From Myxococcota bacterium (GTDB lineage Bacteria; Myxococcota_A; UBA796; UBA2385): a stretch of 64,000 nt of DNA. Both the position numbers and the translations under genes were made by a program. Every line of letters starts with the position of its first letter. Position 1 is the stretch's first letter. The notes below the pieces were generated by a model, which had not been told where the DNA came from, ran no database searches, and saw only the letters and a program-made list of their open reading frames with translations. Positions 1 to 64,000 of the stretch are shown here, one piece after another. The DNA is taken from assembly GCA_044344255.1 (NCBI GenBank), contig JBIJDH010000004.1, positions 256,001 through 320,000 on the forward strand. The letters are read 5' to 3'.

Positions 1-480
1 GATGGCTCGATGATCCTGCTGGAGTCGATGATCGCGCGGGCGAAGGGGGAGTACGAGCGGAGCTTCAACCTGCTGCTGGAGTCGGGCGGCGAAGAGAGCG
101 ACAACCGTCGTCAGCGCATCATCTTCCTCGGCTTCCTGGCCAAGGCGGCCCTCCTCCGGGGCGACCTGGAGCGCGCCTTGGTGGAGGCCGAGCGCTCGTC
201 GGCGGGGCATCGCGCCCTCCTCCGCCCTTGTGAGCTGCCGCGGGTGCTGTGGATCCGCGTCCGCTGCCTCCACCTCCTCGGGCGAGCCGGGCAGGAGGAG
301 GCCCTGTGGGAGGCCGCCGAGGCCACGCTGGCCGTGGAGGGCTACCTCGCCGCCCGAGACCTCCTCGAGGTCTGGTCCCTCGTCCGCCCCGGCGATGGGG
401 TCACGATGGAGATGTACCCGGAGGGCTGGCGTGGCCGGGTCCGAGAGCTGCTCGAGCAGCGGAGGGCGCCGGGCTCATGA
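1..480 (+). CDS. C-terminal part of a helical (TPR-like) protein, probably truncated by the window edge
   Basis: Frame is open from base 1 (GAT GGC TCG ATG...) to TGA at 480; Ala/Leu/Glu/Arg-rich helical sequence. Confidence 0.55.
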   Translation, partial: DGSMILLESMIARAKGEYERSFNLLLESGGEESDNRRQRIIFLGFLAKAALLRGDLERALVEAERSSAGHRALLRPCELPRVLWIRVRCLHLLGRAGQEEALWEAAEATLAVEGYLAARDLLEVWSLVRPGDGVTMEMYPEGWRGRVRELLEQRRAPGS

Positions 481-487
481 GGCCGTC

Positions 488-1663
488 TCAAGCCGAGACG
501 AGGCGGAGGAGCGTGATCTCTGCGGGTTCGCCCATCCGGTTCGGGGGCCCCCAGTAGCCCGTGCCGCGGTTCGTATAGATCCACATCTCCCCGAGCTTGT
601 TCAGACCCGCCGCGAAGGGCTGGACGAGGCCGATGAGGAGGGTCCAGGGGAAGTATTGGCCCGCGTGGGTGTGGCCGGAGAGCTGGAGGTGAAAGCCCCC
701 CTCCACGGTGACGGCTGCCAGCGCGCTCCGCGGCTGGTGGGCCAGCAAGAGCCGCAGCGCGGCCGGCGGCGCTCCGCGGATGGCGGCGGCGGGGTCCGAG
801 CGGTGCGTGGGCATCATCCGCTCGGCGGAGAGGTCGGTGACCCCGGCGACGACCACGGTCTCGCCGTCGTGCTCGAGCACCACATGCTCGTTGACCAGGG
901 TGCGCAGCCCGTAGCCGCGGAGGGCCTCGAGCCAGGCCTCGGCGCCCGAGTAGTACTCGTGGTTGCCGGTCACGAAGAAGGTGCCGTGGCGCGAGCGAAG
1001 GTCGCCAATGATCGAGACCTCGGCGCCGAGGGCCTCTACGGTGCCGTCCATGAGATCGCCGGTCACGGCGACGAGATCGACCCCGAGCGCGTTGACCCGC
1101 TCGACGACGGCGCGGAGGTACTCACCGGTGATGGTGGGCCCGATGTGGACGTCGCTGAGCTGGGCGACGCGGAGCCCCACGAGGGATCGGGGGAGGCCGA
1201 CGATCGGCACCTCGATCTCGACGACGGCTGCGAGTCGCCGAGCCTCCCGGTATCCGAGGACGGTGGCCCCCGCGCCGAGGGCGAGGGTGGCGCCGTAGCC
1301 CACCCCGGCGAAGAGCCGCCGACGGGCAGGGTCGAAGCGGTCCGCACCAGCCCCACCCCGGGCCCGCCGCACGACGTCGGGCAGGCGGGCGAGGAGGATC
1401 AGCAGATCGGTGGACGCGACCCCGGCGAAGAGGAGGGTCGAGCAGCCGAAGAGCAGGTAGGCCGGCCAGCTCACGAAGGGCTGCCAGGGCGCGCGGCTCG
1501 CGGCGCGCATCAGCGTGAAGGAGAGGGGCAGGAGCAGGGCCTGAGCGGCGAGGAGGCCCCAGATGAGCGCCTTGAAACGGGGGAAGGCTCCGCCGATCCG
1601 GCGACCGAGGTAGGCGCTGAAGCCGGTGAGGAGGCCGAGGGCGAGGAGGCCGAAGAGGGTCAT
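488..1663 (-). CDS. Membrane-anchored metallophosphoesterase (YkuE/YaeI-like)
   Basis: Motifs SDVH, TGDLMD, GNHEYY, LLAHQP, SGHTHAGQ, GTGYWGPP; N-terminal TM segments; start set at ATG 1663 (MTLFGLL). Confidence 0.9.
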   Translation of the reverse strand: MTLFGLLALGLLTGFSAYLGRRIGGAFPRFKALIWGLLAAQALLLPLSFTLMRAASRAPWQPFVSWPAYLLFGCSTLLFAGVASTDLLILLARLPDVVRRARGGAGADRFDPARRRLFAGVGYGATLALGAGATVLGYREARRLAAVVEIEVPIVGLPRSLVGLRVAQLSDVHIGPTITGEYLRAVVERVNALGVDLVAVTGDLMDGTVEALGAEVSIIGDLRSRHGTFFVTGNHEYYSGAEAWLEALRGYGLRTLVNEHVVLEHDGETVVVAGVTDLSAERMMPTHRSDPAAAIRGAPPAALRLLLAHQPRSALAAVTVEGGFHLQLSGHTHAGQYFPWTLLIGLVQPFAAGLNKLGEMWIYTNRGTGYWGPPNRMGEPAEITLLRLVSA

Positions 1664-1789
1664 GGGCAGAGCTCCTACCCCGCCTGTCCCCGGCGCCCAG
1701 TCGCCGGCGGCCTCGGCGCCCCGCGGCCCGGGTTCGCGGCGCTCCGCCTCGGCCCCGCGATAGGCGGTCGGGTCCGTGAGGCCCTCGCG

Positions 1790-2824
1790 ATGCTGATCCC
1801 GCTCTCGTTCCTCGGCGCCCTCAGCGTGCTCGGCGCGCGCTCGTTGACCCCGGAGGCGCGGGCCGAGCCGCTCACCACCGCGCTTGTCGGGCAGCACGAC
1901 CAGCCCGGGGACTGCTGGGCCCTCATCGACGGCGTCGTCTACGACCTCAGCCCCTGGGTGGGCGCTCACCCGGGGGGAGAGGCCATCACCCGGGCCTGCG
2001 GCAAGGACGCGACCTGGCTCTTCCACCATCGTGAGGCCGCCGGGGGGCCATCCGGGGGGCAATCAGGTGGCCACTCCGCCGCGGCCGCAGCCCTCCTGCC
2101 CTCCCTCGCCCTCGGCCCTCTCGGCGCAGAGGCTCCCGCGAGCGTCGCCCGCCCCGTGATCCACCCGCACGCCGCTCGGCTCGAGGGGGCGCGGGTGGGC
2201 CTCCTCCCCTCGTCGGGGGTCGGTCCAGCGAAGAGCGTGGCCCTGCGGGTGGGGCACCAGCTCTCCACCGGCGACGCCGCCTCGGGGATCGGGGTGCAGC
2301 TCGGCTACAGCACCGGCTGGATGGACGTCCTCGTCAGTGATCAACGCGCGCCCGGGCTCGGCGCCCTCGAGGTGAAGGTCCGCCCCCTCGCCCAGCACGG
2401 GGCGGTGGAGCGGCCGCTCTCGATCTCCCTCGGCGCCGGCGGGGGCTACGCCTCCGCGGCGGAGGCGCCCGCCCTCTTCGGCGCGCTGGTGCTGGAGCGG
2501 GACGCCCTCGACCGACGTCTGAGCGCCCGACTCGTCGGCGACGGGGGCCTGTCCCCGGGAGAGGCGGAGAGCGCCCAGGCCTCGGCGGGCGTCGGGCTCG
2601 AATTCCGGCCGATCCCCATCCACAGCCTCTTCGGGGAGCTGGTGGTGCCGCTCGGAGCGCCCGAGAGCTTGGCCTGGTCGGCGGGGGCCCGATTGTTCAC
2701 CCGCAGCCACAGCTTCTCGATCTATGTGGCCTCGACGCCGGCCCTGTCTCCCTGGGAGCTCGCCGGCCCCACCGCAGAGACCCTGTCGATCGGCCTCTCG
2801 ATGGAGCGAGCCTTTCGACTCTGA
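1790..2824 (+). CDS. Exported cytochrome b5-like heme domain fused to a putative beta-barrel (DUF5777-like)
   Basis: Signal-peptide-like start MLIPLSFLGALS; b5 motifs DCWALIDGVVYDL, HPGG, CGKDAT, GHS; C-terminal alternating beta-strands ending IGLSMERAFRL. Confidence 0.7.
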   Translation: MLIPLSFLGALSVLGARSLTPEARAEPLTTALVGQHDQPGDCWALIDGVVYDLSPWVGAHPGGEAITRACGKDATWLFHHREAAGGPSGGQSGGHSAAAAALLPSLALGPLGAEAPASVARPVIHPHAARLEGARVGLLPSSGVGPAKSVALRVGHQLSTGDAASGIGVQLGYSTGWMDVLVSDQRAPGLGALEVKVRPLAQHGAVERPLSISLGAGGGYASAAEAPALFGALVLERDALDRRLSARLVGDGGLSPGEAESAQASAGVGLEFRPIPIHSLFGELVVPLGAPESLAWSAGARLFTRSHSFSIYVASTPALSPWELAGPTAETLSIGLSMERAFRL

Positions 2825-2883
2825 GGTGCCCGCCCGGTTAACGGTCGGGAGGCCCGTCCCCTCGGGTCACCCTGGGAGCCCCC

Positions 2884-4275
2884 GTGAGCCCGAGCCGCCC
2901 TTCCATTCGAATCGTGACCGAGATCCCCGGCCCCCGCAGCCGGGCCATCGTCGCTCGCCGCGACGCCGCGATGCCGTCGGGCGCCGCTCGCCTCACGGGC
3001 ATCTCTGTCCGCTCCGCGCACGGCGCTGAGGTCACCGATGAAGATGGCAATGTCTTCCTTGACTTCGCGGGAGGCATCGGCACCCTCGCGGTGGGCCACA
3101 CCCCCGACGACGTGGTGGCGGCGGTGCAGGCCCAGGCCGCAGACCTGCTGCACATGTGCGCCATCGTCGCCACCTACGAGCCGATGGTCGAGCTCGCCGA
3201 GCGGCTCAACGCGCTCACGCCGGGCGGCTTCGCCAAGCGCTGCCTCTTCATGAATTCGGGCGCGGAGGCCCTCGAGACCTGCGTTCACATCAGCCGCGCC
3301 TACACCAAGCGACAGGGTGTGGTGGTCTTTGACGGGGCCTATCACGGGCGCACCAACCTCACGATGGCGATGACCTCGAAGTTCAACCTCTTCAAGAAGG
3401 GCTTCGGCCCCTTCGCCCCGGAGGTCTATCGGTTCCCTTTCCCAAACCTCTATCGGCGTCCCGCGGAGAGCACCGAGGAGAGCTGGATCGACTGGAACAT
3501 CCGCCTGCTCGACCACGCCTTCATGGCGGTGGTGGATCCGGGCCACGTCGCCGCCGTGGTGATCGAGCCGGTCATCGGCGAGGGGGGCTTCCTCCCGGCG
3601 CCCGCCCGTTGGCTGGTTCGGCTCCGCGCCCTCTGTGACCAGCACGGCATCTTGCTCGTGGCTGACGAGGTGCAGTGCGGGATGGGGCGCACCGGCCGCC
3701 TGTTCGCCATCGAGCACGCGGGCGTCGTGCCCGACCTCGTCGCCACCGCCAAGAGCCTCGGCGCCGGGCTGCCGATCTCGGCGGTCATCGGGCGGGCCGA
3801 GGTGATGGAGGCCCCGCACCCAGGCGGCCTCGGCGGGACGTACTCCGCGAACCCGCTCGCCTGTCGTGCGGCCCTCAAGGCCCTCGACACCCTCACGGAC
3901 CCCGCCTTCCTGGCCCGGGCCACCGCGCTCGGCGCCCGCCTCCGGGCCCGCCTCGAGGCCATCCAAGCCCGCCACCCCCGCCTCGTCGGCGACGTGCGAG
4001 GCCTTGGCCCGATGCTGGCGATGGAGCTCGTCCGCGACCGGGACACCCAGGAGCCCTGGATCGAGGCCACCCAGCAGGTCAACGCCGCCACGCTGCAGCG
4101 CGGCCTCATCACCATCCGGGCCGGCCTCTTCTCGAACTGCGTCCGCCTGCTGCCGCCGCTCACGCTCACCGACGCCCAGGTGGACGAGGCGATGGACGTG
4201 CTCGACGCCTCCGTGGACGAGGTGGCGCAGCGCCTCGGCGTCGCCGGCGCTCAGGCGCGGCCGAACAACGCCTGA
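2884..4275 (+). CDS. gabT: 4-aminobutyrate aminotransferase (class III PLP aminotransferase)
   Basis: DFAGGIG, NSGAEA, YHGRT, EPVIGEGGF, ADEVQCGMGRTG, AKSLGAG, GGTY. Confidence 0.88.
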   Translation: MSPSRPSIRIVTEIPGPRSRAIVARRDAAMPSGAARLTGISVRSAHGAEVTDEDGNVFLDFAGGIGTLAVGHTPDDVVAAVQAQAADLLHMCAIVATYEPMVELAERLNALTPGGFAKRCLFMNSGAEALETCVHISRAYTKRQGVVVFDGAYHGRTNLTMAMTSKFNLFKKGFGPFAPEVYRFPFPNLYRRPAESTEESWIDWNIRLLDHAFMAVVDPGHVAAVVIEPVIGEGGFLPAPARWLVRLRALCDQHGILLVADEVQCGMGRTGRLFAIEHAGVVPDLVATAKSLGAGLPISAVIGRAEVMEAPHPGGLGGTYSANPLACRAALKALDTLTDPAFLARATALGARLRARLEAIQARHPRLVGDVRGLGPMLAMELVRDRDTQEPWIEATQQVNAATLQRGLITIRAGLFSNCVRLLPPLTLTDAQVDEAMDVLDASVDEVAQRLGVAGAQARPNNA

Positions 4276-4850
4276 CGGAGCTCGGCGTCGGGCTCACCGC
4301 GGAGGCTGGTGAGCTCGACGCTGCCGCCGATCGGGCTGCCTCGCATCTCCATGCACATGTGGCGGGCCACGAGGCGCACGCCGACCGCGGTGGGGGCGAG
4401 GGCGGAGGCCGCGATGGTGTCGGCGATGGCGGCGGAGAGCCGCTCTTGGACCTGCGGCCGGCGAGCGTGCGCCTCGAGCACCCGCACGAACCAGCCGAGG
4501 CCGGGTACGCGCCCCTGAGGCCGCATGGCGAGGGTGGCGGTGCCGAAGAAGGGCAGCAGGTGGTGGGCGCAGAGCGAGTGGAAGGGGAGATCGCGGAGCA
4601 CGATGAGATCGCGGCAGGCCGTGGGCAGGAGCTCCGGTGACGGAGGATCCAGTGGGCGAAAGCCTGCTAGGAAGGTGGAGACCAGCTCCGCTGTCCGGCC
4701 GGTCTCGGGGTCATCCCGAAGGGTGAGGGCCTGCAGCGCCGCCTCGATGTGGTATCGCGCGAGGTCCAGATCCTGGCCTGTCGGCGGCGCGCCCCCAGCG
4801 GAGGGGGGCGGTTGCGAAGGCGAGGGGGCGCTGGTGGCAGGCATGGTCAC
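4251..4850 (-). CDS. folE: GTP cyclohydrolase I-like protein (divergent)
   Basis: SLCAHHLLPFFG, RPQVQERL, HMCMEMRG; some conserved substrate-binding positions differ (see findings). Confidence 0.78.
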   Translation of the reverse strand: MTMPATSAPSPSQPPPSAGGAPPTGQDLDLARYHIEAALQALTLRDDPETGRTAELVSTFLAGFRPLDPPSPELLPTACRDLIVLRDLPFHSLCAHHLLPFFGTATLAMRPQGRVPGLGWFVRVLEAHARRPQVQERLSAAIADTIAASALAPTAVGVRLVARHMCMEMRGSPIGGSVELTSLRGEPDAELRQALFGRA

Positions 4851-4886
4851 CCAGTGGATGCGCCCTCGGTATCGCGCGGGCTACGG

Positions 4887-5681
4887 GTGCGCTTCGAGGT
4901 GAACATGCGTCCTTCTCGCGGATACGCGCCGCGCTCCGTCAGCCCCGGTCAGGACGCGCTCCTCGATGACATCCTGGCCGTGGCGCACCGCGCCGGCCCG
5001 ACGGGGGTGGGCGTCTTCGACCTCGATGGTTGCCTCTTCGACACCCGGCCTCGCCAGCTGCACATCCTCCGTGAGCTCGGCAGCCTGGAGGGCATGTCCG
5101 ACCTCTATTGTGTGACCGAGGACCACTTCACCGACTGGCACTTGAGCGCCAGCCTGTCCCGCGCGGGCTTGCCCGCCGACCGGGTGGCGGCCATCCTCCC
5201 TCGTGTCGAGGCCCACTGGCAGCCCCGCTTCTTCTCGGGGGAATATGTTGGTTTTGACGCCGCGATGCCCGGGGCGGCCGCGCTCGTCTGGGCCTGCTAC
5301 CGGGCGGGGATGCAGGTCGTCTACCTGACCGGGCGTCACGAGGAGATGCGGGCCGGCACCGAGGCCGCCCTGAGCCGGATGGGCTTTCCGATGCAGCGGC
5401 CCGGCACCCACCTGATCGTGAAGCCGTCGATGCAGATGGAGGACACCGCCTTCAAGCGGGAGGCCCTGCGGGAGCTGCGCACCCTCGGCCGGCCGGTGCT
5501 CTTCCTCGACAACGAGCCCTCGAACGTCAACGCCTTCCGCGCCGAGGAGCCCGATGCCCTCGTCGTCTTCGTCGAGACCGACCATTCGCCGCGCCCCATC
5601 TACCCGCTGCCGGACATCCCCTGGATCCGCGGCTTCTTACGACAGGGCGCGCCGGGCGCTCGGTCGGACGGGGAGCGGTGA
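4887..5681 (+). CDS. HAD-superfamily hydrolase/phosphatase
   Basis: Motif I FDLDGCLFDT, motif II YLTGR, Lys in KP/FK, motif IV FLDNEPSN; start uncertain (GTG 4887 or ATG 4905). Confidence 0.8.
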   Translation: MRFEVNMRPSRGYAPRSVSPGQDALLDDILAVAHRAGPTGVGVFDLDGCLFDTRPRQLHILRELGSLEGMSDLYCVTEDHFTDWHLSASLSRAGLPADRVAAILPRVEAHWQPRFFSGEYVGFDAAMPGAAALVWACYRAGMQVVYLTGRHEEMRAGTEAALSRMGFPMQRPGTHLIVKPSMQMEDTAFKREALRELRTLGRPVLFLDNEPSNVNAFRAEEPDALVVFVETDHSPRPIYPLPDIPWIRGFLRQGAPGARSDGER

Positions 5682-5739
5682 GGGGGCTTTCGAGGCCGAG
5701 AGAGGGGCGTCCTGGCGGCGGACTGGGTAGGAGGGCCGA

Positions 5740-7260
5740 ATGATCGAAGGCTCCCCAGTCCTCCAGGCGCTCGGCACCGTCCTCGCGGTGTTGGCCATCA
5801 TCGTCGGCTATGAGCTGCTCCGCTTCGCGCTGGTGCGGCGGGTGCGCGCCCGCCTCCACGAGGGCGCGGTGCGCTTCGTGCGGCGGTACCGCGTGCGCCT
5901 CGAGTCGGCCCGCTTCATCGATCGGGTCTGGCTCCGCGAGGCCCTCTTGCAGGACGCCGAGATCGACCGCGCCGTCTCGGAGGCCTCCGCCGAGCGGGGC
6001 GAGCCCGTCCTCGTGCTCCGTGACCGTGTCGAGGCCTATGTGGCCGAGATCACGCCCGCCTTCTCGCTCACCGCCTACTACCGGGTGGGGGCCCTGCTCG
6101 CGCGGCTGTCGGTCGATTTTCTCTATGAGCTGGTCTTTGACCCGCGGAGCTATGAGGCCGCCGTCAGCAAGGTTCCGCCGGGGGCGATCCGTGTCTTTGT
6201 CATCAATCATCGTTCGAACGCAGACTATGTGCTCCTATCTTATGGGCTCTTGCGCCATGTGGCCCTGTCGTACGCGGTGGGCGAATGGGCGCGGGTCTGG
6301 CCGCTCGACCTCCTCTTTCGCTCCTTCGGCAGCTACTTCATCCGCCGCGGCGAGAAGGACCGCCTCTATCACAAGGTGCTCGAGCGGTACGTTCAGCTCC
6401 TCGTCGGGAATGGCGGCGTGACCGGCTTCTTCATCGAGGGTCGCCTGACGCGGGACGGGCTGCTCGGAGAGGCCAAGGCTGGGCTGCTCGACTATATCGT
6501 CGGCGTGCGCCGGAGTGACCCTGCGCGCGAGATCTGGTTCGTCCCCGTCGGCCTGAACCTCGATCACGCGCTCGAAGACCGCAGCCTCGTCCAGGAGCGG
6601 CCCCGCGCTGCGGCCCCGGGGTTCGGCGACAAGGCGCGCTCGCTGCTCCGGGTCGTCTATCGACTGCCGATGGTCGTGGGGGCGAACCTCCTCCGGGTGG
6701 CCACGCGCTCCCACCGGAAGTTCGGCTACGCCGCCGTCGTCGTGGGAGAGCCCGTGTCGCTCGAGGATCTGACGGGGGGCATGGAGGTGGCGAACCTCCC
6801 GGCCGAAGAGCGCTGGTCGCGCGTGAAAGACCTCGCCGCCTCGCTGCTCGTCCGGGTGGGCGAGGTGGTGCCGGTCACGCCGGTGCCGGTCTTCTGCCTC
6901 GCCCTGCTGCGGGCCGAAGAGCTGAGCCACCGCGCCTTGACGGTCCAGGTCCGGTCGCTGCTGCAGGCCTTCCGCGAGGTCGGAGCGCCGATCACCCTCG
7001 GGAAGGCCTTCGAGCGGCGCGGCGCGGCGGGGGCCAACATCCCGGGGCTCGACGATGAGATCGAGCTGCTCGCCGAGGCGGAGCTGGTGGTCACCCTCGC
7101 CGGGATGCCGATGGAGCGCCGGGGGCTCGTGCAGCGGCGAGGCGGCTTCTTCCACGTGACGCCGGGCTCGGAGCCTCTCGTCGCCTGGTATGCCAACTCC
7201 GTCGTGCACCACCTCGGCTGGGGTGACGCCTTGCCGGGTCGCGCCGCTCCGGTAGCCTGA
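5740..7260 (+). CDS. Glycerol-3-phosphate/lysophospholipid acyltransferase (PlsB/PlsC family)
   Basis: NHRSNAD (HX4D), YFIRR, FFIEGRLTRDG, FVPV; N-terminal TM helix. Confidence 0.85.
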   Translation: MIEGSPVLQALGTVLAVLAIIVGYELLRFALVRRVRARLHEGAVRFVRRYRVRLESARFIDRVWLREALLQDAEIDRAVSEASAERGEPVLVLRDRVEAYVAEITPAFSLTAYYRVGALLARLSVDFLYELVFDPRSYEAAVSKVPPGAIRVFVINHRSNADYVLLSYGLLRHVALSYAVGEWARVWPLDLLFRSFGSYFIRRGEKDRLYHKVLERYVQLLVGNGGVTGFFIEGRLTRDGLLGEAKAGLLDYIVGVRRSDPAREIWFVPVGLNLDHALEDRSLVQERPRAAAPGFGDKARSLLRVVYRLPMVVGANLLRVATRSHRKFGYAAVVVGEPVSLEDLTGGMEVANLPAEERWSRVKDLAASLLVRVGEVVPVTPVPVFCLALLRAEELSHRALTVQVRSLLQAFREVGAPITLGKAFERRGAAGANIPGLDDEIELLAEAELVVTLAGMPMERRGLVQRRGGFFHVTPGSEPLVAWYANSVVHHLGWGDALPGRAAPVA

Positions 7261-7263
7261 GGC

Positions 7264-8694
7264 ATGGCCCGCCTCGACCTCCTGCTGTTCCACGCGTACC
7301 TGCTCGCCGAAGATCCCCACGAACAGGAGATCATGCGGCCCTTTCCGCCCCTCGGCCTCCAGTATCTGGTCGCCTGGCTGCGGCGGGAGGGGGCCTTCGC
7401 GGTGGACTGGTTTGACCTCACCTTCGCAGGTGGGGTGGGCGACTTCACCGCGCGCTGCGCAGATGAAGACCCCCGCGTGGTCGGCCTCTACGGCCACACC
7501 ATCACCCGCCCGCGCGCGGCCGCGATGGTGCGGCGCTGTCGGGAGGAGGGCCGCCGGGTGATCGCAGGTGGGCCCGATCCGGTCCAGTACCTCGATGAGT
7601 ACTTCGACGCGGGCGTGGAGGTGGTGATCATCGGCGAGGGGGAGCAGACCACGGAGGCCCTCCTCCACCACCTCCGCGGCAACGACTGGCGGTGGGACTG
7701 GGACCGGCTGGCGGAGATCGACGGTGTCGCGTTCCGCCGCGACGGCGTGGTCATTCGGACCCGCCCCCGTGCCCTCCTCCGCCCCATCGACCGATTCCCC
7801 TGGCCCGTTCGTGATCGGAGAGACCAGGAGGGGTATTTTTCGGCCTGGCGGGCGCGACACGGCGAGACCGCCCTGTCGATGATCACCAGCCGAGGCTGCC
7901 CCTATCACTGCACCTGGTGCAGCAAGCAAGTCTATGGGGACACCTTTCGCCGTCGTAGCCCCGGCGACGTGCTCGATGAGCTCGCCGCGCTGCGGGAGCG
8001 TTTCAATCCGGATCAGATCTGGTTCGCCGATGACCTCTTCACGCTGAACAAGGCTTGGGTGCACCGCTTCTGCGCCGAGATGGTGCGACGCGGGCTCCAG
8101 ATCCCCTTCTACGTCATCGGCCGCCCCGAGACCCTCGATCCCGAGCTCTGCGCCGCGATGCGGGCGGCGGGGCTCTTCCGGATGTACCTCTCCGCCGAGA
8201 GCGGGGCGCAGCACATCCTCGACCAGATGCGCAAGGAGGACACCGTCCAGGACATCGAGCGGGCGGCCCGCCTCCTCCGCGCGCAGGGCGTCGAGCTCGG
8301 GGTCTTCGTGATGATCGGATACCCCGGAGAGACCCGCGCCGACCTCGACCAGACCCTTCGGATGTTGCACCGCATCGCGCCGGACGTCTCGCTCGTCAGC
8401 GTCGCCCACCCGATGAAGGGCACCGCCTTCTACGACGCCGTCGCCGATAGGGTGATCGCGGGGTCAGCCGCCGAGAATGGCGGCCGGAACCGCTTCGTGA
8501 TGGACCACCCCGCTGAGTACTACGAGCTGGCCCAGCGGCTCATCCACGCCGAGACGGGGCTTGTGCGGCGGCTCCGCCAGGGGCGCCTCGACGGTGAGAC
8601 CGCGCGCCTCGCCCTCAAGGCGCCGGTGCTGAGGGCGGGGACCTGGTGGTGGAGCCGCAGCGGCCCCCCGCTCACAGGACAAACTGGAGGGTGA
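7264..8694 (+). CDS. Cobalamin-binding radical SAM enzyme
   Basis: PPLGLQYL and AGGPDP B12-domain motifs, GEGE, SRGCPYHCTWC (CX3CX2C), ESG, GYPGET. Confidence 0.9.
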   Translation: MARLDLLLFHAYLLAEDPHEQEIMRPFPPLGLQYLVAWLRREGAFAVDWFDLTFAGGVGDFTARCADEDPRVVGLYGHTITRPRAAAMVRRCREEGRRVIAGGPDPVQYLDEYFDAGVEVVIIGEGEQTTEALLHHLRGNDWRWDWDRLAEIDGVAFRRDGVVIRTRPRALLRPIDRFPWPVRDRRDQEGYFSAWRARHGETALSMITSRGCPYHCTWCSKQVYGDTFRRRSPGDVLDELAALRERFNPDQIWFADDLFTLNKAWVHRFCAEMVRRGLQIPFYVIGRPETLDPELCAAMRAAGLFRMYLSAESGAQHILDQMRKEDTVQDIERAARLLRAQGVELGVFVMIGYPGETRADLDQTLRMLHRIAPDVSLVSVAHPMKGTAFYDAVADRVIAGSAAENGGRNRFVMDHPAEYYELAQRLIHAETGLVRRLRQGRLDGETARLALKAPVLRAGTWWWSRSGPPLTGQTGG

Positions 8695-9436
8695 CCCCGG
8701 TGGCCGCGAGGCCGGCGAGGCCGTAGCTCCCATAGGTGTAGACCTTCTGCCGCGCGAAGTGGCTGTCGAGGTCAGCCTGGGTGGTGGCGGTCTCCATGAT
8801 GCCCGTCTCCCGCCAGGCCATCAGCATGCCCCCGCCGGCGAGCAGGCCCGTGCCCACCCCGGCGGCCAGCCACACCGGGAAGCCGCGCCCCGTCTTTGGG
8901 GCGTGGGTGAGGGGGCCCGTGTTGACCACGAGGCTCTCCCCGGCGCCGAGGAGGCTGAGCCGCGCGAAGCGGGAGGGGCCGCTCTTCGGGTCGAGGACCT
9001 GGACGAGGTGGAAGCCCGCGGTGGTGGTGACGGGGAAGGCGACGATCTTCCCGTCGAGGGCGGTGCGGAAGCCCTCCGTCGCCGGCTCGATCGTGATCTG
9101 GCCGATGGTCCCCGCGCTGCCGGCCACGGCGGCGTCATACTCGGCCTGGAGGGTCGCGCCGTACTTCGGATCCCAGACGTCGGCCTGGATGGAGTGCGCT
9201 GTGACGAAGGCGGCCTTGGCGTCGCCCTTCTCGCCGCCGAGGGAGAGCCACACCCCCTGGACGAGGAGGAGGTGGGCCAGGGCGGTCGGATCGGCGACCT
9301 CCCCGCAGGCGAAGGCGGCCTCGGTGCGGCTGATCAAGGCTTGGACCTCCTCTTGCCGACCGTCGAGCACGGCGGTCTCGACTTGGGTGACCAGGGCGGC
9401 GACATCTTCACAAGGGGGCAGGGCGGGCGGGGTCAT
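8672..9436 (-). CDS. Hypothetical protein with C-terminal TM helices, coupled to the upstream kinase
   Basis: ATG 9436 overlaps the kinase stop (ATGA); hydrophobic WLAAGVGTGLLAGG and YGLAGLAATGVTL segments. Confidence 0.7.
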   Translation of the reverse strand: MTPPALPPCEDVAALVTQVETAVLDGRQEEVQALISRTEAAFACGEVADPTALAHLLLVQGVWLSLGGEKGDAKAAFVTAHSIQADVWDPKYGATLQAEYDAAVAGSAGTIGQITIEPATEGFRTALDGKIVAFPVTTTAGFHLVQVLDPKSGPSRFARLSLLGAGESLVVNTGPLTHAPKTGRGFPVWLAAGVGTGLLAGGGMLMAWRETGIMETATTQADLDSHFARQKVYTYGSYGLAGLAATGVTLQFVL

Positions 9437-11487
9437 TGGAGGGTCTCCCATTGATTGGTCTCTACGTTCCACCGAAATCGATTGGCGCGCCGCGAGCTCA
9501 CGTTCACGGTCACCGTCTTGGTCTTGTCGCCGAGGCGCAATTGGACGCTGTGTTCGCCCGCGCTGGCCTTCAGCGCCTTGGGGGTCTGTCCGACCACGGC
9601 GCCGTCGAGGAGGATGGTCGCCCCCACCTGGGAGGCCGAGATGTTGAGGTCGTAGAGGGCGACCTCAGCGGCCGGGGGCGCGGAGGGGCCGGCGGCGGCC
9701 GTCGTGACGGTGGGGGCGGCGGAGGGCGGCGGAGATTCGGAGCGGGGTTCGGAGCGGTGTTCGGAGCGGGGTTCGGCCTTGCCTTCCGGGCGCGGCTCCG
9801 GCTGGGGCTCGGATGTCGCGGCCACCCTCGCCGGGGCGGGCACCTCGACGGGCGGGCGGGAGAGGCTGTCCGCAGGAGGCCTGCTCTCGGCGAGGCTGCC
9901 GATGAGATCCTGCCGGGCACCTTCATGGGCAGGGCGGGCGGCGCGCCCCTCCTGCCTCGCGGCCGCGGCCGGGCTCGGGGGCGAGGCGGCGGAGCCCGCG
10001 TCGCGGGCGGGTTCGGCGGGCGGCGCCTCGGCGGTCTCCGCAGCGGGCGCTTCGGGCCCCTGGGCCGGCGCTGGCGCGACCACCCCCTCTCCCAGAGGGT
10101 GCGCCTGGGGGGTGTCGCGGGTGGAGAGCGCCCAGAGCGCCGCGCCGACGGCGCCGAGGAGGCCGATCGCGGTGAGGCCTGCGACCGCCGTGATCAACCC
10201 CAGGCGGGGGGTGGACCGCGCCGGACGGCGGTGATCGGGCTGAGGGATAGCGAGGGAGTCCTCCGGCGCGGTCAGCGGGGCGCCGAGGGCCTCGCCCACC
10301 CGAGCGGCGCGGAGGGGCACGGTCGAGGCGCTCGAGGGGAGCGCAGGCGAGGAGGAGGGGCCTGAGGCGGCGGCGCTCGGTGGTCGCGGCGGAGGGGACG
10401 TCGTCGATCGCGGTGGGCTTTCGGGGCCCTTCGAGCTCGACCTCGCCTCGTCGGTGGGGATTGAGACCTCCTCGTAGGGGACGCTCACGGCGTCGAGCAT
10501 GGGGTCGTTGCGGAAGCGCTCGCGTCTCCCCTCGATCAGCGGAGGGATCAGCCGGGTCGCGTAGCGGCCGAGCCCCTCACCGGGCGCGAGGTCGGCGAGA
10601 TTTTGGGCACGCTCGTGCACCGCGCCTGCGTCCGGCCGATCCTCGGGACGAAAGGCCAGCATCCCGAGGATGAGCGCGTCGAGCTCGCGCTGGGCCTCCG
10701 GGGGCCAGAGCGGGTTTTGGAGGGCCTGGGCGATCGCCTCGACGTGCTCGCGGTGACGTTCGGGCGCGAGCGGCGCGCGGGTGACGTTGGCGCCGACCAG
10801 GATCTCGGCGAGGCTGATACCGAGGGCGTAGATGTCGACCCCGTGTCCGACCTGGCCATACAGCCACTGCTCGGGCGCCATGAAGCGGGCGGTACCGAAC
10901 TGCATCGACTCTGTCTTGCCCTCCCGATCGAAGTCGGCGCGCGCGACCCCGAAGTCCAGCACCTTGACCCCTCCGTGACGGGAGATGAGCAGGTTCGCCG
11001 GCTTGATGTCGCGGTGGACCACCCGGAGGGGTTGGTCTGCCCGCGGCCCGGCGGTGGTCCAAGCGGCGTGCAGCGCGCTGGCGGCGGCGGCCACGATCTG
11101 AAAGGCGGCCCGCGGAGGGATTGGCCCGTGGCGGAGCAGCTCCGCGGCGTCTACCCCCTCCACGTACTCCATCATCACCGCGGGCCGACCGTGGATGGTG
11201 GTGAGGTCAAAGACCTTGACGATATTGTCGTGGTTCAGTCGGGCGAGCAGGCGGGCTTCGTCGCGTTGGCGCGCGGCGAAGTCGGCGGTGTCGTTCATCT
11301 CGGCGCTCAGCACCTTGATGGCGAGGCGCTGGACGAAGCGGTCTGGGTTGTGGACCTCGGCGAGGTAGACGGCGCCGAAGCCTCCGCGACCGAGGGTCTC
11401 GAGGAAGCGAAGCCGCCGCTGCCGGCCACCGCTGTCCGCCCGCTCCCCGCGGGCAGTGAGGAGGATGTCCGGTGGGTTGACGCTCAC
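9433..11487 (-). CDS. Membrane Ser/Thr protein kinase with C-terminal PEGA-like domain
   Basis: GRGGFG, AIK, HRDIKPAN, DFG, APE; central TM; Pro/Ala linker; GATILLDG..GQTP; GTG 11487 follows AAGGAGAG. Confidence 0.9.
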   Translation of the reverse strand: MSVNPPDILLTARGERADSGGRQRRLRFLETLGRGGFGAVYLAEVHNPDRFVQRLAIKVLSAEMNDTADFAARQRDEARLLARLNHDNIVKVFDLTTIHGRPAVMMEYVEGVDAAELLRHGPIPPRAAFQIVAAAASALHAAWTTAGPRADQPLRVVHRDIKPANLLISRHGGVKVLDFGVARADFDREGKTESMQFGTARFMAPEQWLYGQVGHGVDIYALGISLAEILVGANVTRAPLAPERHREHVEAIAQALQNPLWPPEAQRELDALILGMLAFRPEDRPDAGAVHERAQNLADLAPGEGLGRYATRLIPPLIEGRRERFRNDPMLDAVSVPYEEVSIPTDEARSSSKGPESPPRSTTSPPPRPPSAAASGPSSSPALPSSASTVPLRAARVGEALGAPLTAPEDSLAIPQPDHRRPARSTPRLGLITAVAGLTAIGLLGAVGAALWALSTRDTPQAHPLGEGVVAPAPAQGPEAPAAETAEAPPAEPARDAGSAASPPSPAAAARQEGRAARPAHEGARQDLIGSLAESRPPADSLSRPPVEVPAPARVAATSEPQPEPRPEGKAEPRSEHRSEPRSESPPPSAAPTVTTAAAGPSAPPAAEVALYDLNISASQVGATILLDGAVVGQTPKALKASAGEHSVQLRLGDKTKTVTVNVSSRRANRFRWNVETNQWETLQ
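9736..9776. repeat. 12-bp coding tandem repeat, about 3.4 copies (EPRS/EHRS)
   Basis: ttcggagcgggg ttcggagcggtg ttcggagcgggg ttcgg in the kinase linker. Confidence 0.85.
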
Positions 11488-11578
11488 GGGCCCTCTCCTT
11501 GGATTGTGCGCAGGGCGTGACACCCAGAAGGTATCACAGAGCGTCGGCATTGTGAGCAGACGGTCTCACGGTGCGGGA

Positions 11579-13435
11579 TCATGGTGATCCCCCCGATTGT
11601 ACGGCTCTCCAGGTCGGCTCGATGAGCGTCTCCAGCGCGGGGTGGGGTCGCTCGGCGGCCGCGGCGGCGACCGCGGCTCTCCAGGCGTCGCCGTCTGCGC
11701 GACCGCGAGGGCCGGGAGTGTCGGTGTCCAGCCACCAGGCGAGGGCGCAGCCGAGATCACGCGGCGCACCGAAGTGGCGGCCGAGGCCGCTGCGGTAACG
11801 ATTGACCCCGCCAGACGAGAGAGGCCCACCGGGTAGGGCGTCTATCGCGATGACAGACACCCCCTGCTGGCGGAGGCTGCGTACGGCGTCCGCGCCGGGG
11901 TCTTCCGGCCACTCGCCAGCCTCGAAGGCCTTGATGTAGCGGAGGATCGGCTCCGACTCGACCCAGGCGCTCCAGGACTCCGGCGGCCGCGCTCCGGGGG
12001 GGAGGAGGACGGGGTTCACCAGGGGACGCCCGTGGAATCGCTGGTGCAGCCCCACCTGCGAGGCCCGCAGCCACCCCCGCCGGAGCGGCAGCTCGAGCAC
12101 CGCGCCGCTGGCCCCGCGCAGCTCCGTCCAGCACGCCTCGTCCCCGACGCGAGTGGTCTGCAGGGGCAGGTTCTCGCTCGTGTACAGGCTGCTCAACAGG
12201 ACCGCCCCGGCCCAGAGCGGCGGCCGTGGCGCTCGCGCGGCGACGAGGACGAGGCCGAGGCTGATGAGGAAGCCCCAACGCTCCGCCCAGTCGAGGCGCG
12301 CAAAATACGGGTGCAAGGATCGAAAATAGTGGAAGGGCAGGGCGATCGGCGAACCATTGACGGTCACGACCTCGTCTCCCCACCGAAGGTAGGGCCCAAG
12401 CACCATCACGCCGCCGAGGCCCATCAACCAGAGGCCCAGCAGCCCCTCCCGCTTCTTCGACCGGGACAGCCCCGCCGCCGCGGCGAGCAGCAGCGCGGGG
12501 CTCAGCCAATTCGAGAGGTCGATGGGGGTGCGGTCGGCCCAGAAGGTCGGCGTGTTGCCGTGTTGCGCGATGAAGATCTCGTCTGTTGGCAGCACGTCGT
12601 AGGTGTCCGGCGCGTTGGCGGGCGGGATCGGCGGACCGGCGCGGGTGAGCGACCGCTCGTCCCAGCCGATGAGCTGCGGCAAGAGGAAGGGGCCGCAGAG
12701 CAGCAGGCCGGTGAGGGCCATCCAGCCGAGGGCGCGGAGCGGCGTCCGGAGCAGGAGGGGCAGGGTGCCGAGGAACACGAAGAGCCCGGCGTACCAGTAG
12801 GCGAGGGAGAGGAGCGAGAGCCAGGCCCCAGCGGTCATCGCTCCCCGCCGGCTGGGCTTCGCCTGGAGCTCGAGCAACGCGAGCAGGTAGAGGGGCGCCG
12901 CGAAGAGCATGGCTTGGGGCGCGTGGTGGAGGTTCGCCTCTCGGGCCACCGGCTCGGCGAGCTGAAAGGCCACGCCGGCCAGCCAGCCGGCCCCCTCCGA
13001 GCCCCCCACCTTTCGACCGAGGGCGTGAGCGGCGAGCCCATTCAACGTCAATACGCACAGCCACCACAGGTTGTCGCCCCATGGGAAGCCAAAGATCCAA
13101 ACAAATGGCGCCGCGCTCAGGTGATCGAGCAGGTTCGGTGTCAGCTCGAGGACGGGAAAGCCGATCGGGAAGTACACACCGAACGACTGGGGGAATGAGG
13201 AGGGGTGCAGCAGGAGATCGGCGACCAGTCCCCGCAACATCACCGTATCCACGGCGTCGATCGTGGAGTATCCGATGATGGCGTCGCCGGGGGTCCGCGC
13301 CAGCGGCCAGCTCATCAGGACCGAGATGAGCAAGAAGCCGAGCGGTCGGAGCGCCCAGGTGGGGAGGGAGCGCCCGCCGAGGGTGAGGATCTGCGAGGGG
13401 GCGCCTGCGGGGTCTTGGTCTGTGTTCACCGCCAC
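11579..13435 (-). CDS. Polytopic membrane protein, possibly GT-C fold glycosyltransferase
   Basis: Many TM helices, early acidic loop (IDAVD), LGPYL..RLDWAERW and VLELPL..HGRPLVN segments typical of such proteins. Confidence 0.6.
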   Translation of the reverse strand: MAVNTDQDPAGAPSQILTLGGRSLPTWALRPLGFLLISVLMSWPLARTPGDAIIGYSTIDAVDTVMLRGLVADLLLHPSSFPQSFGVYFPIGFPVLELTPNLLDHLSAAPFVWIFGFPWGDNLWWLCVLTLNGLAAHALGRKVGGSEGAGWLAGVAFQLAEPVAREANLHHAPQAMLFAAPLYLLALLELQAKPSRRGAMTAGAWLSLLSLAYWYAGLFVFLGTLPLLLRTPLRALGWMALTGLLLCGPFLLPQLIGWDERSLTRAGPPIPPANAPDTYDVLPTDEIFIAQHGNTPTFWADRTPIDLSNWLSPALLLAAAAGLSRSKKREGLLGLWLMGLGGVMVLGPYLRWGDEVVTVNGSPIALPFHYFRSLHPYFARLDWAERWGFLISLGLVLVAARAPRPPLWAGAVLLSSLYTSENLPLQTTRVGDEACWTELRGASGAVLELPLRRGWLRASQVGLHQRFHGRPLVNPVLLPPGARPPESWSAWVESEPILRYIKAFEAGEWPEDPGADAVRSLRQQGVSVIAIDALPGGPLSSGGVNRYRSGLGRHFGAPRDLGCALAWWLDTDTPGPRGRADGDAWRAAVAAAAAERPHPALETLIEPTWRAVQSGGSP

Positions 13436-13438
13436 AGC

Positions 13439-14245
13439 CTACTCCAGGTGCCGGTAGGGGGCCCAGGCGGCCGTGGCGGGGAGATGGTGGGTGTCGAGGG
13501 GCGGGAATCGAGGGTCTCCGAGGAAGGGCGCCAGGCGGTCGAGCGCCGCGGGAGAACCGGGCGGGCATCGGCGAACCGTGGACTCATCGACCCCGAGCTG
13601 GCGGCCGATCTCGCCCTGGCTGAGCCGCGTCCAACGGCGGGCCGCCGCCATCACCAGGCGGCGGAATGCGCCGCGGCCGTGCAGCGCGCGGAGGGGCGTG
13701 CGCGTCCAGGCTGAGGTGACCGCGACGATCTCCGGCAGCGCCACGGCGCGCGGGGCTTCGCTCGGCGTGTAGACAGCCCCGAGCGGCGGCAGGCGGGAGA
13801 GCTCGGCCCGCTGGGACTCGTACCAGCGGTGGGCGTCCTGTCGGGGCGGGCGGGCGCCGTGGTCACAGAGGCCGAGCCCGTCGCGGAGGGTGCTGAAGGG
13901 CCAGGCGAGGGGGTGTGGGCTGAGGCCGAGGCGCCAGGGCTCGAGCTCGGCCTGGGTGGGCTGCCCGGGGCAAGCGAGCCCGGTGAGCCCGGGGGTGTCG
14001 AGCGAGGCCCAGACTGCGCCGGCCGTGCGGCGGTGGTGGTTCCGCCACCGCGCATAGGCGCGCATGCCCGTGCGCAGTGCCGTCACCTGGGGCAGGGGGT
14101 GACTGAGGTGGAGGTGATCGGGGAGGAGGACGAGGCTCGTCAGGCCAGGGACGGCCACCAACACGCGGTCCCAGAGGGCGCGGGCCTCTTCCCAACTGTT
14201 GAAGAGCAGGGTGCCGGGGAGGGCGTGGGCGGTGTAGTGGAGCAT
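13439..14245 (-). CDS. RAYT/Y1 (HUH) transposase-derived protein with C-terminal HTH; catalytic Tyr apparently absent
   Basis: HYTAH, LLPDHLHL (HUH), WPFST (cf. WPWSS), C-terminal LSQGEIGRQLGVDESTVRR HTH; ATG 14245. Confidence 0.7.
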   Translation of the reverse strand: MLHYTAHALPGTLLFNSWEEARALWDRVLVAVPGLTSLVLLPDHLHLSHPLPQVTALRTGMRAYARWRNHHRRTAGAVWASLDTPGLTGLACPGQPTQAELEPWRLGLSPHPLAWPFSTLRDGLGLCDHGARPPRQDAHRWYESQRAELSRLPPLGAVYTPSEAPRAVALPEIVAVTSAWTRTPLRALHGRGAFRRLVMAAARRWTRLSQGEIGRQLGVDESTVRRCPPGSPAALDRLAPFLGDPRFPPLDTHHLPATAAWAPYRHLE

Positions 14246-14255
14246 GTCTGGCTCC

Positions 14256-14298
14256 GTAGCAAGAGGCGTGCCTCTGTAAGAGGCTGGAATTACAGAGG
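14256..14298. promoter_or_regulatory. GTAG-led hairpin and overlapping 9-bp inverted repeat upstream of the RAYT-like gene
   Basis: GTAG 14256-14259, AGAGGC-GT-GCCTCT 14262-14275; CCTCTGTAA 14271-14279 / TTACAGAGG 14290-14298. Confidence 0.45.
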
Positions 14299-14413
14299 GG
14301 TACCGCGGTCCAGGTGACGAGCGTCGACCGACATTCGTCAGACCACGGTCACCCTGTGCCAGCGAGGTCGCTGTCAAGGGCCGACCTGGGTTGTGGGAAG
14401 CGAGGAGGTTGGG

Positions 14414-15244
14414 ATGCCGGAGCTCCCCGAGGTCGAGATCGCCGCGCGACAGCTCCGCGGCTGGCTCGGTGGGCGCTTGCTCGTCGACGTCGAGCTGCTC
14501 GATCCGGGCCTCCTGAGCGGCGCCTGGGCGGCGCGCGGCCCTGCGGCCCTGCAGCCCCTGGTCGGCGCCCGGGTGGACGCGGTGGGGCGCCGCGGGAAGA
14601 ACCTGCTGATCCGGGTCGGCGGGCTGTGCCTGCACCTGCACCTCCGGATGACCGGGCAGCTCGTCCGGGGCTTCGACCTGCCGCGCTTCGCTCGTCTCCG
14701 GCTGTCACCCGAGGGGGCGCCCCCGGTGACCTTCGTCGATCCCCGCCGCTTTGGGACCTTGCAGCCCTTGGACACCGACGCCGAGCGCGCCCTCGAGGCC
14801 TCGCTCGGCCCCGAGCCTTGGCCCGACCGACGCTCCGGGGCTTGGTGGGCGGCCCGGTTCGCTGGCGCGCGGGCGCCGATCAAGGTCGCCCTCTTGGATC
14901 AGTCGAGGGTGGCGGGGCTTGGCAACATCCTCGCGACGGAGGCCCTCTTTAGCGCGAGCCTCGCCCCCGATCGGTCGGTCGCCTCGCTCCGCCCAGAGGA
15001 GTGGGCTCGGCTCGCCGACGCCGTGCCTGCCTGTGTCGATCACGTGCTCGCCGTGGAGAGCGCCGAGGCGCTCACGTACGTGAACCTGGGAGGAGTCAAC
15101 CCCTTCGCGGTGTACGGCCGCGCCGGTGAGCCCTGTCCCCGCTGCGGCGCGCCCATCGAGCGCTTCGTCCAGGCGGGGCGAGGGACCTGGTGGTGCCCAC
15201 CCTGTGCGCAGGCGGCGGAGATCGAAGGGGCAGGGCGGCGTTAA
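14414..15244 (+). CDS. mutM: Formamidopyrimidine-DNA glycosylase (Fpg/Nei family)
   Basis: MPELPEVE, RRGK, HLRMTG, DPRRFG, LLDQ..VAGLGNI, C-terminal zinc finger CPRC..CPPC; GAGGAGG upstream. Confidence 0.92.
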   Translation: MPELPEVEIAARQLRGWLGGRLLVDVELLDPGLLSGAWAARGPAALQPLVGARVDAVGRRGKNLLIRVGGLCLHLHLRMTGQLVRGFDLPRFARLRLSPEGAPPVTFVDPRRFGTLQPLDTDAERALEASLGPEPWPDRRSGAWWAARFAGARAPIKVALLDQSRVAGLGNILATEALFSASLAPDRSVASLRPEEWARLADAVPACVDHVLAVESAEALTYVNLGGVNPFAVYGRAGEPCPRCGAPIERFVQAGRGTWWCPPCAQAAEIEGAGRR

Positions 15245-15273
15245 GAGCCGGGGCAATTGCCTCGAGGGCCCCC

Positions 15274-15969
15274 ATGACTCGCCTCCCCGACCCTCCGGTT
15301 GTCCCCGATGCCGGCGGCGCCGAGCCCCATCCGTCCTCCGACCCCTGGCGGGTGCCGCCGGGGGACACGCTCCGCTCCTTCCTGGCCGACGCCCCCTCCG
15401 GCGCGCGGCTGCGCTTGCTCCCGGGCCTGCACTGGGGGCCCTTCACGTTCACCCGATCCGTGTGGCTCGAGGGGGAGGCCGGTGTGATCCTCGACGCCCG
15501 GGGGCGCGGACCTTGCGTCCACGTAGAGGCGGACGACCTCTCCATCCGCCTCCGCGGGCTTCAGCTCAGCGGCGGCGCCGGCCCCCGAGGGGGTGGCGTC
15601 TGCCTCGAAGGCTGGTCGTCCGTCGAGCTCCACGCGGTGCGCCTCGAGGGCAGCGTGGCCCGCGAGGGGAGGGGGGCCGGCCTCGCGCAGTCCCGGGGGG
15701 GCCTCTTCGCTGCCGGGCTGCGCGCGGGGGTCGGTCAAGACCTCCTCTTCTCCGGCGTGGCGGAGGCCCGCCTCGAGGGCGCTGAGCTGGACGCGGCCAT
15801 CGGCCTGTTCGATGGCGCAGATCTCTCCCTGTCGGGGGGCCAGTTCCCCGGTGGTGTCGACCTACGCGGCACCACCAGCCGCGCACCCCTGCTTCGGCTC
15901 CGGGCGGGCGCCTCGCCGAGCCTCCGCCAGCACCCTCGGCTCCCGGGCCGAGTGGAGCGCGAAAGCTAG
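15274..15969 (+). CDS. Hypothetical protein, pectin-lyase-like beta-helix
   Basis: APSGARLRLLPG..GP, LEGEAGVILDA, GGGV motifs typical of right-handed beta-helix N-termini. Confidence 0.55.
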   Translation: MTRLPDPPVVPDAGGAEPHPSSDPWRVPPGDTLRSFLADAPSGARLRLLPGLHWGPFTFTRSVWLEGEAGVILDARGRGPCVHVEADDLSIRLRGLQLSGGAGPRGGGVCLEGWSSVELHAVRLEGSVAREGRGAGLAQSRGGLFAAGLRAGVGQDLLFSGVAEARLEGAELDAAIGLFDGADLSLSGGQFPGGVDLRGTTSRAPLLRLRAGASPSLRQHPRLPGRVERES

Positions 15970-16110
15970 GGCTCAAAATATCCCTGAATCTTTCGTCGCC
16001 TCGCCTTGAATCTATGGACCCGGATGGGTACGTTCCACGAATCAGGCGTGCGTCGTGCCTGCGTTGCTTGGCTCGCGAGTAGCCCACCGGGGTGATGAGA
16101 TGGGGCAAGA

Positions 16111-17163
16111 GTGAAGAAGAGCGGGTCGGAGGTCGAGAGCTCCGCCCACCCCCGCTCAAACTCTTGTCAGGTCAAGTCAGCTGGTGAGGTGAGTTCAAGG
16201 CCCTCCGCCCGGAGAGAGGCGGGGAGGGCGTCCGCGTTGTCGGCCCTGGCGCCCGCGCTCCCGCTCGACGAGGCCCAACGCGAGGTCCGGATCCGTCGCT
16301 GGCTCCGCCCCCGCCTCAGCGTGCTCGCCCTGCTCGTGATGAGCGTGCTCTCGGTGGGCTTCTCTTGGGGGGTCGGCGAGGAGGTCGCCCGGGGTGAGCC
16401 TCAGGGCCGCTGGTTGGAGCGTGTGGACCAGCACCTTCGAGTGGTCGCCCAAGCCGAGCTCCTCGACGCCGCCGGCCTCGCCGGGACGGATCTCGAGCGG
16501 GCCGCCCTCATCCGCGACCTCGGGCGAGCGCGGACGGCGATGGCGGGGGATCCGACTGAGGCGCGGCGCCTGCTCGAGGCCCTCTACCTGGACAGCCCGG
16601 GCACCGACGTCGAGGCGCGGGCCATCGAGCTGATGATCGAGCTCGCCGCTCCCGGCTGGCCCGAAGGCTACCGCGGTGAATTTCTGGCAGGCCTGGCCCC
16701 CGCCGCCATCGAGTCGGGTCGGGCCCGGAAGATCCCGCCCAGCGTCACGCTCGCCCAGGCGATCATTGAGAGCGGATGGGGGCGCAGCCAGCTCACCCGC
16801 AAGCACCACAACCTCTTCGGCGTGAAGGGTGGGAGCGGAGCCTCCAAGGTGATGGTGCGGGCGCGGGTGTCGGGGAGCGGCCGGAGCGCCCGTTACGCGC
16901 GGTTGGGGTACCGCAGCTACCCGAGCTTCGCGGCGAGCATCGCCCACCATGGGGAGCTGCTCTCCCAGTCTTCCGCCTACGCGAAGGCCCGTCCCCTCTG
17001 GCGGGACTGGCGCGCCTACCTCAAGTGCATCGGCCCGATCTATGCGCGGGATCCTCGTTACGTCCGCGCGGTCTCCGACATGATCACCCGCTACGACCTC
17101 GATCAGTGGGACCGCCTCGTGGTCCTGGCCGTCGAGCGGGATGCCATAAAGGACGAGTCCTGA
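16111..17163 (+). CDS. Membrane-anchored GH73/FlgJ-type glucosaminidase (peptidoglycan hydrolase)
   Basis: SVTLAQAIIESGWG, NLFGVK, YARDPRY; one TM before the catalytic domain; start uncertain. Confidence 0.85.
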   Translation: MKKSGSEVESSAHPRSNSCQVKSAGEVSSRPSARREAGRASALSALAPALPLDEAQREVRIRRWLRPRLSVLALLVMSVLSVGFSWGVGEEVARGEPQGRWLERVDQHLRVVAQAELLDAAGLAGTDLERAALIRDLGRARTAMAGDPTEARRLLEALYLDSPGTDVEARAIELMIELAAPGWPEGYRGEFLAGLAPAAIESGRARKIPPSVTLAQAIIESGWGRSQLTRKHHNLFGVKGGSGASKVMVRARVSGSGRSARYARLGYRSYPSFAASIAHHGELLSQSSAYAKARPLWRDWRAYLKCIGPIYARDPRYVRAVSDMITRYDLDQWDRLVVLAVERDAIKDES

Positions 17164-17182
17164 GCGCGCGAGGGGGCCGCCC

Positions 17183-18343
17183 GTGACCGCGATGGGTCCG
17201 GCGGAGGGTACGATGGTGCCTCCGGACAGGGGGCGAGCGTTGGATCCCAGGTCTCCCTTCGGGGGCGTGTTGCGGCTCGGCCTCTGGGCGCGGCTCTCCC
17301 GCTGGTGGTTGGGGGTAGGCCCCCTCCGCGCGCGCCCTGGGTCGGCGCGGGGCCCGCTTGCGATCGGCGCCTCCCCTGCGCTGGCCCCTGCCGGCTCCTC
17401 TCCGCGCCTCGCCGCCCCCTGGCTGGGAGACGTGGAGGCCCCCTCGGTGGAGGCATCCCAGGTCCGGGCCTGGCTCGTCGGCTCCCTGCTCGAGGAGCGG
17501 GATCGGCACGTCCCCGGCCCCGATCGGGACCTGGTGGAGCGGCTCCTCCGCCTCCTCGGCTCGCAGACCCTCGACTTCCCCCTCTTCCCCGACGTCGCCT
17601 GGGAGCTGAACACCCTGCTCCAGCGGGGCGACCCCTCGATCACCGAGGTGGCGCGCCTGGTTCGGCGGGAGCCCGACCTCGTGCGACGGGTGTGGGCGGA
17701 GGCGTCGGGCGCGGAGTTCGCGCGGAAGGTCGGTAGCTTGAACCATGCGATCGCGCGGATCGGCTTCGACTCCCTCTGGCGGGTCGTCATGCGGGCCTCG
17801 ATGCAGTCCACCGTCTTCAAGGTGCGAGGCTGGCAAGGGGCGGTCGATCAGGCCCGCAGCGTCGCGATCGTCACCGCCGAGGTGGCGGCTTGGCTCGGCG
17901 ACGAGGGGCGAGGGGATCTCTTCCTCTCCGGTCTGCTCCACAACGCCGGTCAGCTCCTCGTGCTCCGGGCCGCGGGGCCGCCGCGCGCCGCCGATGGGCT
18001 GCCCGGTCGGGCCTTCGTGCTCGACCTCCAGCGCCGCCTCTCCGCCTCCTTTGGCCTCCTTGTGGCAGACACCTGGCAGCTTGGGCCGACGGTGGGCGCC
18101 GCGATCGCCTTCTGTCCGGCCCCCCTCCGCGCTCCACCGGAGCACCGCGAGGGGGCGACCATCGTCCAGATCGCGCGGATCGCCGCGCTCACGGCGCTGG
18201 AGGCCCGCACACACCGTGACGTCGGCGGCGTGGCGGCCCTCTTCGCGATCCAAGGCCTCACCTTCGATCCAGCGCGCACCGTCGAGAAGGCGGTGGGCGC
18301 CCTCAAGCAGCTCGAAGCCGGCGGCGGGACTATCCCCGGCTGA
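17183..18343 (+). CDS. HDOD domain protein
   Basis: FPLFPDVA, REPDL, SLNHAIARIG, GLLHNAGQL; start uncertain. Confidence 0.8.
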   Translation: MTAMGPAEGTMVPPDRGRALDPRSPFGGVLRLGLWARLSRWWLGVGPLRARPGSARGPLAIGASPALAPAGSSPRLAAPWLGDVEAPSVEASQVRAWLVGSLLEERDRHVPGPDRDLVERLLRLLGSQTLDFPLFPDVAWELNTLLQRGDPSITEVARLVRREPDLVRRVWAEASGAEFARKVGSLNHAIARIGFDSLWRVVMRASMQSTVFKVRGWQGAVDQARSVAIVTAEVAAWLGDEGRGDLFLSGLLHNAGQLLVLRAAGPPRAADGLPGRAFVLDLQRRLSASFGLLVADTWQLGPTVGAAIAFCPAPLRAPPEHREGATIVQIARIAALTALEARTHRDVGGVAALFAIQGLTFDPARTVEKAVGALKQLEAGGGTIPG

Positions 18344-19592
18344 TCGAGCCGGTGATCTCTTCGGTGGGCGGGGGCCCGGGATCGGGGAGGGTGATCAGCT
18401 CCCACGATGCACGCGCCTGGCTGATCGCGACGTCCGGATCGAAGCCCAGCGCCGCGATCTCCTGGCGGGCGACGGCGAGGGTGGGATCGGAGAGGTCGGT
18501 GATCTGCGAGGCGTGAGCCGCGATGTGGGCCGCGTGTACGATCGAGGCGACGCTCTTGTGCATCGCTGGGGCGTGGTTGGGGGCGTGGTGGAAGCCGATG
18601 CCAGCCGCCACGCTCTCGTCGAGCTTCCAGGAGTCGGCGACCAGCACGCCGAAGGCGGAGTGGGTGCGCTCGATGACCCGCCGCACCATCTGCGGGCTCG
18701 CGCGCATGGTCGAAGCGCGTCCCCCCGCCGTGCGCAAGATGATGAGGTGCCCCACGTCGTGGAGGAGGCCTGCGAGGTAGAGGGTGCCGCGGCGCTCCCC
18801 GCCCAGGGCCGCAGCGACGTCTGCGGTGATGAGGCCGTGCGCACGCACGTCGTCGGCCATCTCCTGGAAGCCCTCGACCCGGAACACCGTGTCGTTCAAG
18901 CAGACGCTCATGCCGATCTGCCACAGCGTGTCCAAGCCCACCCGCGCGACCGCATGGTGGAGGCTCCGCGGCGCGGTGTTGTACATGGCGCTGCGCGCGC
19001 AGGTCCAGACTCGACGGATCAGGCCCGGATCTCGCTCGACGACCCTCGCGATCTGGGGGAGGTCGACGTCGGGCTGCCGGAGCAGGGCGTCGAGCTCGCG
19101 GGCGATGTCGGGGAAGGGGGGGAGGTCGAGCTGGCGGCGATCGACCCGCTGGATGAGCCGCTCGACCAGGCGGAGGTCGCCCTCTGAGGTGGGGCTGCGC
19201 TCGGCGCGCACCTCGTCGACGAGGCGGTGGAGCTCGGCGAGGAGGGCGGTGTGGACCTGATTGGGGTCCAGCGAGGTGACTCGATCGCCGTTTACCCAGG
19301 ATCGAGGTGATGGCGTCGCAGGAGGGCGCGGCTTCACCGTCATGGGAGGCCCGGCTTGCTCGAGCTCCACCGCGATCGAGATCTCCGCCGTCGGGCTCTC
19401 GAAGGAGACCGGCCGCACGGGAGCGGTCTCCTCATTGGCCAGGGACCTCGCCGCATCGGCCAGCGACACCTCGGCTGCGGGAGCGACCGCCGGGGCGGCC
19501 TCGACCCCCGCCAGCGGCGGTTGCGGCGAAGGTTCTACCTTGCCTTCGACCTTGTTCTCAAGCCTGAGGAGTCGGCGGAGCCATTGCAGCAT
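18330..19592 (-). CDS. HDOD domain protein
   Basis: LPPFPDIA, RDPGL, SLHHAVARVG, AGLLHDVG, IGFHH; start 19592 or 19610. Confidence 0.85.
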   Translation of the reverse strand: MLQWLRRLLRLENKVEGKVEPSPQPPLAGVEAAPAVAPAAEVSLADAARSLANEETAPVRPVSFESPTAEISIAVELEQAGPPMTVKPRPPATPSPRSWVNGDRVTSLDPNQVHTALLAELHRLVDEVRAERSPTSEGDLRLVERLIQRVDRRQLDLPPFPDIARELDALLRQPDVDLPQIARVVERDPGLIRRVWTCARSAMYNTAPRSLHHAVARVGLDTLWQIGMSVCLNDTVFRVEGFQEMADDVRAHGLITADVAAALGGERRGTLYLAGLLHDVGHLIILRTAGGRASTMRASPQMVRRVIERTHSAFGVLVADSWKLDESVAAGIGFHHAPNHAPAMHKSVASIVHAAHIAAHASQITDLSDPTLAVARQEIAALGFDPDVAISQARASWELITLPDPGPPPTEEITGSISRG

Positions 19593-19663
19593 GGGGGTAG
19601 CGTACTCCACTCCGCGCGCCGTGGCGCTCTCGGTCCGGCAGATTCAGCGTGAGCCCCCTCGCC

Positions 19664-21574
19664 TCAGACGTCCAGCACGTCGACGAGGGCCATCCACTCG
19701 GTGATCTCGCGGTATCGGGTCTGCGCGTCCTTGCCCATCAGGTCGCTCACCACCTTGTCCGTCTCGAGCCGGGCCCCCTCCGGGATCGCGACCCGGAGGA
19801 GGCGTCGCTTCGTGGGATCGAGGGTCGTCTCGTACAGGGTCTTGGGCATCATCTCGCCGAGCCCCTTGAAGCGGCTGATCTCCGGCTTGATCCGGGGCGG
19901 AATCCGCTTCAGCAGGCGGTCGCGCTCGACCTCGTCCTTCGCCCACCAAGTCTGTTTACCTGCATCGATTCGGTAGAGGGGGGGCTGTGCGAGGAACACA
20001 TGCCCCTTGTCGATGAGCGGCGTCAGGTAGCGGTAGAAGAAGGTGAGCAGCAAGGTGGCGATGTGGTGGCCGTCGCTGTCGGCGTCCATCAGCAGGATGA
20101 TCTTGTTGTACCGGAGGCGGCTGAGATCAAAGTCCTTGCCCACCCCGCAGCCCACGGCGGAGACGATGTCGTTCAGCTCGCTGTTCTCGAGCACCTTCTT
20201 CAGCGTGGCTTGCTCGGCGTTGAGCACCTTCCCTCGCAGGGGGAGGATGGCCTGGAAGGCGCGGTCTCGACCCTGTTTGGCGGAGCCACCGGCGCTGTCC
20301 CCTTCGACGATGAAGAGCTCACAGAGGCCTGGATCGCCACTTGAACAGTCGGCCAGCTTGCCGGGGAGGTTGAGGCGGCGGCTGACGGGGCTCTTCCGGC
20401 GCACCTGCTCGGTGGCGTCGCGGGAGGCCTGCCGGGCGCGGGCCGAGAGCACGACCCGGCTCAGGATGGCGTCAGCCTGGCTGCGGTGGTCGTGGAGCCA
20501 CTTCTCGAGGGCCACGCGGACCACTCCGTCCACCTGGCCTTTGACCTCGACGTTGTTCAGCTTGTCCTTCGTCTGTCCCTGGAACTGGGGCTCGGCGATG
20601 AAGATCGAGCAGACGGCCACGATGCCCTCGCGGATGTCCTCCGCGGTCAGCTTGATGCCCTTCGGGATCTGCACCTCGTGGGTGTCGACGTAGTTACGCA
20701 GCGCCTTGGCGACGGCGTCCTTCAACCCCTGCTCGTGGGTGCCGCCGTCGCGGGTGGGGATGCCGTTGACGAAGGACAGGAAGCGCTCCCGGGGCGCGTC
20801 CGACCAGGAGAGGGCGAGCTGGATGCGCGGCTCGGCCTCGCGCTCGAGGAGGAAGGGGCGGTCGGTGGTCATGGTGACCCCCGACTGCTGCACGGCGTGC
20901 TGGAGGAACTCCGAGACCCCGCCGGGATGGCAGTACTCCTCCCGCTTGCCGGTGGTGTCATCCGCGAAGCTGACCTTCAGCCCCTTGTTGAGGAAGGAGC
21001 AGGTCTCGAGGTGCTCGCTGATCACCTCGGCGTCGAAGACGAACTCTCCGAAGATCTCGTCGTCGGGCGTAAAGCTGATCGCGGTGCCGGTCGCCCGGGT
21101 GGCGCGGCCCTTGCGCATCGGCCCCGTGGGCTTTCCCCGTCGAAATTCCTGGGCCCACTCAAAGCCGTCTCGGCGAACCGTGGCGCCGAGGTGGACGGAG
21201 AGGGCGTTGACCACGCTGGAGCCGACGCCGTGGAGGCCGCCGGAGGTGGAGTACCCGCCCTCTCCGAACTTGCCGCCGGAGTGCAGCGTGGTGAGGATCA
21301 CCTCCAGCGCTGGCTTGCCGACCTTGGGGTGCACGTCGACCGGGATGCCGCGGCCGTTGTCGGTGACCACCACCGTGCGCCCGTCGGCCTTGATGCGGAC
21401 CTCGATCTGGCTCGCGTGACCGTTCATGGCCTCGTCGACCGCATTATCTACGATCTCGCGGACGAGGTGGTGCAGCCCCTCCTTCCCGGTGCCGCCGATG
21501 TACATGCCGGGGCGCTTGCGGACCGGCTCCAGGCCCTCGAGGACGGAGATCGAGGAGGCGTCATAGGTGCTCAT
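19664..21574 (-). CDS. parE: Type IIA topoisomerase subunit B (ParE/GyrB-like)
   Basis: VRKRPGMYIG, EIVDNAVDE, GGLHGVG, VEGDSAGGS, PLRGK, DADSDG, RFKGLGEM; 636 aa without the long GyrB insert. parE versus gyrB is inferred. Confidence 0.85.
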   Translation of the reverse strand: MSTYDASSISVLEGLEPVRKRPGMYIGGTGKEGLHHLVREIVDNAVDEAMNGHASQIEVRIKADGRTVVVTDNGRGIPVDVHPKVGKPALEVILTTLHSGGKFGEGGYSTSGGLHGVGSSVVNALSVHLGATVRRDGFEWAQEFRRGKPTGPMRKGRATRATGTAISFTPDDEIFGEFVFDAEVISEHLETCSFLNKGLKVSFADDTTGKREEYCHPGGVSEFLQHAVQQSGVTMTTDRPFLLEREAEPRIQLALSWSDAPRERFLSFVNGIPTRDGGTHEQGLKDAVAKALRNYVDTHEVQIPKGIKLTAEDIREGIVAVCSIFIAEPQFQGQTKDKLNNVEVKGQVDGVVRVALEKWLHDHRSQADAILSRVVLSARARQASRDATEQVRRKSPVSRRLNLPGKLADCSSGDPGLCELFIVEGDSAGGSAKQGRDRAFQAILPLRGKVLNAEQATLKKVLENSELNDIVSAVGCGVGKDFDLSRLRYNKIILLMDADSDGHHIATLLLTFFYRYLTPLIDKGHVFLAQPPLYRIDAGKQTWWAKDEVERDRLLKRIPPRIKPEISRFKGLGEMMPKTLYETTLDPTKRRLLRVAIPEGARLETDKVVSDLMGKDAQTRYREITEWMALVDVLDV

Positions 21575-21577
21575 GGC

Positions 21578-23989
21578 TCACTCCTCGCCGCGGCCGACGG
21601 GGCTCGGCCGGTCGTCGTCGCGGGGCTCATCGGGGGGGCGCAGCAGGTCGAGGCGGCAGAGGTTGGGCCTCCACGGCTGGAGCTTTCCGCTGCGGATGAC
21701 CCCCTTGCCCCGGGCGGCGCGGGCGCCCTGGAAGCGGCTCGGGCTGATGATCTCGAGCTTGCCCACGCCGGTCGTGACCGTGGGGCCGACGGCCTTGTCG
21801 CGGCTGAGCTCGAAGGCGAGCAGCGTGTCTCCCTCGTCGAGCTTGATCGCCGTGACCCCCTTGCCGGCGGCCTTGACCACGCTCACCTCGGTCACCGAGA
21901 AGCAGAGCGCCCGGCCCTCGGTGCTGGCGACGCAGACCGTCTCGGTGCCATCGGAGATGAGCACGGAGATCACGCCGTCGTCGGCCTCGTCGGTCTTGAC
22001 GTACCGGCGGCCGTTCTTGTTGGACACCTCGGCGTGCGTGGAGAGCGGGAAGCGGAGGCAGCGGCCCTGTCGGGTGACCGCGACGCCGTGCGGCGGCGGG
22101 GCCTCGATGTTGCCGGCCTCGTCGGGGACGCCGTCCAGCAGGGCCTCGGGCACCTCGGGGAGGGAGGCGCGGTCGTGGATGGCCACGCCCACCACCCGCT
22201 CGCCGTCGGCGAAGGAGAAGTGGCGCTGGACGGGCTCCCCGTGGCCGGCCGTGCTCACGAGATCGTCGATGCGCAGCACATAGGCGCCGCCGCGGTCGGT
22301 GAAGAAGGTGACGGTGGCGCGGGTGCTGCCCTTGCCGATCCAGCCCACGGCGTCGCCCTCGCGGACGCGGATGCGCTCGACGCCGTTGAAGCTGCCCTGG
22401 CGCTTCACCCAGCCGTCGCGGGTGACGACGACGTAGGCGTCTTCGGCGAGGATGTAGGCGTTCTCGTCGTAGGAGGGGTCGTCACCCTCGAGGCCGATGT
22501 CGGTGCGGCGCGGCTCGGCGTAGGCCTTACGGAGCTCCTGCAGCTCCTTGCGCACCTCCGCCTGGAGCAGGCGCTCGCTGGAGAGCAGCCCTTCGATGTG
22601 GAGGGCCGCCGCCCGCTTCTCTCCGAGCTCCTCTTGAATCGCCAGGATCTCGAGCTTGGCCAGCTTGTAGAGGCGGAGCTCGAGGATGGCTTCGGTCTGC
22701 AGATCGTCGAGGTTGAAGCGGTCCATCAGGCGCTCAGCGGCGTCGCGTTTGCCCTCTGATGCGCGGATGATTCGGATGACCTCGTCGAGCACGTCGAAGA
22801 CGCGGGCGAAGCCGTCGAGGATGTGGATGCGGGCGCGGAGCTGCTCGAGCTCGTAGATGAAGCGGCGGCGCACCGTCGTGATGCGGAAGTCGAGCCAGTA
22901 CCGGAGCATCTCTCGGAGCGAGCAGCGCATCGGCACCGCGGGCAGCTCGGAGTCCTCGGCGGGGACGAGGCAGGTCAGGTTGACCGGGAAGCTGGTCTGG
23001 AGGGCGGTGTGCTTGAAGAGGAAGGCCATCGCCGCCTGCTCGTCGCCCTCCTGGCGGAGCTCCAGCACCACCCGCACGACGTCGGTGGACTCATCGCGCA
23101 CGTCTTGGAGCTGGGGGATCTTCCGTTCAGAGATGAGCAGACCGATCTTCTCGACCAGCACCGCCTTGTTGGTGGCGTAGGGCACCTCGGTCACGACGAT
23201 GAAGTGCTTACGGCCCACCTTCTCGGTGGTCCAGCGGGCCCGGGTGCGGACGCTGCCCTGGCCCGTCTCGTAGATGTCGGCCAGCTCTTCGCGACTGTTC
23301 AGGATAATCCCGCCGGTGGGGAAGTCAGGGCCCTTCACCTTCTTGCACAGCGCGGCGCCGGTCACGTCGGGATCGTCGATCAGCAGTGTGACGGCGTCGA
23401 TGATCTCGCGCAGGTTGTGCGGCGGGATCCGGGTGGCCATTCCCACCGCGATGCCCTCCGCCCCGTTGACGAGGAGCTGGGGGAGCTGGGCAGGGAGCAC
23501 CACGGGCTCAGCGTGCTGGCCGTCGTAATTGGGCCGGAAGTCGACCGTCTGCTGCTTGATCTCGGAGAGGAGATCGACCGCGAGTGGGCGGAGCTTGCAC
23601 TCGGTATACCGCATGGCCGCGGCGTTATCACCGTCCATCGAGCCGAAGTTGCCCTGGCCGTCGATGAGCATGTGGCGGAGGGAGAAGGGCTGCGCCATGC
23701 GCACGAGCGCGTCGTAGATGCTGGTGTCGCCGTGGGGGTGGTACTTCGCCATCACCTCGCCGACCACCGCCGCGCTCTTTCGGTAGCGGGCGTCCGGCGT
23801 CAGGTGGAGGTTATTGTACATGGCGTACAGAATGCGCCGCTGCACCGGCTTCAGGCCGTCTCGCACGTCGGGGAGGGCGCGCGCGGTGATGACCGAGAGG
23901 GCGTAGTTCAGGTAGCGGTGGCGCGTGACCTCGTGGAGGCTTGCGTCGTCGATACCGGAGTGCGGAGGGGTCGATGTGGGCTTTGGCAT
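21578..23989 (-). CDS. parC: Type IIA topoisomerase subunit A (ParC/GyrA-like)
   Basis: [37 protein letters not shown]; no GyrA-box (QRRGGKG) seen in the CTD. Confidence 0.85.
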
Positions 23990-24073
23990 GGCGGCCGCAG
24001 TATGACCCGCCGCCCGCTGGGAGGCACGGTCAATAGCTGTCCGCGGATCAACAGCCGGGGCGCCGGCCGCGGC

Positions 24074-25102
24074 TCAGCCGGGGAGGCGACCGGTGGCGCG
24101 CAGCAGCTCGGCGTTGGCGATCGCCGCTCCGGCCGCGCCGCGGATGGTGTTGTGGCCGAGGGCGTAGAACTTCACGCCCAGGACGGGGCAGCGCTCGACC
24201 CGCCCCACCGTGACCCCCATCCCGCCGTGGGCCATGGCGTCAAAGCGGGGCGAGGGGCGGTCTCTCCGGTGGGTCAACAGCAGCGGCGGGCGCGGGCAGC
24301 TCGGCAGCGGCGGCGCCTCCCCCTGCCAGGTGACCATCGCCTCGACCACGGCCTCGACGGAGGGATCGCCCGAGAGCCGAACGTGTACGCCGACGAGGTG
24401 GCCATCCGCCACCGGGACGCGCACGCAGCGGGCAGAGAGCGGGAAGGTGGCGGGGGAGGTGGGGGTGCCGAGCATCTTCTGAGGCTCAATCGCCAGCTTC
24501 TCTTCTTCGTTTCCCGCGTGAGGGTGTACGTTTCCCACCATGTCCCAGGCGCTCTCGCCGGGGTATCCGGCGCCCGAGACCGCCTGCCAGGTCGAGACCG
24601 TGAGGGCCTCCACCCCCCAGCGCCGGTGCAGGGGCGCAAGGGCCATCACGAGGGGGATCGCGCAACAGTTGGCGTTGGCGACGATGAAGCCCGGCCCCTG
24701 CCGATCGATGAGGCAGAGGTGATCGGGGTTGACCTCGGGGATGATGAGGGGGACGTCGGGATCGGCGCGGAAGGCGCTGGCGTTGGTGACCACGGCGAAG
24801 CCGGCCGCCCGGAAGGCGGCCTCGATGGGCCCGGCCACCTGGGCGTCGAGGGCCGAGATCACGAGCCTCAGCCCGGGGGGCATCGCCGAGGGCTCGCAGG
24901 GCAGCACGGGCAAGGCGCCGATCTGGGCCGGCACGTCACCTTCGAGGCGCCAGGCCGTCGCCAGGGCGTAGGGCTGGCCCACCGAGCGGGAGGAGGCGGC
25001 GACGGCCTCGACGCGGAACCAGGGGTGGGCCTGGAGGCGCTCGATCAGGCGCTGACCGACCATGCCGGTGGCGCCGAGGATGGCGACAGGGGTGAAGCTC
25101 AT
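24074..25102 (-). CDS. asd: Aspartate-semialdehyde dehydrogenase
   Basis: GATGMVGQ, IPEVNPDH, NANCC, QAVSGAG, RVPVADGH, HNTIRGAAG. Confidence 0.92.
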   Translation of the reverse strand: MSFTPVAILGATGMVGQRLIERLQAHPWFRVEAVAASSRSVGQPYALATAWRLEGDVPAQIGALPVLPCEPSAMPPGLRLVISALDAQVAGPIEAAFRAAGFAVVTNASAFRADPDVPLIIPEVNPDHLCLIDRQGPGFIVANANCCAIPLVMALAPLHRRWGVEALTVSTWQAVSGAGYPGESAWDMVGNVHPHAGNEEEKLAIEPQKMLGTPTSPATFPLSARCVRVPVADGHLVGVHVRLSGDPSVEAVVEAMVTWQGEAPPLPSCPRPPLLLTHRRDRPSPRFDAMAHGGMGVTVGRVERCPVLGVKFYALGHNTIRGAAGAAIANAELLRATGRLPG

Positions 25103-25218
25103 GGCCGGCTCCGTTCGCGCCCGATGCGGGTGGGTGGGGCGGCCATGCTACCCCGGTAGGACGGCCCAGGGCAGCCGCGATAGGCGCCCCCGCCGGAGCT
25201 TGAACACGGAGACAGGAC

Positions 25219-27156
25219 ATGCTCGACGCTGATCTCGACCTCCTCCCCGCGGTGCTGCGCGCCTATGGGCCGAGCCGATGCTCCCTGGAGCGCCTCGGCC
25301 GGGAGCCCGCGCTGGCGGACGGCCCCGGTCGCGGCCTCGAGGGCGCGGTGGAGCGGCATGGTGTGGGCCCGCTCGTGGCGGCCCTGGTCCCCGGCGATCG
25401 CCTCGTCCTCGCCGACGAGGGGATTGAGCTCGAGCTCGTCCGCGAGGCGGACGGCGCGCTGCTCCGCGCGCGGTGGTTCGACGGCCCGGCCTACGAGGAG
25501 CGGCTGCCCGCCGGCGTCTCCAGCCTGGAGCGGCTGTTGGGCCTCCCCGTCGCCGAGCCCGCACCGGCCGGCGCCGTCGCGCGCCCCGTGGTGTCGCACC
25601 CTCCCCCGCTCGCGCCGCGGGCGTCCCCCACGAGCCTCCCCCTCGAGGGCGCCGCGCTGGTCGAGGCCCTCCATGATCCCGCCCGCCCGCTGTGGGCGCT
25701 GGGCGGCAGGGTCTACCCCTCTCCGGTAGACGGCGGCAGCCCCATCCCCGTCGTGACGGCGGGCGCCCTCGGCTCTCGCGACTTCTGCGCCGCGCACGGC
25801 CTCCGCGCCCCCTACATCGCCGGCGCGATGGCGGGGGGCATCGCCTCGGTGGAGCTCGTCGTGGCGATGGGCAAGGCCGGCCTCGTCGGCTTCTTCGGCG
25901 CGGGTGGGCTAGACCTCCCCGCGGTCGCCGCCGCGGTGGACCGCATCCAGGCCGCCCTCGGCCCCACGGCCCCCGCCGGCTTCAACCTGCTCCACAACCC
26001 GGCCGAGCCCTCCGTCGAGGAGGCGACCGTCGATCTGTACCTGTCGCGCCGCTGCCGAATGGTCTCGGCCAGCGCCTACATGGGCCTCACCCCCGCGGTC
26101 GTGCGCTACCGCCTGAGCGGGCTCCACCGCGGGCCGAGCGGCGAGCTCGTCGTCCCCAACAAGGTCTTCGCCAAGGTGAGCCGGCTCGAGGTGGCGGAGC
26201 GCTTCATGCGGCCGGCCCCGAAGGCGATGATCGCCGAGCTCCTCGCTGCCGGGCGCATCAGCACCGCCGAGGCCGAGCTCGCCCCGCTCGTGCCCCTCGC
26301 CGAGGACATCACCGCCGAGGCCGACTCCGGCGGTCACACCGACCACCGGCCCCTCGTCGTGCTGCTGCCCGCCTTCCTCCGCCTGCGGGACCGGGTCTCC
26401 GCCGAGGAGGGTTACGCCGCGCGCGGCCTCTCGCTCCGGGTGGGCGGCGCCGGCGGCCTGGGTGACCCTGCCTCTGTTCACGCCGCCTTCGCGATGGGCG
26501 CCGACTACGTGCTGACCGGCTCGGTGAACCAGGCCTGCGTCGAGGCGGGGACGAGCGCGGTCGCCAAGGCGATGGTCGCCGCCTCTGGCATCGCCGACTG
26601 CACCACCGGCCCGGCCCCCGACATGTTCGAGATCGGGGCCCACGTGCAGGTCCTCGGGGCCGGCACGATGTACGCCCAGCGCGCGCAGCGGCTCTACGAC
26701 CTCTATCGGCGCCACCGCTCCCTCGAGGAGATCTCCGAAGAGGACCGGAAGAAGGTGGAGTCCACCATCCTCCGCCGCAGCTTCGACGAGGTCTGGGCCG
26801 ACACCCGCGCCTACTGGGCCGCCCGCGACGCCCGCGAGGTGGAGCGCGCCGAGGCCGATCCCCACCACCGCATGGCCCTCGTCTTCCGCTGGTACCTCGG
26901 CATGACCAGCCGCTGGGCCCGCATCGGCGACGCCGAGCGGAAGCGCGACTTCCAGATCTGGTGCGGCCCGGCCGCCGGTCTGTTCAACGACTGGGTGAAG
27001 GGCAGCGCGCTCGAGCCCGTGGAGGGCCGCACGGTGGTCGGCGTGGCCGACGCCCTGCTCACCGGTGCCGCCGCCCTCCGCCGCGTGGAGGTGGCGCGCG
27101 CCCTCGGCGTGGCCCTGCCGCCGGGCGCGTCCTCACCGAGGCCTCGCCTCGGCTGA
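25219..27156 (+). CDS. pfaD: PfaD-family PUFA/polyketide enoyl reductase with N-terminal extension
   Basis: YIAGAMAGGIAS, SASAY, AKVSR, EADSGGHTD, TGSVNQ, APDMFE.G, FRWY, FQIWCGPA.G.FN.W. Confidence 0.9.
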   Translation: MLDADLDLLPAVLRAYGPSRCSLERLGREPALADGPGRGLEGAVERHGVGPLVAALVPGDRLVLADEGIELELVREADGALLRARWFDGPAYEERLPAGVSSLERLLGLPVAEPAPAGAVARPVVSHPPPLAPRASPTSLPLEGAALVEALHDPARPLWALGGRVYPSPVDGGSPIPVVTAGALGSRDFCAAHGLRAPYIAGAMAGGIASVELVVAMGKAGLVGFFGAGGLDLPAVAAAVDRIQAALGPTAPAGFNLLHNPAEPSVEEATVDLYLSRRCRMVSASAYMGLTPAVVRYRLSGLHRGPSGELVVPNKVFAKVSRLEVAERFMRPAPKAMIAELLAAGRISTAEAELAPLVPLAEDITAEADSGGHTDHRPLVVLLPAFLRLRDRVSAEEGYAARGLSLRVGGAGGLGDPASVHAAFAMGADYVLTGSVNQACVEAGTSAVAKAMVAASGIADCTTGPAPDMFEIGAHVQVLGAGTMYAQRAQRLYDLYRRHRSLEEISEEDRKKVESTILRRSFDEVWADTRAYWAARDAREVERAEADPHHRMALVFRWYLGMTSRWARIGDAERKRDFQIWCGPAAGLFNDWVKGSALEPVEGRTVVGVADALLTGAAALRRVEVARALGVALPPGASSPRPRLG

Positions 27157-27372
27157 GCCTTGCGTCTTCGCTCTTGCCCGGAGCCGCCCCGGAGCCCGTG
27201 CTCGGGGTCCGCCGGGCAGTGCTCAACTTTCCAATCCGATCCGACATAACGGCGCATTGTGGCGCGGGAGTCCGGTGTTGGCGACACGTCGTGCCGAAAG
27301 TATGAACGCTTGGTCAGCCCTCGTCTCCTCGCTCGTCGAGTGGAGCGCGTTATACTGCCGACGGAGTTACCC

Positions 27373-28239
27373 ATGCCCTCCTTCGTTCCAGATTCCTCTC
27401 TCAAGCACACCTTCACTGGGATCGTCCCAGACAAAAGTGAGTACGAAAATGAGGATTTCTCAGGGAGTGCTTTCGTTGACGTTGGCGCCAAGAAGTGCGT
27501 TTTCAAGTCGTGCAAGTTCAAGTTCTGCACGTTCGAGAGGTCGTACTTCCGTGGTGCGCTTTTCGAAGACTGTGATTTCCAGGGAGCTCGATTTCGAGAT
27601 AGTAACTTCCGAGATGCAATATTCAAGGGTAATTGCGTGTTCTATTATGCTACGTTTGTGGGAACTTTGATCGAATCAGAGCAAATGCTCACGAAGTTGC
27701 CACCGTATCCCAACCTCAAGTTGGAGTTCGCGAGGAGTCTCCGTGCGAACTTCGCGGGACTTGGGATGCATGTTGATGCACAAAGTTTTTTTGACGTGGA
27801 ATTAGCCTCCGAATACGAGCACTTCTCAAAGATTGTCGGCTCGGGCGAGACATACTACACTACCCGTTATCCGACCGTTCGTGAGCGCTTTCCCTACTGG
27901 GTGAAACTCGGTTTGCATCGCCTTGAGGCGTTCGTTTGGGGCCACGGCGCGAGTCCACTACTTCTCGCGCGTGCGACTTTGTTCGGACTCGCAGTTCTGT
28001 CCCTCGTTTTCATGTTTCTGGCGCCGGGCTACGGTGGAAGGGAATTCTCCTCGGACCCGTTCGGCGCGGTAGGTGACAGCGTCTACTACACCTTGCTCAC
28101 GTTCTTCAGTGCTGATGACCAGGGTTTTCGACCGGTCTCGGCGGTGACGAAGGGGTTCACGGTGCTCACGCTGCTTTATGGCTACTTGACGCTGGGGTTG
28201 TTCGTGACCGCTATGTATCGGCGTCTGGCTAGGATTTAG
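27373..28239 (+). CDS. Pentapeptide-repeat protein with C-terminal ion-channel-like TM domain (HalA-like effector)
   Basis: Tandem xFxxx pentapeptides (DFSGS AFVDV ... DFQGA RFRDS NFRDA), WGHGASP, TM-pore helix (DSVYYTLLTF)-P-TM; ATG 27373 follows GGAG. Confidence 0.8.
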   Translation: MPSFVPDSSLKHTFTGIVPDKSEYENEDFSGSAFVDVGAKKCVFKSCKFKFCTFERSYFRGALFEDCDFQGARFRDSNFRDAIFKGNCVFYYATFVGTLIESEQMLTKLPPYPNLKLEFARSLRANFAGLGMHVDAQSFFDVELASEYEHFSKIVGSGETYYTTRYPTVRERFPYWVKLGLHRLEAFVWGHGASPLLLARATLFGLAVLSLVFMFLAPGYGGREFSSDPFGAVGDSVYYTLLTFFSADDQGFRPVSAVTKGFTVLTLLYGYLTLGLFVTAMYRRLARI

Positions 28240-28242
28240 CCC

Positions 28243-28971
28243 TTGCCTGTTCTAACCAACATAGTATGTGCTAGGCTCTTTGGTTCGAGGGTTCGGGGGG
28301 ACCACGATGACGTTAGCGATCACGACGTGCTTGTCGTGCTTGAGGACAAGTTGAATCCCGATGCGCTCGCCCGGATTGAGGACGAGGTGAGCCTGGAGTT
28401 GGGAGTACGGGTGGATGTATCCTTCTACTCCGAGACCCACCTTCGAAAGCTGTTTGAAGGTGGGCACCTTTTCGCGTGGCACCTCTGGCGTGAATCAGTG
28501 CCGCTTGCCGGTCGGATCCCAGACCTTATTGAGATAATCGGTCCGCCGGAAGCGAACACCGATGCGCGGCAGGAGATTCAAGACTTGCTTCTGCTTCTGT
28601 GTTCAATTCCTTCGAAGCGTCTGAATAGTCGGACTTTGGTGTACGATGCCGGTATTCTGTACGTGATAATTCGCAATGTGGGAACGAGCGCTACTTGGTT
28701 CTTTGGTCCATCTCGGCTCGACTTCGGCCGGTACTCTCCCTGGGCACTGAATCGTCTCGGCGGGCCGCCGCCCCCGATCGACGAGGAAGGTTATCATAGG
28801 CTTCTGCATGCCCGCAAGGCCGGAATGGCCGGGTTGCCGGCTCCGGCGATTTCGTTGGAGGAGTTGCGGCGGTGGTACGACCAGACCGCCGCTTGGATAG
28901 GAGCGGTATGCCGGCAAATCGACAGTTCACTCTCCGACGGCGAGATTGAGGCCTTCCTTACGAAGCTGTAG
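28243..28971 (+). CDS. Pol-beta superfamily nucleotidyltransferase with helical C-terminal domain (HalB-like)
   Basis: FGSRVRGD..SDHD plus third acid in VDV; GHLFAWHL; TTG start 3 nt after the upstream stop. Confidence 0.8.
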   Translation: MPVLTNIVCARLFGSRVRGDHDDVSDHDVLVVLEDKLNPDALARIEDEVSLELGVRVDVSFYSETHLRKLFEGGHLFAWHLWRESVPLAGRIPDLIEIIGPPEANTDARQEIQDLLLLLCSIPSKRLNSRTLVYDAGILYVIIRNVGTSATWFFGPSRLDFGRYSPWALNRLGGPPPPIDEEGYHRLLHARKAGMAGLPAPAISLEELRRWYDQTAAWIGAVCRQIDSSLSDGEIEAFLTKL

Positions 28972-29283
28972 GAGGTACTCTGCGAGTAGGGCAGCCCCAT
29001 CGAGGGCATCCACTGCCGGAGCTGGGTCGAAGACTGTTCGGCTTCTGTCGGCGATGGTTCCTGCGACATTGGACAGGCGGACGAGCGTCTCTGCGGCTCG
29101 TACCACTGCAAATGGAGCACCCTTGCCGCCCCGAGTGTCGATCCAGCGCACGATGGCCGGTTGACTTAGTCCAGCTAACTGCTCACCGTCTGCGAATGCA
29201 ATATTGGTAACCGCAATCACATCACGCTCGAAGGCGACGCGCAGGCGGAACCTGCGCCGGCGCTCGGTTTCATTGGATTCCAC
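28927..29283 (-). CDS. Small hypothetical protein (118 aa)
   Basis: GTG 29283 lies within the last codons of the nuclease gene; protein-like sequence RRFRLRVAFERDVI..LAGLSQPAIVRW; overlaps the NTase 3' end by 45 nt. Confidence 0.55.
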   Translation of the reverse strand: MESNETERRRRFRLRVAFERDVIAVTNIAFADGEQLAGLSQPAIVRWIDTRGGKGAPFAVVRAAETLVRLSNVAGTIADRSRTVFDPAPAVDALDGAALLAEYLLQLRKEGLNLAVGE

Positions 29284-30106
29284 TGATGTTCTCCGGAAGA
29301 GTGGCCTGGGCCTCAGAGGCGGCACGCAGCAGGGTATCCAGTGCAGCGTTCTCGTGCTCTGCGGCCACGATGCTGTGGAATGCGAGGGTCGTAAGGGCTC
29401 CCAACCGCGCCTCGTAAATCGACAGGTTTGTTATGGCTACGGGAGCACCAGTGTGAGAGATTCCGAATCCCCGAGCCAACAGTCCGTAGCTGGCCAACTG
29501 AAGGACTGTCTGCCCGTAATAGGCATTTCGTCCAGTCTTTACTTCGACGATCGCTTCATCCAGGGCGAGATCAGCATCCGCCCCGCCTACGGCGCGTGAG
29601 CCTATTCCAAACGTTGGGTTCAGAACGAGTCTCATTCTTGGCTTGAACTTCGACCATGGAACTACCGCGTAGAGCGCGCGCAACTCTTCAGTCGAATCGC
29701 ATTGGACGGTGAGCCTCGTCGGCCCCCTTCCTCGGCCTCTGTAGAATGCATCGAAGTCGGCTAGCGCAATACAGGCTCCGGCCTGAGCGGGCGTGATCGT
29801 TCCGGGCCTGAGTGTGCTCATAATACTCAGTGCGCCGAAGAGGCTCGCCTTCGCTTGCCTTTTGTTCATTGCCTTCTCGCCTGACACCAGCCGATCGACC
29901 AGTTCTGCATCCGACTCGGCGGCGAGCGCCCACCCAGCACCGGAGAGACCCCATCGGAGCGCGTAGTCGAACGCTGTTCCCACACGGGACCCGTAGGGCA
30001 CCAGGTCTTGCGGTGAACCTCGGGACTCTTCCATGGGGGGATACCGGACGAAGGGTGCCATCGCCGCAACCACCTTCGGTAAACGCAGAAGTTCTGTAAG
30101 GCTCAC
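29270..30106 (-). CDS. PD-(D/E)xK nuclease-like protein
   Basis: LNPTFG..GGADADL..IVEVKT followed by QLASY; earlier VGTAFDY helix. Confidence 0.7.
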   Translation of the reverse strand: MSLTELLRLPKVVAAMAPFVRYPPMEESRGSPQDLVPYGSRVGTAFDYALRWGLSGAGWALAAESDAELVDRLVSGEKAMNKRQAKASLFGALSIMSTLRPGTITPAQAGACIALADFDAFYRGRGRGPTRLTVQCDSTEELRALYAVVPWSKFKPRMRLVLNPTFGIGSRAVGGADADLALDEAIVEVKTGRNAYYGQTVLQLASYGLLARGFGISHTGAPVAITNLSIYEARLGALTTLAFHSIVAAEHENAALDTLLRAASEAQATLPENISGIQ

Positions 30107-30882
30107 GCGTGTACATCGACCTCAATGGTCTTCCGGGGGGCAATCGGAAGCTGGCGCTTGCGAAGTAGGGCCTCAAGGTCTGTCCCGGTGAGCCAGGAGC
30201 GCAGGGCCTTCTGGCCGACCGACTCGTCGAGATACTCCTGCCCTCCTTCCTTCAAGCGAAGGGCGACTGCGATATCGTGGTCATGGGTCTCCCGGAGCAG
30301 ACGGAAGCTGGCGTCGCCGGGATCGACGACGAGATCCATGTTCCGCCAACTCTCGTCGAAGTGTTGCTCGGTACCGTAATGGTCCAGCCCGGGTGTGATG
30401 TGGTAGCCGAAGTTGTTCTCGGCGCCGAGCGAATGGGTCTTGTGAATCGTGAGCGAGGCACCGTCTCCCGTGCCTTGGTTGCTCTCGTAGAGCTGACTCG
30501 TCAGGTTGACGACAGTGGAATCCTCTGCGCACCAGTCGCGCCGACGGGCCAGAATGCCTGGAAGGTGCTTGGGCTTGGCCTCTTCGAGGGCGCAGCAGCG
30601 CGCGGCCAACTCCTGCATAGGCGCGTCGGACTCGGCTTCGAACCACTGGTAGAAGGCATTCCGAGCGACCCTCGTCTCGGTGTCCCCCTTCGTCAGGGCG
30701 CAAACCGCCGATGCGAGGCGGCCGCACTCCTCGGTCCCCCCGGCGGAGATCAGGGCCCAGACCCACTCCAGTGGATCCAGCTTCCGTTCCCGCTTCAGCG
30801 CTCCCAGGCGCCTCGCTGTCTCCATCACCGAGGCTGCCGGCAGCATCTCGTTCAACTTCGCCCGGAATTGCTCGGCGTCCAT
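30103..30882 (-). pseudogene. Truncated, degenerate IS4-family DDE transposase
   Basis: KRERKLD N-terminus, EDSTVVNL (first Asp), VVDPGD where DxGY is expected, RLK; only about 260 codons, no C-terminal Glu region; GGAGG RBS before ATG 30882. Confidence 0.7.
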
Positions 30883-31020
30883 CTGCCACCTCCTCAACAC
30901 GACATGGAGAGCTACCCTGAAAAGAAGGGGCGATCAACCACGCGAGTCGGAGCGGGCGTAAGACTCGTACCCAGCCTGACCGAAAGGGATCGATCTACGC
31001 CGAGGATGAGCCTTTGCGGA

Positions 31021-31701
31021 CTACGATTCACCTTCACCTCCAGCTACGACCGTGGGGTGTACGTCCTCGGCGACGCGGGCGGCACCACGATCGAGGGCAA
31101 CGTCTTCGACCGGATCGGCAACGGCGCGGTGAAATTCGCCGGGCACACCGAGGAGCCCGACCCCGAGCTCAGCCTCGCCGGCCTCCACGACGGCGCCATC
31201 CGCGACAACCGCTTCCTCCAGATGCGCAACGGCGCGATGCTGATGTCGGGCGTCCGCAACACGATCCTCGGCAACGAGGTGGTCGCTTATGACGCCTCCG
31301 CCGATCCCACCGGCTGGTACCACCCCTTTCAGCGGCCCGGCTACCACTACCTGGACGAGTTCCTCATCACCGACGCCGGGCAGGCCGGGCAGGCCGGGAG
31401 GGCCAACCACATCTGGGGCAACACCTTCGAAGACAACACGACCACTGACGGGGACTTCGAGCTGTTCCTCCAGCAGCGGCCCAACGTGGCCGACCGCAGG
31501 ATCTCCGCCAAACTCGTGACGGGCGCGGGACAGACGGTGTACTTCCGCCACCTCGTCCCCTGCGCCGAGAGCGCCGCGCCCTGCTTGGCCTACACACCCT
31601 CCATCCGCGTGGATGCTGGCGCGACGCTCGTCTTTGGCGCCCCCGCCGACTGTGCAGACTGCTACCCGTCGGACACCGGCTACCTCACCGAGCTGCCCTG
31701 A
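31021..31701 (+). pseudogene. 5'-truncated beta-helix (pectin-lyase-like) protein fragment
   Basis: Host-like codon usage begins abruptly at about 31021; repeats TIEGNVF, IRDNRF, ILGNEV, IWGNTF; the upstream in-frame part is IS antisense sequence. Confidence 0.55.
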
Positions 31702-31762
31702 CCGTCGGGCTTCGGGGAGCGATCCCAGGGCCGACCTGGCGGTTCGACGATTGGGAGGTGGA

Positions 31763-32248
31763 TCAGCGACGGGGAACAGGGGACGCCGGGTTCGGCTCGC
31801 CCGGGCTCCCCGCCTCGCCCGCCTTCCCGCAGCCGCAGGCCGGGTGGCCCTGGTTCTTGTCCATCGCCTCGAGGAAGCTGCGCACCGACTGGGGATCGAC
31901 GCCGGGCTCGGCGCCCTGGCCCTTCCGCCACATCAGGGCGCACTCCTCGCAGACGGGCTCGCCTTTGCGCAGGGCCTCGCCGCAGCGGCAGCCGCCGGCC
32001 ATGCGGGCGCAGTGGCCGCAGGGCTTCTGGATGCAGCAGTCGTACCGACCCTCCTCGCCGAGGTCAGCGACGAGCTGGTCGAGCTCGCCGACGATCGCCT
32101 GGCGGCGCCCCTCGTAGTCGCCGCGCTCCAGCGCCGCGCCCCCGCCGGCTGCGCCCTCGCGGACCGCCTTCGATCCGGGGGGCTCGGACGGGCAGCCGAA
32201 CCAGGCCAGGAGGAGGAGGGTGCGGGGGAGCAGGCCGCGGGGGGTCAT
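31763..32248 (-). CDS. Cys-rich putative lipoprotein
   Basis: LLLLAWFGC signal/lipobox-like; CCIQKPCGHC..CRC..CEEC, later CGC; ATGA overlap with the ftcd stop. Confidence 0.7.
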   Translation of the reverse strand: MTPRGLLPRTLLLLAWFGCPSEPPGSKAVREGAAGGGAALERGDYEGRRQAIVGELDQLVADLGEEGRYDCCIQKPCGHCARMAGGCRCGEALRKGEPVCEECALMWRKGQGAEPGVDPQSVRSFLEAMDKNQGHPACGCGKAGEAGSPGEPNPASPVPRR

Positions 32249-33933
32249 TCGGCGCTGAGCTCGGCGCGGACGGCGGCGCCGACCCGCTCGGCGCGGAGGG
32301 AGACGGCCTCGAGGGCGGCGGCGGCGCGGGCGCGGTAGGCGGCGCGCGCGTCGGGGTCGGCGAGGTCGCGGGCGTTGATGTTCACGTTGTAGAAGGCCCC
32401 CTCGGCGGCCGCGCGGAGGGTGAGCGCGGCGACGCCGGCGTCGGAGCGGGCGTTCTTGTTGCCGGTGGCCGCGACCTCGACGGCGTCGAGGGCCTTGACG
32501 CAGCGCTCGAGCACGCCGAGGGGCACCTCGATGGCGTGGCGGGTGGCCGCCTGGATGGCGGCGACGCGGGCGGCCTTGTCGGCCTCGGTGGCCTTGGGGA
32601 GGCCGAAGGCGGACATGATGCCGTCAAAGGCGAGCGTGTCGCGGTCAATGTCCTGGAGGAAGGCCTCCTTCAGCGCCTGGGCCTCCACCGCGGCGGCGGC
32701 GTGCTTGGCGTTGTCCTGCTCGTAGCCCTTCTTCCCGGTGGTGAGCTGGGAGACCATCGCGGCGAGCGAGGTGGCGAGGGCCCCGCAGAGGGCGGCCACC
32801 GAGCCGCCGCCGGGGGCCGGCGCCGAGGAGGAGAGGCGGTCGATGAAGCCGCGCACGGTGGCGCCCACGAGCGGGCCGTCCTTCGTGATGCGGCGCTCGA
32901 TGATGCGCTGATCGGCGTCGAAGGGGCCGAGGTCGCGGAGGCCGAGGGAGCGGATCGCGGTCTCGACCACCTCGCTCTCCGGCGCGCCGGGGTTGACGCC
33001 CTGGCGGCGGAGGTAGTGGTGCCCGGCGGCCATCAGGGCGTCGCGGGGCACGAGGCCCACGAGCTCGCTGCCGGTGACGACCACGCCCTCCTCGTCGGCC
33101 ACGCGGCGGATCGTGTCGTAGACCTCGTGCAGGGGCGCGCTCGTGTGGTCGGTGAGGTTCAAGGAGACCTGGCAGCGGTCATACTCGGCGATGAACCAGC
33201 CGATACCCTTGACGCTGCGGAAGAGGCCAGGGTCCCGCACGCCCTTGCCCTCGGCGTCGCGCACGATCTCGCCCTGTCCGTCGCGGCGGTAGATGCCCTT
33301 CTCGCGCACCAGGGCCGCGATCTTGTTGGCCCGGCGCAGGTTCTTGGTGTTGAGGTTGACGTTCCAGGCGATGAGGAAGGGGCGGGCGCCGATGACCGAG
33401 GCGCCGCTCGTGGCCACCCGCGCGTCCCAGGCGGCGGGGCCGTAGTCAGGGGCCCACTCTGGGTCCTGCAGCTTGGCGGCGAGGCCCTCGTACTCGCCGG
33501 CCCGGATGTCGGGCAGCTCGACGCGGGCGGGGCGGCTGGCGGCGGCCTGGTAGAGGTAGACCGGGATCCCGAGCTCCCGCCCGACCCGCTCGCCCAGGCG
33601 GCGCGCCAGCTCGGCGCAGTCCTCCATCGAGGCGCCGGAGACGGGCACGAAGGGGCAGACGTCGGTGGCGCCGATGCGGGGGTGGGCGCCCTTGTGCTGC
33701 CGCATGTCGATGAGGGCGGCGGCGCGCGCGATGCCGGCGAAGGCGCCCTCGAGCACGGCCTCGGGGGGCCCGACGAAGGTGACGACGGTGCGGTTCGTGG
33801 CCTCCCCGCGATCGACGTCGAGGAGGGAGACCCCGGGCACCGCAGAGATCGCGGCGGTGATCTGCGCGATGACGGCGGCGTCGCGGCCCTCGGAGAAGTT
33901 CGGCACACACTCGACGATGGGACCCTGACTCAT
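32245..33933 (-). CDS. ftcd: Glutamate formimidoyltransferase-cyclodeaminase (bifunctional)
   Basis: ECVPNFSEGR, HKGAHPRIGATDVCPFVP, GSELVGLVP, PAPGGGSVAA, SDAGV. Confidence 0.93.
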   Translation of the reverse strand: MSQGPIVECVPNFSEGRDAAVIAQITAAISAVPGVSLLDVDRGEATNRTVVTFVGPPEAVLEGAFAGIARAAALIDMRQHKGAHPRIGATDVCPFVPVSGASMEDCAELARRLGERVGRELGIPVYLYQAAASRPARVELPDIRAGEYEGLAAKLQDPEWAPDYGPAAWDARVATSGASVIGARPFLIAWNVNLNTKNLRRANKIAALVREKGIYRRDGQGEIVRDAEGKGVRDPGLFRSVKGIGWFIAEYDRCQVSLNLTDHTSAPLHEVYDTIRRVADEEGVVVTGSELVGLVPRDALMAAGHHYLRRQGVNPGAPESEVVETAIRSLGLRDLGPFDADQRIIERRITKDGPLVGATVRGFIDRLSSSAPAPGGGSVAALCGALATSLAAMVSQLTTGKKGYEQDNAKHAAAAVEAQALKEAFLQDIDRDTLAFDGIMSAFGLPKATEADKAARVAAIQAATRHAIEVPLGVLERCVKALDAVEVAATGNKNARSDAGVAALTLRAAAEGAFYNVNINARDLADPDARAAYRARAAAALEAVSLRAERVGAAVRAELSAE

Positions 33934-34068
33934 GTGGACCTCGGCGACCCTCGGGCCCGCCCTGCGCAGAGGGGCCGCCCGCGGCGGGGGTTGGGAAACA
34001 GGTGACAGTCGACTCAGATCGGGCGAAGGAGATCACCCGAAGCCTATGCTGGTTCACTGGAGGTCTCC

Positions 34069-35379
34069 ATGGCCCGATTGCCCCTCGCCTCGCCCTCGTG
34101 GCGGTCTCCTGCGGGGGTCCCCATCGGGCTCGCGCTCTGCGCCTCGCTCTCGCTCTTCGGCTGCAAGGAAGAGGCGGACAAGGGCTTCGTCGGCGGCGGC
34201 GGTTCGCTCAACACGGAAGACACGGGCGCCGCCGACGGCGCCGACGGCACGGACGGCGCCGACGGCGCCGACGGCGGGGATGACGGGGTGCCCGTCGACA
34301 CCAACATCGAGCTCCCGCCCACGCCGGAGGCCTGCACGACGGGTGAGGAGGGAGCGGTCGAGACCCAGCCCGCGCTCCGCCTGACCGCTGTGGCCACGTG
34401 GACGATCGAGTTCGACGCCGAGGCCGAGGCCAGCGGCTTCTTCGACTGCAGCTACACCCGCCGCTTCGAGGGCCTGCAGACCCTCGAGCACGACTTCACC
34501 TGCCCCGACTGTGACGTGCTCATCACCCGCGGCGACGCCACCGTGACCGAGGGCCTCGACTGCGTGGAGCAGATCACCGGCACCGCGGAGGAGGTCCGCC
34601 CCGAGATGTGGGGCGCGACCTCGGACGGCCGGCTCTTCCGCGTCGGGCGCGACCAGTCGCCCCTCTCGGAGCTCGCCACCTTCACGCCGCCCGCCGTGGA
34701 GGGAGAGAGCGTGGCCATCGAGTGGTCGAGCACCTCCGACCTCACCGACGGCGGCACGATGCTGCTGAGCGCCATGGGCGAGATGAGCTGGGTCGCCGAT
34801 CCCGAGACGCTGCTCAACGAGCCCTTTGGCCCCCGGCCGGCCGCCTACGCCTGCGGCTGGGAGTGTAATGACCCCGGCACCCACGCCCAGGACTACGCCC
34901 TCGACATCGGCTCGACGATGCCCAACGTGCGCCTCGACGACCAGTGCGGCGACGCGGTCGATCTGTGGGACTTCACCGGCTCCTACCTCATCATCGACAA
35001 CGCCGAGCCCGACTGTGGGCCCTGCCGCAGCATGGCCTCGGAGTCCGAGGCCTTCCTCGCCCGCATGCGCGAGGCCGGCATCCCCGTGCGGGCGATCACC
35101 ATCCTCGGCAACGGCCTGGGCGAGCCTTGGGTCACGCCCGACGCCGAGGTGGTCGATGAGTGGGTGAGCAGCTCCGGCGGCGCCGATCCGGTGCTCGCCG
35201 ACAACGGCTACGGCTGGTCGCTCTTCCCCTCCTTCTTCGAGACGGCCACGGGGGAGAGCTTTGGTTATCCGGCCTGGATCCTCGTCGATCCGGAGATGAA
35301 GATCATCAAGGCCAACATCGGCTACTCGAGCTGGGAGCCGATGGAGGAGGCCATCCTCGACGACCTCAGCGGGGGCTGA
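34069..35379 (+). CDS. Acidic lipoprotein with C-terminal redoxin/thioredoxin-like domain
   Basis: SLFGC lipobox; PNVRLDDQCG..VDLWDF, DCGPC (CxxC), YPAWILVDP. Confidence 0.75.
   Translation: MARLPLASPSWRSPAGVPIGLALCASLSLFGCKEEADKGFVGGGGSLNTEDTGAADGADGTDGADGADGGDDGVPVDTNIELPPTPEACTTGEEGAVETQPALRLTAVATWTIEFDAEAEASGFFDCSYTRRFEGLQTLEHDFTCPDCDVLITRGDATVTEGLDCVEQITGTAEEVRPEMWGATSDGRLFRVGRDQSPLSELATFTPPAVEGESVAIEWSSTSDLTDGGTMLLSAMGEMSWVADPETLLNEPFGPRPAAYACGWECNDPGTHAQDYALDIGSTMPNVRLDDQCGDAVDLWDFTGSYLIIDNAEPDCGPCRSMASESEAFLARMREAGIPVRAITILGNGLGEPWVTPDAEVVDEWVSSSGGADPVLADNGYGWSLFPSFFETATGESFGYPAWILVDPEMKIIKANIGYSSWEPMEEAILDDLSGG
34231..34275 (+). repeat. 9-bp coding tandem repeat x5 (ADG/TDG)
   Basis: gccgacggc gccgacggc acggacggc gccgacggc gccgacggc. 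Confidence 0.85.
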
Positions 35380-35434
35380 GCCCCGCCGGGTCGCCGAGCG
35401 GCTCGGCGCGTAAGCCTCGCTTCGAGGGGGCCGC

Positions 35435-38002
35435 TCAGGCCTGCCGCGCCTCGAGGGCCTCGATGCGGTCGAGGGCCTTGCGGAGCTTGTCCTGGAGGGC
35501 CTCGACGCTGCGCTGGAGCGTCGGGAGCTCCGCCCCCGGGCCCCCGCGCCGGAGCCCGCTCGCCAGTCGTCGCACGCGGGGGTGGTCCTGGGTGGCGAGG
35601 GAGGGCAGGGCCGCCTCGATCGCCGCCGCCGCCTCGGGGAGGCCGAGGGCGGAGAGCGCCCGCGCCGCCGCGATGCGGATGTTGTAGACCGGGTCACGGA
35701 GGAGCCCGACGAGGAGCTCGACGGCCTGCTCCTGGGCGGGCCGCGCGGACCAGCGGGCGGCGTCGGCGAGGGCCTCGACGGCGCCCACCCGCACCTGGGT
35801 GCGGTCGGTGACCGCGACGGCGCGGCCCCGAAGGTAGTGGACCGCGGCCTCGGTGCGCAGGGAGCCGAGGCCGGTGAGGGCGCCCTTGGCGGCTTGGCCC
35901 CACCACTCGGGGGCCTCGGCCCAGGCGACGAGCAGCGCCATATCGGCGGGATCGCGCTGCAGGCCGAGGTTTCGGAGGGCGGCAGCGGCGGCGCGGTAGG
36001 GGCGCTCGGGGAGGGCCAGCCAGGCGCGGAGGGCGGCGTGCACTTCCGGGTGACGCTGGCCGCCCACGGCGTCGAGGGTGCCCATCATGGCGCGGGGATC
36101 GACCTCCTCGGCGATCAGCGTGGCGAGGCCCTGCAGGGCGGCCTCGGAGCCGCCCTTGCCGAGGGCGGTCGCGTAGATCACGCGGATCCCCCAGCGCGGC
36201 TCGGCCCGCCAGGCCTCGACGACGGCGGCGACGTCGCTGGCGCGGCCCCCCTTGGCGAGGGTGTGGGCGGCGTGGAGGCGAGCGCTGACCGAGGTGGCGC
36301 CGAGGGAGCGGCGCAGCATGTCGGCGCCGGGATCGAAGTCCACCACGGCGAGCACGGCGCTCTCAGGGTCGATCTGCACCTGCAGCGGGGCGCTCGCCAG
36401 GGGGATCAGGAGGCTGTGGCGGGGGCCCGACAGGGGCAGGCGGTGGTGGCTCCAGCGCCCCTCCGCCTCCTCTACGGCGACGTCGAGCGGCAGGTCGAAG
36501 GCGCCCACCCCCCGCGCGGCGTCGATCTGGGTCTGGTCGACCGTGATCCGCAGCTCGCCGCGGCGTGCGTCGTGGTGGAGCTCCACCTTGAGGGTCGGGT
36601 GCCCGGGGCTCTCAAACCACTGCTCGAAGAAGCGCGCGAGGTAGAGGCCGCTTGTCGCCTCGATCTCGCGGCGGAAGTGGTCAGTCTCGACGACCTCTCC
36701 GCCGTAGTGGGAGAGGTAGCGTTGGACGCCCTTCCAGAAGGGTACATCGCCGACGATCTTCCGCAGCATGTGCAGGCGCACCGCCCCGCCTGGATAGAGG
36801 TGCCGGTCGAACATGTCCCAAGAGGAGTCGTATCGACGGGTGATGATGGGCCGCATGTAGCGGCCCTCGGCCTCGCCGAGGTACTCGACCTTCTCATTGT
36901 AGAGCTGGACGTGCATGGCCTCGAGGCTGTCCGTCTCTTCGAGCCAGACCGCCTCCATGTAGGTCGCCCAGCTCTCCTTGAGCCAGACATGGGCGAAGTC
37001 GCGCACCACGACGGCGTCGCCGAACCAGGAGTGGCTCATCTCGTGCAGGTTGACGAGGTCGACGAGGTGCCCGAACTCGGCCCGCCCGCGTTCGTCCTGC
37101 ACCCAGGCGTCGTCCCAGCTCACGAGGGAGATGTTCTCCATCGCGCCGCCGATCTGGTGCGCGGCGAACTGAAAATACTTTGGGAAAGGGAAGGGGACGC
37201 CAAGGCGGCCGACCAGCCAGTCCATCATCCCCGCGGTGGGGCCGAAGGTGCGGCTCAGGTCAGCGGCGGTGAAGGGCGGGGGCGCGAAGAAGGCGATCTC
37301 GAGGCCCTCGTGCCCGGGCGCGGTCGGGCGGCCGCCCTCGGCGCGGACGAGATCGCCCACGCAGAGACAGAGGAGGTAGGAGGGGGTGGGGTGCTCAAGC
37401 TCCCAGCGCACCGTGCGGGTGCCGTCGCCATGAGCCTCATCGCCGCGGGCGATGCCGCCGGCGAGGCTCGTGTGGCGGGCGAGGCTGCGGATGGAGATCG
37501 TCCAGCTCGGCCGCACGGAGGGATGATCCACGCAGGGGAGCCAGTAGCGAGCGCGCTCGGTCTCGTGATCGGTGGCCGCCCACTGCGGCTCGGCCGGGCG
37601 GGACGGATCGGCGGAGGAGAAGTGGAGGCCGGTGATGGGGCGCAGGGCCACCGAACAGACCGTGACCGGCCGGAGCTCTCCGGCCTCAAAGGGGGCCACC
37701 CAGGTGATGAAGAGGTGGGCGCCGTCGGTTCGCCACTGGAGGGCGCGCCCGTCCGGATCGTGGACGGCCTCGATCTCGAGGTCAATTGCGTCGAGCACGA
37801 GGGTCGGCCGGCCGCCGGCGATGGCGCGGACCCGGGTGGTGGCCTCTACCGTCGCTCGCCGTGCGGGGATGTCGAGCTGGAGGTTCAGATCGACGTGGAC
37901 GGGACAGAGCTCGGTGTCCGGCGCGTACTTGGGCGAGGCCCCCACGGCGAAGGCGGCCGCGGAGGCGGGGAGCGCAGGATCGAGGTCGTGTTGCCTGGGC
38001 AT
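35435..38002 (-). CDS. M1 family aminopeptidase with C-terminal HEAT-like repeats and coiled coil
   Basis: GGAMEN, HEMSHSWFG..WLKESWA (HEXXH-X18-E), Ala-rich helical repeats. Confidence 0.9.
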   Translation of the reverse strand: MPRQHDLDPALPASAAAFAVGASPKYAPDTELCPVHVDLNLQLDIPARRATVEATTRVRAIAGGRPTLVLDAIDLEIEAVHDPDGRALQWRTDGAHLFITWVAPFEAGELRPVTVCSVALRPITGLHFSSADPSRPAEPQWAATDHETERARYWLPCVDHPSVRPSWTISIRSLARHTSLAGGIARGDEAHGDGTRTVRWELEHPTPSYLLCLCVGDLVRAEGGRPTAPGHEGLEIAFFAPPPFTAADLSRTFGPTAGMMDWLVGRLGVPFPFPKYFQFAAHQIGGAMENISLVSWDDAWVQDERGRAEFGHLVDLVNLHEMSHSWFGDAVVVRDFAHVWLKESWATYMEAVWLEETDSLEAMHVQLYNEKVEYLGEAEGRYMRPIITRRYDSSWDMFDRHLYPGGAVRLHMLRKIVGDVPFWKGVQRYLSHYGGEVVETDHFRREIEATSGLYLARFFEQWFESPGHPTLKVELHHDARRGELRITVDQTQIDAARGVGAFDLPLDVAVEEAEGRWSHHRLPLSGPRHSLLIPLASAPLQVQIDPESAVLAVVDFDPGADMLRRSLGATSVSARLHAAHTLAKGGRASDVAAVVEAWRAEPRWGIRVIYATALGKGGSEAALQGLATLIAEEVDPRAMMGTLDAVGGQRHPEVHAALRAWLALPERPYRAAAAALRNLGLQRDPADMALLVAWAEAPEWWGQAAKGALTGLGSLRTEAAVHYLRGRAVAVTDRTQVRVGAVEALADAARWSARPAQEQAVELLVGLLRDPVYNIRIAAARALSALGLPEAAAAIEAALPSLATQDHPRVRRLASGLRRGGPGAELPTLQRSVEALQDKLRKALDRIEALEARQA

Positions 38003-38040
38003 GGGGGCTCCAGCGGCGGAGGGGCGCCGCGCGGTGAAGT

Positions 38041-38751
38041 TCAGAGACGGTCGCCGAAGAGCGCCGTGCCCACTCGGACCAGGGTGGCGCCGTGGCGGAT
38101 GGCGACCTCGAAGTCGTCGCTCATGCCCATGGACAGCTCCACCAAGGGGAGGCCGCGCGCCCGGCCCTCCCGCGCCAGCGCCGACATCGCCTCAAAGTAG
38201 GGGGCGGCGGCCTCCGGGTCCTCCGCCCAGGGGGGGATGGTCATCAAGCCGCGGAGCCGGACGTCGGGGAGGGCGGCGAGCGCGGCGCAGAGGTCGAGCA
38301 CCGTGGCCGGCGCGACGCCCGCCTTGCTCTCCTCGCCGCCGATGTTCACCTCGACGAGGATGGCGACGGGGCCGGGATCCTGGCCGCGCTCGGCGAGGTT
38401 CCGCCGGCGCTTGCCGATCTCCTGGGCGAGCTCGAGGCTGTCCACCGTGTGGATGAGCGCGACCTCCCCCACCACGTTCCGGACCTTGTTCTTCTGCAGG
38501 GGGCCGATGAAGTGCCACTCGACGGGCGGGAGGTCTTGCCGTTCGGCGAAGGCGGCCCGCTTGTCCCGGAGCTCCTGGGCCCGGTTCTCTCCGAGGAGGG
38601 TCTGTCCGTCGAGGACGGCGGCGGCCAGCCGGTCTGCGGGCACCGTCTTGCTGGCGGCGAGGAGGCGGACGGAGCCCGGCCTGCGACCGGCGGCCTCGGT
38701 GGCGGCGGCGACGCGGGCGAGGAGCTCGGCGCGGCGGGCGGCGAAGGTCAT
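38041..38751 (-). CDS. yggS: PLP homeostasis protein YggS
   Basis: AASKT, GENRAQE, WHFIGPLQKNK, GLMTIPP, LSMGMSDD, VRVGTALFG; ATG 38751 overlaps the maf stop. Confidence 0.93.
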   Translation of the reverse strand: MTFAARRAELLARVAAATEAAGRRPGSVRLLAASKTVPADRLAAAVLDGQTLLGENRAQELRDKRAAFAERQDLPPVEWHFIGPLQKNKVRNVVGEVALIHTVDSLELAQEIGKRRRNLAERGQDPGPVAILVEVNIGGEESKAGVAPATVLDLCAALAALPDVRLRGLMTIPPWAEDPEAAAPYFEAMSALAREGRARGLPLVELSMGMSDDFEVAIRHGATLVRVGTALFGDRL

Positions 38752-39491
38752 GCGGCCCCCGAGGGGTGGATGCCGACCGTGGCGAGCGCGGCCAGCACCT
38801 CGACGAGGGGGAGGCCGACCACGTTGGTGTGGCTGCCCACCACCCGGTCGATGAGCGCGGCGCCCGCGCCTTGGATGCCGTACCCGCCTGCCTTGTCGCG
38901 GCCCTCGCCCGTCGCGACGTAGGCCCAGACCTCCGCCTCGCGCAGCCCCCGGAACCGCACCCGGGAGGTGCGGTGGCCCCGCAGGACCCGCCCCTCGCCG
39001 CGGAGGCACCAGGCCGTGGTGACGCTGTGCCAGGCGCCGGCGAGGGCGCGGAGGAAGCGGGCGGCCTCCTCGTCGTCGACGGGCTTCTCGAAGAGGGCGG
39101 GCCCCAGGTGCACGACGGTGTCCGCAGAGAGGGCAAAGCCGGCCGCGACCTCGATCGCGCCCGCCTTCTCGACGGAGAGGCGCCGCGCATAGGCCACCGC
39201 GGCCTCTCCCGGGCGGGGCGCCTCGGGGATCTGAGGGGGCCTCACCGCGGCGATGCGGATGCCGGCGGTCTCCAAGAGCTGGCGGCGGCGCGGGGAGGCG
39301 CTCGCCAACGTCAGGGGAGGGCAGGGGGCGAGCGAGGGCGCAGACAGCGGCGGCTCCGAGACGGGGCGGCCCCCTAACCGGCGCCGCGCGCGGAGGCGTC
39401 CGGGGGGGCCGCCCGTGGGCCGCCCGTGGGCCGCCGTCGTGCGCCCACTGGTGAGCGACCAGTCTCCGGAATATTCTGGGACTGACCCCAA
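38748..39491 (-). CDS. maf: Maf-family nucleoside triphosphate pyrophosphatase
   Basis: LASASPRR, ADTVV, EKP, DKAGGYGIQG, NVVGLP; true start probably downstream of 39491 (unresolved). Confidence 0.88.
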   Translation of the reverse strand: MGSVPEYSGDWSLTSGRTTAAHGRPTGGPPGRLRARRRLGGRPVSEPPLSAPSLAPCPPLTLASASPRRRQLLETAGIRIAAVRPPQIPEAPRPGEAAVAYARRLSVEKAGAIEVAAGFALSADTVVHLGPALFEKPVDDEEAARFLRALAGAWHSVTTAWCLRGEGRVLRGHRTSRVRFRGLREAEVWAYVATGEGRDKAGGYGIQGAGAALIDRVVGSHTNVVGLPLVEVLAALATVGIHPSGAA

Positions 39492-40234
39492 TGACGAGCG
39501 AAATGCTGAGGAGCGTCATGCCCCGCGACCTGAGCCGAGAGGCGGCCCTCATCGCGGCCCGCAGCCAGCGCGACCGCCAGAGCCTGGAGCGGGTCTGGCG
39601 GGCCAGCCGAAGGGAGCGCCTGTCGCTGGCGCTCGTCTTCGCGCTCGTGGGCGCCAGCGCCGCCTTCTTCCTCCCCTTTGAGCGGGACGCCACGCTGCTC
39701 CGGGCGGGTGTGGTGGTCTTCACCGTCGGTCTCTGCGGCGTCGCCCTGCGCGGCGCCGCCCGAGCGCGCGCCGAGCTCCGAGGCCCCCTCGATCGCTGTG
39801 AGGCCCGCTGCGCCGCGCGGCCTCGGGTGCGGGTGTTCGAGGCGTCCGTGAGCCGGGTGCTGACCGCCACTGATGAGGGCGGAGAGGGTCTGTCCTGGTG
39901 GTTCTTCATCGGCCCCGACGGCTCGGCCCTCCTGGTCGAGGACGCCGAGCTGTCGGTCGAGCGGCCCGCGCAGTGGCGCGCCTCGCTCACCCTCGTCGTC
40001 GACGGCATGGGAGAGGGCCTCTTTGTCGAGACGACGGGCGCGCCGGTGCCCTTCTCCAATCGCGCCTTGCAGCCCCCCGACTTCCTGCCGCAGCCCGACA
40101 GCCTCTATTGGACCGCGGGCGAATCGGAAGGGGAGGGGGAGGGGGAGGGGGAGGGGGATCGGGTGGCGACACCCTGTCGTATCCCGGCCGCGACGCTGCC
40201 CGACGAGGCCGGTCAGGGGCCGCTCCACACGTAG
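39491..40234 (+). CDS. Hypothetical 2-TM membrane protein
   Basis: Two hydrophobic helices, host-like codon usage, short (GE)n tract near the C-terminus. Confidence 0.6.
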   Translation: MTSEMLRSVMPRDLSREAALIAARSQRDRQSLERVWRASRRERLSLALVFALVGASAAFFLPFERDATLLRAGVVVFTVGLCGVALRGAARARAELRGPLDRCEARCAARPRVRVFEASVSRVLTATDEGGEGLSWWFFIGPDGSALLVEDAELSVERPAQWRASLTLVVDGMGEGLFVETTGAPVPFSNRALQPPDFLPQPDSLYWTAGESEGEGEGEGEGDRVATPCRIPAATLPDEAGQGPLHT

Positions 40235-41088
40235 GCCGCGACCCCCTCGCTCGTATAGCCGTAGACGGCCACGGCGGCGTCGCGCTCCTCGGCGCTGAGC
40301 GTATAGAAGTGGTCGCCAGTGGTGCCGGAGTACAACCGATAGAGGGGCACTGAGCCGCAGGTCTCGGCGGTGGCCACCCAGCCGACGACCAGGTCGACGG
40401 CGAGGCCGATCTCGCAGGTGGAGGAGAGGGTGAGGAAGCGCTGGCCGTTGCCCTTGTCGCAGCGATAGAGCGGGGAGAGGGCGGCGGACTCTGCTGGATA
40501 GACGTAGAAGTAGGGGTCGGACTCGATCGACTGGCCGGCGTTCGCCGCCTCGGCGGGGTCGAGGCCGTAGATGTGGCCGTAGGGGCCGCCGCTCCGATAG
40601 ACATCGACCCGACAGGAGAGGTCCTCGTCACAGGCGCCGTCGCAGTCGTCATCGGCGCCGTCACAGGTCTCGACAGGCGGCGCGCAGGTGGGGATGCAGG
40701 GGTCTGCGCAGTCCAGCGCGCCGACGCTCCCGCAGGAGGTGGAGCAGGCCGCGGCGGGCACACAGGTGTCCTCCTGTTCGCAGCCGGTGGCCAGCGTGCC
40801 GTCGCAGTCGGCCCAGCCGGGGTCACAGGCGCCGAGCGCGCACTCGCCGTCCACGCACGCGGCCTCTCCCTGGTCGATCAGGCAGGTGCGGCCGCAGGCG
40901 CCGCAGTTGCGGGGATCGGTGGCGAGGTCTACGCAGAGGTCGTCGCAGCGGTCGGCCTCGCAGGCCTCGGCCTCGGGAGAGAAGCCGACGGGATCGGGCT
41001 CCTCGCCTTTGGTGGACGAGATCTCCGCGCAGGCTCCGAAGAGGCAGAGCAGGGGCGCGGCCAGGGAGGCGCGGGGGGCCCGCTTCAA
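40213..41088 (-). CDS. Cys-rich lipoprotein with myxobacterial-type repeats and DUF5648-like C-terminal domain
   Basis: TTG 41088 overlaps the upstream TGA; LFGAC lipobox; CVDLATDPRNCGACG, ETCDGADDDCDG, PLYRLY..DHFYT. Confidence 0.75.
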   Translation of the reverse strand: MKRAPRASLAAPLLCLFGACAEISSTKGEEPDPVGFSPEAEACEADRCDDLCVDLATDPRNCGACGRTCLIDQGEAACVDGECALGACDPGWADCDGTLATGCEQEDTCVPAAACSTSCGSVGALDCADPCIPTCAPPVETCDGADDDCDGACDEDLSCRVDVYRSGGPYGHIYGLDPAEAANAGQSIESDPYFYVYPAESAALSPLYRCDKGNGQRFLTLSSTCEIGLAVDLVVGWVATAETCGSVPLYRLYSGTTGDHFYTLSAEERDAAVAVYGYTSEGVAAYVWSGP

Positions 41089-42515
41089 GCGAGGAGCTCC
41101 GGGAGGTCGTCGGTGGTCTCTCCGCCGTTGAAGCCGAAGGACTCCGTCTCGAGCCCGATGGCCCGCAGGATCGTGAGGTGGGCGCTGCTCAAATTGCCGC
41201 CCACCTCTCGGACGTGCACCCCCGGGTTCAAGGCGCCGTTTGCGCCGCCGGCGAGCACGATCGGCATCTCGGCCACCGAGTGCTGATAGCCCTCTCCGTA
41301 CTCGGAGCACCCGTAGACGAGGGCGCGGTCGAGGATGCTGCGGCCCGTCGGATCGACGGCGGCCGAGAGGTGATCGAGGAAGGCGGCGAAGCAGCTCATC
41401 TGCAAGGAGGTGACCGCGTAGACAGACTCCCACTCGCCGTTGTGACAGACGGTGTGCATGTCGGAGACGACGCCGAGCTCGCTGAAGACGTGGGTGGTCG
41501 CGGGGGACGTCAACATGAAGCTGAAGCTGCGGGTGATGTTGCAGGCCAGACCGAGGGAGAGGAGCTCGGCCAGGGTGTTCGTCTGGGTGTACAGATCTCC
41601 GCTGCTCGTGGGGAGCGGAGGGCTGCCGCACTCGATGTCGCCGAGATCGAGGCGGCGCTGCACCTCATAGAGGTGCTCGAGGTGGTCGTCGAGGCGCTGC
41701 TGGTCTTCGCTCCCGAGGCGACCGCGGAGATCGGCGGCGTCCTCGAGCACGGCGTCGAGCAGCCGGGCCCGGCGGCCGGACTCGGCGTCGCCAGTGGGCT
41801 GCCCGAAGAGGAGCTCGTAGAGGCGGCTCGGATCGGTGACCGGCGCGATGGGGGCATCAGGCCCGCTGTAGCTGATCGCGTTCCAGTGCCCGTAATCATG
41901 GAAGCGGGCGGTGCTGACCCCGAGGACGAGGCTCCGATAGGGGCTCGGATACGTGGCGTAGAACCGAGGGTCCTCGGCGACGACCTGTTCCAGCGTGGGG
42001 CGGAGGCAGGTGAGCGTGTGGCTCGGGTGGTCGAAGCCCTCGCTGCGGGGCCGGTCCGAGGTGAGCGAGACCATGAAGCCCCGCATGTGGCCGTCGCTCT
42101 GACCGTCCGGCTCGGTCGGGATCTCCGTCCATGGGGTGAGCCCGCTGATCACGCTCACGCGGTGGGGGCTGAGCGGGCTCAGCAGGGGCGTGTAGGCGAA
42201 GTCGGGGCCGGTGGTCGTGGGGGTCCAGTAATCCGCGCCGGCCGCCTGAAGCGATCCGTGACCGGCGTGCCAGGGGGCGCCTCCGCCCCAGAAGAAGACC
42301 CCGAAGATCGGCCCCAGCGCCGCCTCATCGGCGCGGGCGCGCCCGGTGAGCATGGCGTCGAGGGTGGGGAGGGCGAGGGCGACGGGCGCGCCGCGCACGA
42401 GGCCCCGCAGCACGGCGCGGCGGGAGAGTGAGGCCGCCCCGATACGAGGGCGCGTCCAGCCGGAGAGGTCCCAGAGGGGGCTCCGGGAGGGCAGCTTGGG
42501 CCGATCGTGGCTCAT
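41085..42515 (-). CDS. DUF1552-family protein (Tat signal)
   Basis: LSRRAVLRG..LALPTLDAM, LDDHL..LYEVQRRL, HS..EMPIVLAGG. Confidence 0.8.
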   Translation of the reverse strand: MSHDRPKLPSRSPLWDLSGWTRPRIGAASLSRRAVLRGLVRGAPVALALPTLDAMLTGRARADEAALGPIFGVFFWGGGAPWHAGHGSLQAAGADYWTPTTTGPDFAYTPLLSPLSPHRVSVISGLTPWTEIPTEPDGQSDGHMRGFMVSLTSDRPRSEGFDHPSHTLTCLRPTLEQVVAEDPRFYATYPSPYRSLVLGVSTARFHDYGHWNAISYSGPDAPIAPVTDPSRLYELLFGQPTGDAESGRRARLLDAVLEDAADLRGRLGSEDQQRLDDHLEHLYEVQRRLDLGDIECGSPPLPTSSGDLYTQTNTLAELLSLGLACNITRSFSFMLTSPATTHVFSELGVVSDMHTVCHNGEWESVYAVTSLQMSCFAAFLDHLSAAVDPTGRSILDRALVYGCSEYGEGYQHSVAEMPIVLAGGANGALNPGVHVREVGGNLSSAHLTILRAIGLETESFGFNGGETTDDLPELLA

Positions 42516-44188
42516 GGGGTCCCTCCAGCGGCGGTCTCGGCGCCTCCGGCCGGCTCGGCGCCTCCGGTGTTGGGGGCGGCGATGACGCGGAAGGTGGGGT
42601 GGGTCACGAGGCGGACGACGAGCGAGAGGTAGCGGTGATCGTCGGCCGCGAAGCTATCGGAGAGCTCGGCGAGGGTGGCCTCGTCGGCCTCGGTGTCGAG
42701 GCGGCCGTGGGCGTGGCGGAAGAGCTGGCGGACCATGCAGGGGCCGACCCGGTCGTCGGTGGCGAGGAGGTCGCCGAGGGCGCCGGCGTCGGCCAGGGGC
42801 ACTCCCATGAGGTCCCCGGAGGCGTCAATCGGCTGCCCGGCGTCCTGGTCGCGCCAGGCGCCGATGGCGTCGAAGTGCTCGAAGAGGTAGCCCGGCGGAT
42901 CGGTGAGGCTGTGGCAGCCCGAGCAGGCCGGATCTTCGCGGTGCTGTTCGAGGCGTTCGCGGAGGGTGACGGCGCCTTCGTCCTCGTCATCGAGCTCGGT
43001 GGCGACGTCGGGCGGCGGCGGCGGCACCGTGGTGCAGAGCACGCGCTCCAGCACGTACTTCCCGCGCAAGGTCGGTGAGGTGGAGACGGCGTGGGCGTTC
43101 ATCGTGAGGAAGGCGCCCAGGCCGAGGATGCCGACCCGCTGCCCGTCGGCGGGGAGCTCGACGGGGACGAAGGCCACCGCGGAGGCGCCGGGCGCCGTGA
43201 CCCCGTAGTGGGCCGCCAGCTCACTGTTCACGAAGGCCCGTCGCTCGCTCCACAGCCCGCGGATGTCGGCGGGCTGTCGCCAGATGAGGTCATCGACCAG
43301 CAGGAGGACCTCCGAGCGCATCGCCGAGCGGAGGGTGGGGGTGAAGGTGGGGAAGGTGGCCGGATCGGGGGCGGCGCGGTCGAGGCGGGCGAGGTCGAGG
43401 TACTGCTCGAAGAAGGCCTCTGTGGCCTCTCGGGCCCGCTCGTCGGCGAGGAGGCGGGTGGCCTGGGCCTCGAGGCCCTCCGGCGTGGAGAGGAGGCCGG
43501 CGGCGGCGGCGTCTTGGAGCTGGCGGTCCGGCGGGGCCTCCCAGAGCAGGAAGCTCAGCCGCGCGGCGAGCTCCCAGTCGGTGAGCACGCGGAGGCTCGG
43601 GTCTGTGGGATGCGGGGTGCCGATCTCGGTCCGATAGACCACCCAGGGGGACTGGAGCATGCCGCTCGTGGCGGAGCGGAGGCCGCGCCAGACGTCGCCC
43701 TCGGAGAGGGTGTCGGTGACCGAGCGCCAACGGGCGGCCTCGATCTCGGTGAGGGGGCGGCGGTAGGCCCGCCGCCCGAAGTCTTCGAGGAAGGCGGCGA
43801 CGCAGGGGTCAGCGGCGGTGGTGGGAGCGCAGCCGACGAGGGCCTCCCGGCGAGCAGGGTCACTGAAGACCTCGGCGGTGACCGCGTCGGCGGCCTCCTC
43901 GAGGAGCTGCACCCCGGACTCGGAGAGGGCCTCGGTCGAGGCGCCGATGCTGGCGAAGAGGTAGGGGTAGGTGTCCTCCTGCAGGCTCACCGGCGCGGTC
44001 TCCCCGAAGAGCTCCAGCAACAGGGCCCGGTATTGGCGGGTGGTCAAGCGCGCGAAGGGGGCCTCGGCGTAGGTGATCTCTCGCGCCTCGGTGGAGGGCT
44101 CGCTCGACCCCCCCTCAAAGCCGGGGGAGCAGGCCGAGAGCGAGGCCTGGGCGGAGAGCAGCAGCGGGACGCAGGCGCGGGGGGACAA
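42512..44188 (-). CDS. DUF1592/DUF1588/DUF1595-family protein with a CxxCH motif
   Basis: RLT..QY, AYRRPL, ELAARLSFLLW..PPD, TSPTLRG, TLRERLEQH..CSGCH..DPPG..FE.FDAIG.WR. Confidence 0.85.
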   Translation of the reverse strand: MSPRACVPLLLSAQASLSACSPGFEGGSSEPSTEAREITYAEAPFARLTTRQYRALLLELFGETAPVSLQEDTYPYLFASIGASTEALSESGVQLLEEAADAVTAEVFSDPARREALVGCAPTTAADPCVAAFLEDFGRRAYRRPLTEIEAARWRSVTDTLSEGDVWRGLRSATSGMLQSPWVVYRTEIGTPHPTDPSLRVLTDWELAARLSFLLWEAPPDRQLQDAAAAGLLSTPEGLEAQATRLLADERAREATEAFFEQYLDLARLDRAAPDPATFPTFTPTLRSAMRSEVLLLVDDLIWRQPADIRGLWSERRAFVNSELAAHYGVTAPGASAVAFVPVELPADGQRVGILGLGAFLTMNAHAVSTSPTLRGKYVLERVLCTTVPPPPPDVATELDDEDEGAVTLRERLEQHREDPACSGCHSLTDPPGYLFEHFDAIGAWRDQDAGQPIDASGDLMGVPLADAGALGDLLATDDRVGPCMVRQLFRHAHGRLDTEADEATLAELSDSFAADDHRYLSLVVRLVTHPTFRVIAAPNTGGAEPAGGAETAAGGTP

Positions 44189-44230
44189 GCGACCTCCGGG
44201 GCGGCGTCTACCGCAGCCCGGCCCATCGTA

Positions 44231-46828
44231 TCACCCTCGGGGCGGGAGGGAGCGACAGAGGCGGAGGCCACGGAAGGGGGAGCGCACCGAGGGGGCGTTG
44301 GCGTCGCGATGAGAGAGGACCGCGGCGCGGGGGCTGTCCGCCCAGGAGCCACCCCGGTCGGACCGCATGCCCTCGCCACCGCCGCCCTCGCCGCCGGGGT
44401 CAGGGCCGATGCGGTCGCCGATGAGGGGAGGACCCTCCGGGCGAAAGAGGTTCTCGCACCAGTCTCGCATCCCGCCTGCCATGTCGTTCACGCCATAGGG
44501 GCTCTCGTCTACCGGGTAGCTGCCGACGGCGCGTGGACCGATCGGCGCCGGCGGGCTCGACCGGAGCCGGGCCCAGGTGGCGTCGAAGAAGCCTCCCCAG
44601 GGATAGACCCGGCCGTCTACCCCGCGGGCGGCCTTCTCCCACTCGAGCTCGTGCGGGAGGCGCCACGGGAGCCCGTCGCGCTGCGCCCGCCAGTCGGCAT
44701 AGGCCCTGGCTCCCTCCCAGTCGATCATCATCACGGCCCAGTCGAGCTCCCAGACGTCGCCGTCGGCGTCCGGCCGCACGACGAAGTGCCCCGCCGCGTC
44801 TCGGCCATAGATGAGGGCGCCTTGGTCGCCCACGGTGCCTCCCCGCTCGCGGGGGGCGTGTCGAAGGGCCTCCGCCTCGGCGCCCTGGTCGACCCGCTCG
44901 TCCAGAAATTGGATGAATTCTCGATTGGTGACCGAGCAGCGCTGGAAGACGAGCCCGTCTATCCACAGGCGGCGGGTGGACAGGGCCTGATCGGAGGGGG
45001 TCCGGCTGCCCGACCAGAACCAGCCGGCCGGCACGTAGACGTCGTTCGGACCGAGGCTGCCCGCGGGCATCAGGGGGATCGGCTGGGGCGCAACCTGCCC
45101 GGGGGGCGCGCCCGTCCAGCGCTCTCCGCGCCCAATCGAGAGGGGGTACCGCAGGGGGTGAAAGCCCGGGGCGGCCACATCTACGCGGTAGCTCCCGCGC
45201 GGGAGGGGGCGGTCGAGGATCGGCGTGGGGCCGAGCGCGGCGACGTAGACCGGCTGCAGGCGGCGGTCGATCGTCTCGTACCGATAGAGCGTCGCCTCGG
45301 CGCCGGGCGGCGACGTGACCAACGAAAAGGCGCCCCCCCCCTCCAGCCACTCGGTCCAGGCGCCGGTGTCATGCGCGCGGAGCAGGGCCTCGGCGCGGGC
45401 GGCGGCGGAGGTGTCCCCCCGAGCCTCCGCCTGGGCGCAGGCCTCGGCGTAGAGCTCGGCCAGGGCACGGTGGGCCTCGTCGAGCTCCGGGACGAGGTTG
45501 AGGGCCGCGCCGAGCGTCTCCTGAGCCCCCACGAGGGCGAGCTCCGCCTCGAGCTCGGCGGCGGCGGCCTGGTCCTCCAGCTCCCAGGCGGGGCGCTTCT
45601 CGGACACGGCGGCCGCTGCGCTCACCTGGCTCAGCGTCCGCGCGGCCTCTCGGCGGCTCTCAGCGGCAGCGGCGCGGCGCTCGACGATGGTGGGCCACGT
45701 GGCGCGGGCCTGCGCGACCAGCTCCAGGGCCTGATCCCGCTTGCGGGCGCCCTCGAGCCAGGCGGAGAGCTCGGCCGAGAAGGCGCCGGCCTGCGGCGGG
45801 CGATCGGCGGGGTCCTCCGACATCGCGGCGAGCACCAGCGCGCGCAGCTCCGCGGGGACACGGCGGCTCCAGGGGCGGCGGTCGAGGTGGCGGGCGAGGG
45901 TGGCGGGCTCGCGGTCGCGCGGGCGGGGCGCGACGCCGAGCAGGATCTCGAAGAGGATGGCGCCGAGCGAGAAGACATCGGCGGTGGGGCCGATCCGGAC
46001 GCCAGCGTGGGCCTGCTCCGGGGCCATGTAAGCGGGGGTGCCGGCGACCAGCCCGCCGTCTCCCTTCTCGATCGACCGGGCGAGCCCCCAGTCGGCGACC
46101 AGCACCTCACCGAAGGCCCCGCAGAGGATGTTGGCCGGCTTGAGATCACGATGAATGACCTTGCGGGCGTGGGCATAGGCCACGGCCTCGGCGGAGTCTC
46201 TCAGGGCGGCGACGAGGCGGCGAAAGGTCCAGCCGTTGGCGGTGCTCTCCCAGCGATCCCCTGGAGAGGCCTCGTGCACCGCTCGGATGAGCTCTCCGAG
46301 GGGCTGGCCCCGCATCTCCTTCATGGTGTAATAGGGCCGCCCGTCGGGCAGCTCCCCGAGCTCGTGTACGGGGGCGATGCCGGGGTGATCGAGGCGGGCC
46401 GTGATGCGCGCCTCTTCCTGAAAGCGAGCCTTTGCCGCGGCGTTACCCATCAGCTCTCTGCGGATGGCCTTGAGGGCGACCGTCCGCCCGAGGCTGCGGT
46501 CATAGACCCGCCGCACCTCGCCCATCCCCCCCTGTCCGAGCAGGCCGCGCTCTTCGTAGCGCCCCTCGTGCTCCTCGGTGGGGTCGTCGGGGTCGTCGGA
46601 CCAGGTGCGGACGGGGGTGAGGGTGGCGGTCGAGAAGGCGCTGTCGACCTGGGCCACAGAGGGGGCGCCCGCGTTGGAGGCCGGCTCGTGCGACAGGAAG
46701 CTCGCGGCCGTGTTGGCGCCGCGCGTCTCCGGGCCGAGCACCTCTTGGAGGAGCCGCTGCAGGGCCTCCTGCTGGTCACTCGACAGGGACAGCCCGTCGA
46801 GGTGCCGTTGGATGAGCGCGTCCCACAT
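44231..46828 (-). CDS. Ser/Thr kinase fused to FGE-sulfatase (SUMF1) domain
   Basis: GQGGMG, HRDLKPAN, DWG, GTPAYMAPEQ; C-terminal RLPHELEWEKAARG..YPWG, SPYGV.DMAG, RGGSW. Confidence 0.9.
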   Translation of the reverse strand: MWDALIQRHLDGLSLSSDQQEALQRLLQEVLGPETRGANTAASFLSHEPASNAGAPSVAQVDSAFSTATLTPVRTWSDDPDDPTEEHEGRYEERGLLGQGGMGEVRRVYDRSLGRTVALKAIRRELMGNAAAKARFQEEARITARLDHPGIAPVHELGELPDGRPYYTMKEMRGQPLGELIRAVHEASPGDRWESTANGWTFRRLVAALRDSAEAVAYAHARKVIHRDLKPANILCGAFGEVLVADWGLARSIEKGDGGLVAGTPAYMAPEQAHAGVRIGPTADVFSLGAILFEILLGVAPRPRDREPATLARHLDRRPWSRRVPAELRALVLAAMSEDPADRPPQAGAFSAELSAWLEGARKRDQALELVAQARATWPTIVERRAAAAESRREAARTLSQVSAAAAVSEKRPAWELEDQAAAAELEAELALVGAQETLGAALNLVPELDEAHRALAELYAEACAQAEARGDTSAAARAEALLRAHDTGAWTEWLEGGGAFSLVTSPPGAEATLYRYETIDRRLQPVYVAALGPTPILDRPLPRGSYRVDVAAPGFHPLRYPLSIGRGERWTGAPPGQVAPQPIPLMPAGSLGPNDVYVPAGWFWSGSRTPSDQALSTRRLWIDGLVFQRCSVTNREFIQFLDERVDQGAEAEALRHAPRERGGTVGDQGALIYGRDAAGHFVVRPDADGDVWELDWAVMMIDWEGARAYADWRAQRDGLPWRLPHELEWEKAARGVDGRVYPWGGFFDATWARLRSSPPAPIGPRAVGSYPVDESPYGVNDMAGGMRDWCENLFRPEGPPLIGDRIGPDPGGEGGGGEGMRSDRGGSWADSPRAAVLSHRDANAPSVRSPFRGLRLCRSLPPRG

Positions 46829-46834
46829 CCGCGG

Positions 46835-47545
46835 TCAGTGTTCCTGTGGGGCCGCGGCGCGCCGACCGCGGAGGTCGTCGGCCACCTCTCTCAGGCGCGC
46901 AGAGGCCGCGCGGACCTCGGCCTCCAGCTCGGGATCGGACAGACCCGCGCGGAGGACCTCGGGCAGGCGCTCGAGCGTGTCTCCGGCGTCGCCCCAGCCT
47001 TGCTCTCGCAGCACCGTGGCCAGGCGCTCCAAGCGGCCCTGCAGCACCTCCTGGCCCGGCTGCTCGGCGTTTACCATGGCCTTCATGTCGGCCAGCAGAG
47101 CCGAGAAGGCGCGCTGGAGGCCGTCCTTCACGGCGGAGGGGTCTTCCCGGAGCTGCTCGGGGCTGATGCCCAGCGCCTCGGCGATGAGGTCGGCCTGGGC
47201 GGGCCCGGCGGCGGCCTCGGCGACCCCGTCTGCCACCCGCTGTTGGGTCTTGCCGACCTCCTCGAGCACGGACTTCGCCCCACGCAGCGCTCGGCCGATG
47301 TTGGCGGAGAAGGCCCGGATGTGACGGGCGGCGATCTCCTTGGCCTCTTCTTCGGTCACCTCCCAGACCGCGGCGACCACGCCGTCTACCTGGCGCTCCT
47401 TGCCGGCGAGGCTGCGGAGGACCAGCTTGCCGGGCAGGATGTGGGCGTCATCGGGGATGAAGAAGAAGCGGGTGGCCGGATCGGTGGCGTAGAGCGTCGA
47501 GGTCGAAGCGGCTGAGACAGCGGAGGTGGGCCGGGTGGTGGTCAT
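46835..47545 (-). CDS. Hypothetical protein
   Basis: Host-like codon usage; ends 6 nt before the kinase start; helical C-terminus. Confidence 0.65.
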   Translation of the reverse strand: MTTTRPTSAVSAASTSTLYATDPATRFFFIPDDAHILPGKLVLRSLAGKERQVDGVVAAVWEVTEEEAKEIAARHIRAFSANIGRALRGAKSVLEEVGKTQQRVADGVAEAAAGPAQADLIAEALGISPEQLREDPSAVKDGLQRAFSALLADMKAMVNAEQPGQEVLQGRLERLATVLREQGWGDAGDTLERLPEVLRAGLSDPELEAEVRAASARLREVADDLRGRRAAAPQEH

Positions 47546-47614
47546 GGCGGAGAGCGTAGCCCGGCGGCGGAGGATCGTCCTGGTGAGCCTCCTCAGTCGC
47601 GGCCAAAGGGCCAG

Positions 47615-48244
47615 TCACTCGGCCTGTCCCGGCTGCGCCCAACGCTCGGCGAGGCGGGCCCACTCGCCCCGCGGCACCTCCCGCCGTATCGCCAGGGCGT
47701 TCGCGAGGCGGTGCTTGCCCAGCTCATCCGGCTCAACCCCGTCGAGGAGGCCGAGCAGCACGCGGTTCATGCCTCCATGGGCCACGAGCAGGGTGAGGGG
47801 GACCTCCGGCAGAGCCGCCAGCAGCGGGAGGGCGCGGCGGGCGAGGTCGGCGTGGGACTCTCCCCCCGGCGGCCGACCGTCCCAGGACAGCATCGCGTCC
47901 AGGCGCCCGTCGCCGCGGAGCACGGCGATAGGCTGACCTTGATATTCGCCCATTCGCCGCTCCCGCAGGGCGGACAGGATGAGCACCGGAGGGTCTCGCT
48001 CGGGCTCGAGCGTAGGCGAGCGCGCGGCCTCCAAGAGGAGCTCGGCCGTTCGCCGCGCCCGTTGGAGGTCGCTGCTCAGCACCCGATGGATGGGGGCTCC
48101 CATGAGGGCGGCGCCGGCGAGCCTCGCCTGGCGCTCACCCTCCGAGGTCAGGGCGACGTCCTCCCAGCCGGAGAGGACGCCGGCCGCGTTGGCCGTGCTC
48201 TCTCCGTGCCGGATGAAGATCCACCCTGTGCCGCTGTGGGTCAC
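47615..48244 (-). CDS. Histidine phosphatase (phosphoglycerate mutase family)
   Basis: RHGES, SSDLQRA, LRER.MG, GGES, VAHGG. Confidence 0.9.
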   Translation of the reverse strand: MTHSGTGWIFIRHGESTANAAGVLSGWEDVALTSEGERQARLAGAALMGAPIHRVLSSDLQRARRTAELLLEAARSPTLEPERDPPVLILSALRERRMGEYQGQPIAVLRGDGRLDAMLSWDGRPPGGESHADLARRALPLLAALPEVPLTLLVAHGGMNRVLLGLLDGVEPDELGKHRLANALAIRREVPRGEWARLAERWAQPGQAE

Positions 48245-48253
48245 CCGGCTGGC

Positions 48254-51200
48254 TCAGCGCCCGAGGCGGCCGATCCAAGCGCGGATGCGCTCGTCGGCCA
48301 CGAGGAGGGCGGCGAGCTCCGGCTGGTCACCGAGGATCTGCCCGACCAGCTCCTGCAGGCTGGCGAGCTCGACCCGAGCGAGGCGCGCCGAGAAGGCGTC
48401 CACGCCCAGCTTGGCCTCTTCGGTCACCGGCAGGGCCGAGACCAGCTCCCGCACGAGGCGGATGTAGCGGTTGCGGACGATGCCGATGGCGACGGGATCC
48501 CAGGCGCTCTGGGCCGGGCGGGCCTCCAGGGAGCGGACCGTGGACAGGAGGCGGCTGGCCTCCCCGGCGGCGAGGTAGCTCGTCAGGACGGCGTCGACGT
48601 CGCCCGGGCCAGCCAGCAGCGCCACTTCGCGGGCCACGGCGACTTCACCCAGCAGGGCGACCTTCTGGGCGAGGGCCAGCGGGATCTCCTTGCTCGTGAG
48701 CGCCTCGACGCGGGCGAGGATGCGGGCCTCGTGCACCGTGCCGCGGGTGTTGCCGATGGCGCGGAGGGCGGCCTGGATGCCTGCCTTGCTCTCCTTCTCG
48801 GGGCCGGGCTCGCCTGCGCTGAGCCAGATGCTCACGAGGCTCTGGACCGCGTCGGTGACGCCCACCCAAGCGTGGTAGCGGCCGATCGGGCTGCTGGGGC
48901 TGGCCTCGATCTCCGCGCGGATGCCCCAGGCGTCGACGAGGGTCATGGCGTGCGACCAGGCGGTCGCGACGGCCACGGGGCTCGCGCCTGTGAGCTCGAG
49001 CAGCAGCGGCAAGAAGACCGCGCCGGCCTCGTTGACCACCTCGTTGCACACCACGGTCATCGCGATCGACTGGTGCAGCATGTGCGTCGGCACGTCGGCG
49101 GCGAAGTCGTTCTTGATGCGGTCCGGGAAGTAGTCCAGCACCTTCTGCTTGAAGCCGGGGATGCTGCTGCCGTCTGCGTCCTTGAGCTGCCGGAACAGGT
49201 GCATCTTGACGTGCGCCTGAATGACGGCGAGCTCGGGGCGGGACAGGCCGAGGTGGGCCGCGGCGCGCTTCTTGAGGTCGTCCTCGGAGGGCAGGCGGAG
49301 GAACTGAGCGGTCACGTTCCCGAGCTTGCAGATGAAGTCGATCGTGCGGGTCCAGGCGATGGGATCGCGCTGGCTGCGCACCTGATCGAGCGACAACAGG
49401 CGACCGTGGAGGTCGTTGTTGTGCAGCACGTCGGCGGCGACGTCCTCGGTGAGGCTCTCGATGAGCACGTTCCGCTCTTCGCGGGTCATGCGGCCGGCGG
49501 CGACCATCGGGTTGAGCAGGATCTTGAGGTTGACCTCGTGATCCGACATGTCGACGCCGCCCGAGTTGTCGATGGCGTCGGTGTTGAGGCGACCGCCGAG
49601 CATGGCGTACTCGTGGCGGCCCGCCTGCGTGAAGCCGAGGTTGCCACCCTCGCCCACGATCTTGCAGCGGAGCTCAGGCGCGTCGGCGCGGACCTCGTCG
49701 TTGGCGGGGTCACCGGCCTCCTGGTGGGTCTCGAAGGAGGCCTTCCAGTACGTGCCGATGCCGCCGTTCCACATCAGGTCGACGTCGAGGCGGAGGATGG
49801 CGCGGACGACGGCGTCCGAGGGGAGCTCGGTCGCGGTGGTGCCGAGCAGGGCCTGCAGCGCGGGGGAGAGCGGGATGCTCTTCGCCTTGCGGGAGAAGAT
49901 GCCACCGCCCGCTGAGATGATCGAGGTGTCGTAGGCCTCCCAGCCCTTCACCTCGCGGAACAGGCGGTTGCGCTCGGCGAAAGAGGCGGCGCAGTCCGGG
50001 TTGGGGTCGAGGAAGATGTGAAGGTGGTTGAAGGCCGCCACGAGCCGCATCTTCGGGTGGGCGATGACGCCGTTGCCGAACACGTCGCCCGAGGTGTCGC
50101 CGATGCCGGCGCAAGTGAACTCGGTGGTGTGCGGGTTGATGCCCATCTCGGCGAAGTGGCGGTGGACCGTCTCCCAGCCGCCGCGGGCCGTGATGCCCAC
50201 CACCTTGTGGTCGTAGCCGTTCGAGCCACCGGAGGCGAAGGCGTCGTCGAGCCAGAAGCCGTAGGACTGGCTGAGCCGATTGGCGGTGTCCGAGAGGTGC
50301 GCGGTGCCCTTGTCGGCGGCGACGACGAGGTAGGGGTCGGCGTCGTCGTGGCGGACCACGTTCGGGGGGCCGACCGGCGTGCCGGCGACGATGTTGTCGG
50401 TGACGTCGAGCAGACCGCGGATGAAGATCTGGTAGAGCTCATCGGCGCGGCGGCGCTTGTCGGCCGGGTTGACCGGGCTGTGCTTCATGAAGAAGCCGCC
50501 CTTGCTGCCTTCGGGCACGATGACGACGTTCTTGACCATCTGGGTGTTCACGAGGCCGAGCACCTCGCGGCGGAAGTCATCGCGGTCCGACCAGCGGATG
50601 CCACCGCGGGCCACCTTGCCGCCGCGGAGGTGGAGGCCCTCGACGTCGCGGTGGTGCACGTAGATCTCGAAGAGCATGCGGGGCGAGGGCATCTGCTTGA
50701 CCCGCGCGTGCTCGACCTTGAAGGAGATGTAGTGCTCGACCCTGTCCGTTCGGTAGAAGTTCGTCCGAATCGAGGAGTCGACCAGGTTGTAGAGGGTGCG
50801 GAAGATGACGTCCTGATCGTTGTCGCTCACCTCGCGGAGCGCGTCCTGGTAGGCCTCGTTCGCCTTCGCCATCTCGACGCTGCGGTCGCCTTCGAGGGCC
50901 GGGTTGAAGCGGGCCTGGAAGACCTCCCACAGCCGAGTGACCAGCTCGGCCTTGGAGAGCAAGAGCTCCTGGGCGCGGACGGCGGTGCAGGGGAGCCCGA
51001 GCTGGCGGGCATAGCCGAGGTAGGCCCGGAAGAGGTCCACCGCCTCCCAGGGGATGTTGGACCGCAGCAAGATTCGGTTCAGACCATCATCCACCATCTT
51101 CTTGGCGACGACCGCCTTGACACCCTCGATGAGGATCTGCTTGCGGTCGAGGATATCGGCGGACGAGAGGCCACTCACGCCGCGGAGGCGGAAGGTGTCA

Positions 51201-52921
51201 ATCGTGGACTTGGCCCCCCCCTCCGGCGTGACCGTGTCACTCCACTGGTCTTCGACCACGAGGCCGAATTTGTCGAGGACCGGGAGGATGTCGGAGAGGA
51301 TGATGTGCTGGGCCTGGTAGGCGCGGAGGTGCAGGGTCCCATCTCGGTCGGCGCTCAGGTCCAGCTCGAGCGTGGAGCCGGCGGCGAGGCGCGTGAGCTG
51401 GACGATGTCCTCGGCGGCGGAGGCCGGGGTGACCTTCTGGCGGTAGCCGTCCGGGAAGGCGTCACCGTAGGTGAACACGAGATCGTCGGCGGTGTCGACC
51501 CCGACGAGGGCGGTCAACGCGCCGTAGACGGCGTCGTCCCAGGGGGTGGTGCGCGCGGTCACCTCAGCGAGGATGGCCTCGCGGGCGCCCTCCGAGAGGG
51601 CGTGGGTGCCGGTCAAGGAGTAGTAGACGAGCATCGTCTGGAAGCGGCCGAGGAAGACCCCGTGGTCGCAGGCCGTGGCCCCCGAGGCGCTCACCAGCAG
51701 CTCTTCGATCGCGACGCGGAGCTGGTCGGTCCAGCGCTCGCGCGGCATGGCGAGGAGGGCGAAGGTGGAGGTGGCGTCCGCGTTCTGGCTCACGTGGATG
51801 CGGACCACGTGCTCCTGTTCGGCCTCGAGGACGCGGTCGGCGACGTCGGAGATCTCGGCCGCGGTTGCGGTGAAGAGGTACTCGATCGGGAGGGCGTCGA
51901 AGACGTTGGCCACCCCCTTGTACCGGTAGGAGCCGGGCTTGGACTCCTCCTTCTGCAGCATCTCGGCCAGCACGCGGCGCAGGACCGGCACATGACGGGA
52001 GGGCTGGGTGACCGCGCGGTAGGTGAAGAGGCCCTGGAAGAGCAGGACGCGGCTCTCGCCGGCGCCGCCGCCGGGGATCTCGATGCGGAGCTCGTCCACG
52101 CGGCCGTAGCGGTGCACGGCCGAAGAGAGGAGGCCCTTGCGGATCTGCACGGGCACTCGGCCCGACGAGGGGGACCAGCCGGTGGAGAGCGAGGAGACAT
52201 CCCAGGCGTCGGCGGCGGTGGCCCGGGCGATGCCGAGGGAGCCCTCGTCGCTGATGGCGCCCATGAAGACGAAGTTGTCCGAGAGCAGCCAGCGAAGCAG
52301 CTCGGCGGCCTCGCGCAGGCCATCGGCCTGGTCGGGCATGCGGTCGGCGAGGCGGTTGAAGCGCAGGGCGGCGGTCTCGACGAGGTCGGTCATCGACTGG
52401 AAGTCAGCGACGACGTGCTGGGCGAGGCGGAGGCGGGCCGCTAGCCCGGCCACGACGGTCGCCAGGGACTCCGCCGCGATGCCCTCGGCCTCGATGCGGG
52501 TGACGCTCTCGAGGGGATCGTAGGCCTGATCGACCTCGACGATCCGGCCGGCCTCGTCTCGTCGGGTGGAGACCACCACGTTGAGGTTGCCGGTGTAGGT
52601 GGCGCCGAAGGTGGTGAGGCCGAGGCGCAGGGTGTCAACGATGAAGGGCTGGTCGCGCATCACGGTGGTGAAGACGGCGAGCTCGCCCTCCATGTGGCCA
52701 GCGACGTCGGGGGTGTCGGACGTGCGGACGGAGATGCGCTCCCAGAGCTCAGCGACGTGGTCGGCGGCGCTCTGGTGGCTGTGGCGCGCGAGGTAGGGGC
52801 GACGGAGCTGCCGCCCGACGGCCCGACCGAAGCGGCGGAAGGTCTCCGGGTCGCCGCTCGTGGGAGCGGTACGCTTGGAGAGATTGTCCAGCATCTTCTC
52901 GACAAAGGCCGTGATCGGCAT
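48254..52921 (-). CDS. gdhB: Large NAD-specific glutamate dehydrogenase
   Basis: 1555 aa; VARGGIRWSDR, QMVKN..IVP.GSKGGF, YLVVAADKGTA, DAFASGGS.GYDHK, EGGNLG, NTDAIDNSGGV. Confidence 0.93.
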   Translation of the reverse strand: MPITAFVEKMLDNLSKRTAPTSGDPETFRRFGRAVGRQLRRPYLARHSHQSAADHVAELWERISVRTSDTPDVAGHMEGELAVFTTVMRDQPFIVDTLRLGLTTFGATYTGNLNVVVSTRRDEAGRIVEVDQAYDPLESVTRIEAEGIAAESLATVVAGLAARLRLAQHVVADFQSMTDLVETAALRFNRLADRMPDQADGLREAAELLRWLLSDNFVFMGAISDEGSLGIARATAADAWDVSSLSTGWSPSSGRVPVQIRKGLLSSAVHRYGRVDELRIEIPGGGAGESRVLLFQGLFTYRAVTQPSRHVPVLRRVLAEMLQKEESKPGSYRYKGVANVFDALPIEYLFTATAAEISDVADRVLEAEQEHVVRIHVSQNADATSTFALLAMPRERWTDQLRVAIEELLVSASGATACDHGVFLGRFQTMLVYYSLTGTHALSEGAREAILAEVTARTTPWDDAVYGALTALVGVDTADDLVFTYGDAFPDGYRQKVTPASAAEDIVQLTRLAAGSTLELDLSADRDGTLHLRAYQAQHIILSDILPVLDKFGLVVEDQWSDTVTPEGGAKSTIDTFRLRGVSGLSSADILDRKQILIEGVKAVVAKKMVDDGLNRILLRSNIPWEAVDLFRAYLGYARQLGLPCTAVRAQELLLSKAELVTRLWEVFQARFNPALEGDRSVEMAKANEAYQDALREVSDNDQDVIFRTLYNLVDSSIRTNFYRTDRVEHYISFKVEHARVKQMPSPRMLFEIYVHHRDVEGLHLRGGKVARGGIRWSDRDDFRREVLGLVNTQMVKNVVIVPEGSKGGFFMKHSPVNPADKRRRADELYQIFIRGLLDVTDNIVAGTPVGPPNVVRHDDADPYLVVAADKGTAHLSDTANRLSQSYGFWLDDAFASGGSNGYDHKVVGITARGGWETVHRHFAEMGINPHTTEFTCAGIGDTSGDVFGNGVIAHPKMRLVAAFNHLHIFLDPNPDCAASFAERNRLFREVKGWEAYDTSIISAGGGIFSRKAKSIPLSPALQALLGTTATELPSDAVVRAILRLDVDLMWNGGIGTYWKASFETHQEAGDPANDEVRADAPELRCKIVGEGGNLGFTQAGRHEYAMLGGRLNTDAIDNSGGVDMSDHEVNLKILLNPMVAAGRMTREERNVLIESLTEDVAADVLHNNDLHGRLLSLDQVRSQRDPIAWTRTIDFICKLGNVTAQFLRLPSEDDLKKRAAAHLGLSRPELAVIQAHVKMHLFRQLKDADGSSIPGFKQKVLDYFPDRIKNDFAADVPTHMLHQSIAMTVVCNEVVNEAGAVFLPLLLELTGASPVAVATAWSHAMTLVDAWGIRAEIEASPSSPIGRYHAWVGVTDAVQSLVSIWLSAGEPGPEKESKAGIQAALRAIGNTRGTVHEARILARVEALTSKEIPLALAQKVALLGEVAVAREVALLAGPGDVDAVLTSYLAAGEASRLLSTVRSLEARPAQSAWDPVAIGIVRNRYIRLVRELVSALPVTEEAKLGVDAFSARLARVELASLQELVGQILGDQPELAALLVADERIRAWIGRLGR

Positions 52922-53109
52922 GACTGCCTCGCGCTCGGGTTTAGGTTGCCCCGGTCTCCTCCGCGGGCACCCCTGGTCCCCCCGGTGGGCGCTGCAGCCT
53001 CCGGCGGGACGTGTTGAGGGCGTCAGAGCTAACCGGGGGCTGGTGCGGCCGCCCGCACTTCTGAGCGGGTCTGGGCGGAGCGCCTGGCGGTCGCGGCGGC
53101 GAGATCGTC

Positions 53110-54069
53110 TCAGGCCCGGCGGCGCTGCCAGCGGGCCTCGGCCTCCAGGGCGTCCTCGTCGGAGATGCCCAGCCGACGCGACAAGTTGAAGAGCTGGACG
53201 CGGGACTGGTCATCTTGACCGCCCCAGGTGAACATCCGCTCGATCGACTGGTCGAGGACGTAGCCCTCCGCAGCTTCGCGGGCGCCTTGGAGGTCTGCGG
53301 CGGTGAGCTGGAGGCCCTTGGCGTAGCGGTCGAGGGCCTGGCGCTCGGCGGGGTCGAAGGTCTCGTCGACGAGGGCGAGGGCCCAGACGGTCGCGAGCAG
53401 CGTCTTGCGGACGGCGCCGCGGCTCACGTTCCGCAGCTCGGCGTCGGTGAGCGGGGGGCGCTTGGCCAGCTCGCCGATCGAGCCCATGTCGGCGGTGATC
53501 ACGTCGGTGAGCCAGCTCTGCTCCTCGCCCGCGAGGTCTCCGTCGGCGCGGGCGAGCTCGATCAGCATTCGTCCGAGCACCTTGCGGTCGTAGGCGTGAG
53601 CGACGGGCGCCTCGTTGAGCAGCCGCTCGAAGGGAGAGAGCAGCTCGGCGGAGACCTTCACGCTGACCCAGGTGGCGTGGTTCGGGTTCCAGACGAAGCG
53701 GCCGCGTACGCTCTGGAAGGCCTCGACAAGGGCCTGCTGCTTCTCGTCGTTGGACAGGTTGTTCCCGGTCTGTTCTCGGGTGACCTCGTTCATCGCCGAA
53801 TAGGCGATGTCTCCGGCGAGGCGGCCGACCACCCCGCCGCCGAAGACGCTGCGCAGTGTGCTGGCGATGGCGCTGCGCACGCTCCACATGAGCGAGCGCT
53901 GGACGGTGCTCCCGATGCGGGAGGTCATCGCCGTGTTCGGCGGCATGGTGTGGCGGGCCGGCACGGACTCCCCCGAGACCGGGCAGCGGAAGGTGACGGT
54001 GACGCTCCGGCCGCTGTAGCGAGGATCCTGAGCGAGGGGGAGCACGTTCGGGTAGCTGGGCGTGGACAT
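53110..54069 (-). CDS. TerB-like domain protein
   Basis: LARADGDL..EE and ALVDETFDPAE TerB-type motifs; ATG 54069. Confidence 0.7.
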   Translation of the reverse strand: MSTPSYPNVLPLAQDPRYSGRSVTVTFRCPVSGESVPARHTMPPNTAMTSRIGSTVQRSLMWSVRSAIASTLRSVFGGGVVGRLAGDIAYSAMNEVTREQTGNNLSNDEKQQALVEAFQSVRGRFVWNPNHATWVSVKVSAELLSPFERLLNEAPVAHAYDRKVLGRMLIELARADGDLAGEEQSWLTDVITADMGSIGELAKRPPLTDAELRNVSRGAVRKTLLATVWALALVDETFDPAERQALDRYAKGLQLTAADLQGAREAAEGYVLDQSIERMFTWGGQDDQSRVQLFNLSRRLGISDEDALEAEARWQRRRA

Positions 54070-54109
54070 CTGTCTTCCCTCTCTTTGGGCTGCCCCTTCG
54101 CGGGGGCCG

Positions 54110-55072
54110 CTATCGGGGTGACCGGGGCAGGGTTGGAGGCGCGGCTGGAGGCGGGGCTCGGGGCGGGGCTCTTGGCGGATCGGGGAGGTCGACGGTGCCG
54201 GTGACGTAGATCGCGCGGGCGTCGTCTCCCGTGAGCTCGACGGCGGCGTGGTGCCCACCGTAGTGGGCGGAAATTCCCGTGTCGATGCCGAGCAGGGCCC
54301 CGCCGCAGCGCACCGCGATCTTCCCGCTCTCTTGTGTGGTGTGGCCGATCACCATGCGACGGGCCCCGAGGGCTGTGAGGGCGGTCTCGAGCTCGGCGCA
54401 GGCGACCGACTCGTCGGCGAGCAGGTAGCCGCGGTACCAAAGCGGGCCCTCGGGGCCGAGCACATCGGCGGGGCCCGCGCCACGGAGGGCGGCGGCGGTG
54501 GCGGCGTTGAGGCCGTCGACGCCTTGGGGCGCGAAGCGCTGGCTGATCCCACCGTGGAGGTAGACGGTGCCGTCCAAGGAGGCGATTGGGGGGTGTTCGA
54601 GCAGCCAGCGGCCGACCGCACCGTCGGCCGAGTAGGCCTGCCGCCTCCCGGCCTCCCCTCCGAATTGACCCATCTCGACGGGGTTGACGTAGCGCCAGTC
54701 CCCCTGGAGGTTCATCGCCTCGTGGTTGCCGATGAGGAGGACCGCCGCGCCACCGGCGGCCTTCGCCTCGGCCTCGAGGCGCTGCAGGAGCTCGATCAGC
54801 GGGCGACCGTCGGGCCCGCGATCGGTGTAGTCGCCGGTGATGACGAGGGTGGCGTCCTTGCCGCACCAGTGGCCCGCGGCGTCGACGAGGCGGGTCATCT
54901 GCAGCGTGGCGAGGGCGTGGGGCAGGTCGGCGTGCAGATCGCCCACGGCGACGATGCGGCCGGCGGCCTCGGCGGCGCGGGGGACGGTCAGACCGAGGGC
55001 CAAGCTGATGCCGACGGCGACCGAAGCCCCTAGGGGTGCGCGGGGTGGTGGGGTTATGTGCGCAGAGCTCAT
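54110..55072 (-). CDS. Exported metallophosphoesterase (Shewanella-like phosphatase)
   Basis: GDLHAD, GDYTDRGPD, GNHE, HGG, GPLWYR, GHT, IDTG; signal peptide. Confidence 0.88.
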   Translation of the reverse strand: MSSAHITPPPRAPLGASVAVGISLALGLTVPRAAEAAGRIVAVGDLHADLPHALATLQMTRLVDAAGHWCGKDATLVITGDYTDRGPDGRPLIELLQRLEAEAKAAGGAAVLLIGNHEAMNLQGDWRYVNPVEMGQFGGEAGRRQAYSADGAVGRWLLEHPPIASLDGTVYLHGGISQRFAPQGVDGLNAATAAALRGAGPADVLGPEGPLWYRGYLLADESVACAELETALTALGARRMVIGHTTQESGKIAVRCGGALLGIDTGISAHYGGHHAAVELTGDDARAIYVTGTVDLPDPPRAPPRAPPPAAPPTLPRSPR

Positions 55073-55109
55073 CCGAGCAGCCTAGCCTCTGCGGGGCCGG
55101 CGGGCCGGT

Positions 55110-56453
55110 GTGAGCATCGGAGGCGTCGTGACCGATCTGAAGCGGGTGGCCGTCGAAGTGGTGAGAGAGGCCCGAAAGGAGCCCGTGATCGGCGTGGAGG
55201 TGTTGGTCGTCCACAGCGAGCAGCGCGATTGGCGATCCGATCGCCCCTCCCCCACCCGGAGCGAGGCGGGCACCTCCACCGTGCGGGTCTTCCTGGACGG
55301 CGGGCGATCGGCGGAGGTGGCCCGCGAGGGGCTCGATCCCGCCGTCGGCGTGGCCGCCTTCCACGAGGCCGCGGCGCTCGCGGCCGCCGCTCCCCCCGAT
55401 CCATCCGCCGCGCTCGCCCCGCGCCTCGACGTGCCCAGTCGAGGCCTCGGGATCTGCGATCCGCGGCAGTCCATCCTCACCGACGAAGACCGCCAGGAGG
55501 CCCTCACCTGGAACGTCGAGGCCTGCCGGGAGGTGGGCGCGGGCGTGCTCCCCGGCCTGTTCGTCTACCGCGAGCGGGTCGAGCAGCGCGCCTTCGCCTC
55601 GAGCCGCGGGGTGGAGGCCCTCGAGAAGAGCACTCGCTTCGGCCTCTCGGGCTCCGCTTCGGCTGCAGAGGCCCCGGAGCACCTGGCGCGCGCCGAGAAC
55701 GCGAGCCGGAACTTCGCCGACGTGGCCAGTCGACCCCTCGGCACCGACCTTGGCCGGATGGTCCTGTCGATGTCACGGACGGCGAGCTTGCCTCGCTCAC
55801 CCTCGCCAATTCTGTTGTCGCCCGTCGTGGTGAGCCAGCTCCTGCCCGAGATCATGCAGGTCTTTCGGCGAGAGACGGTCGAGGACACCTTCCTCGCTCG
55901 GCACCTCAACACGGCGCTCGGGGTCGAGCGCCTCCATGTCATCGATGACGCCTCGATCCCCGGCGCGCTCGCGACCCGCGCCTTCGACGATCGCGGTGTC
56001 CCGCCCGTCCCCGTCCCGCTGCTCCGCGAGGGGGTCGCCTCGGGGCTCTTCCAAGGCGTGGGGGCTGCCCGCCGTCGGGATCAGCGCCCCACCGGCCACG
56101 AGACCCAGGGCGGCGGGCTCTGGCTCGGGAACCTCATCGTCCGTCCGGGCGGCCGCTCTCGAAACATGATCTTCCCCGAGCTCGGCCAGTTCGTGCTCGC
56201 GGAGGAGCTCGTCGAGCCGGTGGTCTTCGACGTCAAGACGGGCGCCCTCCGCCTCCGCGTGCGCGGCTTCCTCGCCGCCGCCGGGGCGCAGAGCTCCGCC
56301 GGGCAGCTCGGCCACATCGGGGTGCTGACCCTCGAGACCACGGTGCCCGAGCTCTTCCGCTCGATCCGAGAGCTGGCCTCGGATCACGAGCGGCACGGCA
56401 TCGTTGACACGCCGAGCTGGGTGCTCTCCGGGCCCTGGTTCACCGTGGCCTGA
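55110..56453 (+). CDS. TldE/PmbA-like protein
   Basis: IDD..PG....FDDRGVP, L..GV, TGH, NL.V.PG; no HEXXH motif. Confidence 0.75.
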   Translation: MSIGGVVTDLKRVAVEVVREARKEPVIGVEVLVVHSEQRDWRSDRPSPTRSEAGTSTVRVFLDGGRSAEVAREGLDPAVGVAAFHEAAALAAAAPPDPSAALAPRLDVPSRGLGICDPRQSILTDEDRQEALTWNVEACREVGAGVLPGLFVYRERVEQRAFASSRGVEALEKSTRFGLSGSASAAEAPEHLARAENASRNFADVASRPLGTDLGRMVLSMSRTASLPRSPSPILLSPVVVSQLLPEIMQVFRRETVEDTFLARHLNTALGVERLHVIDDASIPGALATRAFDDRGVPPVPVPLLREGVASGLFQGVGAARRRDQRPTGHETQGGGLWLGNLIVRPGGRSRNMIFPELGQFVLAEELVEPVVFDVKTGALRLRVRGFLAAAGAQSSAGQLGHIGVLTLETTVPELFRSIRELASDHERHGIVDTPSWVLSGPWFTVA

Positions 56454-56462
56454 GCGTCCGGG

Positions 56463-58601
56463 TCAGCCTTCGAAGCCGAGCCAGCGCCCCCCCTGGTAGA
56501 CGACGAAGCTCGCGACCCAGGCGAGGCCGGTCATGTAGACGAAGAGGAAGCTCGGCCAGGCCCAACCGCGGGTCTCGCGCTTGACAATGGCCAGCGTGCT
56601 CATGCACTGGCAGGCCAGCGCGAAGAAGACCATCAGCGAGAGGCCGACGAGGGGGGTGTAGGTGGCGCTGCCGTCCTCGCGGCGCTCGGCGCGGATGCGG
56701 TCGCGGAGCGGCGCGCTCTCTTCGTCCACCTCCTCGCCGACGCCGTAGACGATCCCCATCGTGCTGACGAAGACCTCGCGGGCGGCGAAGGCGCCGACGA
56801 TGCCGACGCCGATCTTCCAGTCGAAGCCGAGCGGGCGGATGGCGGGCTCGAGGGCGATGCCCACCTGGCCGGCGTAGCTACCCTGCAGAGACGCTGCCTC
56901 GAAGGCCGCCTGCTCGGCGGCGGGCCGCGCGTCCCAGTCCGCGGGGAGGTCCCGCTTCGGGAATTCGAGGAGGGCCCACATCAGCACGGTGCAGGCCAGG
57001 ATCACGGTGCCGGCCTCCGTGAGGAAGCTCCGGGAGCGCTCGACCATCAGCCGAAAGATCGAGCGCAGCGTCGGGAGGCGGTAGGGGGGCAGCTCGAGCA
57101 GCAGGGGCACCCGCTGGCCCTTGATGAGCGTGCGGCCGAGCACGCCGGCCGCGACGAGCGCGACCACCACGCTGAAGAGGTACATCGCCACCATCAGGAG
57201 CCCCTGGACCGGAAGCAGGCCGAAGAGGTGGTCTGGCGGGAAGAGGGCGCCGATGATGAGCGTGTAGACCGGGAGGCGGGCCGAGCAGGTCATGAGCGGC
57301 ACGACCATCATCGTGAGCAGGCGGTCGCGCTTGTGCTCCATCGTGCGGGTGGCCATGATCGCCGGGACCGCACAGGCAAAGCCCGACAACATCGGCACGA
57401 AGGCCCGGCCGTGGAGCCCGAGCGAGCGCATGATGCGGTCCATCAAGTAGGCCGCGCGGGCCATGTAGCCGCTGTCCTCGAGCAGGCCGATGAAGAAGAA
57501 GAGCAGGAGGATCTGGGGCAAGAAGACGATGACGTTCCCGACGCCGCCGATCACGCCCTCCACCAGGAGGTCGGTGAGCAAGCTGGCCGGCAGCCGGGCG
57601 CTCGCCTGCTCGCCGAGCCAGCCCACCGCGGCCTCGATCGCGGAGATGGCGGGGTCAGAGCCGCTGAAGAGCGCCTGGAACATGATCAGCATGATCAAGA
57701 GGAAGGCCGCGAAGCCGAAGACGGGGTGCAGGAGGATCCGGTCGACCCGCTCGGTGTGGTTGCGCGGCGGGGGCGGGCGATAAAAGGCGGGCTGCTCCCG
57801 ATCGAGGAAGGCGTAGCGGGGGACGATGACCTCGGCGTCGATGTCTCGCCCTGCGGCGAGGGCCGCGGCCTGCGCCTGGAGCACCGCGGCCCGGAGCGAG
57901 GGCTCGACGCCGGTGAGCTCGTCGCCCGGCGCCACGCTGGTCAGCAGCCAGAGGGCGTAGGCGGCGCGGGTCTCGGGGGGCAGACCGCTGGGGAGAGAGG
58001 GTAGCAGTGCGGTGACGTCGGCCCGCAGAGCCTCTCCATAGGGGACCTCTACGGCGCCGTGGGGCGGCCGACGGACGGCGTCGGCCAGGGCGGCGCGGAG
58101 GGCGGGGAGGCCGAAGCCGCTCTTGGCGCTCGTGGGCAGGCAGGGGACCCCGAGGATCGTGGTGAGGGAGCGGTGGTCGGGCGGGCTGTCCGCCACCTCG
58201 TCGATGAGGTTCAGCGCCAGGACGGTGGGGATGCCGAGCTCGATGATCTGGATGGCGAGGTAGAGGTTTCGGACGAGCTGGGTGGCGTCGAGGATCACGA
58301 GCGCCAGCGTGGGGGCGGGGTTGCCGTTGCGGCCCAGCAGGGCGTCGATCGCGATCTGCTCCTCCCCGCCACGCGCCGAGAGGCTGTAGGTGCCTGGGAC
58401 GTCGACGATCTCGACCGTGAGCGGATCGGCGCCGGCGATGGGCAGCTTCACCGTGCCCGTGCGGCGCTCGACGGTGACCCCTGGGTAGTTCCCGACCCGC
58501 GCGTTCTGCCCGGTGAGCCGATTGAAGAGGGCCGTCTTGCCGACGTTCGGGTTGCCGACGATGGCGATCAAGGGCGGGGGGGCCGGCGGGTGCGGGCTCA
58601 T
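56463..58601 (-). CDS. feoB: Ferrous iron transporter FeoB
   Basis: GNPNVGKT, NYPGVTVE, DVPGTYSL, LEDSGY.ARAA, CSARLPVY, ELPPY, AREV. Confidence 0.96.
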   Translation of the reverse strand: MSPHPPAPPPLIAIVGNPNVGKTALFNRLTGQNARVGNYPGVTVERRTGTVKLPIAGADPLTVEIVDVPGTYSLSARGGEEQIAIDALLGRNGNPAPTLALVILDATQLVRNLYLAIQIIELGIPTVLALNLIDEVADSPPDHRSLTTILGVPCLPTSAKSGFGLPALRAALADAVRRPPHGAVEVPYGEALRADVTALLPSLPSGLPPETRAAYALWLLTSVAPGDELTGVEPSLRAAVLQAQAAALAAGRDIDAEVIVPRYAFLDREQPAFYRPPPPRNHTERVDRILLHPVFGFAAFLLIMLIMFQALFSGSDPAISAIEAAVGWLGEQASARLPASLLTDLLVEGVIGGVGNVIVFLPQILLLFFFIGLLEDSGYMARAAYLMDRIMRSLGLHGRAFVPMLSGFACAVPAIMATRTMEHKRDRLLTMMVVPLMTCSARLPVYTLIIGALFPPDHLFGLLPVQGLLMVAMYLFSVVVALVAAGVLGRTLIKGQRVPLLLELPPYRLPTLRSIFRLMVERSRSFLTEAGTVILACTVLMWALLEFPKRDLPADWDARPAAEQAAFEAASLQGSYAGQVGIALEPAIRPLGFDWKIGVGIVGAFAAREVFVSTMGIVYGVGEEVDEESAPLRDRIRAERREDGSATYTPLVGLSLMVFFALACQCMSTLAIVKRETRGWAWPSFLFVYMTGLAWVASFVVYQGGRWLGFEG

Positions 58602-58843
58602 GTCCGGACGGCGCCGGTGGCGGAGACCATCAGCAGATCGGCCTCCTGGCGGCGGATCGAGAGGCGGCAGCCCCGAACCAAGAGCTCGATCGGATCCCCC
58701 ATCGGCGCCACCTTCGTCATCCGAATGGCTGTCCCGGGCACGAGCCCGAGCTCCATCAAGCGGCGGCGAAAGGCCCGCTCTCCGCCGACGGCCTGCACGA
58801 CCACAGGGGTCTCGAGGGGGAGGGTGGTGAGCGCGACGTTCAT
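58598..58843 (-). CDS. feoA: FeoA
   Basis: RRLMELGLVPG..APMGDP..LSIR..EA; ATGA overlap with feoB. Confidence 0.93.
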   Translation of the reverse strand: MNVALTTLPLETPVVVQAVGGERAFRRRLMELGLVPGTAIRMTKVAPMGDPIELLVRGCRLSIRRQEADLLMVSATGAVRT

Positions 58844-58874
58844 GCGGTCCTCCAGCGTTGCCCCTTAGCGCGTC

Positions 58875-58895
58875 TGAAATTGATAGTCACTTTCA
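58875..58895. promoter_or_regulatory. Fur-box-like operator upstream of feoAB
   Basis: TGAAATTGATAGTCACTTTCA, near-palindromic, 16/21 identical to TGATAATGATAATCATTATCA, about 30 nt upstream of feoA. Confidence 0.75.
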
Positions 58896-59035
58896 AAAAA
58901 TGGGACACCCGCCGTGGGTCGAGGCTCAGGCACAGGGACCTGCGCGAGATCAGGTCATGGTCGGCGCTCCTCGGCGGTGGCCTCGGGCGGCCTGATCTCC
59001 GCTCGCCTCGATACGGGGAGGTCGCGGAGGTCACG

Positions 59036-60715
59036 ATGCGTGAAGCGGTCGGAGCGGTCGGAGCGGGCGAGAGCGGCGGCGATGCGACGAGCCGGGGGCG
59101 GGCTGACCTCGCAGGGTGGCTGGCGGCGCAGCCCGCCGATCTGTACGCCGATGACCTGGCCTTCCAGGCCCTCGTCGCCGCGGCGGGCCTCGAAGATCGG
59201 GCGGAGCGGCTCGGGGAGGTCGGGCGAACGGTGGCCGGGCCGCTCGACCGGGCCGTGCGGGAGAACAACCTCCACCGCAACTTACCCGTGCTGGACGACT
59301 GGGACGCGATCGGCCGCTTCACGAGCGGGGTGAGCCACCACCCCACCTGGCGGGAGGCCGGCAGGATGATCTACGGCACCGGGGTCATGACCGCCTATGG
59401 CGAGCCCGTCGTGCCCCATCGTTACATCCTCGGGCTGTTCTACCTCACCGCCCAGGCCGGGGAGGCGGGCCACAACTGCCCGCTCGCCTGTGCCGCGGGG
59501 GCGATCCGCTCGCTGCAGGCGCTCGGCACCCCGGCCCAGCGGGCCCGCTACCTGCCGCGTCTGCTCGATCCCGACTTCGACTCGAACTTCACCGCCTCCC
59601 AGTTCCTGACCGAGCTCCAGGGCGGCTCCGACGTCGGCGCCAACGCGGTGCGGGCCGAGCCGGTCGAGGGCGGCGGCGGCGCCGGCTCGCGGTGGCAGAT
59701 CTCGGGAGAGAAGTGGTTCTGCTCCAACGCCGACGCCGACGTCTTCCTCCTCACGGCGCGGGTGGCGCCGCCCGAGACCGGCACGGGGGGCCTCGGCCTC
59801 TTCCTCCTCCCGCGTCAGCGCGCCGACGGGCGGCCCAACGGCTTCCGCCTGCGGCGGCTCAAGGACAAGCTCGGCACCCGCTCGATGGCCTCGGGGGAGA
59901 TCGACTTCGACCGGGCGGAGGCGGAGGCCCTCGGGCCGGTCGATCGGGGCTTCAAGAACGTGATCGAGGGGGTGATCAACACGTCTCGCCTCTACAACGC
60001 CTTCGGCTGCGCGGCCCACGCCCGCCGGGCCTGGGTTGTGGCGAGCACCTATGCTCAGCACCGTCGGGCATTCGGGCGGCCGATCGGGGGCTTCGCCGCC
60101 GTGCAGGAGACCCTGGCGTGGATGCGGGCCGACGCGACGGCCTGCCTCGCCTCCTCCTGGTGGCTGGCTGAGCTCCAAGAGCGCCTCGACGCGGGCAGCG
60201 CCTCGAAGGCCGACGCGGACTTCTTCCGCGTGGCGGTCAACCTGAACAAGCTGCGCACCTGCGTGCTCGCCCACGAGGTCGTCAACCATGGCATCGAGAT
60301 CCTGGGCGGGAACGGGGCCATCGAGAGCTTCTCGGTCCTGCCGCGCCTCCTGCGCGACAACGTGGTCTACGAGAACTGGGAGGGCAGCCACAACGTGCTG
60401 CGGGCGCAGGTCCTGCGCGACTGTCAGCGCCTCGGTGTGCACCGTGGCTTCTTCGAGGTGCTGGAGGGGAGGCTGGGGCCGGCGGCGCTCGAGGCCGATC
60501 GACAGGAGCTCGACGCGCTGCTCGCCGAGGGCGGCCCCTTGGCGGAGCTGAGGTTCCGGCGGCTGGCCGATCGGCTCGCCACCTGGGTGATGGTAGGGGC
60601 CCTGTCGGTGCACCCCTCGCTCCAGGCGGAGGGGCGGGTCACGGCCCGCCACCTCGAGGCGCCGAAGGTGGACGCCGAGTGGCTCCGGCTCGTGGAGGGC
60701 TTGCAGCGGGGCTGA
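59036..60715 (+). CDS. Acyl-CoA dehydrogenase, AidB-like
   Basis: GHNCP, TELQGGSDVG, GEKWFCSN, RLKDKLGTRSMASGE, WEGSHNV; ATG follows GGAGG. Confidence 0.85.
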   Translation: MREAVGAVGAGESGGDATSRGRADLAGWLAAQPADLYADDLAFQALVAAAGLEDRAERLGEVGRTVAGPLDRAVRENNLHRNLPVLDDWDAIGRFTSGVSHHPTWREAGRMIYGTGVMTAYGEPVVPHRYILGLFYLTAQAGEAGHNCPLACAAGAIRSLQALGTPAQRARYLPRLLDPDFDSNFTASQFLTELQGGSDVGANAVRAEPVEGGGGAGSRWQISGEKWFCSNADADVFLLTARVAPPETGTGGLGLFLLPRQRADGRPNGFRLRRLKDKLGTRSMASGEIDFDRAEAEALGPVDRGFKNVIEGVINTSRLYNAFGCAAHARRAWVVASTYAQHRRAFGRPIGGFAAVQETLAWMRADATACLASSWWLAELQERLDAGSASKADADFFRVAVNLNKLRTCVLAHEVVNHGIEILGGNGAIESFSVLPRLLRDNVVYENWEGSHNVLRAQVLRDCQRLGVHRGFFEVLEGRLGPAALEADRQELDALLAEGGPLAELRFRRLADRLATWVMVGALSVHPSLQAEGRVTARHLEAPKVDAEWLRLVEGLQRG

Positions 60716-60919
60716 TGCGCGCCCGTCGGGAGCCGGGAGCGCGGCGACGCCGTGGTTCCAGGGCGGGTAAGGGGCCGCCCCGCCTCGTTCTTTTTGGGGC
60801 GCTCATGTGTTACAACCGCGGCCGCTCAGCCGGTGAGCGGCTTGCGCGCAGCTTCGGGCGGGTGACCGCTGAGGGGCGCGTGGGGCGACTCGCCCGTGGG
60901 CCTGTGGGGTGAACCTGTG

Positions 60920-61981
60920 ATGGGGGCTTCGATGTCGGAAGTGCGTGTCGGTTGGAGGCAGGTCGGCCTCGTCTTTTCCTTGTTCGCCGTGGCGATCGTC
61001 GCCCTGATGGTCGGGCCGGCTCGCGCCCAGTCTGCCCAGTGGGTCTTGAAGGTCGCCTCGGTGGCGCCGGATGGCACGCCCTGGACCGAGGGCCTCAACC
61101 GTTTCAAGGCCTCGGTGTGGACCGCCTCCGAGAAGCGGCTGGAGGTGCGCGTCTTCTCCGCGGGCACGCTCGGCGATGAGAACGAGACCGTCATCGCCAC
61201 GCAGCGCGGGCAGATCCAGGGCGTGGGCGCCTCGACGGGCGCGATCGCCTCCCTGGTCCCCGAGCTCAACGTGCTGGAGCTCCCGTACCTGTTCCGCGAC
61301 CAGAAGGAGGCCGACCATGTGCTCGACAAGGTCATCCTCCAGACGATGGAGAAGGCCTTCGAGGCGCGCGGCCTCGTGCTCGGCTTCTGGAGCGAGAACG
61401 GGTACCGCTCTTACGGCACCAACTTCGGCTTCGTGAAGTCGCCCGACGCCCTCAAGGGCCACAAGATGCGCAGCCAGGAGAACCCGGTGCACATCGGGCT
61501 CTACAAGGCTCTCGGCGCCTCACCGGTGCCCATCCCCACCACCGAGGTGCTCACCTCGCTGCAGACCGGCGTGGTCGATGGGTACGACAACACCGCGCTC
61601 TTCGCGCAGGCCGCGCAGTGGGCGAGCTCGACCAAGTACTACACGGTCACCAATCACATCTACCAGCCGGCCGCCATCGTCTACAACAAGGCCTTCTTCT
61701 ACAGCTTGCCCGCCGACGTGCAGGCTGACCTGAAGAGCCCCCGGGCCGCCTTGATGCAGGAGATGCGGGAGGAGATCCGGACCCTCGACACCATGCTCCT
61801 CGACAATTTCAAGGCGATGAAGGTGCAGGTCTACGCGCTCACCCCGGCCGAGCGCCAGACCTTCGACGCCCCCGCCAAGAAGGCGCGCGAAGAGTACATC
61901 GCCAAGGCCAGCCCCGCCGAGAAGGCGCTCTACGCGCAGATCACCAAGGGGATCACCGATTACCGGGCCACCCACAAGTGA
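60920..61981 (+). CDS. dctP: TRAP transporter substrate-binding protein
   Basis: Signal peptide, ASVAPDGTPW, ELPYLF, ENGYR, LKG.KMR, LQTGVVDG; start uncertain. Confidence 0.88.
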   Translation: MGASMSEVRVGWRQVGLVFSLFAVAIVALMVGPARAQSAQWVLKVASVAPDGTPWTEGLNRFKASVWTASEKRLEVRVFSAGTLGDENETVIATQRGQIQGVGASTGAIASLVPELNVLELPYLFRDQKEADHVLDKVILQTMEKAFEARGLVLGFWSENGYRSYGTNFGFVKSPDALKGHKMRSQENPVHIGLYKALGASPVPIPTTEVLTSLQTGVVDGYDNTALFAQAAQWASSTKYYTVTNHIYQPAAIVYNKAFFYSLPADVQADLKSPRAALMQEMREEIRTLDTMLLDNFKAMKVQVYALTPAERQTFDAPAKKAREEYIAKASPAEKALYAQITKGITDYRATHK

Positions 61982-62775
61982 TGGGTGCGCTCGAGCGGTT
62001 CGATGAGCGCCTGTACCGGGCCGAGCGCGCCCTCGTGGCGGCGATGCTCGCGATCATGGGCGTCGTGGTCTTCCTCGACGTGATGTTGCGCGTCACCACC
62101 CGCGAAGGGAGCCCGCTCGCGAACCCGCTCGTCCAGGGTGTGGCCTTTGGGGTGCTCACCGCGCTCGGCCTGCGCTACCGCGGGGTGGCCCGAGCCCCCC
62201 TGCTCGGGGTCGGCGGGGGCGTCGCCGCGGTGCTGTTCATCCAGCTCATGCTGCTGCTCTTCCCGAACGGCCTCATCTGGTCGCAGACGCTCGCCTTGGC
62301 CTTCACGCTCTGGCTCGGGATGGTCGGCGCGACGCTGGCCGCCCACGACCGGCGGCACCTCGCGCTCGACATCGGCAGCAAGCTGTGGCCCCCCGCCCTC
62401 GCGCCCAAGGTCGCGGCGGTGGGGCACGGGGTCACGGCGCTCTTCTGTCTGTCGCTCGTCTTCCTCGGGTATCGCTCGGTCTCGGCCCATTATGCGACCT
62501 GGGCCGACAGCGAGGGGAGCGCCGGCATCTTCCCCGTCCAGATGGAGCTGCTCGGCTTCGAGCTGCCCATCATCAAGTGGGTGGTCTTCACCGCCATCCC
62601 CTACGGCGGGGCCTCCCTCTTCTTCCGCTTCACCCTCGACGCTGCGCGGGCTTGGACCGGTCGGCTTCCCGTCGGGGAGGATGACACCTTGCAGCAGCTC
62701 GGCATCCAGCCCTCGTCTGCGCTGGGCACCGTAGAGCCGAGCGGCGTGCCGATCGGCCCCGAGGAGTCCCCGTGA
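61978..62775 (+). CDS. dctQ: TRAP transporter small permease
   Basis: TM helices, W.GM.GA.LA....RHLALD; overlaps the dctP stop. Confidence 0.8.
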   Translation: MMGALERFDERLYRAERALVAAMLAIMGVVVFLDVMLRVTTREGSPLANPLVQGVAFGVLTALGLRYRGVARAPLLGVGGGVAAVLFIQLMLLLFPNGLIWSQTLALAFTLWLGMVGATLAAHDRRHLALDIGSKLWPPALAPKVAAVGHGVTALFCLSLVFLGYRSVSAHYATWADSEGSAGIFPVQMELLGFELPIIKWVVFTAIPYGGASLFFRFTLDAARAWTGRLPVGEDDTLQQLGIQPSSALGTVEPSGVPIGPEESP

Positions 62776-64000
62776 GCGGCCTCATCCTGATCCTCGTGAT
62801 GGTGGGGCTCGCGCTCCTGGGCGCGCGCCTCTTCGTCGTGGTGGGGGTGGCCACCGCCCTCTGCTTCTTGCTCTTCCTCGGAGACTCCGACCCCCTCCTC
62901 CAGATGGACCGCATCGTCACCAAGATGGAGGGCCTGTCTACGAAGAACGTGTTCTTGTCGATCCCCTTCTTCGTGGCCAGCGGCGCCATCATGACGAAGG
63001 GCGGCATCGCCAAGCGCCTCACCGACCTCGCACAGGCGGCGGTGGGCTGGCTCCCGGGCGGCCTCGCCGTCGCCTCCGTGGTGGCCTGCATCATCTTCGC
63101 CGCCATCAGCGGCTCCTCGCCGGTCACCCTGGTGGCGGTGGGGAGCGTGATGTTCCCCGCCCTGGTGTCCGCTGGCTACCCGAAGAAGTTCTCGACGGGC
63201 CTCATCACCAGCGCCGGCAGCCTCGGCTGCATGATCCCGCCCGCCATCTCGATGCTGATCTACGCGATCAGCGTGCAGGGCTCCGCCTCGGTGGACCCTG
63301 CCGATCTCTTCTTCGCCGGGCTCGTGCCTGCGCTCTTCATCGCAGGCTTGTTGGCCGTGTACAGCGTGTGGGTGGGCCTCAGCGTGCCGGGCTCACGCCG
63401 CCCCTTCAACCTGGGTGAGCTCACGACGGCCCTCGCGGGCGCGGCCTGGTCGCTGACCCTGCCGGCCATCGTGCTCGGCGGGATCTACGGCGGGGTCTTC
63501 ACCCCCACCGAGGCCGGCGCTGTGGCCTTCGCGGCCAGCGTGATCATCGCCTGCGGCATCCATGGCGACGTGCCTTGGCGGCGCCTGCCCGCCATCCTCA
63601 TGGAGGCCGCCACCCTCATCGGCAGCCTGATCTTGATCGTGGTGCTGGCCTTTGGCCTCAACGACTTCCTCGCCGAGGTGGACGCCCCCGGCATCATCAA
63701 GCGCTGGGTCGAGACCGCTGACCTCAACGCCTGGCAATTCATGTTGCTCGTCAACATCGTGCTGATCGTGCTCGGCGCCCTGATGGACAGCATCTCGGCC
63801 ACGCTCGTCTTCGCGCCCATGTTGGCCCCGGTGGCGATCAACCACTACGGCATCGATCCCATCCACTTCGGAGTCGTCTTCGTGGTGAACATGGAGATCG
63901 GCTACATCGCGCCCCCGGTGGCCACCAACCTGTTCGTGGCCGCCGCGATCTTCCGGCAGCCCTTCGTCGATGTCGCCAAGGCCATCGTGCCCACGCTCGG
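62772..64000 (+). CDS. dctM: TRAP transporter large permease (runs off window end; absent from the ORF track)
   Basis: GTGA overlap with dctQ; my translation gives IPFFVASG.IM..GG, FAAISGSS, AGSLG.MIPP, GGIYGGVFTPTEA, IDPIHFG, EIGYIAPPVATNLF. Confidence 0.92.
   Translation, partial: MSGLILILVMVGLALLGARLFVVVGVATALCFLLFLGDSDPLLQMDRIVTKMEGLSTKNVFLSIPFFVASGAIMTKGGIAKRLTDLAQAAVGWLPGGLAVASVVACIIFAAISGSSPVTLVAVGSVMFPALVSAGYPKKFSTGLITSAGSLGCMIPPAISMLIYAISVQGSASVDPADLFFAGLVPALFIAGLLAVYSVWVGLSVPGSRRPFNLGELTTALAGAAWSLTLPAIVLGGIYGGVFTPTEAGAVAFAASVIIACGIHGDVPWRRLPAILMEAATLIGSLILIVVLAFGLNDFLAEVDAPGIIKRWVETADLNAWQFMLLVNIVLIVLGALMDSISATLVFAPMLAPVAINHYGIDPIHFGVVFVVNMEIGYIAPPVATNLFVAAAIFRQPFVDVAKAIVPTL

Follow-up and report, generated by a model that had tools for sequence, protein, structure and literature searches.

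Hailong is presented in the accessible parts of three reviews as a system of two genes, which encode HalA and HalB (PMC13434031, PMC13276650, PMC13586616). According to the text available from one of these reviews, HalB primes DNA synthesis on a tyrosine hydroxyl, and its product gates the channel HalA by inhibition (PMC13434031). A 'Hailong' carried by P4 satellites is likewise described as comprising two proteins (PMC13586616). NCBIfam contains a model for each Hailong protein, namely NF051894 for HalA (cut-off, 250 bits) and NF051895 for HalB (cut-off, 190 bits). Hailong structures have also been deposited (PDB 9nyi, 9dbh/9dbi/9dbj); the solved HalB chain has 229 residues, and 9dbj is mutated at R164. 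Two reference Hailong loci were used for comparison. In one of them (L024), both proteins score above the cut-offs (236.3 bits for HalB and 354.2 bits for HalA), and in the other (L036), HalA scores 266.9 bits and HalB 185.1 bits, the latter being slightly below the cut-off of 190.

The locus analysed here lies in a 64,000-nucleotide stretch of DNA from a Myxococcota bacterium, the whole of which is referred to as the window. The original prediction placed a module of two genes at 27373..28971, encoding a pentapeptide/channel effector and a nucleotidyltransferase (NTase), and regarded it as a Hailong system or a related nucleotide-gated channel defence module. The features discussed in this study are as follows.

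27373..28239, + strand: gene A, a HalA-like effector of 288 aa (Pfam, hydropathy, hhalign and an ESM Atlas neighbour)
28243..28971, + strand: gene B, a HalB-like Pol-beta NTase with a HEPN-like helical domain, 242 aa (AlphaFold2, Foldseek, VIA and hhalign)
28927..29283, − strand: gene C, a four-helix protein of no known family, 118 aa (called gene P0174, homologues and a predicted model)
29270..30106, − strand: an ORF of 278 aa that weakly resembles PD-(D/E)XK nucleases, listed as a neighbour only
30103..30900, − strand: a fragment of an IS4-family transposase on the margin of the low-GC island (NCBIfam NF033592)

Relationship of genes A and B to Hailong

The two genes are 3 nt apart in a low-GC island, as had been described: B starts with TTG 3 nt downstream of the end of A, and the GC contents of A and B are 0.527 and 0.572, respectively, versus 0.709 for the window. 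The low-GC stretch extends from 27 to 31 kb. The domain organization proposed for the effector was also confirmed. Residues 22–87 of A are pentapeptide repeats forming a beta-helix (Pfam, E 9e-16), and hydropathy analysis identified two hydrophobic segments (196–214 and 262–280), which represent two transmembrane (TM) segments. The helical linker of A carries the conserved motifs YYxxKY and WGHGE. The closest ESM Atlas model to residues 96–288 belongs to a pentapeptide/Ion_trans_2 channel cluster (TM-score 0.84). KirBac3.1 was matched only at E 1.6, by a profile of four close relatives of A. The TxGYG potassium filter is not present in A, the pore region of which reads TLLTFFSA, and is not conserved across 19 relatives. 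PADLOC 2.0 yielded no model matching A.

B carries the NTP_transf_2/Polbeta domains (Pfam). The catalytic GS/DxD residues named in the original prediction are conserved, with G14, S15 and D26 present in all 139 relatives and D28 in 138 of them. The same does not apply to D58, because this position is variable (D in 51, S in 51 and E in 10 of the 139 relatives) and is acidic in only 61. B also has a GxLFAxH motif and the arginines R144 and R191; the latter is the counterpart of R164 in HalB and is an arginine in 138/139 relatives. With the AlphaFold2 model of B (pLDDT 93) as a query, HalB chains occupied all of the Foldseek ranks from 1 to 10. The top match in VIA was likewise HalB, with residues 6–221 of the model superposed on HalB 1–186 (9dbj; Z 14.3, rmsd 3.0, 179 aligned); among the runners-up, AadA reached Z 11.0, and the HEPN-like helical domain reached Z 12.3 to 4nqf. 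At the profile level, 139 B-family sequences aligned with eight HalB-like sequences at 99.3% (hhalign, E 3e-20). The family of A (19 sequences) aligned with two true HalA proteins at 97.9% (E 4e-13), and this alignment spans residues 26–244 of A and 63–313 of HalA. It therefore continues past the repeats, with the last helix remaining outside. Of the checks put forward for the prediction, profile comparison related A to HalA, and both profile and structure comparison related B to HalB. Because HalB is the top structural match of B and also aligns with it at the profile level, and because A aligns with HalA, common descent of A and B with the Hailong proteins is well supported at the level of sequences and predicted structures.

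The scores against the Hailong models are nevertheless far below the cut-offs. A scored 27.9 of the 250 bits of NF051894 (∼11%), in the repeats only, and B scored 37.4 of the 190 bits of NF051895 (∼20%). None of 145 relatives of B reached the HalB cut-off (best score, 60.2 bits; 12 partial proteins of a total of 157 were excluded), and none of 19 A-family proteins reached that of HalA (best score, 58.6 bits). The two reference HalA proteins exceed A in length by ∼60–70 aa. Relative to HalA, A is missing ∼55 residues at the N-terminus and ∼28 residues internally, and the missing parts include the basic/aromatic segment at the N-terminus of HalA. Owing to the loss of these segments, the site for oligo-dA may not be kept in A. 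A quick maximum-likelihood analysis of 33 NTases placed the B family and the HalB-like group on either side of a long branch with an SH-aLRT value of 100, the backbone inside the B family being left open.

The most conspicuous difference concerns the C-terminus of the NTase. The structural match of B ends at residue 186 of HalB, and the C-terminal arm of HalB has no counterpart in B. In the alignment, each of the eight HalB-like references carries a tyrosine among its four final residues, which fits the C-terminal location that the original Hailong abstract reportedly gives for the priming tyrosine of HalB. By contrast, B contains no tyrosine in its last 29 residues, and only 20 of its 139 relatives have a tyrosine in the last six, which is below the ∼29 expected from the tyrosine frequency of 0.038. 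On the basis of the sub-cut-off scores, the separate B clade, the absence of the tyrosine arm and the presence of a third conserved gene (see below), we conclude that the A–B module is the closest kin of Hailong, yet is not canonical Hailong and forms a separate sister clade. The predicted relationship to a nucleotide-gated channel system is therefore upheld by the homology to HalA and HalB, whereas membership in Hailong itself is not.

A third gene associated with B

The first signs of gene C were an ORF of ∼100 aa that followed the NTase gene in plasmid matches, and relatives of the NTase that were over-long by ∼100 aa. The ORFs located 3′ of B in related loci were found to constitute one family. 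A profile built from 13 of these downstream ORFs recovered the gene in the window and those in six loci not used in the building (L006, L008, L013, L025, L027 and L028), with E values of ≤8e-15, and a later profile also recovered those in L041, L043 and L044. The related loci comprise 13 in genomes, 4 in viral contigs and 7 in plasmids. In 23 of these 24 loci (22 of 23 distinct loci, as L026 repeats L005), A and B are followed by C. The module had been described as consisting of two genes within 27373..28971, and this view needs to be revised because C extends beyond that interval on the minus strand. In addition, B and C are fused in four proteins (P0081, P0095, P0096 and P0152), a number that refers to proteins and not to separate origins. 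C was not found in any of nine canonical HalB-like loci, and C and the tyrosine tail were mutually exclusive in the loci seen.

In the window, C starts with GTG preceded by a GGAGA motif resembling a ribosome-binding site. It converges on B, overlapping the 3′ end of the latter by 45 nt (28927–28971). The host genome contains only one copy of C. The convergent B/C layout is shared by two close relatives (P0008/P0178 and P0009/P0179), which show a unique antisense fit of 102 nt; none of 200 shuffles reached 30 nt, and cross pairs did not fit. The convergent overlap is a trait of a subclade, in which C has been kept despite the inversion. C is easy to miss, as it lies antisense in the window and is omitted from the annotation tables of three of the seven plasmid loci (L018, L041 and L044). 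The sole locus without a C detected by the profile is L042, which was found on a Priestia megaterium plasmid (3998–4417). It represents a divergent Bacillota version with A, B and a third ORF of 139 aa, and this ORF has FER and L.GLT motifs and an E value of 0.05 to the C profile, and is possibly a distant C.

Seven residues of C (F12, E19, R20, N27, G38, W47 and S81) are invariant in an alignment of 28 rows, including one duplicate. S81 was also kept in all of 10 additional sequences, i.e. in 38/38 rows. The predicted model of C consists of four helices (pLDDT 82), with S81 within a helix. Searches for known families and folds gave a best E value of 0.015 in Pfam (11 homologues), no match in NCBIfam for three of three sequences and none in PHROGs. 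Foldseek gave no match at E ≤0.001, the ESM Atlas no usable match, and a wide VIA search only generic helical bundles (best Z 7.2). Neither a HEPN fold nor an RNase motif was detected in C, although a fold can be present even when matches are weak or lacking. An origin of C as a fragment split off from the HalB tail or from HalA was rejected (hhalign, 0.1% for both).

A complex of B and C was predicted by ESMFold2. The pair scored 0.86 in three runs, compared with 0.57 for the best of three controls; the mark applied was reached by 116 of 157 solved pairs and 2 of 215 mismatched pairs, counts that are only approximate here because custom alignments and a ligand were supplied. Contact agreement among the B–C runs was at least 76%, and the partner pLDDT was at least 77. 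In the model, residues 4–46 of C are placed against the helical domain of B (107–138 and 190–200), and five of the seven invariant positions of C (F12, E19, R20, N27 and G38) contact the conserved Y134–D135 and A193–G197 of B. These features suggest that C probably binds the helical domain of B as a dedicated subunit. S81 is not among the residues named in the interface of this 1:1 model.

Distribution and genomic context

The linkage of A and B was conserved in all 13 genome loci, in agreement with the expectation that it would be found elsewhere, and A, B and C occur together in Pseudomonadota, Bacteroidota, Acidobacteriota and Bdellovibrionota. However, B was absent from 400 other genomes sampled from the phylum of the host, and C was not found in another 400 genomes, taken from the class to which genome G002 belongs. 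DNA searches of Escherichia coli genomes yielded no match, and tblastn with C of the window gave no plasmid match; the latter search is insensitive, since profile searches do find C on plasmids. True HalB was detected in none of 401 genomes from the class that includes genome G001, in 1 of 401 from its family and in no viral contigs. The A–B–C module is thus rare, patchy and mobile, being located in prophages, plasmids and low-GC islands.

A is broken in 3 of the 24 loci, with B and C remaining open: one copy contains an internal stop (L004:5422–5958), and two are disrupted by IS insertions (L016:1747–3441 and L044:629–1881). Such a pattern would be anticipated were A the toxic component. Most of the loci were recovered through B, which biases the set towards intact B; all five of the plasmid matches obtained with A as a seed also have an open B. 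The sole metagenome locus derived from the A alignment (L037) turned out to be a generic pentapeptide gene and was excluded from all counts.

Defence-related neighbours were searched for in 16 loci (91 ORFs of ≥170 aa), with no background set for comparison and with PADLOC matches to kinases (PD-T4-6, mad6) and ABC ATPases left out of the count. Clear defence neighbours are present in five loci, namely CBASS (L002), a DISARM-type methylase (L006), PDC-S06 (L007), an Argonaute (L010) and GapS4a (L027), and none was clear in the other 11. The CBASS operon of L002 (1444–4858; cyclase, OGG, TGT and QueC) lies directly upstream of A–B–C, and an ABC three-component system adjoins L041.

In the window, the stop of the neighbouring 278-aa ORF overlaps the start of C. 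This ORF matches RTasPDDEXK of PADLOC at E 1.4e-4 (residues 155–247) and phrog_34041, to which no function is assigned, at E 1.3e-9, and it has no Pfam match. It may be co-transcribed with C or may encode a separate defence nuclease. The IS4-family transposase fragment scored 65.3 bits against NF033592, which is under the cut-off of 115, and covers profile positions 2–219 of 332. No sigma-70 promoter match was found (0.6 expected), terminators were not in excess, and the ends of the island do not carry convincing repeats. A pair of genes for type II topoisomerase subunits (636 and 803 aa) is present 3.4 kb upstream of A on the minus strand (19664–23989). Gyrase can be bound by pentapeptide proteins. 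Nothing pointed to a link between this pair and A, which is of a membrane type and travels with B and C.

Other gene arrangements were seen among HalB-like NTases with a terminal tyrosine. In five loci on alphaproteobacterial plasmids (L029, L030, L031, L034 and L035), such NTases are encoded directly behind genes for WYL-domain proteins, not HalA, and the NTase of L029, at 213.9 bits, exceeds the HalB cut-off. An NTase of this type is also located behind a DUF1883 gene in a small Klebsiella plasmid (L033:1719–2663).

Proposed mechanism, alternatives and known systems

We consider it probable, with a likelihood of roughly 0.6, that A, B and C together constitute an anti-phage guard, a sister system of Hailong with three components. 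By analogy with Hailong, we infer the defence role, the signal chemistry and the toxicity of A. By homology and modelling, A is a pentapeptide/two-TM channel of the HalA type, and B is an NTase of the HalB type that has an intact core but no tyrosine arm. The conserved small helical protein C, which gene order and fusions link to B, would form a synthase together with B. As in Hailong, this B–C synthase would constitutively make an inhibitory nucleotide product, which would bind the cytoplasmic domain of A and hold the channel closed. Removal of the product by a phage enzyme, or disruption of B–C, would then open A, depolarize the membrane and arrest the infected cell, likewise by analogy with Hailong. 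Most speculatively, C might stand in for the lost arm of HalB, more likely as an activator or scaffold than as a protein primer.

As B has no tyrosine arm and has a dedicated partner instead, the signal is likely made or started in a new way. One version of the guard, which we regard as rather doubtful, is split priming, in which B would extend a nucleotide chain from Ser81 of C, perhaps acting in trans in a 2:2 assembly, and A would be kept closed either by the oligonucleotide attached to C or by C in its tagged form. If this were the case, C would be both primer and tripwire, and phage nucleases or an attack on C would open the channel. Since S81 is not named in the modelled interface, the 1:1 model lends no support to priming on this residue.

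Several alternatives were weighed against the guard reading. B could nucleotidylate C, for example at S81, or A itself, so that the modified protein would control the channel with no diffusible DNA signal, as might be envisaged from the type VII toxin–antitoxin system MntA–HepT (NF047752; PDB 5yep, 7bxo). MntA adds nucleotides to HepT and, like B, is an NTase with a small helical partner; B has a weak N-terminal match to MntA (30.6 of 60 bits, below the cut-off and confined to residues 6–60) and the HEPN-like helical domain similar to 4nqf (Z 12.3), and the invariant S81 of C bears a hydroxyl. However, MntA enzymes are single-domain proteins of ∼100–140 aa, whereas the two-domain B matches HalB across both domains and has GxLFAxH. 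Moreover, a HEPN fold was not detected in C. We consider this explanation unlikely. The A–B–C loci also differ from MntA–HepT in that a channel gene is always present. It appears very unlikely that the locus is an ordinary two-gene Hailong in which an internal tyrosine primes oligo-dA synthesis and C is a dispensable bystander. Y62 of B is indeed near-invariant (138/139 relatives), and C is on the opposite strand in the window, but Y62 aligns with a position in a core strand that HalB-like proteins have besides their tail tyrosine. The conservation of C in 23/24 loci, its four fusions with B and its retention after inversion also argue against a bystander.

The alternative that we take most seriously, while still doubting it, is that B makes a short free oligonucleotide without any protein primer, as in Clover, and that C is only structural or regulatory. 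The locus would still be a guard, and to this extent the explanation overlaps with the preferred one. It is consistent with the lack of the conserved terminal tyrosine in B, with the absence of S81 from the named interface residues and with the small inhibitory signal p3diT that the Clover NTase CloB makes according to the available text (PMC12265719). On the other hand, the closest solved fold to B is that of HalB, which the accessible review text describes as protein-primed (PMC13434031), and the serine invariant in 38/38 rows of C would not be explained by the modelled interface. An inverted logic resembling that of CBASS, in which C would keep B inactive and sense the phage, and the release of C would produce an activating signal that opens A, seems improbable. 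It would accommodate the binding of C to B in the model, since small partners can be inhibitors, and the difference between the signal-binding regions of A and HalA. Nevertheless, Hailong and Clover, the nearest relatives, are described in the available sources as using inhibitory signals (PMC13434031, PMC12265719), the B–C fusions are harder to reconcile with a release of C, and the contacts named in the model are on the helical domain and not on the catalytic residues of the NTase. Finally, the genes could encode a nucleotide-regulated ion channel that is carried on mobile DNA and serves in stress or ion balance rather than against phages. Pentapeptide-channel proteins are a broad group, and 11/16 loci have no clear defence neighbour. 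We nonetheless find this hardly probable given the patchy spread of the genes (0/400 genomes of the phylum and, for C, 0/400 from the class to which G002 belongs), their location on low-GC islands, plasmids and prophages, and the fact that both homologues are defence proteins.

With the three-component guard as the preferred reading, the findings have two practical consequences. The profiles of A, B and C obtained in this study cover a family that fails both NCBIfam cut-offs for Hailong. In addition, a clone that contains only A and B, with C overlooked, could be lethal or inactive. A description of a three-gene form of Hailong or of a 'HalC' was not found in the literature searched, which left aside Tan et al. 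(2025) and its supplements, where the clade may already be mentioned.

In comparison with known systems, Clover resembles the module as proposed here in that a Pol-beta NTase makes a nucleotide signal which inhibits the effector encoded next to it, but is set apart, as judged from the available description, by its effector CloA, which is a dGTPase and not a channel, and by the mention of no third gene there (PMC12265719). In DRT1, one conserved serine (S402) primes template-free DNA synthesis in defence, according to the accessible text; this system has a reverse-transcriptase fold and primes within the same protein, and its resemblance to S81 of C would be an analogy, not homology (PMC13275509). 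Hailong shares with the A–B–C module the gene order of channel followed by NTase, a homologous effector with pentapeptide repeats and two TM segments, and an NTase with a HEPN-like fold in which GS, DxD, GxLFAxH and two conserved arginines are common to B and HalB. The differences are that B has neither the terminal tyrosine nor a counterpart to the HalB residues after 186, and that a third gene, C, is conserved here, whereas the accessible parts of the reviews describe two genes (PMC13434031, PMC13276650, PMC13586616). In the Hailong precedent, the NTase primes its own product on a tyrosine and this product gates the channel; in the sister clade, the NTase core and the channel have been kept, the arm has been lost and a partner has been gained, which raises the question of how the inhibitory signal would be started, and what it would be, in a system without the tyrosine arm.
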